Positions 1 to 64,000 of a DNA stretch of 64,000 bases are shown here, in pieces. Origin of the DNA: Oikopleura dioica (taxonomy: Eukaryota; Animalia; Chordata); NCBI GenBank assembly GCA_907165135.1, contig OU015566.1, positions 992,001 through 1,056,000 on the forward strand, read 5' to 3'. The position numbers and the translations under genes are program-made. The notes below the pieces were generated by a model. That model made no database searches. It worked only from the letters and a program-made list of their open reading frames with translations, and was not told the DNA's origin. How positions within the stretch are numbered: position 1 is the stretch's first letter; the number at the start of each line of letters is the position of its first letter.

Positions 1-275
1 ACATATTTTGCTAAGCAGCCTTGAAGATAACTCAAAGGGCCCTCAAGATAATCCGTTGTCGACAAAAAACGTGCTCGGTATGTATTTCCTGTATGATCCC
101 AGTTTTTAAGAAGACAAGATCTTTTTTTTCGACCGGTCAGCGATTTTGAATCAATTGATCTTTGCCTCGACTTGAAAATCGAGTTCTCGCTAAATTTTAA
201 GAGCATGCAAATAGCAAGAATAGTAAATAGTAAGAATTTTCAGCGCTCGTAGTTTTGAGTTTTTTTTTCCAAGAG

Positions 276-1253
276 ATGGAAATTGAAAACGAAAATGATT
301 TTTATAATTTCACCGCTGCGCCAGCCCGGTTTCGGCCCGGTGAAGATGGTTCTTCAGTTTCAGAGGCGTGTAAAGATGCTTATGCGAGAATTTCTATTGA
401 CAATTGGACGCTTGTTTGGATTATTTTTGGAGTAATCGTTGTCATGATGCTGATGCCTTGTGAGACAAAAAGACGACGGTGCCAAGATGATAGACAAACT
501 TGCAATTTCAAGAAATTATGGTTTTTAAGTAAATCTGTCATGAACATGCTTTGGCTTTTATCAGAACTGCTAAGCATTACTTGCGCATTTTATGTGATGT
601 TCCCTCCAAGTAGCGAGGAGGAATGGCTGAAGCATTTACGAGAAAAAGGATCCAAAAATAAGGATAATTTATTAATAATAAATTTGAGCCCCATTATTGA
701 TCCTTAATTAGTTGGTCTTGGATGGTTTTGCTTAAGTTTATCAAATAAATTAAATATTAATAAAATTATCTTTAGTAATTGCCACTTCATCTGTTTTTAT
801 TATACATGCTCTCATGAAATACCGATTTTCGTCAACAAATGAGACTGAGGGAGTAGAAAACTCATCTTTTGTAAATCAAGCTGTCGTAACTTCATTTGAT
901 GAGGATGAACCATCCACAACTAGAGTCAATATTCAAGATGCAGAAAGCAATGATAAGCCTCCTGGAATGAGCATCTTTAGAATGCATTTTATAAAAAATG
1001 GACCTTAGCTTATGATGACATAATCGACTCAAAAGAAGAAAGTCCAGAAAATAATCGGGAAAATACTTCAACCGATGCCATCGAAGAACCAAGAATAAAA
1101 GAAAACACTCAAGCCAGACCAAAAAGAAAGAAAATTTACGGGGTCAAAGGTGCCCTTATTTTCGTTTCGGTTTTGAATCTGATTAGTGCATTTGTCTATC
1201 TTGGTCTGTACTCGAAAGCACTAGTTCAATGCAAAGACTCATTAAATATATAG
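276..1253 (+). CDS. Multi-exon orphan membrane protein, about 3-4 hydrophobic segments
   Basis: ATG at 276. Splicing at about 610-711 (GT-AG), about 736-775 (GT-AG) and 965-1008 (GA-AG) joins ORFs 255-707 and 814-1008 to an open frame ending ...SVLNLISAFVYLGLYSKALVQCKDSLNI* (TAG 1251-1253). No family motif recognised. Confidence 0.55.
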
Positions 1254-1415
1254 TCGTGTACGGGTCAAAAAGGATGTTTGCAATTTTTCCTGAATTCAAG
1301 CCTATTTTTATCAGCTGCAAGTTTTCATGCAGCTCAGTTGGCGCCCTAGAGCGCTCTTTTTAAAGGTGAAGACCAGCGAATATTTTCGAAACAAAATTTT
1401 TAGAAACAAAAAGGA

Positions 1416-2456
1416 ATGGTAAGTTTTTCAGATCTTTGAGAATGAACATTATGATTTTTCTTATAGAAAATTGCCCTCTTCGGAATTGCGACAGCAAATC
1501 ATGTGTTGAATTCAAGCCAAATTTCGAGAAAACTCCTCGGCTCCTGGAGCGAATTTCTTTTTCAAAACGTTGCAAATGTTCGACAAAAACGCGAGGGAGA
1601 CGAATCAAGCCGTGGATTTCGAGAGCTAGCGGGTATGATGCTTTTTCTTCAGGGAGCGGCATCGAATGATGAAGAAGGGCTTCAAGAGCTAGAGGATTTG
1701 TATACGAATTATGGATGCTATTGCTGGATAAACGGGCCAGATGAGGGTGTTATTGGGGGTGGAAAGGTTTGATGAGGCAATTAAGGGTTGAACCACAGTT
1801 TAAAAATCATTTTCTAGCCAAAAGACATGGTCGATCATCACTGCAAGGAGCTCTACCGATGCTACAAATGCGTCCTCAACGACTACGAAGCCAACTACAC
1901 AGATGTGCACTACAATGTCGAGCTCAACGAGGAAGACGGAATCCGCTCACTAGATTGCAAAGTCAACTCGAAACAAGATGCAGAAAACCTGTGCGAATGT
2001 GACAAAAGATTCGCGATGAATATTGCCAGAGCAAAACAGGTCCGTATTAAAAAAAATGAGCGAAAATGTGATTTTCAGGATTGCTTGAATGCCAAGCCGG
2101 AAAGTCATCTGTTCGGGGACCACTGTATGGATCCTACTTTTCGAACAGTCTCTGGTGGCGGCGAATTCGAGCCGAATTTGCAGTGCGATAAACAGTTTCA
2201 TGGACATGAGAAAGATCATTGCTGCGGTATCTACCCAAATCGGTAATTGAATTCGACCTCGACAGTCTGTTTCAGTAAAAAATTTAGGTACCCTTACGAC
2301 ATCAATTTCAACGAGTGCTGCCGATCCCAGGTCATGACTGATTCTCTCACTCAAGTCGAGTTATTTACAGTCGTTCCCGTCGGCATGTGCGAGCCTCGTG
2401 GAGGAGAAACTGTCATTTCCGAGAAAGGAAATCCTCACAATTATCTTTCTGTCTGA
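1416..2456 (+). CDS. Secreted phospholipase A2-fold protein, probably non-catalytic
   Basis: ATG|gtaag micro-exon, then signal-like MKIALFGIATA. Carries NYGCYC, DMVDHHCKELYRCYKC, LCECDKRFA and CCGIYPNRYPY. Five exons with short GT-AG introns. Confidence 0.75.
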
Positions 2457-2514
2457 AACAAAAATTAACGAAACTGTAAATAAAGCATTGATTTTTATTA
2501 GAAAGAGATTTGGT

Positions 2515-4746
2515 TTATTCTAGAAGAGTCATCGACTCGCTTTTGATATTTTCAACAGTTTTGTGTTTAAATTCCTCCGGAAGTTGGTCAATTCCATCTT
2601 TGAAGTAAACAGTCAGGTATTTCGGTGCATCTTCTTTTTTCGTAAAATAACTCACTAAATTTTCAAAAAAGAAATTATCAGAAAATCAGCAAACCTGAAG
2701 TGGAAATGATCAGAAAGCCCAAAAGCGCATAAATTCCAAAAGCATAAGTTGATGGCTCGAGCAAAGCTTGCTGCCAATAAGGAGAAGGCTCAATGTTATC
2801 AATAAAAGTTTCATTTTGGCAGTAGAGGGCGAGATTCGAAGCGTCAATTGATGAATTGAAGGATCGGTTGGTAAACATGTTCGATTCGTAAGTCGTTGTT
2901 GTTGGAAAGATTTTCCTTGGAAATGAGATGGAAGATGCGAAAATGACTATTCAAACCTCAGGATCACAATAGACAGTGGAAATAGCGGGGCAAAGCATCC
3001 AGCGATTATTCCTTTTCTGTTCACAAAGGGAGCAAACATCCCAGTCAAGACGGTTCCGAAATAAGGGGCTCCCAAGTTTGTCGTTGTCATGAACAAAATA
3101 CCAAGAAGCGTGCCGGGGTTGAAGGACATGCTGATTGATAAGAGACAGGTAAGGATGCCGGTGAAGAGCATGATGATTCGGCAATAAGTGACGTCGGTGT
3201 ATTTTGTTCCAAAGATGGACTTGACTGAAGGGAGCATGACCAAAGAGGCACCAGATAAAAATGAAGAGAATGAGCTCAAAGTTGCGCTAAAGATAGCAAC
3301 GAGGAATAATCCCTGACCAATATTTTGAATTTTACTCCTTTAATTTTTCTTCAAATGAACTATTTCTAGAATTATCTATAAATTTGGGAACCATAATTTC
3401 TCTTTATTTTTCTGAAATTGATATTATCGGTTTTCAGCAATTATGACAAACATTAAAAATTTGTTTGAACTTCTCCCAATACAATCCGAATTTTACTGAT
3501 TAATCAACCTATTTACTTCTGTGAAAATATTTCCTGAAAGCCGTGAGTATTCCTGAACATATCAATAATTAGCGTTGGGACAATCTGGTCCGGTCGAATT
3601 GGAATCTCGCAGAGCGCATCTCTTCCATCATAAAATGCCAAAGTAGCGACGCCGATAAAAACCGCCATCATTAGAAAAAGACTGATGCAGAATCCGCCGA
3701 TCGCCATCGCAATTCTCCCATCTTTCATGTTCTTGCACATATTGAATCGCTAAAAAATAAGTAGAGAGTCGATTAACTGATTGTATTTTACCTGTGCCAT
3801 CGCTTGTTGAAGAGGCAGTGTGATAAGAGCATCGATGAGAAGTCGGAAAACGATGATCAACGGGGCGCTTCTGTATGTCAAATCGAAGTGTTCCTTCGAT
3901 TCAAGCCAGGCTGAGAACATTGTATTGCATTTTGTTCTTTCGCAAACTTCGGTGATTTTCGAGAAGCCAATGGTTGTAGCCAGCTTGATGGTGATGACCA
4001 AAGTAGCGCCGATCAGGGCAAATCCATTTATGACATCAGCTTTTTTTGGATTCAAATTTATTCGTTTTCTTTTAATGATATAATATAAAAATCAACCCTT
4101 TCCCATGATGACAGCATTCATGCCTCCAAGATAAGTATAAATGATACAAATGACTGTCATAGAAATAATCACCAAAAACAAAACCATATTCGATTGCGGA
4201 TCCAAGTCAAACGCGTCATCCAACACCGCCTTGATCGCGTAAGACGGCGAAAGAATCGCAGCAGAGACGAAGAATCCCCAAGAAAGAAGTGAAGAAACCA
4301 GGCATATTTTTGAGATGTCTTCTCCGAATCGAATTTTTACGTAGTCAAAGACGGAGTCGGAACGAGTTCGGTAGAAGACGGGGTGGATTGTGTAGCAGCC
4401 AAAGGCGACTTAAATTCAAGTAAAAAGCAGTTTCATTAATATTGAATACTTACTGATAATAGGTACAGTAATCGCATTCCACAGCTGAGCCGTTCCATAC
4501 AAATACACTTCTGATGGATAGCCGGTCAAAGAAAGAGCAGAAACAAACGCGACAAAAATGGATAAACCAACATTTATCGGATTCGCCGAATGAGAAGCCA
4601 TTAAATATTGCGCTACATTCGAGTTTGACCCGCTAAAAATCATCAAAAACGAAATTTAAAATCGAATTTTACCGGGATAAATAGACGCCGATTCCAACTG
4701 TTCCCCCGAGAAGGAGAAAAATAACAAAAAAATCTAGCCAATTCAT
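2515..4746 (-). CDS. Sodium:solute symporter, SLC5 family (SMVT/SMCT-like)
   Basis: MNWLDFFVIFLLLGGTVGIGVYL..., YLMA, LSIFVAFVSALSLTGYPSEVYLYG, YTYLGGMNAVI..DV, SSFSSFLSGAS, GAPYFGTVLTGMFAPFVNRKG. These match the SSF/SLC5 transmembrane pattern. Stop TAA 2515-2517. Confidence 0.88.
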
Positions 4747-5122
4747 TTTTCTCAGTTTTCTCTATTGATGAAAATTATTACTTTTCAATCATGAAAAATG
4801 TTCTTATGTCATCAAAATCAAGGGAGCCCATAAATGCGGGATCGGCTCTTCGATCCGCCCCTCAATGAAAATGTTGTCGTATTTCTTCGTAATTTTGAAA
4901 AGAAGACAAATTGGAATTGGCCGAAAAATTGCCATAAGCCAGCATTTTAAACCCTCTTCATGATTCTCTTATTTTTCAGAAGAAATAATTTCTCATTCAG
5001 GTTAATTTATAAATGGATTGTTTATTTCAAATTTTGTTTGTTTCAAAAAGATATTTACAGAAAATTATAAAAAAAAAACGACATTTTTCTCTTCAGAAAA
5101 AAAGTCTCAAAATTGGCATTTC

Positions 5123-8100
5123 TTAGCACAGATCGCCAACTTCTACAACTCGTCCATCTTCGCAGCAAATTTCCCGATTCGGGGCAAATTTTGTGAAGAG
5201 ATTCGTCGACGATGATCGACAACAAACTGGGCCGTTTCCATTTCCGGAATCAGTAGATGGTGTTGCTGAGCAATTAGCATCATCGTAGTTGATAAAGGCG
5301 GAAGAGATGGAATTCTTGAGATCAGAGAGGGTTTGGGCAAATTGGAAGTCGCATTCGCAGCTTCCACGGCGGCAATCTTGCGCGTTATTGGCTTAAAAGG
5401 TTTCCATGAGTTGTCATGATAAATAAAATCCACTTTCACAGGATCTAATAATTTTTTTTTCAAACTTACCACAAACGCCGTTTCTGACTCGATATCTCGA
5501 GCACGTCTCTCCATTTTTCATTCCATAAGCATTCGCGACGCAAGCATGGCATTTTCTCCAGGTCAAACAAGCAGCATCAATGGCATCGACCGCTTTTCCT
5601 CCTGCTTTTCCCCCGGGCGCGCGACAGTGGCAACCATAGCCGGAAAGATCAGAGTCGAAATCGAAGTCTGCATCGCCGTCAAAGGATCCAGAGGCAAGGT
5701 TGAATCCGCGGAAAGAAAATACATCCGAGAAGATAGCGTTCATTTTCAAAGCTGAAAAAGCATCGGTATGGCTTTCGGAGTAGTAGCCAGAAAGATCTTC
5801 GTTGACATTAGCCGGGAAATCGTAGCTGTACTCAGATCCGCCGTTGCCGTTTCCATTTCCGTTGCCGTTTCCATTTCCATTGCCGTTTCCAGCTCCTTGG
5901 CCGTTTCCGCCGCCATTGCCGTCTCCGTTGCCATTGCCATGGGTGCCGGATCCGTTGTTACCACCTTGTCCGCTGCCTCCGCCAGTTCCAGGCTGTCCTG
6001 GTTGCCCGGATCCGTTGTTGCCACCATTGCCATTTCCGCCACCATTGCCAGGTTGACCAGGAGTACCAGATCCGTTGTTACCACCTTGACCGCTTCCTCC
6101 GCCATTTCCTGGTTGCCCTGGTTGGCCATTCCCGTTGTTGCCTCCTTGTCCGTTACCACTGCCGTTTCCTGGCTGACCGGGATTTCCAGGTTGACCAGGG
6201 GCACCATTCCCGTTATTGCCTCCTTGTCCGTTACCACCGCCGTTTCCTGGCTGGCCAGGATTTCCAGGTTGTCCGGGATTGCCAGGCTGACCTTGACCTC
6301 CTCCCGACCCAGGTTGACCTTGGCCGTCTCCATTTCCTTGGCCGTTACCATTTCCTTGGCCGTTACCATTTCCTTGGCCATTGCCGTTTCCTGGCTGTCC
6401 AGGTGCTCCAGGTTGACCAGGGTTTCCAGGTTGTCCTTGGCCTCCTCCGTTTCCTTGACCTCCGCCTGAACCCTGTCCACCATTTTGGCCTTGGCTAGGT
6501 TGCTCAGGTTGACCAGGCTGACCAGGTTGATTTGGTTGACCAGGTTGACCGGGCTGATTTGGTTGTCCGGGTTGACCAGGCTGGTTCGGTTGACCGGGCT
6601 GTCCAGGTTGATTTCCATTTTGCCCCTGTCCGCCATTTTGGCCTTGACCGCCATTTTGACCTTGGCCTGGCTGATTTGGTTGACCGGGTTGTCCGGGCTG
6701 ATTTCCTTGATTACCATTCTGCCCCTGTCCTCCGTTTTGAGATTGACCATTGCTTTGGCCAGATTGCTGGCCAGTTTGATTGTTATTTTGGCCAGGTTGA
6801 TTCGGCTGCTGAGGTTGCTGGCCATTTTGACCTTGGTTGTTGTTTTGGCCTTGTTGATTGTTCTGCCCTTGATTTTGGCCCTGCTGATTGTTTTGGCCTT
6901 GACCGTTCTGCTGGTTTTGGCCATTTTGTTGATTCTGGCCATTTTGTTGATTTTGGTTGTTGTTTTGATTGTTGTTCTGGTTGTTATTGTTGTTGTTTTG
7001 ACCTTCAATGCAGGAGACATCGCCGAAGTTGCAGTAGTAGAGCATGAAGGCAACGGGAGTATGCTCCATGGATCCATCAAAGTCGAGTGGCATTTGAAGA
7101 TTTGTGTTGGAAGTATGTTTGAGATTGTCGTTCAGCTCGATTGCCCAGAAAGATGCTCGATCTTCACCTTCATTCAGAGGATTTCCAGCTCGAGAAACAG
7201 GGTAGAATGCTTCAACGCCATTTTGGCCTTGGAAAGAAGTCTAAAAATAAATGACAAAAAAGAAATATTTTTGAAAAAAACGAACCTTGATTTTCGTGGA
7301 TCGATTGTCAAAACCCATGAAAATCTTTCCAGCGCATCCGATGGCTCCTCCAGAGGGACTTCGGACTTGCAGATTTGCTGAGCCACCTTGATTTTGTTGC
7401 ATTCGGAAAGCTTGATTGATCTGGCTCGCGCTCAGAGCAGTGCAGCCGTTGGGAATGTTGTTCAATGGTCGATCCTCGACGAAATCGTTCATGTAGCCAC
7501 CATCGCAGAGTTTGGCATTGGAGGCTAAAATGATAAAATAAAATTGTTATTTTATTAATTTTTTTAGATTAAATTTTTATTCTTTTTATTATTAAAATAA
7601 TATTTTTATTAAAATTAAATAAAATGACTAATAATATTTATCTAAAAAAATAAATAATAAAAATATTTTTCATTCAATTTTTTTTATAGTTATTTTTACC
7701 TTGAACAGCCAAATTTCTCTGATTGATTTCCTGATTCGTCAATTGTCGATCAAAGTTGTGCCAGAGCTCGAATTCGATCTTTCCTTGCTGAATCGCCTGG
7801 TTCGAGATTTCCTTCGATTTTCGATTGACAAAGTAGTACCAAAAGGTATTCGAGTCCTTCTTTCCATCGTCGATCACAGCCCAGTCGGGAAAGTTGACCG
7901 GCTCTCGGAGGCCGACTTCGCTGCCCGAAACCATAAGTCTAAAAGTTTTATTTAGAAACAACGGGCTATTTAGAGGGGATTCTTACGTGAGATCCATTTT
8001 TAGCCGCGAGTGGTCAGAAATAACTCGAGCCGCGCGAGCAAGCTGACTGTATCCGGAAACACTGAATCGAAGACGTCCTCCGCGGCCTTGACTGTAACTG

Positions 8101-8916
8101 CCCTGGTTGACAGTAACCTGGACCTGGACATTTTGACATTCGCCATCTTTGTTTTTGTCCTCTGAAAAATGAATAAGGAAAATTTTTTGATCAATTTTAA
8201 CTTGAAATTTTTTAACCTGAAGAGTCCTACATCATAACTCTCAAATTAATAAGGCGCTCTTGTCATAAACCTTTTGAAACGCTCAATTTCATAAGTTCAG
8301 AGATATTGACCCAAATTTTTACCCGGTATATAATTAACCCCGGAACGCATGGCCATTTTTGCCAATTCCTGACCATTTTTTAACCGAATATTGTCGTGAT
8401 TTGGGCATAAAGAGAATAAAAATCCGGGTTTATATATTATAACCGGACTCTAAGCTACAAAAATATAACTTGAGCGTGGTCATATTATATGCGTATATCA
8501 AATATAATATGGGTTTTTTGATGAGCAAAATCGTATTACCCAAAAATGGGTCGTATATGCGTTCCGGCGTTAAAATTTCAGAAAAAAATTTATGAAAATT
8601 TTTTAAAAAAATTCAGAAAAAAATAAAAAAAAATTTGTGAAAATTTTGAGAAAAAATTCAGAAAAATTCAGAGAAAATTTTACAAGATTCGTAAAAAAAT
8701 TAATAAAAATTAGAGAAAAAAAAATTAAAAAAGTAAAAAATAACGAATTTCTAATTTTTCAAATTGAATTGAAAAAAAAAAATTATCGAATAAAAAATCT
8801 CTTCGATTTATTTTATCTTTTTTTATTTTGCATAAAAAGATTTTTTTCCGAAAATAACCTTCAATAGGATTCTGCGCAAAATTCGTCGAGGCGAGTAAAA
8901 AAGGTAAAACTCTCAT
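5123..8916 (-). CDS. Secreted protein: N-terminal domain, long Q/N/G/P tandem repeats, C-terminal PLA2-like domain (candidate house/oikosin structural protein)
   Basis: Exons splice in frame from MRVLPFLLAST (ATG 8916) through the 559-aa ORF. C-terminal motifs: GYGCHC, DAIDAACLTWRKCHAC, CRRGSCECDFQFA, CCEDGRVVEVGDLC* (TAA 5123-5125). Confidence 0.8.
5836..7000 (-). repeat. Coding low-complexity tandem repeats (NNQ, QQNGQN, GQPGQPNQP, GNGGGNGQGGNN, (GN)n)
   Basis: Visible directly in the sequence and in the translation of ORF 5414-7093. Confidence 0.95.
8338..8569. mobile_element. piggyBac-type MITE in an intron of the repeat protein gene
   Basis: TTAA|CCCCGGAACGCAT ... ATGCGTTCCGGCG|TTAA: TTAA on both flanks and a 13-bp TIR with one mismatch. 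Confidence 0.65.
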
Positions 8917-9723
8917 CTTTCGACGGATTGATTGTTCCACAAGCCGTCGATTTCTCGATTTGACCCGTCCGACTTTTCGCTCGTTTTTAAATTTCCTCGA
9001 GAATGCTCCGAGGGCGCGCTTGAGCGCAAGCGCGCCGTTGACCGCGCGTTCTTTATTTGACGATTGCGTACTTGGACTAGCTTTTTTGTTAGTGATAAAA
9101 GCAAATTGGAGGATTTTAGATTTGTTGATCAAATCAAATTCAAACTGGACCAATCGTCTTCGATATTAGTTTCTAAATGGTTCGATTTTTTTCGCTTAAA
9201 AAATATATTTTTTTTATCATCGAAATATCGAAAATTTTTTGTTAAAATTTTTTTATAAAAATATTTTATTCTAAAAATTTTTTATTAAAAATATTAATTT
9301 AAAAATATTTTCGACAAATTAAATACAAATAAATTCATTTTTGTCAAAATTTTAGACAAATTAAAAGAACAAGAAACATTGTCATTGAATTTCGTTCAAA
9401 TCTGCCCGTGCGAAAAAAATTCGACTAACCCAAATTCAAAACGGTCCTTCGCGAGTTGAAAATATACTCGAAGTTCTAAACGCGCGTCAGAATCCTCAAA
9501 GAGCGCCAATTATTTGCAGGGGTCCTCTTCTTGCCCGCTACTTTGATCAGTCAATTAAGCACACGTCGACCCAGATAAAAAGTGCAACTCAAAAGGGTCG
9601 AAAATCTAAGATCTTTCTCTCTTTTTCCAAAATATAATTAAAATTATCATTCAAGCATAAATTCTTCTCTGGCAAAAGAAAGCCATCAGAAGTTCCCTTA
9701 GTCGAGTCGAAAAATTAAGAGAG

Positions 9724-11790
9724 ATGGCGAATTTTAAGGAACTCGCTGGAGCTCTCGCTGCAGGAATGAGCTTGAACTCTTTCGCGAAGGGTCAAGTGCT
9801 GGGGTTCTCGAAAAGTTGAGAGCCCAAAAAGCACATTCTTTTGGCTCGCGTCTGCGGAGTCACGTTTATGATAAATAGTAAACGCACTTTGTGGTCAAGA
9901 GTAACTGTTTATTTTCTTTGCGAATCACGTGTCTGGGCTCTGAAACCTGTGTAGAAAACCTGACTCAGGCTATGAAAGGCTTTGACAGAGCTTTTCAAAG
10001 CCTGACTCAGGTTTTCAACACAGGTTGTCCTGTGTGTAAAACCTGTGCGTAGAACCTGTGTAAAAAACCTGAGTCAGGCTTTCAAGGGCTGAAAAGGAGC
10101 TCTTCAAAGCCTGACTCAGGTTTTCCAACCCACGCTTTTTAGCCCAGTCACGTGTGGTTTAACAAGCTCTTGGAAGAATTCTTTCGGATTCAAAATGAGC
10201 TGAATGACAATTATAGAGTCCACTACTCAACCGAAGACCGAGCTCTTGATGTGGACAGCGATCGAAATGACTCATTTCTTGACTTTGGAATGGTAGTTAT
10301 TTTTCTTTCAGAACGCACTCTCATTTTTTAAGATTGATGCGGAGATGTATAGCTAATGTTTTTAATAATCATCAATTCAATCGAAAAGCAGGAAAAAATT
10401 TTCAAGTGATATTAGAAAAATTTGATGATTATGAAAAAGATCCCGAATCGGACACGACTCTGATGTGGAAGTTGAAAAAACTGTCCTCACTGAATGTAAA
10501 TTCCTTGATTTATGATTTTTTTTAATTGAGATTTTCAAGTTCGCGTTCTCTTCATTTCCCTGGCAATCATCTGTGGACTGATTGGAATCTTGATCGGCAT
10601 TCTTTACGGTTTTTCTTCCTTCATGATTTTTGTCAAAAACTTGTTTTTTTTTCTAGCGACGAACATAAAGCAAAAAAGCGAAAATGAACTTCTCTCTGCT
10701 CAACAATCTCGGTAACCAATTCTTTTGACAGAAATATATAACAAAAAAGGGACAGCGATGAGGAGCATTTCAAAATCAACGTCAATGAATTCATCCGTCG
10801 ACAAAGCATTGGAAGCCTTTCAAAGTGGCCTCTTGCCATTTTTTCTTCAATAACACTTGATTATCTAGCCCTACATCGATCAGCCGCACCAGTTCCTGCA
10901 AAATATTTGACAAGAAGGAAAAGGTAAAAAAAAATCTGGGTTCGGAACTCTAAATAGAAAATCTGAGTCAGCGTCTGAAAATATTCTATGAAAAGCCGCG
11001 TAGCGGCTTTTTTAAAAACGAAGCCGCGAAGCGGCTTCTTAATATCATATTGCCAATATGGGTCCTATTATATGAGTCATTTTATATATATGACTCATAT
11101 TATATAACTCATGATATGACTCATATGATTACTCATATGATGATTCATATGATATGACTCATATTATATAACTCATGATATGACTCATATTATATGGCCC
11201 TTTTACTCTATTTTAAATAGACTATTTATAAAGATTTGCAAAGCCGCTTCGCGGCTTCGTCTTTAAAAAAAGCCGCTATGCGGCTTTTCATAGAATTTAA
11301 TCAGACCCTGACTCAGGTTTTCTACATAGGTTGCCTAGCTCAAATCATCCGAAATCGTCTATTTTTGGATCTTTGATGATCATAAATTAAGGTATTCCGC
11401 ACAAAATCCTACGACATTCAAAAACTCCCTGGGCGCCTCCCAAATGTCCGAAAAGATCTTTACTCGATTCTTTGAAAAATTTGATGACAATTTCAGCAAA
11501 ATAAAGAAAAAATTTGATGTTTGATTTGATCAAAAATGTGGTTTGGTTCGTTAATTAAAACAGAAAATGACGGTCACGAGTAAAAAACAGCTTCTTAGAA
11601 GGAAGCTTGATAAACACGAAATTTTGCAAAGTAGGTCTTCTTGAGAAACAAGTCCCGCGGTGTGTCAAGAGATCAATAAGTTGTTTTTGAGTCAGTGCAG
11701 GGCTTGATGTCTGTGCTAGTACTGTATCTTCGCAGATTCGACTTGACGGTTCGTCTCAGGTTGAAATTAATCAATTTCGACGATAAGGGT
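9724..11790 (+). CDS. Multi-exon orphan single-pass membrane protein, boundaries approximate
   Basis: A chain of short exons bounded by GT/AG, including VILEKFDDYEKDPESD..., the hydrophobic VRVLFISLAIICGLIGILIGILY, and KYITKKGTAMRS.... No family motif recognised. Confidence 0.4.
9933..10147. mobile_element. hAT-type MITE, CCTGAGTCAGG family
   Basis: CTGGGCT ... AGCCCAG termini flanked by a perfect 8-bp duplication TCACGTGT (9925-9932 and 10148-10155). Internal AAAACCTGA(C/G)TCAGG inverted motifs. Confidence 0.85.
10936..11343. mobile_element. MITE, CCTGAGTCAGG family, long arms with a central ATGACTCAT array
   Basis: Arms of about 85 bp are reverse complements and carry AAGCCGC-nnn-GCGGCTT palindromes. 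The centre (11070-11195) repeats atatgactcat. Confidence 0.8.
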
Positions 11791-11851
11791 TGAATTTTTT
11801 TCAAAATCGAAGAAAATTTAAAAGTATGAATCATACTGTATGATTAAGGGT

Positions 11852-12275
11852 TAGAATTCCAAATTTGTTCAGCTGAGTGAGCTGAGCTGGCTGAGTGAGG
11901 TCAGCAGCCTCTCAGCTCAGCCCAGTGATTTTCGAAAATGATCTGATCTGATCTGGTCAGCTCAGCTCAGCTCAGCTCAATAATTCTGAAACATGATCAT
12001 TTCTGCTCAGCTCAGCTCAGCTAAATGATTTTTACTCAATGTTACTACTAAAAATACAGTAAAAACAGCTCAGTTAAGCTCACCCAGCTCAGCTCATCTC
12101 TTATTAGGGTCTGCTCAGCTCAGCTCAACTACGTCAAAAAGGTCTGCTCAGCTCAGCTCAGCTCAATTACCTCTGAAAAAGTGCAGCTTAGCTCAGCTTA
12201 GTTCAGCTCAGAAAATTTTTTACGCAGGTCAGCTCAGCTTAGCTCAGCAAAAATAATCCAAAATTTGCAAATCTG
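11852..12275. mobile_element. hAT-type MITE with GCTCA pentamer arrays
   Basis: Degenerate TIR TAGAATTCCAAATTT ... AAATTTGCAAATCTG. Flanks ttaagggt and cttagggt match 6/8. Confidence 0.7.
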
Positions 12276-13769
12276 CTTAGGGTTAGGGTTACCCATAATT
12301 AAGTAAGTCTATTGTTCAGAATTTGACCCAAAAAAAAGCTTTTAGAAAACAGAGAATAGAGGGCTGAAGCAAAGTGGTGTACTTTCCGATATTGCGACTA
12401 AACTTGAGTTTTTGTATTTGCACAGCGGTGCCCTTTAAGCTTTTAGCTACTTGAGCCGCTGAACTCTGTGAGGGATTTAATAGTATAGATTTAATAGTGA
12501 AGCAACTCCACGTTTGCGCAAATTTTAATTTTCCAACAATGCTTAATTTTTGCGGAGAAAAATGGCAAATTGGAAGTGGCAAAATTGCTCAAAGTTCATG
12601 TAATCTCTGTTTTCTCCCCGATTACTGATAAGAAATCATTCAAGAGTCTTATCAATCTGCTGACGATGAAGCTGGACTCGTGTCTGATCAGATTTTCTTG
12701 AGAGGATCTTACGCGACCTGCCATTTTTTCGCTCAGTTCCGCTTTTATTCAAACAATATTCCTTTTTTCTACCGCGACTTTACTCAATTATCCAATTCCG
12801 CGACTTTTTTTAGAGAGAAAAAAAAACGGGATTATTCTAAAAATACGAAGCCCGCTTCTTTTAGCACTTTTTAAAAATAATTTTTTTATGCAACTTTTGA
12901 ATTGAACCCTTTTTAGAAAAAAAAGTTAAAAATGAACTTTCCGAGTTTTCTAATTTTCAATGAACCTGATTTGAAATTGAGAAAATTATGACGAGAAACT
13001 GTGTTTTCGCGGAAATATCAAGCAAAATTCATGTTTGAATGACTTCGCTGAGCAAATTTTTTTGGACTGAGATGAAATTTTCAGCGAAAATAAACTTGTC
13101 AAAAAAGCAAAATAAAAAATGGTTAATCCAGTTGGTTTCAATTCTCGCTAAAAATGGTCATTTGAGTAAAGCCTGCGTACTTTGACGAAAAAATTTTGTG
13201 AAATTTTTCATCAAAAATTTTGATTCTGGCTTTGAAAGATTTTAGCTGAGGGTTCAAAGTTTCCATAGAATAAATAAAATAAGGGGGTCAGTATCCAAAT
13301 TCTTGGAGAAAAATCATCTCAAAAATCACTCTCTTGTGATGTCTACGCCCTTATTGACTGCCTATCGAAATTTATCAATAGAAAGTTCACCAAGGCTCAT
13401 CGTCACTATCACCTGAGAAAACCAATCATTTCATGCTCAAGTTGCCAGATTACAAGCCTTGTCTTGACGGCCCGAGAGTCTCAAGTACGCGCGATTGTGG
13501 CCTGCGGAATCGTGTTCGCTTATGTCACCAAAGGTAAAGTCCGTCCGTTCGTAGTTTGGTGCCCAAACATGCTCGGAATTATGAGCGCTTGTTTTTAGAA
13601 AACGTATTCGCTAATAAAGCGGATGACAAAATGATAACGGGATCGTTTGAGGCTGAAAAAGGTCAAATTGAAAAAATAAAAGATAAAATAAAATTTTATT
13701 AAAAGAAAAGATTTTCGTTCTGTTATCACTTGATTGAAGAAGAAAAAAATTGTTTTTTTAGGTAGTTGA

Positions 13770-13925
13770 GATGAGATGGGTAAGCTGAACTGAGCTGTTT
13801 TTTAGTTTTTTAAGTAGTAAAATTGTGTTAAAATCATTGAGCTAAGCTGAGCTGAGCTGAGTGATACTTGTCTGAGCTGAGCAGAACTGATCATTTCCCA
13901 AAATCACTGAGCTGAGCTGAGCGAG
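13770..13925. mobile_element. Truncated inverted copy of the GCTCA-array element
   Basis: (GCTGA)n arrays and internal segments that are reverse complements of 11930-12070. Confidence 0.65.
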
Positions 13926-13996
13926 ACTCTAAGGCGAGGTGAAAATCGATGAAATTCATCATGTACCGAATCGGCAGATGTAGGCGCATTGTCGCA

Positions 13997-14128
13997 AAAT
14001 GTCGCTGAATCTAGCCAAATGTCGATGAATCTAGCCAAATGTCGCTGAATCTAGCCGAATGTCGCCTGATGTCGCTAAATGTAGCCAAATGTCGCTGAAT
14101 GTCGTTAAATGTAGCCAAATGTCGCCAA
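13997..14128. repeat. Minisatellite, about 20-bp unit aatgtcgctgaatctagcca
   Basis: About six degenerate tandem units read directly. Confidence 0.85.
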
Positions 14129-14548
14129 AAGGCGCAAAAAATAATAAAAACATCTGGCTCTAGAAAACTTGTTTCTTAGGTCAAAATATAATATCCGGCG
14201 ACATAGTTAGTGTACTACTAAAGAACGGGAATTTTTGCAGAGATAATAGTTTTTGAAGTCGATTTTTTTGAAAGACGGGAACTCCTAATCGAGAGTGCAC
14301 TCAATTTCCAGCTCAAGAAAAGACAACAAATCTTACGATTATCCGAGCTTTGATGTGAAATCGCTTTTTGAAATAAGATTACCCGATGTTACCCTTTTTA
14401 GCGTTGGTCCGGTTTTCTTCCAAATTGCTACTTTACATATGAAAATGCAGTCTTCATAAATTGGTGATTTTCGTTCCAAGAAATAGGGAAAAACATGAAA
14501 TCGGAGTTTATTTTTTCATTAAATTTATCAAAAAAGAAAACACAATTT

Positions 14549-15908
14549 TTACTGAAGAGACATCATGTCGTTGAGAGTCTTGTCGAGTTTTTCAGAAATG
14601 TCGCGAAAGTTCAACTTTTCTTGGTAAAGAGAATTGATCAAATCGTCGATGGTCGACTCCAACTTAAAATATTTTTAATAAAACGAAGGGTTTGAAAACA
14701 CACCTTGTCGACAGATCGCTCGGCAAATTCGGCTCGAGTATCGGCGAGCTTGAACTCTTCCTGGAGCTCCTTGACTTTGCTCTCGTATTCGTCTTCTTTG
14801 ACGGAGTTGTCGGCGACAATTTGATCCATTTCTCGAACCTACAAGTCGACAGTCAAGAAATTGAAAAGAGTAAAAATAAACTTTGTCCTGAAGCTGTCGG
14901 AGCTCATCTTCAGTGGCTCTGCCTTTGCCCTCGAATTCCTCGGCTCGCTCAATGATGCGCTCAAGATCGTTGGAGACAATTTTCAACTTTCGCTCGGAAT
15001 CTTCATATTTGTGATTCGAGCTCATTGCGATCTGACGAGCTTCCTCGAGCTGAGTTTCCATTTGTTCAGCTGCTTCTTCGTTCTGAAAATAATGAAACCG
15101 GGAATTCTAGCGTTTGTGATGGTACCTGGAAAGATTGCTGCTCGGCGATTCTTTTTCCTTCCTCGTTTTCTTGGTAAGATTTTTCGATCGCGGAAATTTT
15201 CTCCAAGTTTTCGTTCAATCGAAGGGTGCATCGACTGGTTTCTTCTTCAAGAAGAGCAATTCGTCGCTAGAATTTGACAATCAGGACATAAGGACCCCCA
15301 TCCGACTTTTCCTTCGAAAAATAAAAAATTTTAAAAACGCCATATTTTTGGCGTCCTCGGGTTAAACTTGCTTAAAAAACTCAATTAAAGAAATTTTTGA
15401 CCTAAAAAATCAATATTTTTGCCAAAATTTGGGCAAATTCGCCAATTTTAGAGATAGACCCCCAAAAATGCAGCCTCAAAATCGTTTTTTTTACCCGTAG
15501 AATCCATTTCCGGGGTCAAAATTTAAAAATTCCGTAATATGATTTTTCGAAAAAAGCTGACGGGGGGTCCTTTAATGGTAAGAATATTTATGTACCTTGA
15601 GAGCTCCAACTTGCAATTCGGCATCGACGACTTCCTTGTCAACTTCTTCAAGCTTGTCTTGGGTGCTCTTGCTGCTGGAAACAGTGTTGTCGAGCTAAAA
15701 TCAAGCTCAAGAGAATATTAAATCAACCGATAATACTCACATCGTCCTCGGTCTTGGCGATAGCTCGCTGGACCTTGTCGACTTCTTTTTCGAATCGAGC
15801 AAGTTCCGATTCAAACTGAGCGCAAACCGTTTCCGATTCCGTCGCTCGTCTGACAGCCTCCTCCTTCTCCTTCAGGAGGCAGTCCATCTTGTGCTTGATC
15901 GACTCCAT
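14549..15908 (-). CDS. TPM: Tropomyosin
   Basis: MESIKHKMDCLLKEKEEAVRRA, RRIALLEEE, KYEDSERKLKIVSNDLERIIERAE, LKEEFKLADTRAEFAERSVDKLESTIDDL-like segments, and LDKTLNDM. Six GT-AG exons; TAA 14549-14551. Confidence 0.88.
15292..15570. mobile_element. MITE with GGACCCCC termini in a tropomyosin intron
   Basis: AGGACCCCC ... GGGGGGTCCT termini. Internal sequence shared with 17856-18195 and 22612-23394. Confidence 0.7.
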
Positions 15909-16315
15909 CTTTTATCTTTTCTAAAAAAAATATTTTGAGCTGAGCAACTTCTGTTAGCGCTGATGCCAAACTGCAGAAGAGAGGATGCCGCATACAGAGT
16001 CACGCTCTCGGCCTGACACGCTGTTCTTTCAACAAGTGCTCGTAAACTATGTCCGTCTAATGAAGTGCGAGCGTATTGAAATCAGGTTCGAAGTTCGAAC
16101 CGGCCTCTTGATTCTTTCATCATAGAAGAAATTAACTATAACTACATCTGATTGACCTAAATATTTGTATCTGCTCCGATCAAAGCGCAATACACTGAAA
16201 GCCTGTTCGATCCATCTCGGTACAGACTTTCTATAACCGCCAAATATGTTCCATCTTGGTAATTTTTCTCTTTATAAGACGGAGATGCCCTTAAGATAAT
16301 CATCAAAAAGAAACC

Positions 16316-16550
16316 ATGAATACAATAATTTTGATTTTCTTTGTCGGCAAAGTCTTCGGATTTAATATAAAAACCCATCCAGATACAGGTAAAATTTGAA
16401 AAAGCAATCATTAATTCTATACAAGAACTAAACTTGGACATCATAACTGACGAACATGGAGATCATGACAATAAGATGGAACTTGCGAGTGTTCTTGACC
16501 ACTTGTCGAAAGAAAGAGAATTCGGAAAACTTTTTGGATATATTCTTTGA
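16316..16550 (+). CDS. Small secreted peptide precursor A (65 aa)
   Basis: Exons 16316-16388 and 16426-16550, separated by a 37-nt GT-AG intron. Protein: MNTIILIFFVGKVFGFNIKTHPDTELNLDIITDEHGDHDNKMELASVLDHLSKEREFGKLFGYIL*. Supported by its paralog at 16780. Confidence 0.8.
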
Positions 16551-16779
16551 ATCGTTTCTTTGCAATAAAAATATTGAATGAAATATACAGTATATTAATA
16601 ACTCCTGGAAAAGTTAGGAGTAACTGTGGTAAAAAAGAACAGGGTTTACCCCCTTTTTTGTCCCATATATTGTCAAATTGTCAGGTCCAGATGTCAAGTC
16701 TGTACCATTCTTTATGAATACAACTGACATCTCCTGTATAAAAAACATGCTTCGGGTCATCAAAAGAAGATTTGAAACA

Positions 16780-17467
16780 ATGAAAATAGTTCATTTTTCC
16801 TTGATGGCTTTCAACATCGTATTCGGCCTGCGAATACCAACCTCGATTATAAAAACTAAGCCGGATATAGGTTTGTTTCTTTTCGTAGTAGGGCAGAGTT
16901 GCAAATTTGCTGAGCTGATCTGAATGATCTGATTTGCTCAGCTCAGCTAAGACAATTTTTACTCAGCGCGGCTCAGCTAAATTATTTTCGAACATGATCT
17001 GCTCTGCTCAGCTCAGCTCAGCTAAGACAATTATCACTTAGCTCAGCTCAGCAAACTCAATAATTTTAACAAAATTTTAATACAAAAAGAGACAAAAACA
17101 GCTGAGCTCAACTAGCTCAGCTCCGCTCTAATTTGGTTCCGCTCAGCTCATCTCTTTTAAACAAAAGGTTCGCTTAGCTCAGCTCCGCTCAATGAGCTCT
17201 GAAAAAGGCTAGCTCAGCTCATAGAAATTTTTACTCAAGTCAGCTCTAGAAAATAAATCAAAATTTGCATCTCTTTAGTAGGGCCCCTACTGTAGGGGTT
17301 ATCATTCACGCTGCCCCTTACCCTTAACCTTACCCCCTTAAGAGTTGAACCTGGACGTCGTTAACGACGAGCATGGCGACCACGATAATCAGATGCAAAT
17401 CGAGAATGTCATCAATCATTTGAAAAAAGAAAGAGAATTTGGTCTTCTTTTTGGCAATTTTCTTTGA
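16780..17467 (+). CDS. Small secreted peptide precursor B (71 aa), tandem paralog of A
   Basis: Exons 16780-16870 and 17343-17467; same phase-1 intron and same 125-nt exon 2 as gene A. Protein: MKIVHFSLMAFNIVFGLRIPTSIIKTKPDIELNLDVVNDEHGDHDNQMQIENVINHLKKEREFGLLFGNFL*. Confidence 0.8.
16894..17275. mobile_element. hAT-type MITE with GCTCA arrays in the intron of peptide gene B
   Basis: CAGAGTTGCAAATTT ... AAATTTGCATCTCTT, with a perfect 8-bp duplication TAGTAGGG (16886-16893 and 17276-17283). Confidence 0.88.
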
Positions 17468-17600
17468 TCAAATATACTTCAACCTTATTGGTTAAATGCA
17501 AAATAAAAGTAAATTTATTGAAGAGTCTTTTATCTGTTGTTCAGTAAGTTCGGTATCCAGCAATTTCAATTTTTCATGTTCAAAAAACAAGTTTCCAAAA

Positions 17601-18406
17601 TCAATCTTCAATGACGCAAAAACAGTGGCAGGAAAAAGTGTCCCAGTCCCAAACTTCAGTCGCGCTTCCCACTTTGCAGTTGGAAACATCAGCGAGCTCG
17701 CAGCCGTGGAAAAGGGTCCAGGAGGCTTTGCACTGCTCGTTTTCGACGATTCGGTGGGCGTTTTCCGTCCAGAACTTGAAGATTGACCATTCTGGCACGG
17801 GCGGGAGGGCGGAGACGGCGCTAGAAGAAAATGATTGAGATAGACATTAATTTAAGGACCCCCCCGTCAGCTTTTTCATTCGACAAAAGAATTTTTTTAA
17901 AAACACCATATTTTTGGTTCTTCATGCCTCCTCAGGTTAATCTTACTTCAAAAATTTGATATGAGGAATTTTTGACCTAAAAAAATCAATATTTTTGCCA
18001 AAATTAGGGCAAATTCATCAATTTTCGGCGAAAAGTCCAATTTTCAAATTCGATTATGGGGATGAAGGAGTCGAGATTGATCCTCAAAAAAGGAAGCCTC
18101 AAAATCGTTTTTTGACCCGTAGAATCCATTCCGGGGTCAAAATTTTAAAATTCCGAAATTTGATTTTTCGAAAAAAGCTGACGGGGGGGGGGTCCTTAAA
18201 TTAAAACCAGAATCATAACATCTTTCTCATTCAAGGACCCCGCCCCCCTTTTGTCAACAATTTTCGAAAAATCCATTTCCGGGGTAAAAATTATGAAAAG
18301 CCGATTTTTATTTTTCGGAAAATTTTCGGGGGGGGGGGGATCCCGGATCCTTAAATATTTCCTTGAAAGCTAACCTGATTAAAATTGTCAAAAGAAAACT
18401 TTTCAT
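17601..18406 (-). CDS. Small secreted 6-cysteine protein (83 aa)
   Basis: Exon 1 18406-18375 (MKSFLLTILI-AG|gttag) joins exon 2 17820-17601 in phase 2. Protein: MKSFLLTILISAVSA-LPPVPEWSIFKFWTENAHRIVENEQCKASWTLFHGCELADVSNCKVGSATEVWDWDTFSCHCFCVIED*. Confidence 0.72.
17856..18195. mobile_element. TTAA-flanked MITE with GG termini (Kolobok-like)
   Basis: TTAA|GGACCCCCCCGTCAGCTTTTT ... AAAAAAGCTGACGGGGGGGGGGTCC|TTAA. Confidence 0.8.
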
Positions 18407-18733
18407 TGTCGCTTTTTTTTCTTGTTTTCTTCGCTATTTTTGAAAATGGGTGTGACTATTACGTTGGTACTTTTAAAGTGATGTTTGTGGCCCGAGGCGC
18501 GTGCGCTTTTATGCGCAAATAATCGGACCACTTGTGTTTGGCAAGTGAGCCTGATGTAAAAAACAGCGCGGCGTGGCGCAGACTTTGCTGCATTCTCGTT
18601 AGTCTCTAGCTTTTTTGGCACTTTTCTAGGGCAGATGAAACTGGTTTTCAAGGTCGTCCACAGCGTTGTCGAAGACATTATGTAATGAAAGCAGGGTTTT
18701 TTTGTAAAAATGATTTATTTATATAACAATTTT

Positions 18734-21700
18734 TCAAAATCTTCTGTTAGAAAAATCATGGTTCATCAGAAACGACGAGGAATCAAGCAGATCGAGTTCT
18801 GGAAGAGCTGGAGTATGTTTGATTCCGATTTCGTGGCCTCTTTCGTTGTGCAGGCAGGTGATCTCGTACTCTTCGAATTTCGTGCTCATCGAATTGAACG
18901 TCTTTTGAAATTTCACTAATTGACTTTTTCGGCTTTTTAAGACGGGATGGTTTCTGGAACCGACAAAAAAATTTCGACAAATTTTATGTGGGCGGCTACT
19001 CGGCTGCTGATTGGCCGGTTTGCCGAATCCAGGCTTCTGATTGGTTGAATATTTCCACGCAAAATTTGTCGAATTTTTTTGTCGGTTCCAGACACCTCCC
19101 CTTTAAAACGGAGATTTTTATAAAGATTTTTTTGAAGAAATTTTTAAGAAGCCGTTCCTAGTTTTTCTCGAAGAATAAATCTTCATGCTCTCAATTCTTG
19201 TATTTATGTCTTGGAAGCAGATATCCCTCAAATACGTCAAATTGATCGCAAGAGACTCTCCAAAAACCGTCTAAAAAGCGCCTTTTTACTCAAAAAATGA
19301 AGAAAAAAATTACCTTGAATTGATAGAAATTCTCAAATTTCGTCGATTTTTTTGCGATGGGAAGCTTTGTTTTGGGCAAAACAAGCTTTTTCATGAAAAT
19401 GACGATTTTGGCCATGAGCTCGTGGACTTTTTCCGAGTCGTTTTTGATGATTTCGTCGATTCCGAAGGAAATATCGCCGTTGAGAATCACTTCTTCGTCG
19501 TCGTAAAATTTCGATCCCTGAAAAACTCGATTGCAATCAAGGAAGAGAACTGAAAACGAACCGTTTGTCTTTCTTCATTCGTGTCTTTCCAGAAGTCCTT
19601 GCAATGGTCGTCGTGAAGCTCCTGTCGAGCCATGTCTTCTTTCGCCATTTTTTGATTGGTTTTCAGATTTTGCTGGAATTCGTCGTCGTTTAGCTGGGCG
19701 ATTTTTGATCGGAGGAATTCGAGGTATGTTTCCAAGGCCTAAAAAGAGGATTTTGTCGGAAATTTTTGACAAAAAGAAACTTCAATTCAATATTGTGTTC
19801 TTACCCTAACCTTAGGGTGGGACTAACGAAAGGAAGTGATTTCTTGGATCAGATCCAGCTCAGACTAAGGTTTGATTGGCCGCTAGGCAAAATACAGCGA
19901 TCTTATTGGCTATCCAAAAAATCACTTCCTTTTCTTGGTCTGTGCCTAACCCTAACCCTAACCCGAGATTCATTTACCTCAAGATGCTCATCAAGAATCT
20001 TCAAATTAGTAAACATCTGTCCAAGCCAGTAAGACTTCATGATCATCAATTTGTTCAGCACAGTATAACCGAAAAGACTGTACATTTCTCCACGAACAGC
20101 GAAAATTCTAAAGAAAATAACAAAAACGGAGAAAAACAAATTCGAACCTGTTATTGCATCGGAGTTGCTGAACACTAGCCAGTGCTCGTTTCCAGGTCTG
20201 GATGACGTTGAGGTCTAATTGGTCAATTAGGCGATTGAGGATTTTAATGTCGTGGTTAAAATATTCTTCCAGGGGCTCTTCGAACTAGAAAAAAAATATT
20301 TTTTCAATAATTACCGATTTTTCAAAAATATTTTATTAGTTAAAAATTAATAAAAAATTTAATCAAATAACTTCAATTTTTTTTAATTATTAAAAAAAAA
20401 TATTTTATTTTTTAAAATATTTTTTTTACCGCTACATTTTTCTTCTCCACCACGGTCGTTTCCACTTTCGTCGATTCCCACTGACTGATCTCTGGAATTT
20501 CGCTCGCTTCCGTAGCATAATCACTTTCCGCCGCCGTTTCATCGTCACTTGGCGGCAACGCCATCGACTCCATTTCTTGCTCAATCTCGCCGCGCTCTTC
20601 CATGAGGTAAATGTAATCTGCGAAGACGTAGAGCCACTCGCGCGCTTCGTTGAAGTTCAAAGTCGCGTCTTTGGACTAGGATTTATTTTACGATGAGAAC
20701 TTCAAATCGACTAAGTTTGTTCTGAATGAAAAGGTCAGTAATCAAGTAGAAAACCTGAGTCAGGCTCTGAAGAGCTAAAATGAAAAGCCGCGCAGCGGCT
20801 TTTTTAAAAACGAAGCCGCAGCGCGGCTTCGCCAGACTTTTTGATAGACTGTAATGCTAATATTTGCGAAGCCGCTTTGCGGCTTCATTTAAAAAAAAAA
20901 GCCGCTGCGCGGCTTTTCATTTTAGCTTTTCAGAACTTGACTCAGGTTTTCTTCACAGGCTGCCGCCCCCAAAGCTCGAAAAAAATGGATATTCAAGAAA
21001 TTCAAGTGCCCCCAATCAGCAACACCCTTCTGCTTGACCCTCAAGGCTACTTACAAGATATCCATGTTGGCTTCCTTCTTCTTCTTCTTGATCGATGTTG
21101 TACCGGCGGAAGACCTCATTGACGTATTCAGATGCACTCTTCGCGAGTGTCGATTGATTTCCTTTTTCCAATTCGCGCTTCAATTTCGGGTACCAATTCG
21201 AAATGTGTGCTTTTGTGATTCCGGATCCAGAAGCGGCGGCGATGTTCCAATAATCCTTGTAGAACCGATTCTTTCTGTAAATGAAATTGGTCCAATCATG
21301 ATACAAGCCAGTTTTCTCTTGAGTTGTGCCGACTCTTGGATACACTGTTCCCTTAATATCCGTCTTGATATTCGCCTCGTTCAGTCTCAAAGACAAGCAG
21401 TAGACCAATCTTCTCGCCTCTGAAAAAACCGCTGAAATCAAGGAAGAGTGCAGTCGCATTTTACCGTAATAGTCGATCTCGCCATCTTGAATCATTTCTT
21501 CAAAATCAGCGCTGGCCTTGAGCTTGGCGAACTCTTTCTTTCCAATTTCAAGTGCTTTTTCGTCGAAAACTGGGTCAAGAGACTCATCTTCGGATTCTTC
21601 TTTTTTGGATTTTGAGACTTGGATTTTAATAAGTAAAATCAAATTCGAGCTTGAATCAAGCACTCTCTCTGTCTTTCATTAACATTTCAACTGTCTGGCA

Positions 21701-22420
21701 GACAAAATCAAGAAAGAAGAAAATCGACTCAAAATCCAACAATCCTATGTTTTGCTGAAATCCTTCTGGAGCCGAAATTCGGGAGAGGAAGAGTTTTTTC
21801 TTGTGGAAAAGTTTTCCCTAAAGAAAGTTCTAAGAATGGCATCATTTGAGCTACCAGCTCGTTAAAATGAAATAGTCGGAAGTGTAAACAAAATGCTCTT
21901 TTTGATAAAGCGGGACGTAAAAATTTACGAGATTTTGATTATTTGAATCAAGGGACTTAACGACAACCCCCGCTTTTTCGGAAAGGTGTCTGGAACCGAC
22001 AAAAATTCGACAAATTTTGCGTGGAGATTCTAAACCAATCAGAAGCGCATATTTGGCAAACCGGCCAATCAGCAGCCGAGTAGCCGCCAACGCAAAATTT
22101 GTCGAAATTTTTTGTCGGCTCCAGATACCATCCCCTTTTTCTGACGGGGGTCCCTTATTATCGTAGCAAATCAACGTTCTGGGAAGACTACAACTGAACT
22201 TGGCTTTTTTTACCTGTAGAATTTTGTCAACATCGTTGACCGAAATCCTTCCATCCTGCGAAATCCTCGCGCCGGGAAAGTTTTCATGAAAAAACTTCCA
22301 AATCACATGTGCATAAGCTAAATTATCCGCGTCTCCTCTCGATGTTTTCGGAACGCAGTCCCAGCAAATCAGCCCTTTTGCCGGACCGTAGTAGTCTTCT
22401 TCTGCGTAATCTCTTGCCAT
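18734..22420 (-). CDS. Large multi-exon orphan gene, possibly two genes; boundaries approximate
   Basis: Collinear minus-strand exons: MARDYAEEDYYG...ILQ|gtaaa, the 215-aa ORF, the acidic exon 20412-20680, METYLEFLRSK..., and ILNGDISFG.... Introns are occupied by MITEs. No family motif recognised. Confidence 0.4.
18941..19102. mobile_element. TTAA-flanked MITE, ACCGACAAAAAAATTTCGAC family (further copies about 21985-22140 and 52870-53035)
   Basis: Inverted arms ggaaccgacaaaaaaatttcgacaaatttt / aaaatttgtcgaatttttttgtcggttcc. Shared core ccaatcag..gccgagtagccgcc in all three copies. TTAA flanks in this copy. Confidence 0.8.
19800..19968. repeat. Dispersed repeat (ggaagtg..ggat..ccaataag family) with CCCTAA tracts at its ends
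   Basis: Core matches the units at 57380-58010. Flanked by ccctaacc and (cctaac)x3. Confidence 0.6.
20740..20964. mobile_element. MITE, CCTGAGTCAGG family
   Basis: Fold-back of about 210 bp with four AAGCCGC-GCGGCTT palindromes. Confidence 0.8.
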
Positions 22421-22611
22421 GCCGTGAGGATTAATTCTAAGCAAATAGTAAAAATGAAGAAAGAGCGCGGGTCGTAAATTTTCAGTTTTTTATGAAAAGA
22501 AACGGAACGCGATAAAAATAAGAATCCACGGAAATAACCACTCGCGGTTAACAAAAGAAGAAAAAACACAAATAAAAAATATTTTCCCTAAAAGATTAAA
22601 TGTCTATTTAT

Positions 22612-23394
22612 TAGGCCATTTTTTAAAAATTCATTTTCAGCCGTCAGCTTTTTTCCTTGAAAAATGGAAAATTTTCAAAAGACCATATTTTTGGTTCTTA
22701 TTGCGTCCTCAAGTTACACTTGCTTCAAAAACTTGGGGACGCTCGTCTAAATTACCGAAAATCCATTACCAATTTTTTTCAACAATTACGATTTTTTTTG
22801 CTCAAAAAATACGTAAATAACTCTCAAACGTATCCTACCAAACAGGCGCGGAGCGCACACAGGCTCTTTGACTTGATAAAATTGGCGATTTTTGGAAAGT
22901 TTGGTAATGCATTACCATAAATTGGTAATAGATTACCAAAATTGGTAATAGATTACCAAAATTGGTAATGCATTACTGATTGGTAGTTTAGACGAGCGTT
23001 ACCCCCAAAAACTTGATAAGAGCAATTTATGACCAGGAAAAATCAATATTTTCGCCAAAATTAGGGCAAATTCGTTAATTTTCGATGAAAAGTCCAATTT
23101 TCAAATGCGATTTGAGGGGGTGTTAGAATCCGGAAATGGAGTCTACGTGTCAAAAAACGATTTTGTGACTTCATTTTTTGGGGTCTATCACCATCAAAAT
23201 CGCATTTTAAAATTGGCCTTTTAGCCGAAAATTGACGAATTTGTCCTAATTTTGGCAAAAATATTGATTTTTTTGGTCAAAAATTCCTCTTAACAAGTTT
23301 TTGAAGCAAGTTTAGCCTGAAGACGCATTAACAACCAAAAATATGGCGTTATGAAAATTTCCATTTTTCGAAGGAAATAGCTGACGGGGGGTCC
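22612..23394. mobile_element. Fold-back element of the GGACCCCC family carrying a nested insertion
   Basis: Arms of about 230 bp are inverted. Right end GCTGACGGGGGGTCC|TTAA; left end degenerate. Confidence 0.7.
22735..23005. mobile_element. Mutator-type MITE nested in the previous element
   Basis: TIR GGGG(TA)ACGCTCGTCTAAA. Perfect 9-bp duplication CAAAAACTT (22726-22734 and 23006-23014). Internal palindromic 20-mers ttggtaatagattaccaaaa. Confidence 0.8.
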
Positions 23395-23603
23395 TTAATT
23401 CGTCATCTGACATTAAAATCAAAAGTAACATCTTGATCCTTATTAAAAATCATCCAAAGACTGTTGAAATAGGCCGAAATCAGATTTCCTCGTTGATTTC
23501 ATCAAAAATTCATGCTCATATCCAATAAATAATCACCTCTGAATAAAAGGCGCTTCGGTCAAAACACAGGTCACTAAACCCAAAAAAAGGAGAAAAAACA
23601 AAA

Positions 23604-23979
23604 ATGAAATTGATAAGCGGTTTCCTTTTTTCTTTCGTCATTTTCATGTCGACTTTTGAAGGGGAGTCGATGCTCAGTGACTATCTCAATACAGTTAATG
23701 ATGAGCAACAGGTGAGTTTTTCTTAAAGGAATTTTTTCATTTAGGGTAAAGGTTAGGGTAAAGATTGGGGCTAGGTTTAGGGTTTGATATCCAGAAAATG
23801 GGCTTTTGAGTAAAAAAATAAGGTACGCCCCTTTGAAAATTATTTTCTAGCCGAGCTTGGCGGCAGCTCCATGGCTGGCAAACCGACTAAAAGGCGAAAA
23901 CTCGGGGCGACTGTCAAAAATGGCCGAAATGCTGAGTAGCAAGCAGAACCCCCTGGAAATGTTCGCTATCCATGGATAA
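23604..23979 (+). CDS. Small secreted peptide precursor ending in Gly-stop (78 aa)
   Basis: Exons 23604-23711 (CAG|gtgag) and 23851-23979 (ttttctag|). Protein: MKLISGFLFSFVIFMSTFEGESMLSDYLNTVNDEQQPSLAAAPWLANRLKGENSGRLSKMAEMLSSKQNPLEMFAIHG*. Confidence 0.65.
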
Positions 23980-24250
23980 AATATCATGTCTGACTGAGAT
24001 TCAGTCTCTGTGGAAATCAATCATCAATCTCAATTTTCGATTTCGTTCAATTAACTTCTCAATACACGGGCGGGCGACTAAGCGCTCAAAACACGGGGTC
24101 GGGAAAACCGACCACCAAGTATTATTCAGCCCCGCGCGGCGCGCCAAATTCGGAGTGTGAAAAACAGCGCCGACTATTTTGATCTCTCATTCATTTTTCC
24201 GTCGATTTAATAAGTTTTAAACTCTACTGTTAGAAAGCCTGAACACTCAG

Positions 24251-26404
24251 CTATTTACTCATGTTATTATCAAGGAGAAAAAACCTTCCAATTTTTCGAT
24301 AATGAGCTCGAAAGAGATCTGGTGCAAAGCGCAATCCCTCTTGAAAAATTTCACGAAACTTCGCAGAGTGGTTCGGTTTGTTCATATAAGTGCACATTGC
24401 AAAAATCAGGTCAAACGGATTACCACCTTCGAAGTTATTGAGGGCCAAAGTCGCCGTGGTCGGTTTTACCGACCACGTGTATTGAGAAGTTAACGTTAAT
24501 AATATATGTTTCAGAAAAAAAAAGATTTCAACTATCTAAATCTGTGAGTTTTTATTTCAAAGATCTGCATAAGATTTCAATGTTTGAAATTCAAATTTGT
24601 TGGGATTTTCTGTCAGCTCGAGAAATCCATCGACATATTGCTTTGCCGTCGCGTTGTAGAGATCCTTATCCATGTTTGTGATCGTTATGCACAGTCTGTC
24701 CGTTGTCTGCGAAGAAATCATTAATTCATTCTGCTGATCAAAAAGGATGAACAAACCTGAAAAAGAAGGGTGTATTCATAGTGGCACCAATTGTATCCAG
24801 AGCAGTACATTTCTCGGACCTCACCAAACCCGTATTTCGTATCGAATTTGTATCTTCCTACATTCGAGAAATTCGCACTAGAATCTAAACATTCGATATA
24901 AGTAGGGTGAAAAATAGCCCGAGAAAGAACTCACTCGTAAAATTTTGCTCCGGCGGCTGAAATCCATCTCTGTCTTTTGCGTAAAGCCCGATCAATGCTT
25001 TGAGCATAAATGGCTGTTGATTTTTTATTCCATCGTTGATTTCTGAATGAAGACGAGTCGCCACTTGAACGAGAGTTTCTTCGAGCTCTGCGTTTGGTTG
25101 ATGGGTGTTTTCGCTGATGTAACAAGCTACAGTAGTGTTGCCGAGTTTCTTTGGGAATCTGTCGCGGAGATTGTAGTCGACGCCAAATCGAAGATCTTTG
25201 CTGTGAGATTTCTAGAGGAAAATCATGAGCAGAGTTTATGTTAGGGAAGCGAGATATGAACTTATTTAACACTTACGGTTATTCTTGAATTGATAAATGA
25301 AAATGCTGCCATCAGATAAGTGCCAATCGTAATATCATTTCTTCGGCAAAAGGCTAAAAGCTGAGCTTGGAAACCTGCGTAGAAAACCTGAATCAGGTTC
25401 TGAGGGGCTAAATTGAGCAAAACAATCAATTTCATCTATTTTTAAATTCTGGCGAAGCCGCTTAGCGGCTTCGGTTTTACAAAAGCCGCTTTGCGGCTTT
25501 TCAATTGATATGTCTGAAAACCTGACTCAGGTTTTCTACACAGGTTTCCCAGCCCAGGCCAAGAGTTTTTTGCTCGCATCTGGAGTCCCTTTTCCCAATG
25601 TCACTTTTGTTGGAACATTTTTCGGGCGTTTATTCTTGAATTGAATGTGAGGAACGACGTTCTTATAGGTCGTTTTCTCGCGAATCGTTTTCTCCTTGAA
25701 TTCTTCAACTTTCTCCGGGTCAAGGGTAGGAAACAGGCGCTGGGCTGCAGTCGGGTAGTCAGTTACAAGAGGTTGCGATAGATGAGGTTTTTCATAGAAA
25801 GTCAAAATATCGTGGAGAATGAGCATCATTGACGTTCCGTCAGCCAGAGAATGAGGCGTTACGACTGAATTTAACGATTTTGCCGATTTGAGTTTCGAAA
25901 ATCATTTCTTACCTATGATTTGGATGGTCAGACCTGCATCACAGACAATAACTTCTGAGGACTGGACTTTGTTCTGTACAGTCTTGTTGAATTCTTCTTC
26001 GAAGGAGCTCTCGGAGCATTGGATGAATTTTGGCGCTGATTTATTGACTGAAATATTCTGAAAGGAGTCTTCTATGTTGAAATAAAATCATATCAATTCA
26101 AAAAACTGGACATTTAAAACTTTTCCTTTATAAATCCGGCCGACCATTTCGCGTGTAAAAATGGATTCTTCATTTTCGTCTTTTCCCAAGCCTGACAAAA
26201 CGCTCTCCGATCAAGCTGTTTTTGCAACTCCACGATGGCGGCATGAGAAACGGAAGTATTCTCACTATTCATAATCCATTCCAGCCCTACTTCATCCCTA
26301 CATGACTTGCTGCCACAACAGCAGATAGCCCTGAACATTTCAAAATCTTTCCGCAGCAAAAAAAATCACCTGATGCAACTTCCAAAAAGACAACCACAAG
26401 TCAT
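24251..26404 (-). CDS. Stand-alone condensation-domain / CoA-dependent acyltransferase (HxxxDG) with a Cys-rich N-terminus
   Basis: Spliced translation gives MTCGCLFGSCIRAICCCGSKSC, AFCQAWEKTKMKNPFL, TPHSLADGTSMMLILHDIL, GTYLMAAFSF and GVDYNLRDRFPKKLGNTTVACYIS. This matches the PapA5/alcohol-acyltransferase/C-domain pattern. Confidence 0.68.
25361..25557. mobile_element. hAT-type MITE, CCTGAGTCAGG family, intronic
   Basis: TIR ggaaacctgcgtagaaaacctga / tcaggttttctacacaggtttcc. Flanks gctaaaag and gccaagag match 6/8. Confidence 0.8.
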
Positions 26405-26526
26405 TTCGAATCTCAGGTTCTCTATTTTTCAAGCATAAACTCCGTGTTTTTCAAACAAAAGTGATCATAAAGCTATAGAGAGTCAATAGTGAATAGCGCG
26501 CTGAATTCAAATAATGTTACACTTTC

Positions 26527-26954
26527 CTGGGGAGGGGGTCGAAACTATTCTGCATGCAGAACTATTCTGCAAAAAGTAGAACTATTCTGCAAATGTAGAA
26601 CTATTCTGCAGATGTAGAACTATTCTGCAAAAAGTAGAACTATTCTGCACAAGTGCAGAACTATTCTGCATTGTGTTGAAAAGAAGATCTTCATTGAGAG
26701 ACAAAATTTCACTGTTTGGAAGCACGCTGCGGGCCTACGGCCCTTGCGCGCAAATTCTGGTAGGGAACTCATTTCTGAAGGTGGCCAACTTTCTCTGCTC
26801 TCGCGCCTCCTTTGATAAAAGTCGTTTTTCTTGTATGCAGAACTATTCTGCATGCAGAATTATTTCGTCGGAAAATAGCCCTTTTTTCGACGAAACTATT
26901 CTGCATTTTGCAAAACTATTCTGCATGCAGAATAGTTTCGAAGGTTTCCCCTTT
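26527..26954. mobile_element. MITE-like element with gaactattctgca tandem arrays
   Basis: Inverted ends tcgaaactattctgcatgcagaa / ttctgcatgcagaatagtttcga. About seven tandem units of about 21 bp at 26545-26670. Confidence 0.7.
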
Positions 26955-27264
26955 CCTGCCTCTTCAAAATGATCAAAAACATTTTGATTTGATCGCCATT
27001 CCAATACGAAGCCTTTTTTCAATCGGATGATTCATTGATGCGGCGTCAAGATCATTTTTTTATTTTAGTTCATAAATTTTATTGCTGAAATCACTCTTCT
27101 TACAGAGTTTTTCACAAAAGAGTATAGTAATAACAATTTAGTATTTGCGAGTTGAACGGATAAACACGGAAAATATCAGCTTGATATTCTACAAAAATGC
27201 AAGTTTTGTAAGTGTTGAGCGAGTTTACATCAATGTAAAGTTGAACTGAAAGAAACGCATATTT

Positions 27265-28732
27265 TCAACCCATTTCGATGTCGGTGCCGGTGCTGGACAA
27301 GTCCGAAGTCGACCCAGATGTTTTCATGCGGCCACAGCATCGGCCAGGGAGTTTTGGCTTGCCTCGATCCATGATTTGAACTTTGCAGCTGTGGGGACGG
27401 CCGAAGATGCAGTCGAAGAAGTTTTCAGGGCTAGAAGTGGCAATTGAAATCTTGATTTTTTCTTACAGTGAAAAACGACCGCAAAGGTCACCATCATCTT
27501 ACCGAAGAAGTTCCTTGGCATCGAGTAATTTCAACTTTTCTCCACCCGCCGAAGTCCTGACAATCTTGATCAAATCGGCATTGAGCGTCCTCAGAATCAC
27601 CGTGGCCGGGCATTTGTCTCGCAGACCTTTGTCGCACTTCAGGTAAATCGAGAATCCAGCTTCGAAGTTTCTTTTGACCTGATAAAAATAATAAAATTGC
27701 GATTCTAGCGCCGAAGATAAAACCTTGTTGACAAGATAGGCGCGTTCCATGCGGTCATTTCGGAAGATAAAAAGTGGAAATTTTCGACGCGTCTCGCGAA
27801 TTTCAACCAACTCCATTTTCATTTCGTGTCGCTTGTCGTGAGTTTCTCCACTGTCGGGATGATGTTCTGAGGATTCTGGAGGCTCGCATAGTTCGAGAAT
27901 GACTTCGTCGGGAAGAGTGTCGAGGCTGCTCGGGAGGTCGCCGATCAGGTCGAAGAGTTGCTGGTCGTCTGAAAAAAGAATAAGCACAACTGAGTTTGAG
28001 CATGCTAATTTTGAATGACTGAGGCCCCGTATTTAGCAGTCAGGACCTGACTGAATTATTCAGGGCCAGGGAACTTCTCGACCCTCGAGTCACAGGAACA
28101 CAGGTTAAAGAAAGTATCCTGACACAGGCTTGTACACAGCTGGGCTCGGAAACCTGAGTACAGGGTCAGGGTTCGAAAACTTTTTTTCGATATTTGCGAC
28201 TCGCAAAATTGCGAGCCTCTATTTTACTCAGGCACACAGGTCAGGGCCTGTGTACTCAGTACTCAGGGGCCTGACTCAGGGTTTTTCTCAGGTCAGATTG
28301 CCAAGCCCAGGTACACAGGACAGGTTCTTGAGCTCTGGGATACACTAGAATATCGGATATAGCCCTCAGTACCTGGGATATTGACGGAAGAAATCATATC
28401 GTCGATTAAATTGTCGGAATAAGTCGAGAAATCGCAACTCTCGCTCTCAGACTCCGATTCTTCATAAACCCTCTTTCGGCTTTCCAAATGCGATCGCGGC
28501 AGAGAAATATCTAAAAAACATTCAAAATGGAAATTGAGTAAGAGATTGGATTCTTACCTTTTTCCGTCAAAACTGGCGGAATTCGAATGTCCATCATTTC
28601 AATGTCATTTCCATCCCCTCCTTGTCCGAACGTATTTCCTTCTGGACTAGGGCAGAGGCCCAAATCTGGCATGAAGAAGAATATCTTCTTCGGCCGAGGC
28701 CGGACGAAACGATGCATCCCGCGATGAGGCAT
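27265..28732 (-). CDS. Protein with a WRKY/GCM1/FLYWCH-like zinc-finger segment
   Basis: MPHRGMHRF... start, acidic low-complexity exons, then RAYLVNK-VKRNFEAGFSIYLKCDKGLRDKCPATVILR ... GRPHSCK: C-x7-C followed by a distal H-x-C. Confidence 0.5.
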
Positions 28733-29388
28733 TTTCTTCTGATTTTCTTACAAGCAATCTAAATATTAAAATTTTATATTATTTAATTTGGCGATTTCAA
28801 CTCTGGTCTTCTCTGATCTGAACTCTGTAAACTACCCTGCAATACGTGGCAAGGAAAATTAACTTTTTTACGAGACGCGTCACAGAAGAAAAAAACTAGC
28901 TAAAAGTGTCTGCTGGCAAAAGTCGATTTCCTTTTGTTATTTTTCTCAAAGAAGAAAGAAAGAGGCCGAGGTGAAGTAACTTCAGCTCCCAGCTCGTTGC
29001 TCATAACAGGGCAAGATGGTGCCCAGGGGCAGCGCAGGAGGACACAGGTCAGAATGATTCTCTCAGACTCTGACTCAGAGCTAATTATGAATTTCTATGC
29101 TGACCCTACTAAAATAATCGAGTTTACAAATAAAATGAGAAGCGAGAATCGAAACAGAAAAGACTCAGGGGCCTGTCTCAGGCTTCTACTCAGGTTGCCG
29201 AACTCAGATCTGAGTCAAAAGGAAAAGAAGTAAAGAAAGGTCATTTTGTGCTTTGATTCTTTTTTCTGCCTTTTTATTACAAAGTGGATCAGTTACAGGA
29301 GAGTCCAGTTAGTTAAACTTAATAAATACGTACAGGCGACGATTGATTGTTTTTTAGTTACTATCTTCGTTTACTTTAAAAGTTTGTT

Positions 29389-30694
29389 TCAAGCTTTCTG
29401 CGCTTTGTTCTGCACTGGGAGGTAGAGCTTGAATTCGGCGGGAAGCTCGTCTTCGGAATAAAGCCGGTCAGAGAAGTAGACTCGACGGATTCGGCAATTA
29501 GCGTGGATCTGAAATGGAGGTTTATTGTGATGAAGTAAGAATAATTGGGAAAGGCCAGGCTTTCACCCTGAGTCAGGGTCCCTGACTAACCTGAACTCGG
29601 AGAGTTTCGATGTAGTTAGTGCCATACGCTCGCCGGGTAAAGTCGGAAAGGTTGAACTGGATCTGATTCCAGCCATCGTCCAAGCGCATCGGCATCGTGC
29701 AGATAAAGGGCTTAACTCGAGTCGTCGACTGGTAGTTGCTAGCGCGGAATCGTCGTCGTACGTTCTTATCATCCAAAACCTGAAAAAGGGGAGTTTTTAA
29801 CGGTGTCTTTTTCTTCGAAAATCGAGAAGCCGCTTGCGGCTTCGAGCTTCAAATTGCAGATACCGTGTTACTGAGCGCGGCAACCTGAGTAGATACCGGA
29901 GTCAGGCTCTGGAAGAGCTAAAAAGGAAAGCCGCGTAGCGGCTTTTTCAAAAACGAAGCCGCAATGCGGCTTCGCTAGGAGTCTAAAGAAAATGTATATG
30001 GTTTATTTGCGAAGCCGCTAAGCGGCTTGGTTTTTAGCTATTCAAGAGCCTGACTCAGGTTTTCTACTTAGGTTGCCAAGCCAAGCTGTGGAGGACGAGT
30101 TTGAAATTTACCTGAACTTCGAAAGTGAAGTATTTCTTGAGATTTTTGATAATCATGACAAGGAAGGGGAGCTTGATTCCGAGCGTCTTCTTAGGATCGG
30201 CCGGGCAGGTGATGTACGTGGTGGACACATTGGTTCCTTCGATCTCGAGCACCAGCGACTGGATGTCGTTGTCTGTGATGCGCTTGATGTGTCCGTTGCG
30301 CACTTTTTTGTCCCAAATCTGCAGCGGTTTTGAACCAATACTGTACAGAATGGACAGGAATCCACTCTAAAGATTGGTTTTAGGGCTAAAAATTCGGGCA
30401 GGAAAACGATTCTAGCAACAGCTTTAGCTGAATTATTCAGAATATGACTAAGAAACTCATTGAAACCCGACTAAGAATCCTGAAAGAAGTCTGAAAACTG
30501 ATTACTTTCTCGAAAAAAATCATCAAAATTCGAGTTTTTCTTTGAAAATTCTGGATTTTTACTTTTAATGGGGATTTATATCGGGTTTTAATTGAGACGG
30601 GTTAGATATAAACTTTATATTATAAAGAATTCCCTGATAGAAAATAATATGAAGATCGCCCTTTTTTCATTACCTGGAAAGTATTTTTGAACAT
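29389..30694 (-). CDS. CFAP20: Cilia- and flagella-associated protein 20 (Bug22/C16orf80)
   Basis: MFKNTFQ|[37 protein letters not shown]...[38 protein letters not shown]...[28 protein letters not shown]. Near-invariant CFAP20 sequence. Confidence 0.97.
29871..30085. mobile_element. MITE, CCTGAGTCAGG family, in a CFAP20 intron
   Basis: ggcaacctgagtaga ... tctacttaggttgcc arms plus AAGCCGC palindromes. Confidence 0.8.
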
Positions 30695-31581
30695 TTCGCC
30701 ACTGTCAAAAGGTTAAACTGATTCTGGGTCCTTTTTTCTTCCAAAATAACAGCCGGGGTTCTAGAAAAAAACAACAAATTTCAACTTTTTTTTTTCTCTG
30801 ACTTTTTGATTTCACCTCTTTTTTGTTTCTTGTTTCGTCTTCAATTGCAGAATCGAGAGTTGAATTTCGGGGAGAAAGAGAAGTCGTTGACTGGGGAACG
30901 CACGCCTGGGGCCATGGCAACGCTGTCTCGAGGCGACTTTTTCAAAAATTTATAAATTCGAAACAAAACGCGAAACGCTCCAGCGGCCGCGCATTTCTTC
31001 ATTTTTCTTCTCGCGAAACATTCTTTTTCGATCAATCTAATCCTTTTGTTTTTATTGATTTTGAGGATTTAGTTTTTCACGGTACTTTCTCTTAAAATTT
31101 CAAATCCGCAAAAAATGCTTTCAAATCTCGTCCAATAAAATTTCTCGATCGAATGAATGACCAATCAGATTTCTCGAATGAAGGAACCCCGAAATATCGA
31201 AATTTTTAGGTTTTTATCTTTCGTTCTTTCTCTCCTTTTCTGATTGGCTGATTTTCTAATCTTTCTTTTTTCGAGAAATTGAGAGATTACTTATTTCTGA
31301 CGGATAAATTTTCGCTAGAATTTCCTTCCGAAACGAAATGAGAGTACAGCTGTAACTCCAGAAGCCGCTTGCGGCTTCGAATAAAAGAAGACAAAAAAGC
31401 CGCGCTTTACTAGAAAGAAGATTCTTGTGAAAATATGATACATCGTCAGAAATGAGAACAAGTAATTTTATCTAGAGAATATCTTACAGAAAATTTCTCT
31501 AAAAATTCCAATTTTACTCCTGCTCTGAAACTACCATCAATGTTCTTTTCTTCCCTTTTACCCGCATGCATTCTTTTTAGA

Positions 31582-33168
31582 ATGAAAAAGAGGCAGGCAG
31601 CAAAGCGAAATATCCGCGAAATCCGCTCCGACGACGAAGTTTCCGATTCAGATGTCGTCAACGAAACCGACAAATTCCACGAGAATATCGATCACGATTC
31701 TGGTAAGAAAGAAAAAAACTAGCTTTCAAGACTTTTCTTCATACTTATTTCAAGAAATCGAGGATGACTCCGAAAACGAAGAATTCGAAGTCGGAAAAGT
31801 ACGAGGCCGCGACGATTCGGATGAAGAAGACGACTACGATTTCGAGGAAGGAACGCGTTTTCGCGGGAATTAATTCTAAAGCCCCTTTTTCGCTTCGAAA
31901 ACGCGTAAAAAGAAGCAGAATCGAGCGAAGACGACGGACCAGCTTTGCCAAGTCGAGATGATTTCGGAGAACGACCGGACAGCTACTACGCCGATTCTGC
32001 CCAGCCAAAGAAAAAGAAGCAGAAGCGAGAGACGAAGGCAGAAGCAGCTGAAAGACTCAAGGTATTTCAGCCTTTGAAAAGGGTCTCCTTCAGATTGTTT
32101 TTAGGATGAGCGAGAAGACGCAGAATTCCGACTTGACGACGCGCACAACTTCCTCGAAGATGTCGGCGACACACTCTTAGACGATGACGAAGAAGAAGAA
32201 AAGCCAGAAGATGTTCCCGAAAAAGCGCTGGCGGAAATGGACATCAGCGAAAAAATGAAGCTTCTGAAGCGCCAGTCGCCGTTGCTTTTTCCACTCATCG
32301 CCGATTTCAAGCATTTTGAAAAAGAATTCACGGAAACTCTTTTGCCTCTTCAGAAGTTTTTGGGAGCAGAAGCGGACGAAGCATTTTCCGATTATTTGGT
32401 GAAGCGAATCAAGCTGATCAGATGCTACTTGTTGAATATCAGCTTTTACTTGAGATTGAGAGCAAAAGGTAACTTTTCCTCTTTTTCTTTTCTCGCTCAA
32501 ACCTGTCTTTAGCGACCCCGAATCTCGACCAGCATCCAGTCGTCGAGAGACTCGCCCAACTGCGCCAAATAATCGACAAAAGCTCTTCCGACAAAGCTCA
32601 AGATTACGCTCGAGCCTACCTGGAAGCCGTCACTGCTGAAAACAAAATCAAGAAGATCGGAAAAGTCAAGAAAATCGAGGAAAGAAAAGAAGAGAGCGAG
32701 GAAAGCGCGGGAGAGGAGGAAGACGAGGAGGACAATGAGATGGACGAAATGAATGAGGAAGAAGCGGACGCGGACGGAAAACGAAAAGTCAATAGAAAGA
32801 TTGAGAAGAATGTTGGGCTGCAGAAAGCGAGACAGAAGAAGAGACGCAATCCGAGAGTCAAGCATAGAAGTAAGAGCCTTTGTACTTAAGCCTGTAGTCA
32901 ACGGGCTGTAATAACCTGTGTCGGGCTCTAAAAGGGCTCTTTCGGAGCCTGACTCAGGTTTTCTTCACTGGTTGTCCAGTCCAGAGGCCTTTTCTCATCT
33001 GTATCTTTTGACAAGCATTCATATTTGATTTTAGTGGCCTACGAAGACGCAAAGAAGCGAAGAAAAGGCGCCGTCCGAGCAGTCATCACCGACCAAAAGA
33101 AGAAATACACCGGCGAAGCGTCGGGCATCCGAGTTGGAATCAAGAAATCTGTCCGTATCAAGTCCTAA
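31582..33168 (+). CDS. UTP3: SAS10/UTP3 small-subunit processome component
   Basis: Acidic N-terminus; LLKRQSPLLFPLIADF; CYLLNISFYLRLRAK; NLDQHPVVERLAQLRQ. C-terminal IEKNVGLQKARQKKRRNPRVKHR ... YTGEASGIRVGIKKSVRIKS*. Confidence 0.9.
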
Positions 33169-34071
33169 AATACAAACTTCCCAACTCAAAATTGAAATTT
33201 CAAGTGTTCTTTTTTTCTTGATAAGAAAGCCAAAAGTAACAGTTATATAAGTGCCTTGGTGATAGAAGCAATTTCTAAAAGCTCGCGGGCGAGGTTAGCT
33301 CAACATGTCCAAAAAAGTAGGGCGGTAGTTGCTGCAGGCATTTTTTTATCAGCACGTTCGCCGCACAAGTGCTCATTCTTTACCTTTGCGGAAGCTAAGA
33401 GAGAACCAACTAGCAATGAAACTCGCAGGTATGAGCAAGACTTTTCATGCAAGAGCGTCTATCCGAGCTTTCTATACGCGATCATTTGCTAAAGAGTTGC
33501 CACAAGGGCTCTTATCGGACTACCACTCGTCCGAGCTACGCTATTTACTAAAAGAAGTCGGCCTGTCAAGAAGTTAGCCCGAGTCTCTCGGATTCCTAGA
33601 AGATTTTGAACATGAATAATGATCAAATAGATGCGACAGAATGTTGTATTTCTGTTAAAGATATTGATTTTTGATTAATAATAGCGTTCAGTATTAAGCA
33701 TACTGTCTGATCTACTCGAATCTGGTGCGAATTCGTTGAAGATTTCTTTGAGAATTCCATTTGAATTATTGAAAATTCACTCAAATAAGTTACTTCTTGT
33801 CATTTATCTTTTTATTGAAGGATTTTTTATAATTAAAATTTAGGATAAAGCGGGTAAATTCAATCTCAATTTCGTAACTAAAGCCGCTAAAACCCATCTT
33901 CCGGTCTCAGACCGTGCCATTCGAGTTCTACCACGGGCGAAGTTGATCCGCTATTCTGCCAAGATAAGCGCATTTTTGACATGCCGATGCTTCAGATTTA
34001 GAACTCGTGTTACCTAGTGGAGAGTTCTTGCTTTCTCAGCGGTTTATTCTCAAAACAAAGCTCCCTCTGGC

Positions 34072-35407
34072 TTGATTAAGGCTTTCTCTCAATTTTTTGT
34101 AGCAACTCTTTTTACCACCGTCCTCGGAGGCGCCGCAGATTACTCTTCGAACGGAGACAACTGGACTGGAACTTGTCAAACTGGCCAAAGACAATCGCCA
34201 ATTCACATTGATGAAACCGGAAACGATATCATCACGAAAACAACCTTCCAAGATTTCAAGGTCGAAAACTACGATACTCCAATGAAATGGAAGGTTATCA
34301 ACAAAGCAACCACGATCCAGCTTGAACCCAACGCCGGCAGGTATAATTTTGATCGAAGTTTTTTGCCTGTAAATAAAAAACAATATATCAACTCGTATTC
34401 TTTATTCTCATTATATATTGAACTCATTTCTATATCAAAACAGTGCGATCAGGGCACGGAAACCTGTGTTAAAATCCTGAGACAGGGTTCAAAAAGCTGA
34501 TTATTGAATATAGCCCCGAGATGAAACTCACCGGTGGTTACCTTGGCTCCGAGTATAAACTCCTCCAAATCCATTTCCACTGGGACGTCAACGCCAATGG
34601 ACTTCCCGTCGGGCCACAAGGCTCCGAGCATACTGTTACGAGAAAGGGGCAAACCGCAATCACCCCGTACCGTGGTGAAGTTCACTTTGTTCATGGCAAA
34701 GTTGGCGCCGACTTGAGCGACTTGAGCACTGCTGCTGGAGATGACCTTGCCGTTCTTGGTTTCTTCCTTGATGTTGATGACAGTCTGCCAAAGAGCTGGT
34801 TCGATTACACCCTTGATGATCTGATCGATGTCAATGTCCAAGACACTGCTTCTCCTCCAACGGCCGAGATTGAAATCGACTGGACCGCTTCATCCATGCT
34901 TCCAAAGGAACTCGATGGATTCTGGAGATACGAAGGTTCTCTAACAACTCCTACCTGCAATGAGATTGTCCGATGGTAAGTTAAAACTTTAAAAGGGGTA
35001 CTTTATTTATCGAATTCATCGAATTATCTAGGACTGTCTTTGAAACCCCACTCACAATGAAACAAGCTTCCTGGGATAACCTTGTTAAATCCGTTGGATT
35101 AGCCGCTGACAACACCTCGCCCCATGTTCCTTCAAACTACAGAAATGTCCAGCCACTCAATGACCGAAAGATTTCTTACTACAAGAAGGTAATCGAGTCT
35201 TCCTCTTTTTTTTGTTGACACTCTATTCAGTCAAATGTCGTCGCTCCTTCATCTTCAAAGAAAAAGTTCGGCACCAAGGTTGCCTTCGGAACTCTTCCAA
35301 TGAGCTACAAGGATCCATTGACCGGCCAGATGAGCACCAAGCTTCAGCAAGTGCAGAAGGTTCTCCTTTGCTTCGGAGAAGATGAGAAGCTTTGCATGTT
35401 CATGTAG
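34072..35407 (+). CDS. Alpha-carbonic anhydrase, probably secreted; 5' end unresolved
   Basis: QSPIHID, QIHFHW, GSEHT, EVHFVH (all three Zn-binding His), LAVLGFF, YEGSLTTPTCNEIVRW, NYRNVQPLNDRK. C-terminal extension ends LCMFM*. Confidence 0.9.
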
Positions 35408-36094
35408 AATAAACATTCTCGCCCATCTCGAAGAAAAAAATATCCATCAACTGATGTTGATTTAATAACTGAACTGACTAATAAAACGAAACCTTGAGTA
35501 CTCAGCTAACACCAAAATTAATGATCGTGTTTTGTATTGAAAATCCCTTTTTGAACAGGTTTTTTTGTTAAAAATTGCATAAAAAATCAGTTTTATTTCC
35601 TTTTTGTCAGCTTTACTTTGAAGCGGGCCGTTCTGAAAGTTATCTCTTCCGCGGTAATCGTCGTTAATTAGCGACAGTATGAACAGGTGCGTTTGGTGTT
35701 GCAGGTAAAAGTCCCCGGGCAAGGTTTTGTGAGTCAAGATACGCTCCACCAGAGCAAAATAACTTCAGCTCATCCTCTTTTCCTCTGAGCACGAAAAATT
35801 CATCGAAAACTGCAAATCGGGTCATTCGATTCCTGCAAGAGAAAATGTCAACAAGGCGGCCAATTGATTTTGATACAGACAGAAGAAGAGTAAGATCACG
35901 ATCAAGGAAGGAGCAAAATTGTAAAAGACTTATATTTTTTTGCGACAAGATTTTTATTTTTCGTCAAAAAAAACGTCGACTTTGAATATTTTTATTGAAG
36001 TCAATGGTTTAGCAATAATGAAATTAACGGAAGCAATTGATTGTTCTCAAGAACATTGTACTTAAAAAAGCATCTGTAATAATAAACTGAGCTC

Positions 36095-37903
36095 CAATCA
36101 GAGGAAAAGTTCTCGAGGAGGATCATCCGTCTAAACCGGATCAGGGCTATCAAGGAGAGCGCGGGAGGGCGCGGCCAAACTTTCAAAATGCAGAAAGAGA
36201 AATTGCAGAATTAGAAGACACAGTCAGGTATTCTTTCAATGATTTTTTCTTGACAGTACCGATGAGAATCTAAACTTTCAGAAGCTTGAATATGATTGAT
36301 CCGAAGCCTTCTCCAGCGATCAGTATTGGAACAACAAGTTCGATGACTAATGGATCTGGAATTCGATCGAGAATTCCAGTGCCAGTTTCAAGGCCGAAAT
36401 TTGAAAGTACCCAGAAAGAGCCTCGAAAGCTCCCTCCTCTCCTTCCCCAAAACTCGGAAGAAAAACGCGAACCCGGGCCGCCCCGATTTCGCCCACCAGA
36501 AGTCGACATCAACAGCTTGATGAACAAATTCTCCAAAAAAGAGCCCGTCCAACCAGCTGCGAAAAAGCAAGAAATCCTCCAGCGGCACAAAGACCTTGTC
36601 TCAACACATCTTCCAAAAAATCAACCAGCAGAGAAATTTCCTTCGCCACCCACGACTCCGAAGCAGCCTCCTTCGGGATTTCAACCAGTCGGGAATTCAA
36701 AACCGCGGCCGTTTGGTTTTTACAACCCTCCATCCGCAGAAACAACAGTTCCTGAGCCGCAGATTACAAAGACAATTCCGTCATTCCATGAGCAAGAGAT
36801 GCAAAGTCCTGACATCTCAAGGGGTGCGCAAGAACACGAACAGCAAGTGCCAGAAATTAAGGGGGAAGAAGAAGAGAAGGATTTTGAAGAGTGGAATGAG
36901 CGATACAAAGATGTACGGGAGGAACACTTGAGCATTTTTGAGGAACAAGAGCAGATGTTTCAGGAGGTAAAGCGTATCCAAAATAAGCGTCCTTTAATCA
37001 TTTATTTAGTTGAAAGAACAAGAAGAAGAATCGCTTAGAGAAGAATCCGAACATCACGACATAGAATATCAAAAACGTCTTCATCAGGTAACTTGAACCT
37101 TCCCTCCCTTTCCCCTCAAAACGAAAATCAGGATCTGGCAGCGATGGAAACGCTCGATTCAAATCCAATTACTTTGCGCAGCATCGCGGCTTCCGAAAAG
37201 CAACCCGAGCCGCAGCCGACAAAGGTCTCAAAACACAGCGATTCGGGATACAATTCCGTTTCCAAGACTTCCAGTTTTCGGGCTTACGAGTCAAGTCGAA
37301 ATTATGAGCAGGGTTCATCGTCCGTCGGAGTCCGAAATTTCACGAGTAAAACAGAGAATTTTGCTGTAACTCAAAAAGCAGATCAGTCAAAATTAGATCC
37401 CCCGTTGCAGAGAACCGGCGAATCAAAAAGCTCTCCATGGCGCTCCAACCAATCAAAATCCTTTGAAGAAAAAGTTCAAGTCAGACAACGGCCAACGATG
37501 AGCTTTGACCCTCCAACCACTAGTTCAATTCCCGCCAGGAGCAGCACTTTTTCACCAGCTTCAGCGAGTAGATTCGGTCAAAAACAATCGATTGATGATT
37601 TGATCAAAAAATTTCACGTAAAACTTCTTTGAAAAAAGATCCTTTCTGAGCATTTTTTAGCCAAGGTCGGTCAAAACGCAGCCGCAAAAAGCTGCAGATT
37701 GGATGCCTCCTACTTTGCAGAGAATCAAGAAAAAACCCTGCGTGAAGAGCCGAGTCTCTGCGTTTGAAAACATTTCCGAGGTTCGAGGTTTCCAATCGGC
37801 TCCTCCTTTCAAATTGATTTTTAGGACCGGCCGGCAAATGATCCGCCTCAGCAGCAGGTCTTCAATTATCGAAGATAGCTCAACTTTACACCATTGTTTC
37901 TAA
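36095..37903 (+). CDS. Pro/Ser-rich, largely disordered protein with a short coiled coil; boundaries approximate
   Basis: Long open exons 36286-36968 and about 37130-37617. Recurring DINSLMNKFSKK / SIDDLIKKFH / VKSRVSAFEN motifs. Confidence 0.45.
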
Positions 37904-37986
37904 AGTACAATAACACAATTTACACTTAATTTATGCTGCTTATAAACTGCCTGCTCAATACATTAATCAATAAATGAACCGAAAAG

Positions 37987-38114
37987 CTCGGCTCAGCAAA
38001 ATGTGCGGAAAACCTGAGTCAGGGTCTGAAAGATCGCTTATCAAAAGCCGCGTAGCTCTTGAAACCTCTTTCAGGACCCTGACTCAGGTTTTCTTCAAAC
38101 TTTGCCGAGCCCAG
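37987..38114. mobile_element. hAT-type MITE, CCTGAGTCAGG family
   Basis: ctcggctc ... agcccag termini. Flanks ccgaaaag and gcgaaaag match 7/8. Confidence 0.8.
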
Positions 38115-38396
38115 GCGAAAAGTCTTTACAAAGGCATTTATTCAAAATCGCCTAGCACAGTTAAATAATCATTCCTAATTAGGAAAACTTACAATTCGCT
38201 ATTTAAAAGCGAATGTTCTTTGCAGAATAGGTTCTTTCTAGGTATGTATATGTCAGAAAATGAGAAGTGAAATTGCAAGTTTTTTTCTAATTTGGTCTTA
38301 CAAGTTATTGATGATAATTTTTCTCTAAAATATTATTATATACTTTCATATTGCACTTTTGGTCGATAAATGGAAAAGAAGGGAGGGAATGGCAAT

Positions 38397-40268
38397 TTAC
38401 AGTTCATCGATTCGGCGGCCCCACTGGTCGTATTCGCCGTCTTCTTCGTCGTCTCCCCAGTCGAAGTCGTCAAGATCGATGTCCTAAGAGTAGAAATTTA
38501 GTCGCTTGTAATCACGGGAGAGTACTTACATCTTCGTCAACTTCAAGTTGTCCATCCTTTCCGTCCCAGGCTTCGACAGTTAAAATCGGCACGAATTCTT
38601 CGAAGCTCGAAACAGCAGTTCCAGTCTTTCCATAAGCGATATTTCTAAAAGGCCATCAATCAGTGCAAAAGCTTTAGAGAGTGAAAGAACTACCTGAAAA
38701 ACTCCTCCATTCCGCTCTTGCTGAATCCCTGGAGCATCTTGACGGCCAAGTGTTTTCTTGGATTAACGACGATGAGCGATGGGAAGTCGGAAACACCGAG
38801 TTGCTTCTCAAGCTCGGGCTGAGTTCCGACTGTGGTCCAGAGCCATCCCCACTTTTTGCGCTTGTAGACCTCGATCATATCTCGGATCAGCTTCAGTCGG
38901 TCGTTTCGGCCGGCAGCTTGGTCGTCCAAAATGTGGGGAAGGAAAGCAACAATGCACACCTTACAAATCATATTTAGACAAAGTTGAACATCAAGCACCC
39001 TTGGCGAGCTCTTTGGAGGGTGTAGCGATTTTTACCTGAGCATCGGTGCAGGCTTTATCGAGGGCATCCTTGCCAGTAAGCTCGAAAAGCTCTGGTGGAT
39101 CGGCGACGTCTTCGAAGAGGATCATAGCTTGAGCGACGATGTCATCAGCAGTTCGGCCTCCATTGTAGTCCTCGACTCGACCATCGGGGTAGAAGATCTT
39201 GATCGTTGGGTAGCCTTAATTTTCGTTAGAAAGTTCGCTCCAATAATTCTCAATCTACCTTGGATTCCGTATTGTCCGGCGATTTGCTGAGCCTGGGTCG
39301 CATCAAGATGACCGAGTTTGACCTTTCCACCAGTTTCGGCGGCGACAGTATTTGCAGCTGATTTCCACTCGGGCTCCAATCGCTGACAATGGCCGCACCA
39401 GGGGGCGTAGAATTCAACGAGCCAGGGGTCGCCGCTCTCAATCACCTTCGATCGGAAGTTGCTTTCCGTGAGGATGGTCGATCCCTTTCCACTTTTGCCA
39501 GATTTGCCGGAAGAACCAGAAGATCCGCCGCTCGATTTGCCGCCAGAAGCCTTGTCCTTGGTCAACTTTCGGAGCTGCTTGAAAGCTTCGTCTCCCATGG
39601 CGTCAGCTGTTCGCTGCCCGTTGTAATCGATTGGTTTCTGCTTGTTGTAACCGAAGATTTTGATAGTTGGGAAGCCCTTGATTCCAAATGGAGCGCCGAC
39701 AGATTGGTGCTGGGTCATGTCCACAGCTCCGACATTTACAGTTCCCTGAAAGAAGCCTCATTGAAGGCCTTATTCGAAATAATGTATCATTACCTTGAGT
39801 TCCTTTGCCAATTTTTTGTATTCCGGAGCCATGGATTTGCAATGTCCACACCAGGGCGCGTAAAATTCCACAATCCAAAGTTCATCGGATTTTGTGACTT
39901 TTGAAGCGAAATTCGACTGCGTCAATTCGACGACATCATCTGACGCAGAGTAAAGTGCGTTTGCCAAGCCCAAAACGACGCTTATCAGGCGCAAAACTAA
40001 AGAAAAAATTATAAAATGATAATATTTTTAAAATTCTCTGATCTAAAATAATTCCGATAACCTCTTAAAATCGGCGTTTTTTGAAAGAAAAGGTTCAAAA
40101 TAGCGAAAATCAAGCTTAAAATTTGCTTTTTTATAAAATTTTATTATGAAAAATCTTCGATTTTCGAAGTTATTCGCTCTGAAATGCCAATTTTAGCAAG
40201 TTATTCTCCGTTTCCTTTCTCTTATTTTTATTTCTCTAGAAAAAAATAACGATTTTCTTACCCTTCAT
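38397..40268 (-). CDS. PDIA6: Protein disulfide-isomerase A6 (P5)
   Basis: Signal [16 protein letters not shown]; two FYAPWCGHC thioredoxin sites; [11 protein letters not shown]; acidic tail ending IDEL* (ER-retention-like). Confidence 0.93.
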
Positions 40269-40814
40269 GACCACAATTCTCTAAAAAACGTAGTGAAGAG
40301 CGAATTTTGCCGAAAATTGAAATCCTGAACATGACGTGTTCATCTAGCGCGGAGCAAGCGTGACGTGTTACAAATGGCGCGCGCTGACTGGATTTCCTGG
40401 TGGCGCTAAGTTTAATTTTCAAAAGGGAAAATTGAAAAGGCAAAATTTGTGGTTCTCTGGAAAAGTAGTTAATTTGGGTTAAAAAATTGGCCGAATTCTT
40501 TCCGAAAGAATTGAAATCCATTGAAAAAATATACTAAAAAAATATCAATATTTTTTTTTTGTAAATTTAAATCTAATTTGTTCCACAAGAAAAAAAAATT
40601 ATTATAAAAATACGAAAAAATAAAGAGATTCTGAATTTCGGTTTTTTTTTCTCTGAAAACGAGAGCGTGGGAAAATTCAAAGAGCGCGGGCGATTCGTTC
40701 CTTTCTCTTTCTCGTTTGCTCGCGGCGATTAAATTTATCCACGGAATTGAGAAAAAAGGAGAAATTCAAGGAAATTCATCAAGAGAAAAATGCTAGGCGA
40801 AAAGCTGAATGAAT

Positions 40815-42875
40815 AATGAATACGCCACTTGAATGCAGGTAAATATTTTTATGCTATTTTTTGATTTCTAATTTTATGATTTTCCGATTATCTAAATTAT
40901 TAATTTAATGCGTTGATGACCTTATTTTCAAGGTTGAAATATTCCTGTTCAATATTTTAATGTATTTTCTATTAAGAAAATTTAATAAAAAGTCGTAAAT
41001 TTAATTTTTTTGAACTTAAAAAAGGGTGTCTCCAGTTAACTCACTCATAATTTCAGATGCTACCACAACTGCCCCAATGGAAAAGTCAACTCCACCTGCC
41101 CGGCCCTTGGAAAGTGCTACATCCATCTAGAATCAATTTCGAACAAAGAACACGAGCTCCGCGCCGGTTGTCTTCCTCCCCACAAAAGCGGCCCGATTCA
41201 ATCCACGCTTGATGGAAACATTCCGCTAAATGCCTCTTTTATCGATCAATGCCACGAAAATGTGGATCACAATGACATTCCAAATCAAAATCTCAAGGTA
41301 AAATTCTCAAGCAAAAACCGATTCCCTAATCTCTTTTCAGTTACTCTGCTGCGACCCGTTAAAAGACGGAACACTCTGCAACGACAAACTGAACATGACC
41401 CCCGAAGCGTACGTCAAGCCACCCATGGCGGCTGAATTTTCGATGGCGATCGTCATCGTCATTTCTATCGGCGCCACTTGCGGAATCCTCCTCTTCGGGA
41501 CGCTCTTCCATCGCTTCTACGAGTCGCGAAAGTTCAAGGCGAAAGCGCAAACGGGCCAAAGCGGCGATTTCAACTCGACGGAGAGCACTCGTCTTATGGA
41601 CACGACCACGGGCTCCGGCAGGGGGACCAGGTTCCTTTCTTTTCTCGCGCTTTATTTGCTTTATCGCTTTCTTTTTTAGCAATCTGGCCAGACGAACCAT
41701 CGCCAAGGACCTCTCTGTCTCGACACAGGATGCTATTGGACAAGGAATCCGGTTGTTAAGATCTTTCACCATTTTTATGCTTCCATTCATGCTCTTTCCC
41801 AATAGTTATCAACCCTCAAAAAAGGCCGCTTCGGCACAGTCTTCTCTGGCAGCTTCCGCTTCGACAAAGTAGCGATCAAATACTTCTTCCCGCAGTGCGA
41901 AGATTCCTTCCAAAACGAGACCGCGATCTTCCACAAGCCAACAATCAACCTCCGCGACGAGCACATCGTCGGCTTCGTCGCCTCAGACATTTTCCACTCG
42001 CCTCAGGGCGAAATCAAACGCATCATCGTGATGGACCACATCGCCGGTGGAAGCTTGAGAGATTATTTGACGATTAATGCGCCGAAAATTGGCGAAGAAC
42101 ATTGCTTGAAAATGTGCGAAAGTTTGGTCAAAGGGGTTTCTTTTCTGCACATGGAAATTAATGGGCAGAAGGGAAAAGAAAGCATCGCGCACAGGGACTT
42201 ATCAAATACGTCTGTAATGGTAATGCAAGACTCCGGAAGCAGTTCCTTTATATACTACTTCAGATCAAGCCAAATGGACTCTGCTGCATCGGCGATTTCG
42301 GCCGTGCGTTTGCTCGTCCGATCCGCGAAGCCGCCGAAGAAGCCTCCAAGCCCGTCTTTTCTCGAGAACCAACTCTTCTTTACGCCCCGCCAGAGCACTT
42401 TCTCACGCGCGATCCCCTCCGCGGCCAGACTTTTGAAGAAATGACGGCGGCGGATGTTTGGTCGATGGGACTGCTTCTTTGGGAAATGACCAACGCTGTG
42501 GGGAATCTCGGCGGTTATTTTCCAGCTTATTTTTTGGAAACTGGGATTCCGCAAAATCGAAATTTTCAGTTCATGCATTCCCTGCACAGTACGTTTCGGT
42601 CATTGCTCGGAAACCTGTGCACAAACCTGAGTCAGGGTCCCGGAAAGCCGCGTAGTTTCACACAGTCCCTGACTCAGGGTTCTGCACAGGTTGCCGTGTA
42701 CAAAAATAGGCTGGCTAGTAATAATCTTGAAATTTCAGCACAAAAAATCATTCCCGCTGAGCCGCATTTCAACCTTCTGTACAAAATGACGACCCAGTGC
42801 CTTACCTTCCGCTGGCAAGATCGCATCACTTCCTACAAAGCCCTCAAATCGCTCCAAGAACTCTCTTCCTCCTGA
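40815..42875 (+). CDS. TGF-beta/BMP/activin type I-like receptor Ser/Thr kinase, divergent; 5' end unresolved
   Basis: Cys-rich ectodomain with CC-x-CND; TM AIVIVISIGATCGILLFG; GS-like TTTGSGRG..RRTIAK; KGRFG, VAIK, GSLRDYL, IAHRDL, CCIGDFG, DVWSMGLLLWE. Confidence 0.85.
42609..42695. mobile_element. Short MITE, CCTGAGTCAGG family, in the last receptor intron
   Basis: ggaaacctgtgcacaaacctgagtcaggg ... ccctgactcagggttctgcacaggttgcc. Confidence 0.8.
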
Positions 42876-43078
42876 CTTTTTATGACAAAGCTGTAGATTC
42901 AGACCTGCTTTACTAGCTATTTCTTTTCAAAATTGTGACTTGAAAAAAATAAACCAAAATTGCCTTTCAAAGATTCTTTGTCAAATTTAGCGTAGAACGC
43001 AATTCTGATAGGTTAGAGCCTTTTCTTGAGCATTTTGATTGGCCAAGAAGAAATTTCTTCAGAAAAATTTTTCAGAAA

Positions 43079-45304
43079 ATGCCGCCGAAATCGAAAATAT
43101 TCGCGAAAGCTCGGGCTCGCTTGACTTCCTTCGGCGTCGAAGTCGTCAAAGAACCGACTGGTCAAGTGGTCATCTTTAATGGAGGAAGATTAAATAATAT
43201 TTCGAAGAGCAAAATTGAAAGTTTCATAAGAACAGCGACGGAAATGGCGAACTTGCAGATGAAGGTCTTTATGCCGAAAAAGTCTTATTCGATCGTTGAG
43301 CTTCAGGATAAAAGGTTTGGCTTTGAAAAATGACATTCAGAGACATTTGCGAATTGATTTTGAAAACATGAATAGACTTTCAGAAGATCTCATGATGTCT
43401 GTTGATGTCTGTAGCTGCCAACGGATGTCTCTGGATGTCCCTTTCATGTAGAAATGTCCCATGACATCTCCTGACTTTGAATAACCTTTTTTTCAAATTC
43501 AGTCTGTGCGAAATTCTAACGAATCTTTCCGCCTCGGATTCCGAAAAGCCCCTTTTTCTTCAAGACGAAAAATCAAAAGATGTCTCGATTCTATTCTTCC
43601 ATATTTCCAGCGCCGGCGAAGGCGATCTTGAGGACATTCTACCGGAGAAGCCAGAAGGGTTGGAGCTCTTCGAGAATCTTATATCAAAGGAAGAGGAGGA
43701 CGAAATCGAGAAAGAAGTGATGAAGAAAATGGATTCTTCAGGAATTGGTCGACTCAGAAAGTGTAGTCACCAGGAAACCCTTTTGGGTGGTCGGAATTAC
43801 GTCCCGGTTGTCTTCATTGCCGATTTTTTTGTACAACCTCTTCATCCCAAAATTAAACCCCACTTTCAAAAGCCATATGCTCTTTGTGGTTTCTGAAGTT
43901 GACCAGAAAAGAGCTCAAACATCGCCAAGTCGTTCATTTTGGCCACCATTTCGACTACACGACCAATTCTGGCTCCAAAGAAGATATTTCTCCCATTCCA
44001 GATGCGATTGAAAGAATACGAACGAAACTGGTGGAAGATTTTGGGGAAGATTTTGATCAAATTACGGCGAATATCTACACCCCGGGCGATGGAATTCCAC
44101 CGCATGTAGGGAAATGGGTTCATTTTCTCATTTTTATGTTTGAAAATACGACTTCAAGTCGATATATGGAACCCTTTTAAACAGACAATCCGAGTAAATT
44201 TGGCGAAAAAATCATCAGCTTGAGTTTGTTGTCCGACTGCACGATGGACTTCTCCAGGGCCGGGAACGACTACAGTTGCGATTTGAAACGCCGATCGCTG
44301 CTGGTTTTGACTGGAGAAAGTCGGTATACGTGGACGCATCAGATAATGGCGAGGAAAAACGATTATCCCGACGGAAACGTCAGAGAACGGGGCAATAGAA
44401 TTTCACTGACTTTTCGGCGCTGTATTGGTACTCGATTGGTACAGTTTATTTTTTGTGAAAATAAAATTTAGACGACGAAGAAGAAGCAGCAAGAATCATC
44501 GAAAAGAATCTCGTTAAAGACGTTTACGACCATATTGCCGATGATTTTTCCGCATCGAGGTACAAAATGTGGCCTCTTGTCGAAGAATTCGTCGATCAAG
44601 TGCCCAAAGATCATTTTGTTGTTGGTAAGTTTTTGTGCCAAAAAGCTTTCTTGAGATTTTTTTCAAGATCTTGGTTGTGGAAATGGCAAGAACCTGTTGA
44701 AAATCAAGGATCGTGGGCTTGGCTTAGAATTGAGCTCGAATTTGGCGAAGATTTGCGGCTCAAGAAACATTGAAGTCGCTGTTGGAGATTGCACGAGAAC
44801 GCAGCTGAGGGATGAAATCTGCGATGTGGTCATTTCCATCGCAGTCTTGCATCACATGAGCTCGGTAAAGAGAAGAGTTGAGGCGTTGAAAGAAATTGGA
44901 AGAATTCTACGCCCGGGTGGAAAAGCGATGGTGACTTCTTGGGCGATGGAACAAACGAACGAAGAGGGAAAAGCTTCAAATTATGCGAAAAAGGAAAATA
45001 GCGCGAAATCACCGAATTCTGCGCATTTGCCGATTCACAAAGCAAGGACGAATTTTGAGGCGCAGGATGTGCTTGTTCCATTCAAAGGTACGAAAAATGG
45101 CAAAAGGCCACTGTTTTTCCTGCTTTTTAAGGCTCCAAGGAGGGAAAATCGACTGATCCAGCGGCAAAGCATCGTTTCTATCACGTGTTTATCGAAGGCG
45201 AAATGAAATCGTTGGCGCAGGAAGCCGGCTGCTTTCAAGAAATCAAGGAAGTTTATGATGATGGAAATTATGTCCTGTTTCTGCGAAAATCTATCGATAA
45301 ATAA
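43079..45304 (+). CDS. ALKBH8: tRNA wobble-uridine methyltransferase/hydroxylase ALKBH8 (RRM, AlkB, Trm9-like MTase)
   Basis: FNGG..MPKKSYS (RRM); HRQVVHFGHHFDY; QITANIYTPGDGIPPHVD; RRSLLVLTGESRYTWTHQI; RISLTFR; VYDHIADDFS; DLGCGNGKNL; SIAVLHHMSS..RR; RFYHVF. Confidence 0.92.
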
Positions 45305-45413
45305 ACAGACTAGAATCATTCATTGATTATTTTTATTTTTGCAGAAAGGAATATAAAATAGGCAAAAGTTGAACTTGTTAGACTTGAAAGTCGATGCTGT
45401 GTTGCTTTGGGCA

Positions 45414-47076
45414 TTATTTCTCGAAAGGAGCTGAGACAAACTCGATGACGACATTCATCAGTTTTTCGACATACTCGCCAAGTTTTTCTGAAAAAAAATT
45501 CGCAATTAGTATTTCTTTTTTACTTTTTCGAAAGCAACGGTTCAGTCACAAAGCTAATACAAACATTTATCAGATCTTCAACATATTTCACCATATCCGC
45601 TAAAGCACCAATAATTTTCTTAATCACCATCTTTCCTACCTTTCGGACTCGTGATTTGATCACCATTGAGTCTATTCAACATTGCGGCACATGCACATAA
45701 ACTTTTAACCTTGGCGCGGTTGCACGACGCGATGAAGAGGCAAGCTTCCATTTCAAAGTTGATGACGTTGTGGACCGATGAGAGCTCTCGCAGCCACTGG
45801 AGTTTTTCTTCAGAAGTGTAGTGGCAAAATGCTCCGTCTGTTCTTCCTTGTCCTGAAAGAAAAAGATGAGAAATCTTCCAATAAAAAACTCAATTACAGT
45901 ACCTTCATAAAAATCATCCGTTGAAACAGTATTTCCAATCGCATATGTTAATCCTGCTCTGTCGACATGTTCTGAGAAGTTTTTGATCGTCTCGTCACAT
46001 GCTGTTGAAGGAAGCTTGATCACTAGAATCGTTAAGAATTATCTGCGAAAGCCTCCTTTCTCACCTTTTCCACAAGCAGCATATGGAAAGTAAGGCTCGA
46101 TAAGTTGAGTGTAGCCGGTTTTCGTGATGCAAATCGTCCCTGCTTCTTGTCCAACGCCTCTAGAAAAAAATAAAAAGACGAGGAAAAATTCGCTTTACTT
46201 ACCCGCAAGTTCCCATTCGGATGAAAGTGAGATTCTTTGCTTTTGCATAGAAAAGGAGTTTGAGAACTTCGTGAAGAGCAATCGAGAGTGAGCCGAAGCC
46301 CATTCCATGGTTGAGAATAAGCGTGTTGGCGATTTTGAACATGACGTAACGACCTCCTTTCTTGGCGAGATCGTTTTGGGCGCATTGGGGATCCAGGTCC
46401 GGTAGTTTATCTGAAATTCATTTTTTACTGTAATTTGTTAAAGTAAAATCTACGTACTTCAGCTCGAGCAAAATTTAGGATGCACCGGGCTTATCGTTCG
46501 CCATCTATTAGCCCTTCTCTCGGTTAGGGTTAGGGGACTGGGGATCCCGAAACGGGGGGGGGCGAAGACCCCTGGGTGAGGCCTAAGGGGGTTCTTAGGG
46601 GTGTAGTTCCCTGGGTTAGGGTTAAGGGCTGCCCGGTTTTTTACGGTAGTAGGGGGTTATCATTCGAGCTGCCCCTAACCCTAAACCTAACCGAGGGGGC
46701 TTTGCAACCCGAACCCCCCCCCCCCGAGAGTTCTCAGTCCCAAACCCAAACCACTAGCCGAGATTCTCGAGATATTGGATGGCTCGAATCACACGCTCCA
46801 ACGATAACCCCTGTCTTCGCTTTTGACCCCAAACTACCAAAGTAAGCTCTGGATCTTACCTTTTAAATGATTATAAAGAGCCTTGGCAAAACTTTCCATT
46901 CTCCCCTCAGATCCGCCCATGACGACAAAATTGACATCTCCGAAAGCTTTCTCTAAGTTGGTCGTTTTGTTGTCAATTCCAAAGTGGTAGAGGAAGTCGA
47001 CATCGATGTTTTTCAAATTTTCATTTTGAAGCTGCACTGAGCCATCCGAATTCATCCTAGGAGTTAAAAGGCTCAT
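45414..47076 (-). CDS. UPP1: Uridine phosphorylase (UPP1/UPP2 family)
   Basis: FVVMGGSEGRM; GRYVMFKI; NHGMGFGSLSIALHE; FIRMGTCGG; TDDFYEGQGRTDGA; NFEMEA; LNRLNGDQI. Start may be the ATG at 47055. Two alternative last exons. Confidence 0.92.
46510..46760. repeat. G/C-tract-rich intronic repeat with telomere-like TTAGGG/CCCTAA units
   Basis: ggttagggttagggg, gggttagggttaaggg, cccctaaccctaaacctaacc. Segment 46640-46690 matches 17276-17340. Confidence 0.65.
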
Positions 47077-47345
47077 TATTTTTATTTCTTTGATTTGAAT
47101 TTGGACTGAAGTTTAGAGGTTTGGGAAATATGGGTGGGGCGCATTGCGGGTTCTTGAATTGCTCAAGGGGAGGTTATGGTAAATTCTAGGGCGGGGGAAA
47201 ATTCCCGTCATGAGGATCGAGCTTCTCGTTTTTTTGCTTATTCTATCAATATTTTTTCTCAAATTATCAAAAATTGAAAGAAATCACGCTCGTGAAATTT
47301 TTTCATTGCGCAAAATTCACGGAGTACAGCCCATAAAATTTGATA

Positions 47346-47525
47346 ATGTCAATATTTGTTGACCGAAAAAACAGGTCAAATAGTGTTCAAATTGGATCGG
47401 TTTGTCAAACTTACTGAAGATCATATGAGGTCATTTTTTTGGCGAAAGGGTTGAAACTGAGATTTTTTTGTTTTGAGCGGATAAGGTGGATTCCCACGTG
47501 ACTTTTGTTCTAGAAAATTTATTGA
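47346..47525 (+). repeat. Dispersed repeat of about 180 bp; inverted copy at 51631-51810
   Basis: Reverse-complement alignment by eye is roughly 85-90% identical. Confidence 0.8.
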
Positions 47526-49201
47526 ATAAAATTGACAAAAATTGCTTTAAGGGATCCCCCGATTTCGTCAACTTTGACTTCGAACTTCTTTTTTTAGGGC
47601 TTGTAGCTTTTTACAAGGATAAGGGCTCATTTTGAAGCCCGTTTTTTAATGAACAAACTCTAGTATAGAAATTTTTCATAAGGGGAAACACCTTGAAAAG
47701 ACGGGCTGAAAACATTGATACCCGCGAAAAACCCCATTTTGGGCCATTTTCAAAATCGAACTTGTTTTTTCTGCTCTTAGATAGAGCCCAAAATCAAAAA
47801 CAACTGTCTTCCTTGATCCCTTATCTACAATCTCTAGTACAGGCATGTGATTCCGCCAAGGATTGTAGAATTTTTCTGAACAAGATGATTTTTGCCGTTT
47901 TTTTTGACTATCTTTGCTCTCTAGCGCCTTTTATTGGTTAGATATTATATTTAATCTATCTTTTTTTAATTGAGTTTTCTCTAAGCTTTCTAAAAAGCCC
48001 TTATTCATCTGATTATGTCGACTTTGAAAAGTCGAAAAAATTGCGAATTTTTTCAAAGTAAAATTTTTCATTAAAATAAGCCATTTTCAAAGCTGTGTCA
48101 CAGCTTACCACGTGACGGACTCACTTTGATATAATATATGAAAATGATCGCCAGACAACGGAGATTCAAAAAATATATTACTCAAAAGCTCTCGATGATA
48201 TTTTTCAAATCGTGGACCCCTTCTGTATAAATATCTTATTGACAATAAAATTGCTAGAAGAAGACAAGAAAGACAAATTTTCCGATGGTATGGGAATTTT
48301 ATTTTTTAAGCTCGCCTTTGATGAAATTTCGCACTGGCAAAAGTGACACTCTCAAAAAGAACGATCCCGTCTCGCGCCGCTCCCCGCTCGAGTCACGTGT
48401 CCGTTTCAGTCGAAAATTATTGAATTTTTCGACATTTTCTGTTTTCTCGTGCCCGATCCTCTTCTTTTTTGAAATTTTGCCATTTTCAAAAGAATTAATT
48501 TTCATTATCAAAATTTGGGGTTTGAAAAATATTCAGAAATTCCACTTTCTGGAAATATTTTTACGAAAAGCAAGAAATTTTTTTAAGATGGGTGGACTCA
48601 AACGCTACAGCTTATCTGGGTCGAACGCCCCGGCCATGGGGCGATCACGTGATAAGGACTTTTTTTGGAATTATTTTTGTACGACGAACTAAAGCAACTT
48701 GAAGAACAGAAAACGCATAAAATCTTGTTTTTTATGCATTAAACATTTAAAATTAATCATTTTAAACAGGCGATAAACTGCAGCAAAATGAGCGCCTTGC
48801 GCATTCAAGTCTTTCTCAAAAACTTGAGAAAATTGTTACTTTTCCTCAGAGCTGGAAAAGCACAAAACTCGAAGCGCAAAAAAAAAGAAATTTGATAATA
48901 AAATCTCTTTTGGAAACTAAAAGTGGCAAAAATTTTTTCAAGAGATCGGGAAAATCAACGACTCTGGAAGAAAAACAGATGGGCCACGGATCGGGCGAAA
49001 GGAACGGGCGGCTCAGTCGGATCTAGAATAGAAGACTGCCCCCTGGCGGCCCTGCTCCGATTGAAAGATTGGGGAGGGATCGGGGCACAGTCCCAGGGAA
49101 AATGGCAGCGCAAAGATTTCACCAGAGGCGGAGCTGAGCAGAAACCGTTACAGGTTAGTAGGATTGAATGTTTTGGTTTGGTTCGGCGGTTGCGGGTTGG
49201 T

Positions 49202-51279
49202 TTAACCAGAGTATGGACCCAAGCCCTCGTGGTGCGCGTTGGTGGTGTAGGCGTCGCAGTCGTTGCCGTTGTGGACGTTTGTGGTACTGCAGGTAGCCGC
49301 GATCGAGCTGATCTCGGTGGCGTGGAAGTGCAAGTATGGGAAGGGCGACTCGACGGTGTAGTCTCTGTCAGCGGTGGAGTAAGCAACTCCATTGGTGACA
49401 TCTTGCATGGCGTACGAAAGTTGAATCCAGATTTCCTAGAACAATTAATTATCCAAATCCGAGTCGATTTAAGTTTACCTGGATGTTACCCATCTGGGCA
49501 GCAAAGTGCTCGTCGTAGGTGTTCATGAGACCAAGGATCTTGAATTTCGTTGCGCAGAAGTTCTCGTCGGCGGCGTCAGTGCCCGTGCACCAGCTGGCCT
49601 TGGTACTGGCTGCGGTATCGAGCCATCCCATGATGTGGTTAATCTTCTTGCCGTCAGCGCCTGTTCGGATCCAATCGTCAGCTCTGAAGAAGTTGACGTC
49701 GTCCCAGGTGCCGAGATCGAGTGGAGGAATGATGTTGATTCTCTCTTCGGCGTTTTCGACGTTCATCAGCTGGTAAGTTTGGCTGTTGACGGAATCAGCT
49801 GCTGAGAAAGTGAGTCCTCGCTTGTAGTCGTTGTGGAGAGCGTACGAGACGGCATGTGGGAAGGTGATGACGATCTCGTTGACGTGGTACCAGTAGTAGC
49901 TCTCGTAGGTGCCCTCTTCGTGGAGAATTCGCAGGTTGAATCGGAAATCTTTTCCCAACTCGTTGTGTGGGAAAGAGGAGATGGCGAAGTTGGTGGTCCA
50001 GGTGCCTGAGGAAAGGGATGACTTCCATTCGGTAGTCTGAAGGTCAACAGTCCATGTACCCATCCATCCGTCAAAGAACCATTCGCCACCGATACCATCT
50101 GCGTGTTGGGTGGAAGCGCTGTTGATGGTATTGTAAGTGGTTCCAGTGGCACCTGGGTTTTGGGTTCGTTCGGTCATGTCGATGAACTCTTGGTAGTGAT
50201 CGCCGGTGTCCTTGCCCTTGACCTTGTAAGTCGCGATGAAGTTGAGGAAGCCGAGACCTTCGTACTGAGGGTTGGCGATGACCAAGTTGGCGTTGGATTG
50301 TTCGCTGCTGTATCCAGTACCTGCGTCGCCGGTTCCGCTAACAGCTGGTGCGGTGCTACCAGAAACAACACCTCCGACGAGGAGATGCGCATTGAAGAAG
50401 TGGACCCAGTTGGGAACGTAATCGATGTTGGTATCGACGACAGCACGAGTGAGAGATCCCGAATAATCATTTTTGAAATAGCCGTTGTAATAATAGGCCT
50501 TGTAGACATGATCATACGTAGACTCTTTGTAGTCGAAGCCGGCCAATTCGTACAGGCAGCCAGCGTGTCGGGCAGAGTGGTAGTGGACCCACTCGCTTGG
50601 GGCGGCATTTTCGGTGTAGTCGGTTGTTGTCGACTCTTCGTTTTCCCAACCGTAGTGGTAAAGACCTCCTCGGTTGTTATCACCAGCAGCTGGAGAAGCT
50701 GCATCAGCACCTCCCTTCAAACCTTTCATTTCAGATCCGAAGTAGTGGAGCGGACCAGTGGAGTACCTCTCGTACGGATCAGTGTTGGTTCCATTGTAGA
50801 CCAACTTGTCACTGAAAGATTTTTTATGAAATTTCAGCGAAGTTTGTTTCGACTTACGTATCGAAGTTGGCTGGCCAGCAGTTCAGCGCATAAGCATGAC
50901 CGCTGCTTGTGCTGTATGCTTTGCCATAGCCGTCGTACTGATCGTAGTTGTAAGACGGGGCGGAATAGCTTGGAGCCTGGTAGGATGGCTGTTGGTAAGA
51001 AGGTTGTTGGTAAGAAGCTTGGTTCTTCTTCTTCTTCTTTTTCTTGTTTCCGAACTGGTCGTACTCGTACTCGTAATCACCTCGGGTCTCGTCGAGGGTG
51101 TAGTCCACCTGGGCCGAACCCTCGTAATCTTGAGCCTTTTTTATGGTGTCAAAGGAGAGAGAATCGGTGATTCCTAATTTCCGATGAAAACTAATTCGAA
51201 AGAAGTAATTTTTCTCTCTTTTTTTTCACCATTCCTGCACGGAGGCGGCCGCAAAGCAACCAACCTGCAACAGTTTCAT
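49202..51279 (-). CDS. Secreted Tyr/Gly/Thr/His-rich protein, candidate house (oikosin-like) protein
   Basis: MKLLQVGCFAAASVQA-QDY signal; ETRG, K7 run, YQQPS repeats; 451-aa exon; C-terminal EIWIQLSYA...FPYLHFHATEISSI..C. Strong C-ending codon bias. A further exon at 48955-49140 is possible. Confidence 0.75.
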
Positions 51280-51400
51280 CTAAAAACGAAATTTGAAAAA
51301 CAAGTTTTTAAAGATGATTAATCTCTAAAATAAAAAAAATCTCTGCAAAACTTACATCGAAAATCTGTTGACTGCTGAGGACCAAGCGTCGCCGGGAGAG

Positions 51401-51407
51401 TTAAATA
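51401..51407 (-). promoter_or_regulatory. TATA-like box (TATTTAA) upstream of the non-coding first exon of the oikosin-like gene
   Basis: On the minus strand, TATTTAA lies about 25-30 nt upstream of a TCAGCAGT initiator-like site. A short 5'UTR exon follows, then a gtaag...tttag intron (51355-51280) ending directly at the ATG. Confidence 0.5.
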
Positions 51408-53689
51408 TGGCTCGGCGGCGAATTTGCAAACATTTTTCCGATTGTTTGAGGCGCTGAAAGAAAACCGTGCGGCCGGACGCGCACAACGTGGTTTCTAAAT
51501 GATTTTAAATGCCGTCATCAGGAGATAAATAAACTTAAATAGAAGATGTTTGTTTCAACTGTCAAAATTTTCGAGCTTATTTTGGTAATTCGAAATATCA
51601 AAAAAAGACATGTTTTTGCTTGTCTTATTATAAATTTTCTAGAACAAAAGTCACGTGGGAATCCACCTTTTCGGCTTAAAACAAAAAAGTCTCAGTTTCA
51701 ACCCTTTCGCCCAACAATGACCTCATATGATCTCCAGTAAGTTTGAGAAACCGATCCAATTTGAATACTATTTGACCTGTTAACTAGTCGGTCAACAAAT
51801 ATTGTCAATATGATATGCCACTATGGTAAAGGGTTGAAATTTCAAAAATATTTGGTTCACTTTCAAAATACACTTATTTTCTGCAGTTTAAGTCGCAATT
51901 TCCGGGAGATCGAGTAGAGATAGCCAAAAAGTGCATGAGGAGTTTTTTGCTCCAAATTTTCTGAGGAATCCAAAAATGCGGGTCAAAAAAAGAACCTGAG
52001 ACTTGGCCAAAATCGACCACCCTAGCCTTAAAGCTCTAAAATAGATCAATTGATTTACGCCAGAGAGTAAGTTCAGGCATTCACGGATTCAGATTTATTC
52101 AAGGCCAAAGTTGGGGAATGCGACTAAATATCACCTTTTATCCGCCACTGCGGGTGTATATCAACCGTTAGAGGTCAAGAGTAAGGGCAATATGACGTAC
52201 TTGACTAGTAGGTAAGTTTAGTATAACTTTTACTGATGGTTTTTCGTGTCGAAAAATCAACAAATATATCATTGGATATGCAGATGCCAATGAATTCGCA
52301 ATCAATGATCCTTAAAAACACAGCTTCCATCATTCAGAATTGACATTTCTCCAATATCATGTGCCTTTGTGATAATTAATTCAAAGTCGACTTCGGTAGA
52401 ACATTCCGTCAGTTCGAAAGCTGCTGTCTATGATTGCTCCTCCTCCTCGTCGTTATAATTATTCTGAGATGCGCTTTGAGAGTGTTGATTAGATCATTAT
52501 CCTAATCTGAGGATATCCAATAAACCGGGCGATGCATGGAGGCATGCTTTGCATTACCCTCCTCATTACCAAAATTGAGTTTGATCTTTAGCGTTCCATC
52601 GGGTTCGCTGGCGATTCTCGGCGAAGAAGAAGTGAACCCGCCCTCTCGGCGATCTTGTTTGATTAATCTCACAAATCCAGGAAAACCTCCTTCCCAGTTT
52701 TAGGGAAATACGCTAACTGAGCTGTTTAAAGAGAGAGAGAGATCATTCGAAGAATCTGCTAGAACGATTTCAGGTGGTAAAAATTTGATGACGATTTTAT
52801 TTGATACAGAAAACTTACTCATTTTTTTTAAAACAGAATTCGAAAATAATCGGGAGAGCCTTTTTTATGTGGAGTTGTCTGGAACCAACAAAAAAATTTC
52901 GACAAATTTTGCGTGGAAATTTTCAACCAATCAGAAGCCTGGATTCGGCAAACCGGCCAATCGGCAGCCGAGTAGCCGCCCACGCAAAATTTGTCGAATT
53001 TTTTTGTCGGTTTCAGATACCATCCCTTTTTTATTAAGGCTACGGAGGTCGAGTTTGCCGACTTTGAGGGTTTATTCCGGAGAAATGGGAAATGCTAACA
53101 ATCCCTTCAAAAGCTTGTTTTGAAGATCAATGCTAGATCTCACTTTTGTCAGAGGCTTTTGAAAATTGGTCTACTTTTCTAGGAAATCCAGCCTGTCAAA
53201 GTTGGCTACTCGCTGAAAATTGACCAAAAAACGACGAAATTCCAGCCCTGCCAGAAATTGATTTGTAAAAGATTTTCTATATTTTTTTATTTGCTGAGAC
53301 GAAAATTTTAAAATTGACGTAAACAATATTTTTATCCTCAAGGAAAAAAAAAAACTCATTTTGTTGATGAGAAAAGTGTCGAAAGTTTATTGTGAAGTAA
53401 AGTGCCGTCAGTTTTTAAACAAGTTGGAGGACATTTTGACGCGGTGAATTTATTCAGAGCGCTACTTGGCTTTCTAAGGTCGACCTACTGGATAATACAG
53501 TCTTATTCAAAATCTTCTTTTGTACGTTTTTTTTCTCGGCCAGAGGATTTTTTCAAAGGAGCAGACGGTATCGCAGACTGGTTTTATTCCTAATCCCCGT
53601 TCTATCAGTCACTAGCGCCTTATTTTTGGGGCTCAATAAGAGGTGGCTTTTATGGTCAGAGAAAATGGAATGAACATATTTTTTCAGAA

Positions 53690-56600
53690 AATGACACTCG
53701 TGTCTGAGTACGCTCATGATGACTGTCAGTACGCACTAGAAAGATGCCTACATCTTGACAGGAACTTGGATCAAAAATTCGCCTTAAGGACCCCCATCAA
53801 GAATCGCGAAAATGGGGGCTTTTAGTGATAGTTTTTCTCGGGAACTATCTTAGCTAGACCCTTAATTTCAGTTTCTAGTGTTAGGTCGAACCCTCGGCTA
53901 CAATCGGTCCCCTAATAATGATCTCTCGATATTTTCATTTTTTCAGGCCGATAAAGGTAAGGTTGCTAAGTGCAGGTTTTTTTTTGGTTATTAGTCGAGG
54001 TATACCCTTAATTTTTTTACAGGATGAAGTAAAGGCCCTCAGCTACGACCGTTCCTCTTTTGAGAGTTTTTGGTAAACGAACTTAAGGAGTACACCCCCT
54101 TTAAAAATTTATAAGTCGAGTATTGGGCAAATTTTCAGATTTCCGTTTTAATTTTTTCTTGCCCAAACTGCCTTCAATCATTTTTTTTCTAACCGTTTTT
54201 ATAATGAAAATGCAATTTAAGATGGGTATACCCTTAATTATAATTGAAAAAGAGCAAACTAAAAATTTTCATAAAGAATATAATGCAAATTTCCAATTTT
54301 TGAAGCCAATTTTAGTCTAAAATTTAGTTAGCAGCGAAATAATTTTCAACATAAAAGTGTCTCTCTGTTGTCTGTAGAACCCAAAATGACCAAAAAATAC
54401 CGAAAATTTTGACCAAATCTATCTTGATGGGGTGATCCTTAAAAAGGAGAAAAGAGTAAAAAGATCCGAAAAAAGTTGCAAAATGCATATGCAGAATATC
54501 AGCGAATTTGGCTGCGATTTTTCGCCCGAAGGCGTCACCGAAGAAAATCGAGAAGAAACTTGTATCTCTCACTATGGAGCAAATAAGCACAGAGAATGTG
54601 CGTTTACATACAGTAGATTGTTCTGGGAAAAAGAGCTGATGCGGGCATACTTGGGCGAATGCACGGTGAGTCTTCCTTGATTTCTTCCTTCCATAGTGTT
54701 TTCTAGTGCATGAGGCCAAGTGAAGATCCATACATGACGCCGGAAAAATATCTCGATTGCAAGAGAAACTGGAAAGCGGCATTTGAAAATCCCTGTTTTC
54801 GACCCGAGTCGCACCATACACAAGCACTTGATGAAGGATCCAATCCTTATAACAGGTCTTTTTCTCTCCATTTTTCAACGATTGAAAAGAGCGAATTTCA
54901 GGCAAAAACACAGGGAATGTATGGCCGGCTTCAAATTATGCACAACGAACATGGATGCGCACGATTGTGGAATGCCCCTTATCAATATTTCAATAAATGT
55001 ATATAACTTATATAATATAAGTTTTATTATATTATATAATATCAGAGTTGCAAATTTTGTGAGCTAGCTGAGCTGAGCTATCTGAGCAAGCTGAGCTACA
55101 GCTCGGCTCAGCTCAGCAATTTTGAGGTGAGGGTCAGCTCAGCTCAGCTCAGCTCAATTTGACCTCAGCTCAATGGTTCTTCGAAAAGAGCCAGCTCAGC
55201 TCAGCTGGCTCAATTTTAACCTCAGCTCAGCTAGCTCAGCATAAAAAAATGGTCAGCTCAGCTAAGCTAGCTCAGTTTGAGAAATCATCAGCTCAGCTCA
55301 AAAATTTTCAAATATGCCCCAGCTCAGCTCAGCTCTGCTCAATTTTTTTGATAAAAACCAGCTTAGCTCAACTCAGCTCAGTTGTTTTTTATATGGAGCC
55401 AGCTCAGCTCAGCTCAATTTCGACCTCAGCTCAGCTAGCTCAGCTCAGAAAAAATTTTCAAAAATTTGCAACTCTGTATTATATTATTTTCTAGTGCGGA
55501 ACGGATGAGCAGGGAAACTGTGTCAACGGCAATGGCAGATGTATCGATGCGTTGGCGAACTTCTTCTTTGATTCCGTCGATCCAGCGTGGACAAAGCTCA
55601 TTTTCACCTGCTGCGAGCACGAAAATGACTGTTACGGCTTTCCAGAGCAGGTTTTTTCGCCCTGGAAATGCTTGAAGAAAAGTATGAATGAACAAAAAAA
55701 ACGAAAATTGATCCCTTTCAGATCCGTTTTATTCCTGTTTGGCAGTGAAGGAAGAATGCGATGCGATCGAGACATGCAAGAGGCACATGGATGCGATCAT
55801 GAATGAAGATGTTTGCCCAGGAGCAGTTCATCAGAAAAGTAAAAATTTTGATTCGCGATTTTTTTTTATAAAAAATTTAGTTTTGAACCCCGAACGACAC
55901 GATTGCCCAAAAATTTTGAATCAAAATTGTGCGAATTCGTTAAATCAAGTTTCTCTCTGGTACTGTAGCTGTGAAAATCTTGATGGTTACTTTCAACAGC
56001 GGAATATGACAAGTATAACCCAAGGTACTAAAATCCGATTTCTTCCAATTCAAACATTTTTGAAGAGCAAAAAGACGCGGCTAGGAAAGAATGTATGATT
56101 CAAAAGGGCATTTTTACGCACAACGAGTGTTTGGAAGATCATATCGCTAATAATCCACATACAGGTTTGAACAAAAAAAATGTTGAAAATAAAAAAATAA
56201 CGGAATTTCGTTTAGAAATAATAGGAGGAACAGTAGTTCCAAGCTCAACGGTCCCAAGAGGTTCACAAAGCTTTGATTTATAGTATCAATATGGTATGAC
56301 TCATATGAGAGCCATATTGGTAGACCTTCCCTTAACCCGTTGCCGAGCGCGTAGCAGTTTTGCTGCTATGACACGCCCCCAGGCTCGAAATACGGCATTC
56401 TAGTTAGCGTAGAAGGCATTTTACGCCTTCCGCTCGGCAACGGGTTAAAAGGGGCAAGAGAGCTAAAAGAGACAAAAAATGCATGAGATCTGATTTTTCG
56501 AATCAAAACTTTTGATTCAGTAGAAATTGATTGTTTCGGTTATTATTCCTTGACTGTTTAATTTATTTTAGAAGAGGGCGACAACATGACAAAATTCATC

Positions 56601-56976
56601 GTAATAATTTTTATTCTTTCGCTTTGCATGGTTGTTCTCGCTCGACTCCGATGGACAAGAAAGATTTTGAACCTCAGGTAAATTTTCGGCTCGGCAACCT
56701 GTGTGGAAAACCTGAGTCAGGGTCTGAAAGATCTTAACTGAAGAAAGTCAAGATCTTTCAGACCCTGACTCAGGCTTTCTACACAGGTTTCCGACACAGG
56801 ACTTCTTCATTCACTTCGGTTCTAGAATTCCATCATCACGTGACATGTTCATGCGCAGCTCCGACGATGGTCGAATAATCAACAACAGTTTTCCAAATTC
56901 GAGACCTCCACCGACAGCGCCTGATTTTGAGCAACTGAGAAACAAGGAAATGCCGCTGCCAACTGCAAGAATTTGA
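53690..56976 (+). CDS. GDNF-family-receptor-alpha-like protein with a transmembrane helix and cytoplasmic tail; 5' end unresolved
   Basis: DCQYALERC; RCIDALANFFFDSVDPAWTKLIFTCC; LWYCSC; IFTHNECL. These fit GFR-alpha/GAS1 Cys domains. Then TM FIVIIFILSLCMVVLA (exon 56572-56677) and a tail ending PLPTARI* at 56976. Confidence 0.6.
55043..55476. mobile_element. hAT-type MITE with GCTCA arrays, intronic
   Basis: Perfect 16-bp TIR CAGAGTTGCAAATTTT / AAAATTTGCAACTCTG. Flanks tataatat and tattatat match 7/8. Confidence 0.88.
56336..56444. mobile_element. piggyBac-type MITE (109 bp), intronic
   Basis: TTAA|CCCGTTGCCGAGCG ... CGCTCGGCAACGGG|TTAA: perfect 14-bp TIR and TTAA duplication. Confidence 0.88.
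56693..56792. mobile_element. Near-perfect 100-bp hairpin MITE, CCTGAGTCAGG family, intronic
   Basis: ggcaacctgtgtggaaaacctgagtcagggtctgaaagatctt ... aagatctttcagaccctgactcaggctttctacacaggtttcc. Confidence 0.85.
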
Positions 56977-57379
56977 AAAAAAGAAGACGAGTTTGCTATT
57001 TATCTGTAAAGACTGAAATGGATCATTTGTAAAAACCGCCGTGATTTTTTGTAAACAAATAAACGGACAAAATCGCTATTTATGAAAACTTCGTCTATTT
57101 AGCTGATTTTGACCGCTAAAAACAGCGAACTTGAGCGGGATTCAGCCGCTTGTCAGGATTCGTGACTTAAAGTCGGACTTTAGAAAAGCAGAGTTGGCGA
57201 AATCCACTTAGCGAGTGATTACTATTAATAAGGGAACACACACGCATGCACTTATTTTACATGCACATGAGCACTTTTTCGCGCGAAAAAGAGATGAAGA
57301 GAAATGGGCTTTCAAGAAAATATCGATAAATTTCCTGTTGTAAGTTTCAAGAATCAAAAAACAGAAAACCAAAAAACAG

Positions 57380-58010
57380 AAACCAATTTTCGGAAGTGCA
57401 TTTTTGGATGACCAATAAGGTTGCTGTATTTGGCCTTACGGCCAATCAAAATACTTATCCATAAAATCACTTCCATAAACTGGTTTAACCCAAAAAATGC
57501 GCCTTACCAAGAAAAGGAGTGATTCTTATGGAAAGGGTTTTGATTGGCCGACAGGGAAAATACAGAAAGCTTTGGTCTTCCAAAAATGCACTTGCTTTTC
57601 TTGGTTTTTGCTAAAAAGGGACTAAACCAATATACCAATATATGGAAGTGCATTTTTGGATAACCAATAAGATTGCTGTATTTGAGACTAAACCAATTTT
57701 CGGAAAGGAATTTTTGGATTACCAATAAGATTGCTGTATTTTGCCTACCGGCCAATCAAAACCCTTTCCATAAAAATCTGTTCCGAAAATTGCTTTTACC
57801 CTGTATTTGGCCTACCGGGCAATCAAAACCATTATCAATGAAATCACTTCCATTTAATTGGTTTAACCTCCAAAAAAGGGCCAAAACCAAAAAATGGAAA
57901 TTATTTCATGGATCAGGGTTTTGATTGGCTGGAGGGCAAAATACAGAAATCTTACTGGTCATACAAAAATGCAGTTCCATATTTTGGTTTAGTCCCAAAA
58001 AAAAGATCGA
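57380..58010. repeat. Cluster of direct and inverted copies of a roughly 100-bp unit (ggaagtgcatttttgga..ccaataag.ttgctgtattt..cggccaatcaaaa)
   Basis: At least five copies in both orientations. Related to 19800-19968. Confidence 0.8.
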
Positions 58011-59064
58011 GGTTAATCCATTTTAGCTCTTTACAATTTCAATCATCACCGGCATCGTCGTCTTTGTCGGCATCATCATCATCATCGTCGCCATCTTACA
58101 AGCATTCTTCGGATTCGTCATCTGCTTCTTTCCTGAACATCCTTCGACTCAGAGAAACTGCAAATGTCCCGAATCTCGGCTTGAATAAATTTTATTGCTG
58201 ACAAAACATTTGTGAAGCGATAGTAAAGCGGGTTGCTATGGTGGAGCGGAGCGTAATTTTCTGTTCTTTGCATTTTTGAAGCGACCTTTAGTCGAAGCGA
58301 CTATTTGGGACACGTCTCTGGGACGATTTTGAAATTGTCTCTGTCTTTGACGACCTCGTTCTTCATTCGAATTTTGTTGATTTTGCTTTTTTAGCTAATT
58401 TTATGGAAAAAAAAAATCAGAAAAATCAATAAATTTTTACGAAAATTTCAATTGAGATGACCGTTCACTCCGATTTTCCGACTTTTATGATGGTCCTTTT
58501 TTAGCAAAATTTCTAGAGAGCCTTTTTTCCCAACTGTTGTTTATCAAATTTCGTAAGCGATCTGAGATCTCCCGCGGCGTTAGCATTTCGTAACAGTACT
58601 GTCAAGAGTGCGGTTTTTCATTGGTGGTGATCTTGAAGTCCAATATTTGCAGGTGATTTAAAGGGCTCTGTCTTTCAGAAGTTCTTGGCACTTTAGTCTA
58701 AAAGCAAAAAGCTGCACAAGAGAATGAAAATCCCCAAGGAAAGGTCCATTAAAAAATAAATTGAAGAAATTTTGAAGAGCCCGAAATTGATGTTCAAATA
58801 AACAAAAATTATGAAGAGATGAAGTTTTTTGAGAAATACAGTATTTCTAGTGTTCGACAGAGTCAATTAAAAAACTCAGTATTCTTACAATTCTTCTGAG
58901 AGTTTGACTGCTGTTGAGCTAACAATGCGGTCGACGAAATTCATGAGAACGAACCCACTGACATTGTCACGTCACTGCTTTTTCAGCGCTTTAGGAGAGC
59001 AGCTCTTGCTCGGCAAATATTTTCGTATTTTATCAGAATCAAAGTTCATCGCATGTAACGGACC

Positions 59065-60641
59065 ATGATAAGTTTGCTTTTGTTTGCTGTTGTTGCTGTA
59101 CTTGGGCGGCTGTCTCCGCCGATCCGTTCAATGACAAGGTATTTATTTGGCTGAATTCGTTCCCAATTACCGTTGAAATAAGGATCATTTGGATTTTCAC
59201 GGCGAATTTGATCCAGATTTCTCAAAATTTTCTCACGATTTGCCGGAATTAAAAATCGAAACAACAACGGAGCATGATCATGGCCATTCTCATGATCACG
59301 AAACAACGACGGAACATGATGACCACGGTCACTCGCACGATCATGAAGATGATGATGAAGAATGGAGCAATGCACAAGCCTGGGGCTACGCGACGCTAGC
59401 CAATACTGTTTGTGTTTTGCTCTCCCTCGCTGGTGTTGGAATTATTCTGTGCAACAAAAGAGCAAGTCCTAAGATGATGACGTATATTTATGATTTTTTC
59501 ATCGGTATGTCTTTCATTTTTCTTTCTCAAGAAAATTTTGTTCAAAGCTCTTGGTGTATCAACAATGCTTGGCGACGCCTTCTTGCACATTCTCCCTGCT
59601 GTCCTTGGTCTTCACAGTCACGATGACGGAGAAGCCCATGCGGAGGAGGATCATGGTCATGAACATCGACACACGGTCACAACTGCCTCGCCAGATGAGC
59701 ACGGTCATTCTCATGAGGAACCGGAAGATGCCGAGCCGGATCTATACATGGAAGCGATTAAAAACTCGCCGTCGTCGTTGGCATCATCTACTTTTTCTGG
59801 ATCTTCGAACAGACGATGTCGATCATGGGACACGGCCACAGTCATGGCGGCGCCCAGGTCGCGCATGCCGATGAAGAAATGGCGACGAGAAAGACAATCG
59901 TCGAAGAAACGAGTGCGAAGGCAGAAGAAGCGAAGCAAGGCCAAGTTGAGCCGGTTCAAGAAGATGATGAGGATGGAGAAGAAAATGAAAACAAGGAAGA
60001 AGAGCCAAAGAAACAAACAAGTGCTATTATGGGAATTTTGGTTGGCGACTGCATTCACAATTTTGTTGATGGACTTGCGCTAGGAACAACTTGGGCTCAA
60101 GGTAAAAAATAATCGAGAATCTTGGTCCAAATAATTTTAGGCTGGGAAACTGGTTTGGCAACAACAATCGCTCTTTTCCTCCACGAGTTGCCCCATGAAC
60201 TGTCCGACTTTACGATCTACATTCGATTCGGGCTAACGAATGCAATGGCGCTTGGGGCAAATCTTTTCTCTGCTCTCTGGAGTTATGGCGGCCTCTACAC
60301 GGGCCTTGCTCTTTCTTGTAAGGGTTGAATGCCAGAAAAGATTTTGATTAATTTTTAGCAAATACTGACGCTTCTGAGTGGCTTCTTGCGATGGTGGCTG
60401 GCCTTTTTGTCTACATTGTCCTTGTTGATATCGTAAGAGAAGCTGAAAATGACTCCTTTCATCGCATTTCTAGATTCCTGAGTTGAAGCTCAAGGGTCAC
60501 TTTGAAAACAAATGGACACGATTTGCGATTCAAAATGTCGGCATGACAATCGGCTTCATCATTCTAGCGATGTTGGGCGTTTTCGAAGGACGGAGTCATT
60601 CTCACGAAGAGGATGATCATGGCCATAGCCACGACCATTGA
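59065..60641 (+). CDS. ZIP zinc transporter, LIV-1 subfamily (SLC39); 5' end approximate; apparent 1-nt frameshift near 59760
   Basis: His-rich ectodomain and loops; AWGYATLANTVCVLLSLAG; GDAFLHILP; GDCIHNFVDGLALG; FLHELPHELSDF (HEXPHE signature); His-rich tail ending TGA 60639-60641. Confidence 0.9.
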
Positions 60642-60720
60642 AAAATATTTCATTAAATTGCGCTCATGAAATGACAAAATAAAATGAAAGTTTCATAATT
60701 AGGTTTTTGACTCAAAAAAT

Positions 60721-62240
60721 TTAGTTTTCAGTACAATAATTTGGACCAGAATGAAAAACCGCAGGATGGTAAAGTCCGGAGCTATGGACCCCAATAATTT
60801 CAGTTTGCAATACAGTATTTTCATGTATATCAATTCGTTGATTAGCATGCCGATTATCGCCATAACCAGCAAAAACATAAACATGGTCGCCGATGCGGAT
60901 TGAAGTAGAGTGTTGAAGACCCTTTAGATAAATTAGCAATTAAACTTTTTGTCAACTTAACCCGTTGAAGATCACCAATTTTCGACCAGGAAAGAAAGTC
61001 AGCACTAAGAAGCCAAATGCCTGTGTAAATTTGGTTATCAGAACCGTCATCATAATCGTTAGATCCTCCAATGGTAATCAGGCTTCCATTTGGCATATCA
61101 ACAGAGGAATGGGACCACAGTTTTCAAGAAAAAAAAACGAGTGAGTAAAAGCAATTAAAGATATTAACTTACTGTGGATGATTGTCAACAGAAAGCCAAC
61201 CATTAGCAGTCAGTCTTTCAACTTTTTGTTGCCCATCGGGGTGTCTACAACTCACCGCTGTCGGATGACCATTCAAATTTGACAGAGACCCGTAAGAATG
61301 TGAAAATTGAGAGCTGCGAGTCACGACAACATTGTGTCCATCAAATTCATTGCACTGATTATATGGAGACTCGCTGTGAGAGAAGCAAATCAAAGCTATA
61401 ATTATTTTGAATAATATATATTTATATAATGTCGCAAACCCTTATTCCCGTCATTGATCGCCACCGCCGATGAGCCATCATTTGCATCAAAAGTAAGCTG
61501 TGCACTTATTTTTATGAAAGAACAGGCATCAAGAACTCCAATCTGCTAATATTTAAGAGATACTTTTAATAAAGTCCATCACCTTTCGATATCTTCTTTC
61601 GCCCTCATCATATCCTTTCGATCCACCAAAAATGTAAAGCTTATCTTGCATGACCACACTTGCAACCGCTTCTGCGAATCTGTCATAGTCTGAGTGAATT
61701 GTTGCAATCTCATTAAAGAGACCATCACCGGATGTCAAGTAAGCTTGTTGATATTTAAATACCAAAATGTATGTATTTTCCTATAAAAAAAAGTTAGTTT
61801 ATCATAAAATTGATATTTATGAAAAGCAAAGAATTTTTTGGGTATAATGATTATAAATCTATGATTCATATTCTATTGAAAAGACATTCATTACCGGTAA
61901 TGATGAGCTTTCACTTGTTGTTGTGTAGGCTGTTGTAGATGTTGTTATTGTTGTTGTGGTTGAACTGGTGCAAGGCTAAATTATTTCACACAATTTGAAT
62001 TTAAATTTTGTCTACGTTGTCACACAAAGTGTTTGGACAATCGAGACATCCAAGGGGACAGTTTTCTCCGCATGGGCATTCATCCAAACAACCTTAAAAT
62101 CAAAAGTTTTATCTTGACTGTCTAACTTGAACATCGTTGATGGCAAGAGGTCCACAGAAATTTTATTCTTACTATGATATTCTGAAACACATAATGATGA
62201 GATATTCTCTGTCTCGCATATAGCCAAAAACTGACAGTGC
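60721..62240 (-). CDS. Kelch-like beta-propeller protein with a Thr-rich linker; 5' end unresolved
   Basis: KLYIFGG, LITIGG and VYVFAG repeats; ICFS..CNEFDG; H..GSL..NGHPTAV; a STTTITTSTT tract. Short GT-AG introns. Confidence 0.6.
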
Positions 62241-64000
62241 AGTAGGTCAGCTCTACAATAAACCTCGCAGACTGTAGTGGTTTTCCTACTGTTTTCGCTT
62301 CGAAATATGGGATTCTAGCGCGCGTGGTCGACGTAATTATGCTCAGTGAGCCGTGACGCGCCCAACGCCAAGGCTTTCACTCCATCATACCTTGACAGCT
62401 CGCCCCTCTCTATTCCAGCGTTGGCGATATGGCCAACGCCGAGTTCATACGACCAAGTCTAAGTCCGTGCCACCGATGGGTGGTGTCCTACACTATAAAA
62501 ACGACTGTACCTCTATAATTTTATCATTCTTTTCCCTGACTTCACAGGTATAACATAAAATATAATATATATATTTTATTATTTTCTGCTCACACCTATC
62601 AGGGTTAATAAACTTATTCGAGATTGATTCCCGTGTTCCAATTATATTCAGTATAAAACCACCATATATTTTGGTGACTGAATTAATCGGTACGCCCAAC
62701 AAGAGAGATATAAGAGAGATACTAGAGATAAATTACCTGAGAATTTATCAATGACGATCCGCGAATATATACTTATTTATCTTTATTTATTCGATAAAAC
62801 GGGCATTGTTTTGAATCTTTAGGCAATTTTACCCGATTTTCTCGATAAATATGATAAGAAGTTTTACTTCCGGAATATAGTTGATATTTTTCAATATGAT
62901 CCTGATTTTGCTGAAAAGGCTATTCATAAAAACAATCAGGTCCGATCGCAAAACGGACTTTGAACGGAAAACCGGAATCTCATCGCTCTCAAAAACAAAA
63001 TCTAAAAAAAAATCACCTCGACCGGAAATGAAACTGATGATCAAATCCATGAAAGCGACAACTCAAAATTAATGTGTAATTCATGAGAATTACCAATCAA
63101 ATGATCGCTCATCTCAGAAGAAATCATCAAAGTCGTCATTTTTCAAATCCTGAAAGAAGAAAATCAAAGTTCCCTGATTTTAATTATCATTCCGGGAAGA
63201 CTTAAGATTTGAATTTACATAGAAACTCATTCCAAAGAGGTGCCGAAATTCGTGTACGTTTCTGTCATGCAAATGAATGTCGGCACATGGGACAGCTCAA
63301 ACGGGAAAAATTACTGCTCAATCTTCGTAATATTGCTCAGCGTGCTACAGAATGATCTATCCTGAAAAACAAGATATAATCGCCGCTGATGATCAATCAA
63401 TTGTTCAAAGCTCAGAACATTCACAGCTCTGCTCGAAGCTCAAAAAATCGTCTTAATTGCATCAAATGATATGAAAAAAGATATCAAAAATTATGAGACG
63501 AAAAATTAACCAAGAAATGATGAAGAAAAATGACGGATTTCATCACCAGCGCAATACAAATTCGCTCCGATATGCTGCTCATCAATTTTGTTTGCAGTAG
63601 AACAAGCATCCGCTCTGATGTTCCCGCTCTTCTACTTGCACCTTTTATCAAAGACCGTCAAATGTGCCACAAAAGTGCGCAAATTTTTAATTGTGAGGAC
63701 TCTCGACTCACTCATTGAGGCCACACTTCAATCTTCATCACCAAAGTAAAACTGAACCTGCTCGTCGTTCAGAACCTCACATTACCAATAATGTTAACGA
63801 TCCCTGCTCATCAGATGTAATCAGAACGGAAAAATTGACACTCTGGTAGAAATTATTATCTTACGTATTAACGGAAAGATGATCTATGCTCCAAAAAAAA
63901 TGCCTTTCCAAATCTAAGATCTTTAGCTCTTTAAATAGGCAAATTAATAAGAGTTGATTTATAAGTGGATCAGAAAGAAGGCTATCTCAGCTCTAAGAAG

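Follow-up and report, generated by a model that had tools for sequence, protein, structure and literature searches.

Among the peptide systems described so far, the closest to the genes reported here are Ci-LF, Ci-YFV/L and Ci-NTLP of Ciona, which are tunicate-specific, unamidated neuropeptides with hydrophobic C-termini and have no relatives outside the tunicates (PMC6475428). The presumed Oikopleura dioica receptors fall in the urochordate LF-receptor clade (PMC6475428), and larvaceans should therefore possess ligands of a similar type. Neurotensin and neuromedin N provide a second point of comparison, being unamidated peptides that carry the C-terminal motif P-Y-I-L and lie at the end of their precursor. 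A third is given by antimicrobial precursors with an anionic pro-piece, in which a variable cationic mature peptide is combined with a conserved signal peptide and pro-piece.

The window analyzed here (the whole stretch of 64,000 nucleotides at 992001-1056000 of contig 4, from whose first letter all positions are counted unless another contig is named) contains a tandem pair of genes whose products, together with those of their relatives, constitute an undescribed family of small, acidic, His-containing and probably secreted peptides, seen only in larvacean-type DNA. As in the Ciona peptides, the C-termini of this family are hydrophobic and unamidated, and the family likewise has no known relatives outside the tunicates. 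However, no sequence kinship with Ci-LF or Ci-YFV/L was detected, a profile search with HMMER having returned marine-metagenome ORFs alone. One Ciona peptide ends in -YFL, as do most O. dioica members. Ciona precursors contain several peptides, with ends in -LF or -YFV/L, between basic sites, whereas the precursors of the present family contain one conserved C-terminal block, a conserved acidic His block and no canonical dibasic site. As the Ciona peptides were compared by description, we take the resemblance of the tails as a lead only. With respect to neurotensin, the small gene 1 precursor has G-Y-I-L, with its carboxyl group free, at the extreme C-terminus, but the Pro and the flanking K-R are missing in the family, no sequence match was obtained, and Y-I-L is confined to gene 1, whose orthologue ends in Y-F-L while the family consensus is G-Y/F-F(-L). 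Compared with the anionic-propiece antimicrobial precursors the pattern of conservation is reversed, and the tail is uncharged or acidic.

The first-pass annotation of this DNA had described a head-to-tail pair of two-exon genes of 65 and 71 codons, and a direct read of the DNA together with exon-wise translation matched this arrangement, including the phase-1 intron and the 125-nt exon 2 common to both genes and the identity of 27 of the 41 C-terminal residues. It was also right in stating that the ORF list largely overlooks the pair: with the default cut-off of 60 aa both genes are missed, and only pieces of 27, 38 and 40 aa and one read-through of 81 aa represent them. The pair comprises the following features:

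16316-16550, + strand: gene 1 as a whole, 24+1+40 = 65 codons, TGA stop
16316-16388, + strand: gene 1 exon 1, with ATG, hydrophobic signal-peptide-like N-terminus and conserved IKTHPDT(G) end, kept in the orthologue on metagenome contig L016
16389-16425, + strand: gene 1 intron, 37 nt, GT..AG, phase 1, with an in-frame TGA
16426-16550, + strand: gene 1 exon 2, 125 nt, with the conserved acidic His-containing part, the C-terminus EFGKLFGYIL and TGA
16564-16569, + strand: gene 1 poly(A) signal AATAAA, 14 nt past the stop
16737-16742, + strand: gene 2 TATAAA box, 43 nt ahead of the gene 2 ATG
16780-17467, + strand: gene 2 as a whole, 30+1+40 = 71 codons, TGA stop
16780-16870, + strand: gene 2 exon 1, with ATG, signal-peptide-like N-terminus and conserved IKTKPDI(G) end
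16871-17342, + strand: gene 2 intron, 472 nt, GT..AG, phase 1
17343-17467, + strand: gene 2 exon 2, 125 nt, with the conserved acidic His-containing part, the C-terminus EFGLLFGNFL and TGA
17502-17507, + strand: gene 2 poly(A) signal AATAAA, 35 nt past the stop

In exon 1 of gene 1 the highest mean Kyte-Doolittle hydropathy over 8 residues was 3.3, and small residues occupy positions -3 and -1 after residue 15. In the same way each of the 12 first-exon peptides that were modelled begins with M-(K/R) and a hydrophobic run, as does the continuous ORF on metagenome contig L019, and several of them have small residues at -3/-1. The signal peptide was thus judged from exon 1 alone by its hydropathy and the -3/-1 rule, which is a rule of thumb. 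With these N-termini, secretion of the products appears likely.

The similarity of the two genes is restricted to their coding parts. Exon 2 of one gene retrieved exon 2 of the other at E = 2e-13 in a six-frame search of the 64.3-Mb, 19-contig genome. A repeat search of the pair unveiled a 128-nt direct repeat (71%), corresponding to exon 2 and its acceptor, and a 25-nt repeat (80% identical) made up of the end of exon 1 and the donor, with nothing further in common, and an exon-only DNA alignment of the genes gave 70%. For comparison, when gene 1 and gene 2 were aligned without gaps, their intron ends and their 3' flanks were only 19–30% identical, and local alignment scores for their promoters and 3' flanks were those of shuffled sequence. 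The differences in exon 2 are distributed as 13, 5 and 19 over codon positions 1, 2 and 3, giving a saturated pS of 0.87 and a pN of 0.17 (Nei-Gojobori; Fisher p = 5e-10). Since pS is saturated, pN low and the noncoding sequence unlike, the duplication into gene 1 and gene 2 is old and the coding sequence alone has been held. Judged by this substitution pattern, the likeness of the two genes is a result of selection and not of chance.

The product of exon 2 contains no Cys, has a net charge between -1 and -8 and consists of two conserved blocks around a variable stretch of 7–8 residues. Block 1 reads x-N-L/F-D-x-x-x-D-E-H-G-D-H and is missing in a subfamily B described below; block 2, which is found in all members, reads L-N/S-H-L-x-K-x-K/R-E-F/Y-G-x-L-F-G-Y/F-F(-L)-stop. 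Invariant within block 2 are the His that lies six residues upstream, at P6, and, in the tail, E, G, L and G. Directly before E-F/Y-G a K or R is present in 13 of 15 members, the two others being paralogues with N or I at this position. Likewise, 13 of 15 members have retained three His, and in most members D-E-H-G-D-H is as conserved as the tail. At the tail neither a dibasic (KR, RR or KK) nor a furin-type site was found; the site is K-x-K/R, with a basic P2 or P4 in only two or three members. Furthermore, the products have no C-terminal Gly as an amidation signal, all members ending in F, F-L or I-L at the stop, and no internal peptide repeats, with one conserved C-terminal block per gene. 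For the six-row alignment of exon 2, AlphaFold predicted one long helix comprising residues 13–39, with low confidence (pLDDT 59).

Whereas two genes had been noticed in the window, and stand as a tandem, the family really comprises six copies in the O. dioica genome in addition to relatives in marine metagenomes. Six-frame peptide searches followed by profile searches of all 19 contigs retrieved these six copies and none beyond; as in all database and genome searches, single exons served as queries. All six were found in the same exon context, and in four of them the signal-peptide exon is complete and is followed by a phase-1 intron of 37–472 nt. The copy on contig 5 (L003) also has its signal-peptide exon in full; its phase-1 intron measures 39 nt and ends in a stop, and its product terminates in ...F-G-Y-F. 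Two copies on contig 1 are arranged head to head with 1.5 kb between them:

contig 1, 2950620-2950742, - strand: copy L004, exon 2 intact
contig 1, 2952150-2952355, + strand: copy L010, a member of subfamily B

For L004 no exon 1 was found, either by aligning first exons from the other loci or by a scan for hydrophobic ATG-ORFs, and this copy may be truncated or decaying. Subfamily B consists of two shorter contig 1 copies, L005/L009 and L010, in which a 16-residue hydrophobic exon 1 and a 41-nt phase-1 intron are followed by D-L-Y-W-D/E-N-W... and then by the C-terminal block. Block 2 is kept in this subfamily, whereas D-E-H-G-D-H is missing and only one of the three His is present.

In public sequence collections about eight clusters of unnamed marine-metagenome ORFs exhibit the layout of the family. 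When 1.84 billion representative proteins were scanned with a HMMER profile, six of them matched (E = 2e-18 to 2e-4), and a second word search using longer ORFs added five more relatives of the same kind. A first word search with the 40-aa exon-2 alignment, restricted to lengths of 22–70 aa, had given no match, probably because the relatives are unspliced ORFs of 49–98 aa and mostly fall outside this range; those inside it evidently had too few exact words in common with the query. All database relatives are unspliced genomic ORFs, unnamed or 'hypothetical', on short marine-metagenome contigs (ENA including TARA Oceans, JGI, Logan), and none of them is from NCBI or UniRef. They owe their database entries to prokaryote-style gene callers, which ignore the short introns and read through them. 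Three entries (P0002, P0007 and P0009, from L017, L023 and L015) were called with TGA as Trp and run past the true stop, and one relative (P0006) is mislabelled 'protein-arginine kinase activator McsA'. A separate pattern scan of metagenomes had a sole match (L011), a GC-rich bacterial-type ORF with 18 residues in common, which was rejected as chance.

On the metagenome contigs a hydrophobic exon 1 is followed by a phase-1 intron of 39–55 nt located directly before x-N-L/F-D, a coding exon 2 of 114–120 nt and a poly(A) signal soon after the stop. Of 11 loci, 7 have a TATA-like box 43–49 nt upstream, the TATAAG of gene 1 included, and 9 have AATAAA or ATTAAA 1–43 nt past the stop. On L019 positions 313-555 form one continuous 80-codon ORF without an AG acceptor before the conserved block, which suggests loss of the intron or its exonisation in that lineage. 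P0001, from L016, is orthologous to gene 1, the two being 85% identical in exon 2, and P0002, from L017-18, is orthologous to gene 2, with which it shares 37 of 40 exon 2 residues. As gene 1 and gene 2 have separate orthologues, their duplication is older than the split of those lineages. The intron of the L016 orthologue measures 39 nt compared with 37 nt in gene 1, which is a frame-breaking indel. On two more distant contigs the neighbour genes, one of them without any Pfam family, are 60–71% identical to O. dioica genes; this supports a larvacean origin of both contigs, though it is not proof.

Rates of substitution between close relatives were used to follow selection beyond the paralogues. 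The mature region had been proposed to be under constraint, and dN/dS analysis of paralogues and orthologues bore this out, with values below 1 in exon 2:

gene 1 versus L016: dS 0.37, dN 0.068 and omega 0.18 for both exons; omega 0.19 in exon 2 and 0.17 in exon 1
gene 2 versus L017: dS 0.59, dN 0.031; omega 0.05 in exon 2 and 0.54 in exon 1
L029 versus L021, an environmental pair: omega 0.23 in exon 2 and 1.06 in exon 1
L030 versus L020, an environmental pair: omega 0.55 in exon 2 and 0.21 in exon 1

Pooled over the four independent close pairs, pN/pS was 0.061/0.265 = 0.23 for exon 2 (p = 2e-7) and 0.130/0.280 = 0.47 for exon 1, so that the C-terminal part is indeed more constrained than the signal-peptide exon, as had been supposed from the two genes of the window. 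The intervening sequences of close relatives differ in length (37/39, 54/55 and 46/45 nt) by indels that are not multiples of three, while the exons stay in frame, and several of these sequences contain stops. Frame-breaking indels and stops in the intervening sequence therefore constitute evolutionary evidence that they are introns. The substitution data make a strong case for purifying selection on the family, and on the evidence of sequence comparison gene 1 and gene 2 are protein-coding genes under selection.

The DNA in and around the pair contains three further features:

16146-16313, + strand: conserved element upstream of gene 1, with 2 differences in 168 nt versus L016; its TATAAG box occupies 16273-16278, 43 nt ahead of the gene 1 ATG
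16894-17275, strand not assigned: MITE-like transposon in the gene 2 intron, 382 nt, with 15-nt TIRs (13/15 complementary), (GCTCA)n-rich
14675-15908, - strand: tropomyosin exons (Pfam PF00261), the first coding exon at 15723-15908, transcribed away from gene 1

The upstream element is about 99% identical to the TARA contig L016, versus a synonymous difference of 29% in gene 1 itself (Fisher p = 1e-7); between the same two sequences the intron differs by about 15% and the 3' flank by about 9%. It is single copy in the genome, and an Rfam search of positions 15000-18500 gave only sub-threshold microRNA-like noise and no family for the element. We consider it probably a tightly constrained promoter of gene 1, which may also serve the divergent tropomyosin gene. 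Its near-identity to a TARA Oceans contig and the very short introns agree with O. dioica as the source of the DNA. The tropomyosin matches remained below the gathering score of PF00261 because single exons were compared. The MITE-like element is bordered on either side (16886-16893 and 17276-17283) by the 8-bp target-site duplication TAGTAGGG and has at least 40 dispersed copies in the genome at 75–83% identity. Without it the gene 2 intron would measure 82 nt, and the 39-nt intron that L017/L018 have at the same site is empty. A dispersed repeat whose translations contain '...FRKKLTGG...' flanks the gene pair (about 15430-15720 and 17995-18280) and is also found among the dispersed repeats upstream of L004; it looks like a short interspersed element.

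Searches for known families were negative throughout. For the four exon peptides of the window Pfam gave no match at E <= 10, and for 12 aligned exon-2 peptides the best E was 0.088. The best match among PDB sequences had E = 0.13, the ESM Atlas gave no usable match, and a full-text literature search for the family motifs returned nothing relevant. Together with the HMMER scan of representative proteins described above, these results uphold the earlier remark that no known family can be recognized. The apparent absence from ascidians refers to protein collections, and profiles of 40 residues are of limited reach.

As the best overall explanation, to which we assign a probability of roughly 0.45, we propose that the genes are functional two-exon genes for secretory precursors with an active C-terminal peptide. 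Each gene would encode a precursor of 50–70 residues, and exon 1 would act as a cleavable signal peptide that brings the chain into the secretory pathway. Within the Cys-free, net-acidic product of exon 2 the pro-region would be formed by the acidic part with its His residues and the active end by the C-terminal block, which would be cut free after the nearly invariant K/R, with the invariant His six residues upstream. The resulting peptide of 9–10 residues, hydrophobic and with a free carboxyl end, would then function as an extracellular signal. The cleavage and the ligand role of the C-terminal block are a tentative part of this proposal. Cleavage is favoured because the basic residue is nearly invariant, the His at P6 is invariant, the block lies at the natural C-terminus and subfamily B keeps this block alone; it is weakened because the site is non-canonical, two paralogues are without the basic residue and block 1 is equally conserved where it is present. 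The missing amidation Gly and the low confidence of the AlphaFold model also count against the proposal. According to Devi's monobasic rules, as they are reportedly formulated, a monobasic site with an invariant His at P6 would still be a possible one. The main rival is that the chain stays intact as an acidic, helical secreted protein of about 45–50 residues, which could bind a metal (Zn, Cu, Ni or Ca) via H-x-x-H and the third invariant His, and for which roles as a factor of the extracellular matrix (house), in the gut lumen or in the packing of secretory granules are possible. We regard an intact chain as less likely, even though it would account for conservation at both ends of exon 2 and not just in the tail: the conservation of D-E-H-G-D-H is unusual for a mere spacer and thus favours a function of the intact protein. 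The retention of three His in most members, the negative net charge, the long helix predicted by AlphaFold and the missing canonical dibasic site agree with it as well, but the two O. dioica copies of subfamily B, in which D-E-H-G-D-H is missing and only one of the three His is present, keep the C-terminal block, the structure model is of low confidence and the metal binding is putative.

The first-pass annotation had also considered host defence, in which case the genes would encode antimicrobial precursors in which an anionic pro-piece is followed by a membrane-active peptide at the C-terminus. Tandem duplication, the order of signal peptide, acidic region and hydrophobic tail, and the G-x-x-x-G spacing would suit such precursors; the tail, however, is neutral to acidic rather than cationic, and evolution is slow in the mature part and faster in the signal peptide, the reverse of the usual pattern for genes of this kind, which makes a host-defence role quite improbable. 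Equally raised at the outset was the concern that these could be exons of a larger gene, terminal ones in this case, or parts of a transposon, and one may add decaying pseudogenes, as L004 is without a recognizable exon 1 and a transposon lies inside the gene 2 intron. Yet this transposon is confined to the intron and missing from the orthologue, both genes have their own ATG, TATA-like box, stop and AATAAA, and the upstream neighbour, tropomyosin, is on the other strand. Only six copies exist, all in the same exon context, and purifying selection on them is strong. We therefore consider the idea that the genes are not independent units as largely refuted, with hardly any probability left to it. 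Returning to precursors with an active C-terminal peptide, a larvacean-specific signalling system can be envisaged, at present as a rather unlikely extension, in which an unamidated E-F/Y-G-x-L-F-G-Y/F-F ligand would act on a tunicate-only orphan GPCR (e.g. of the O. dioica LF-receptor clade) and the D-E-H-G-D-H/His triad would render its storage or activity metal- or pH-dependent.

Larvaceans, the sister group to all remaining tunicates, rank among the most abundant members of the zooplankton. To our knowledge their peptide signals are almost unknown, and most genes of this kind are too small for annotation. Taken alone, the genes described here add another orphan family whose peptides are probably secreted. 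Its gene structure and a diagnostic motif are now defined, and it is represented by six copies in O. dioica and by relatives in ocean metagenomes, with clear evidence of selection. Furthermore, it illustrates that metagenome gene callers already store unspliced read-throughs of animal micro-genes, which can be used for comparative tests.
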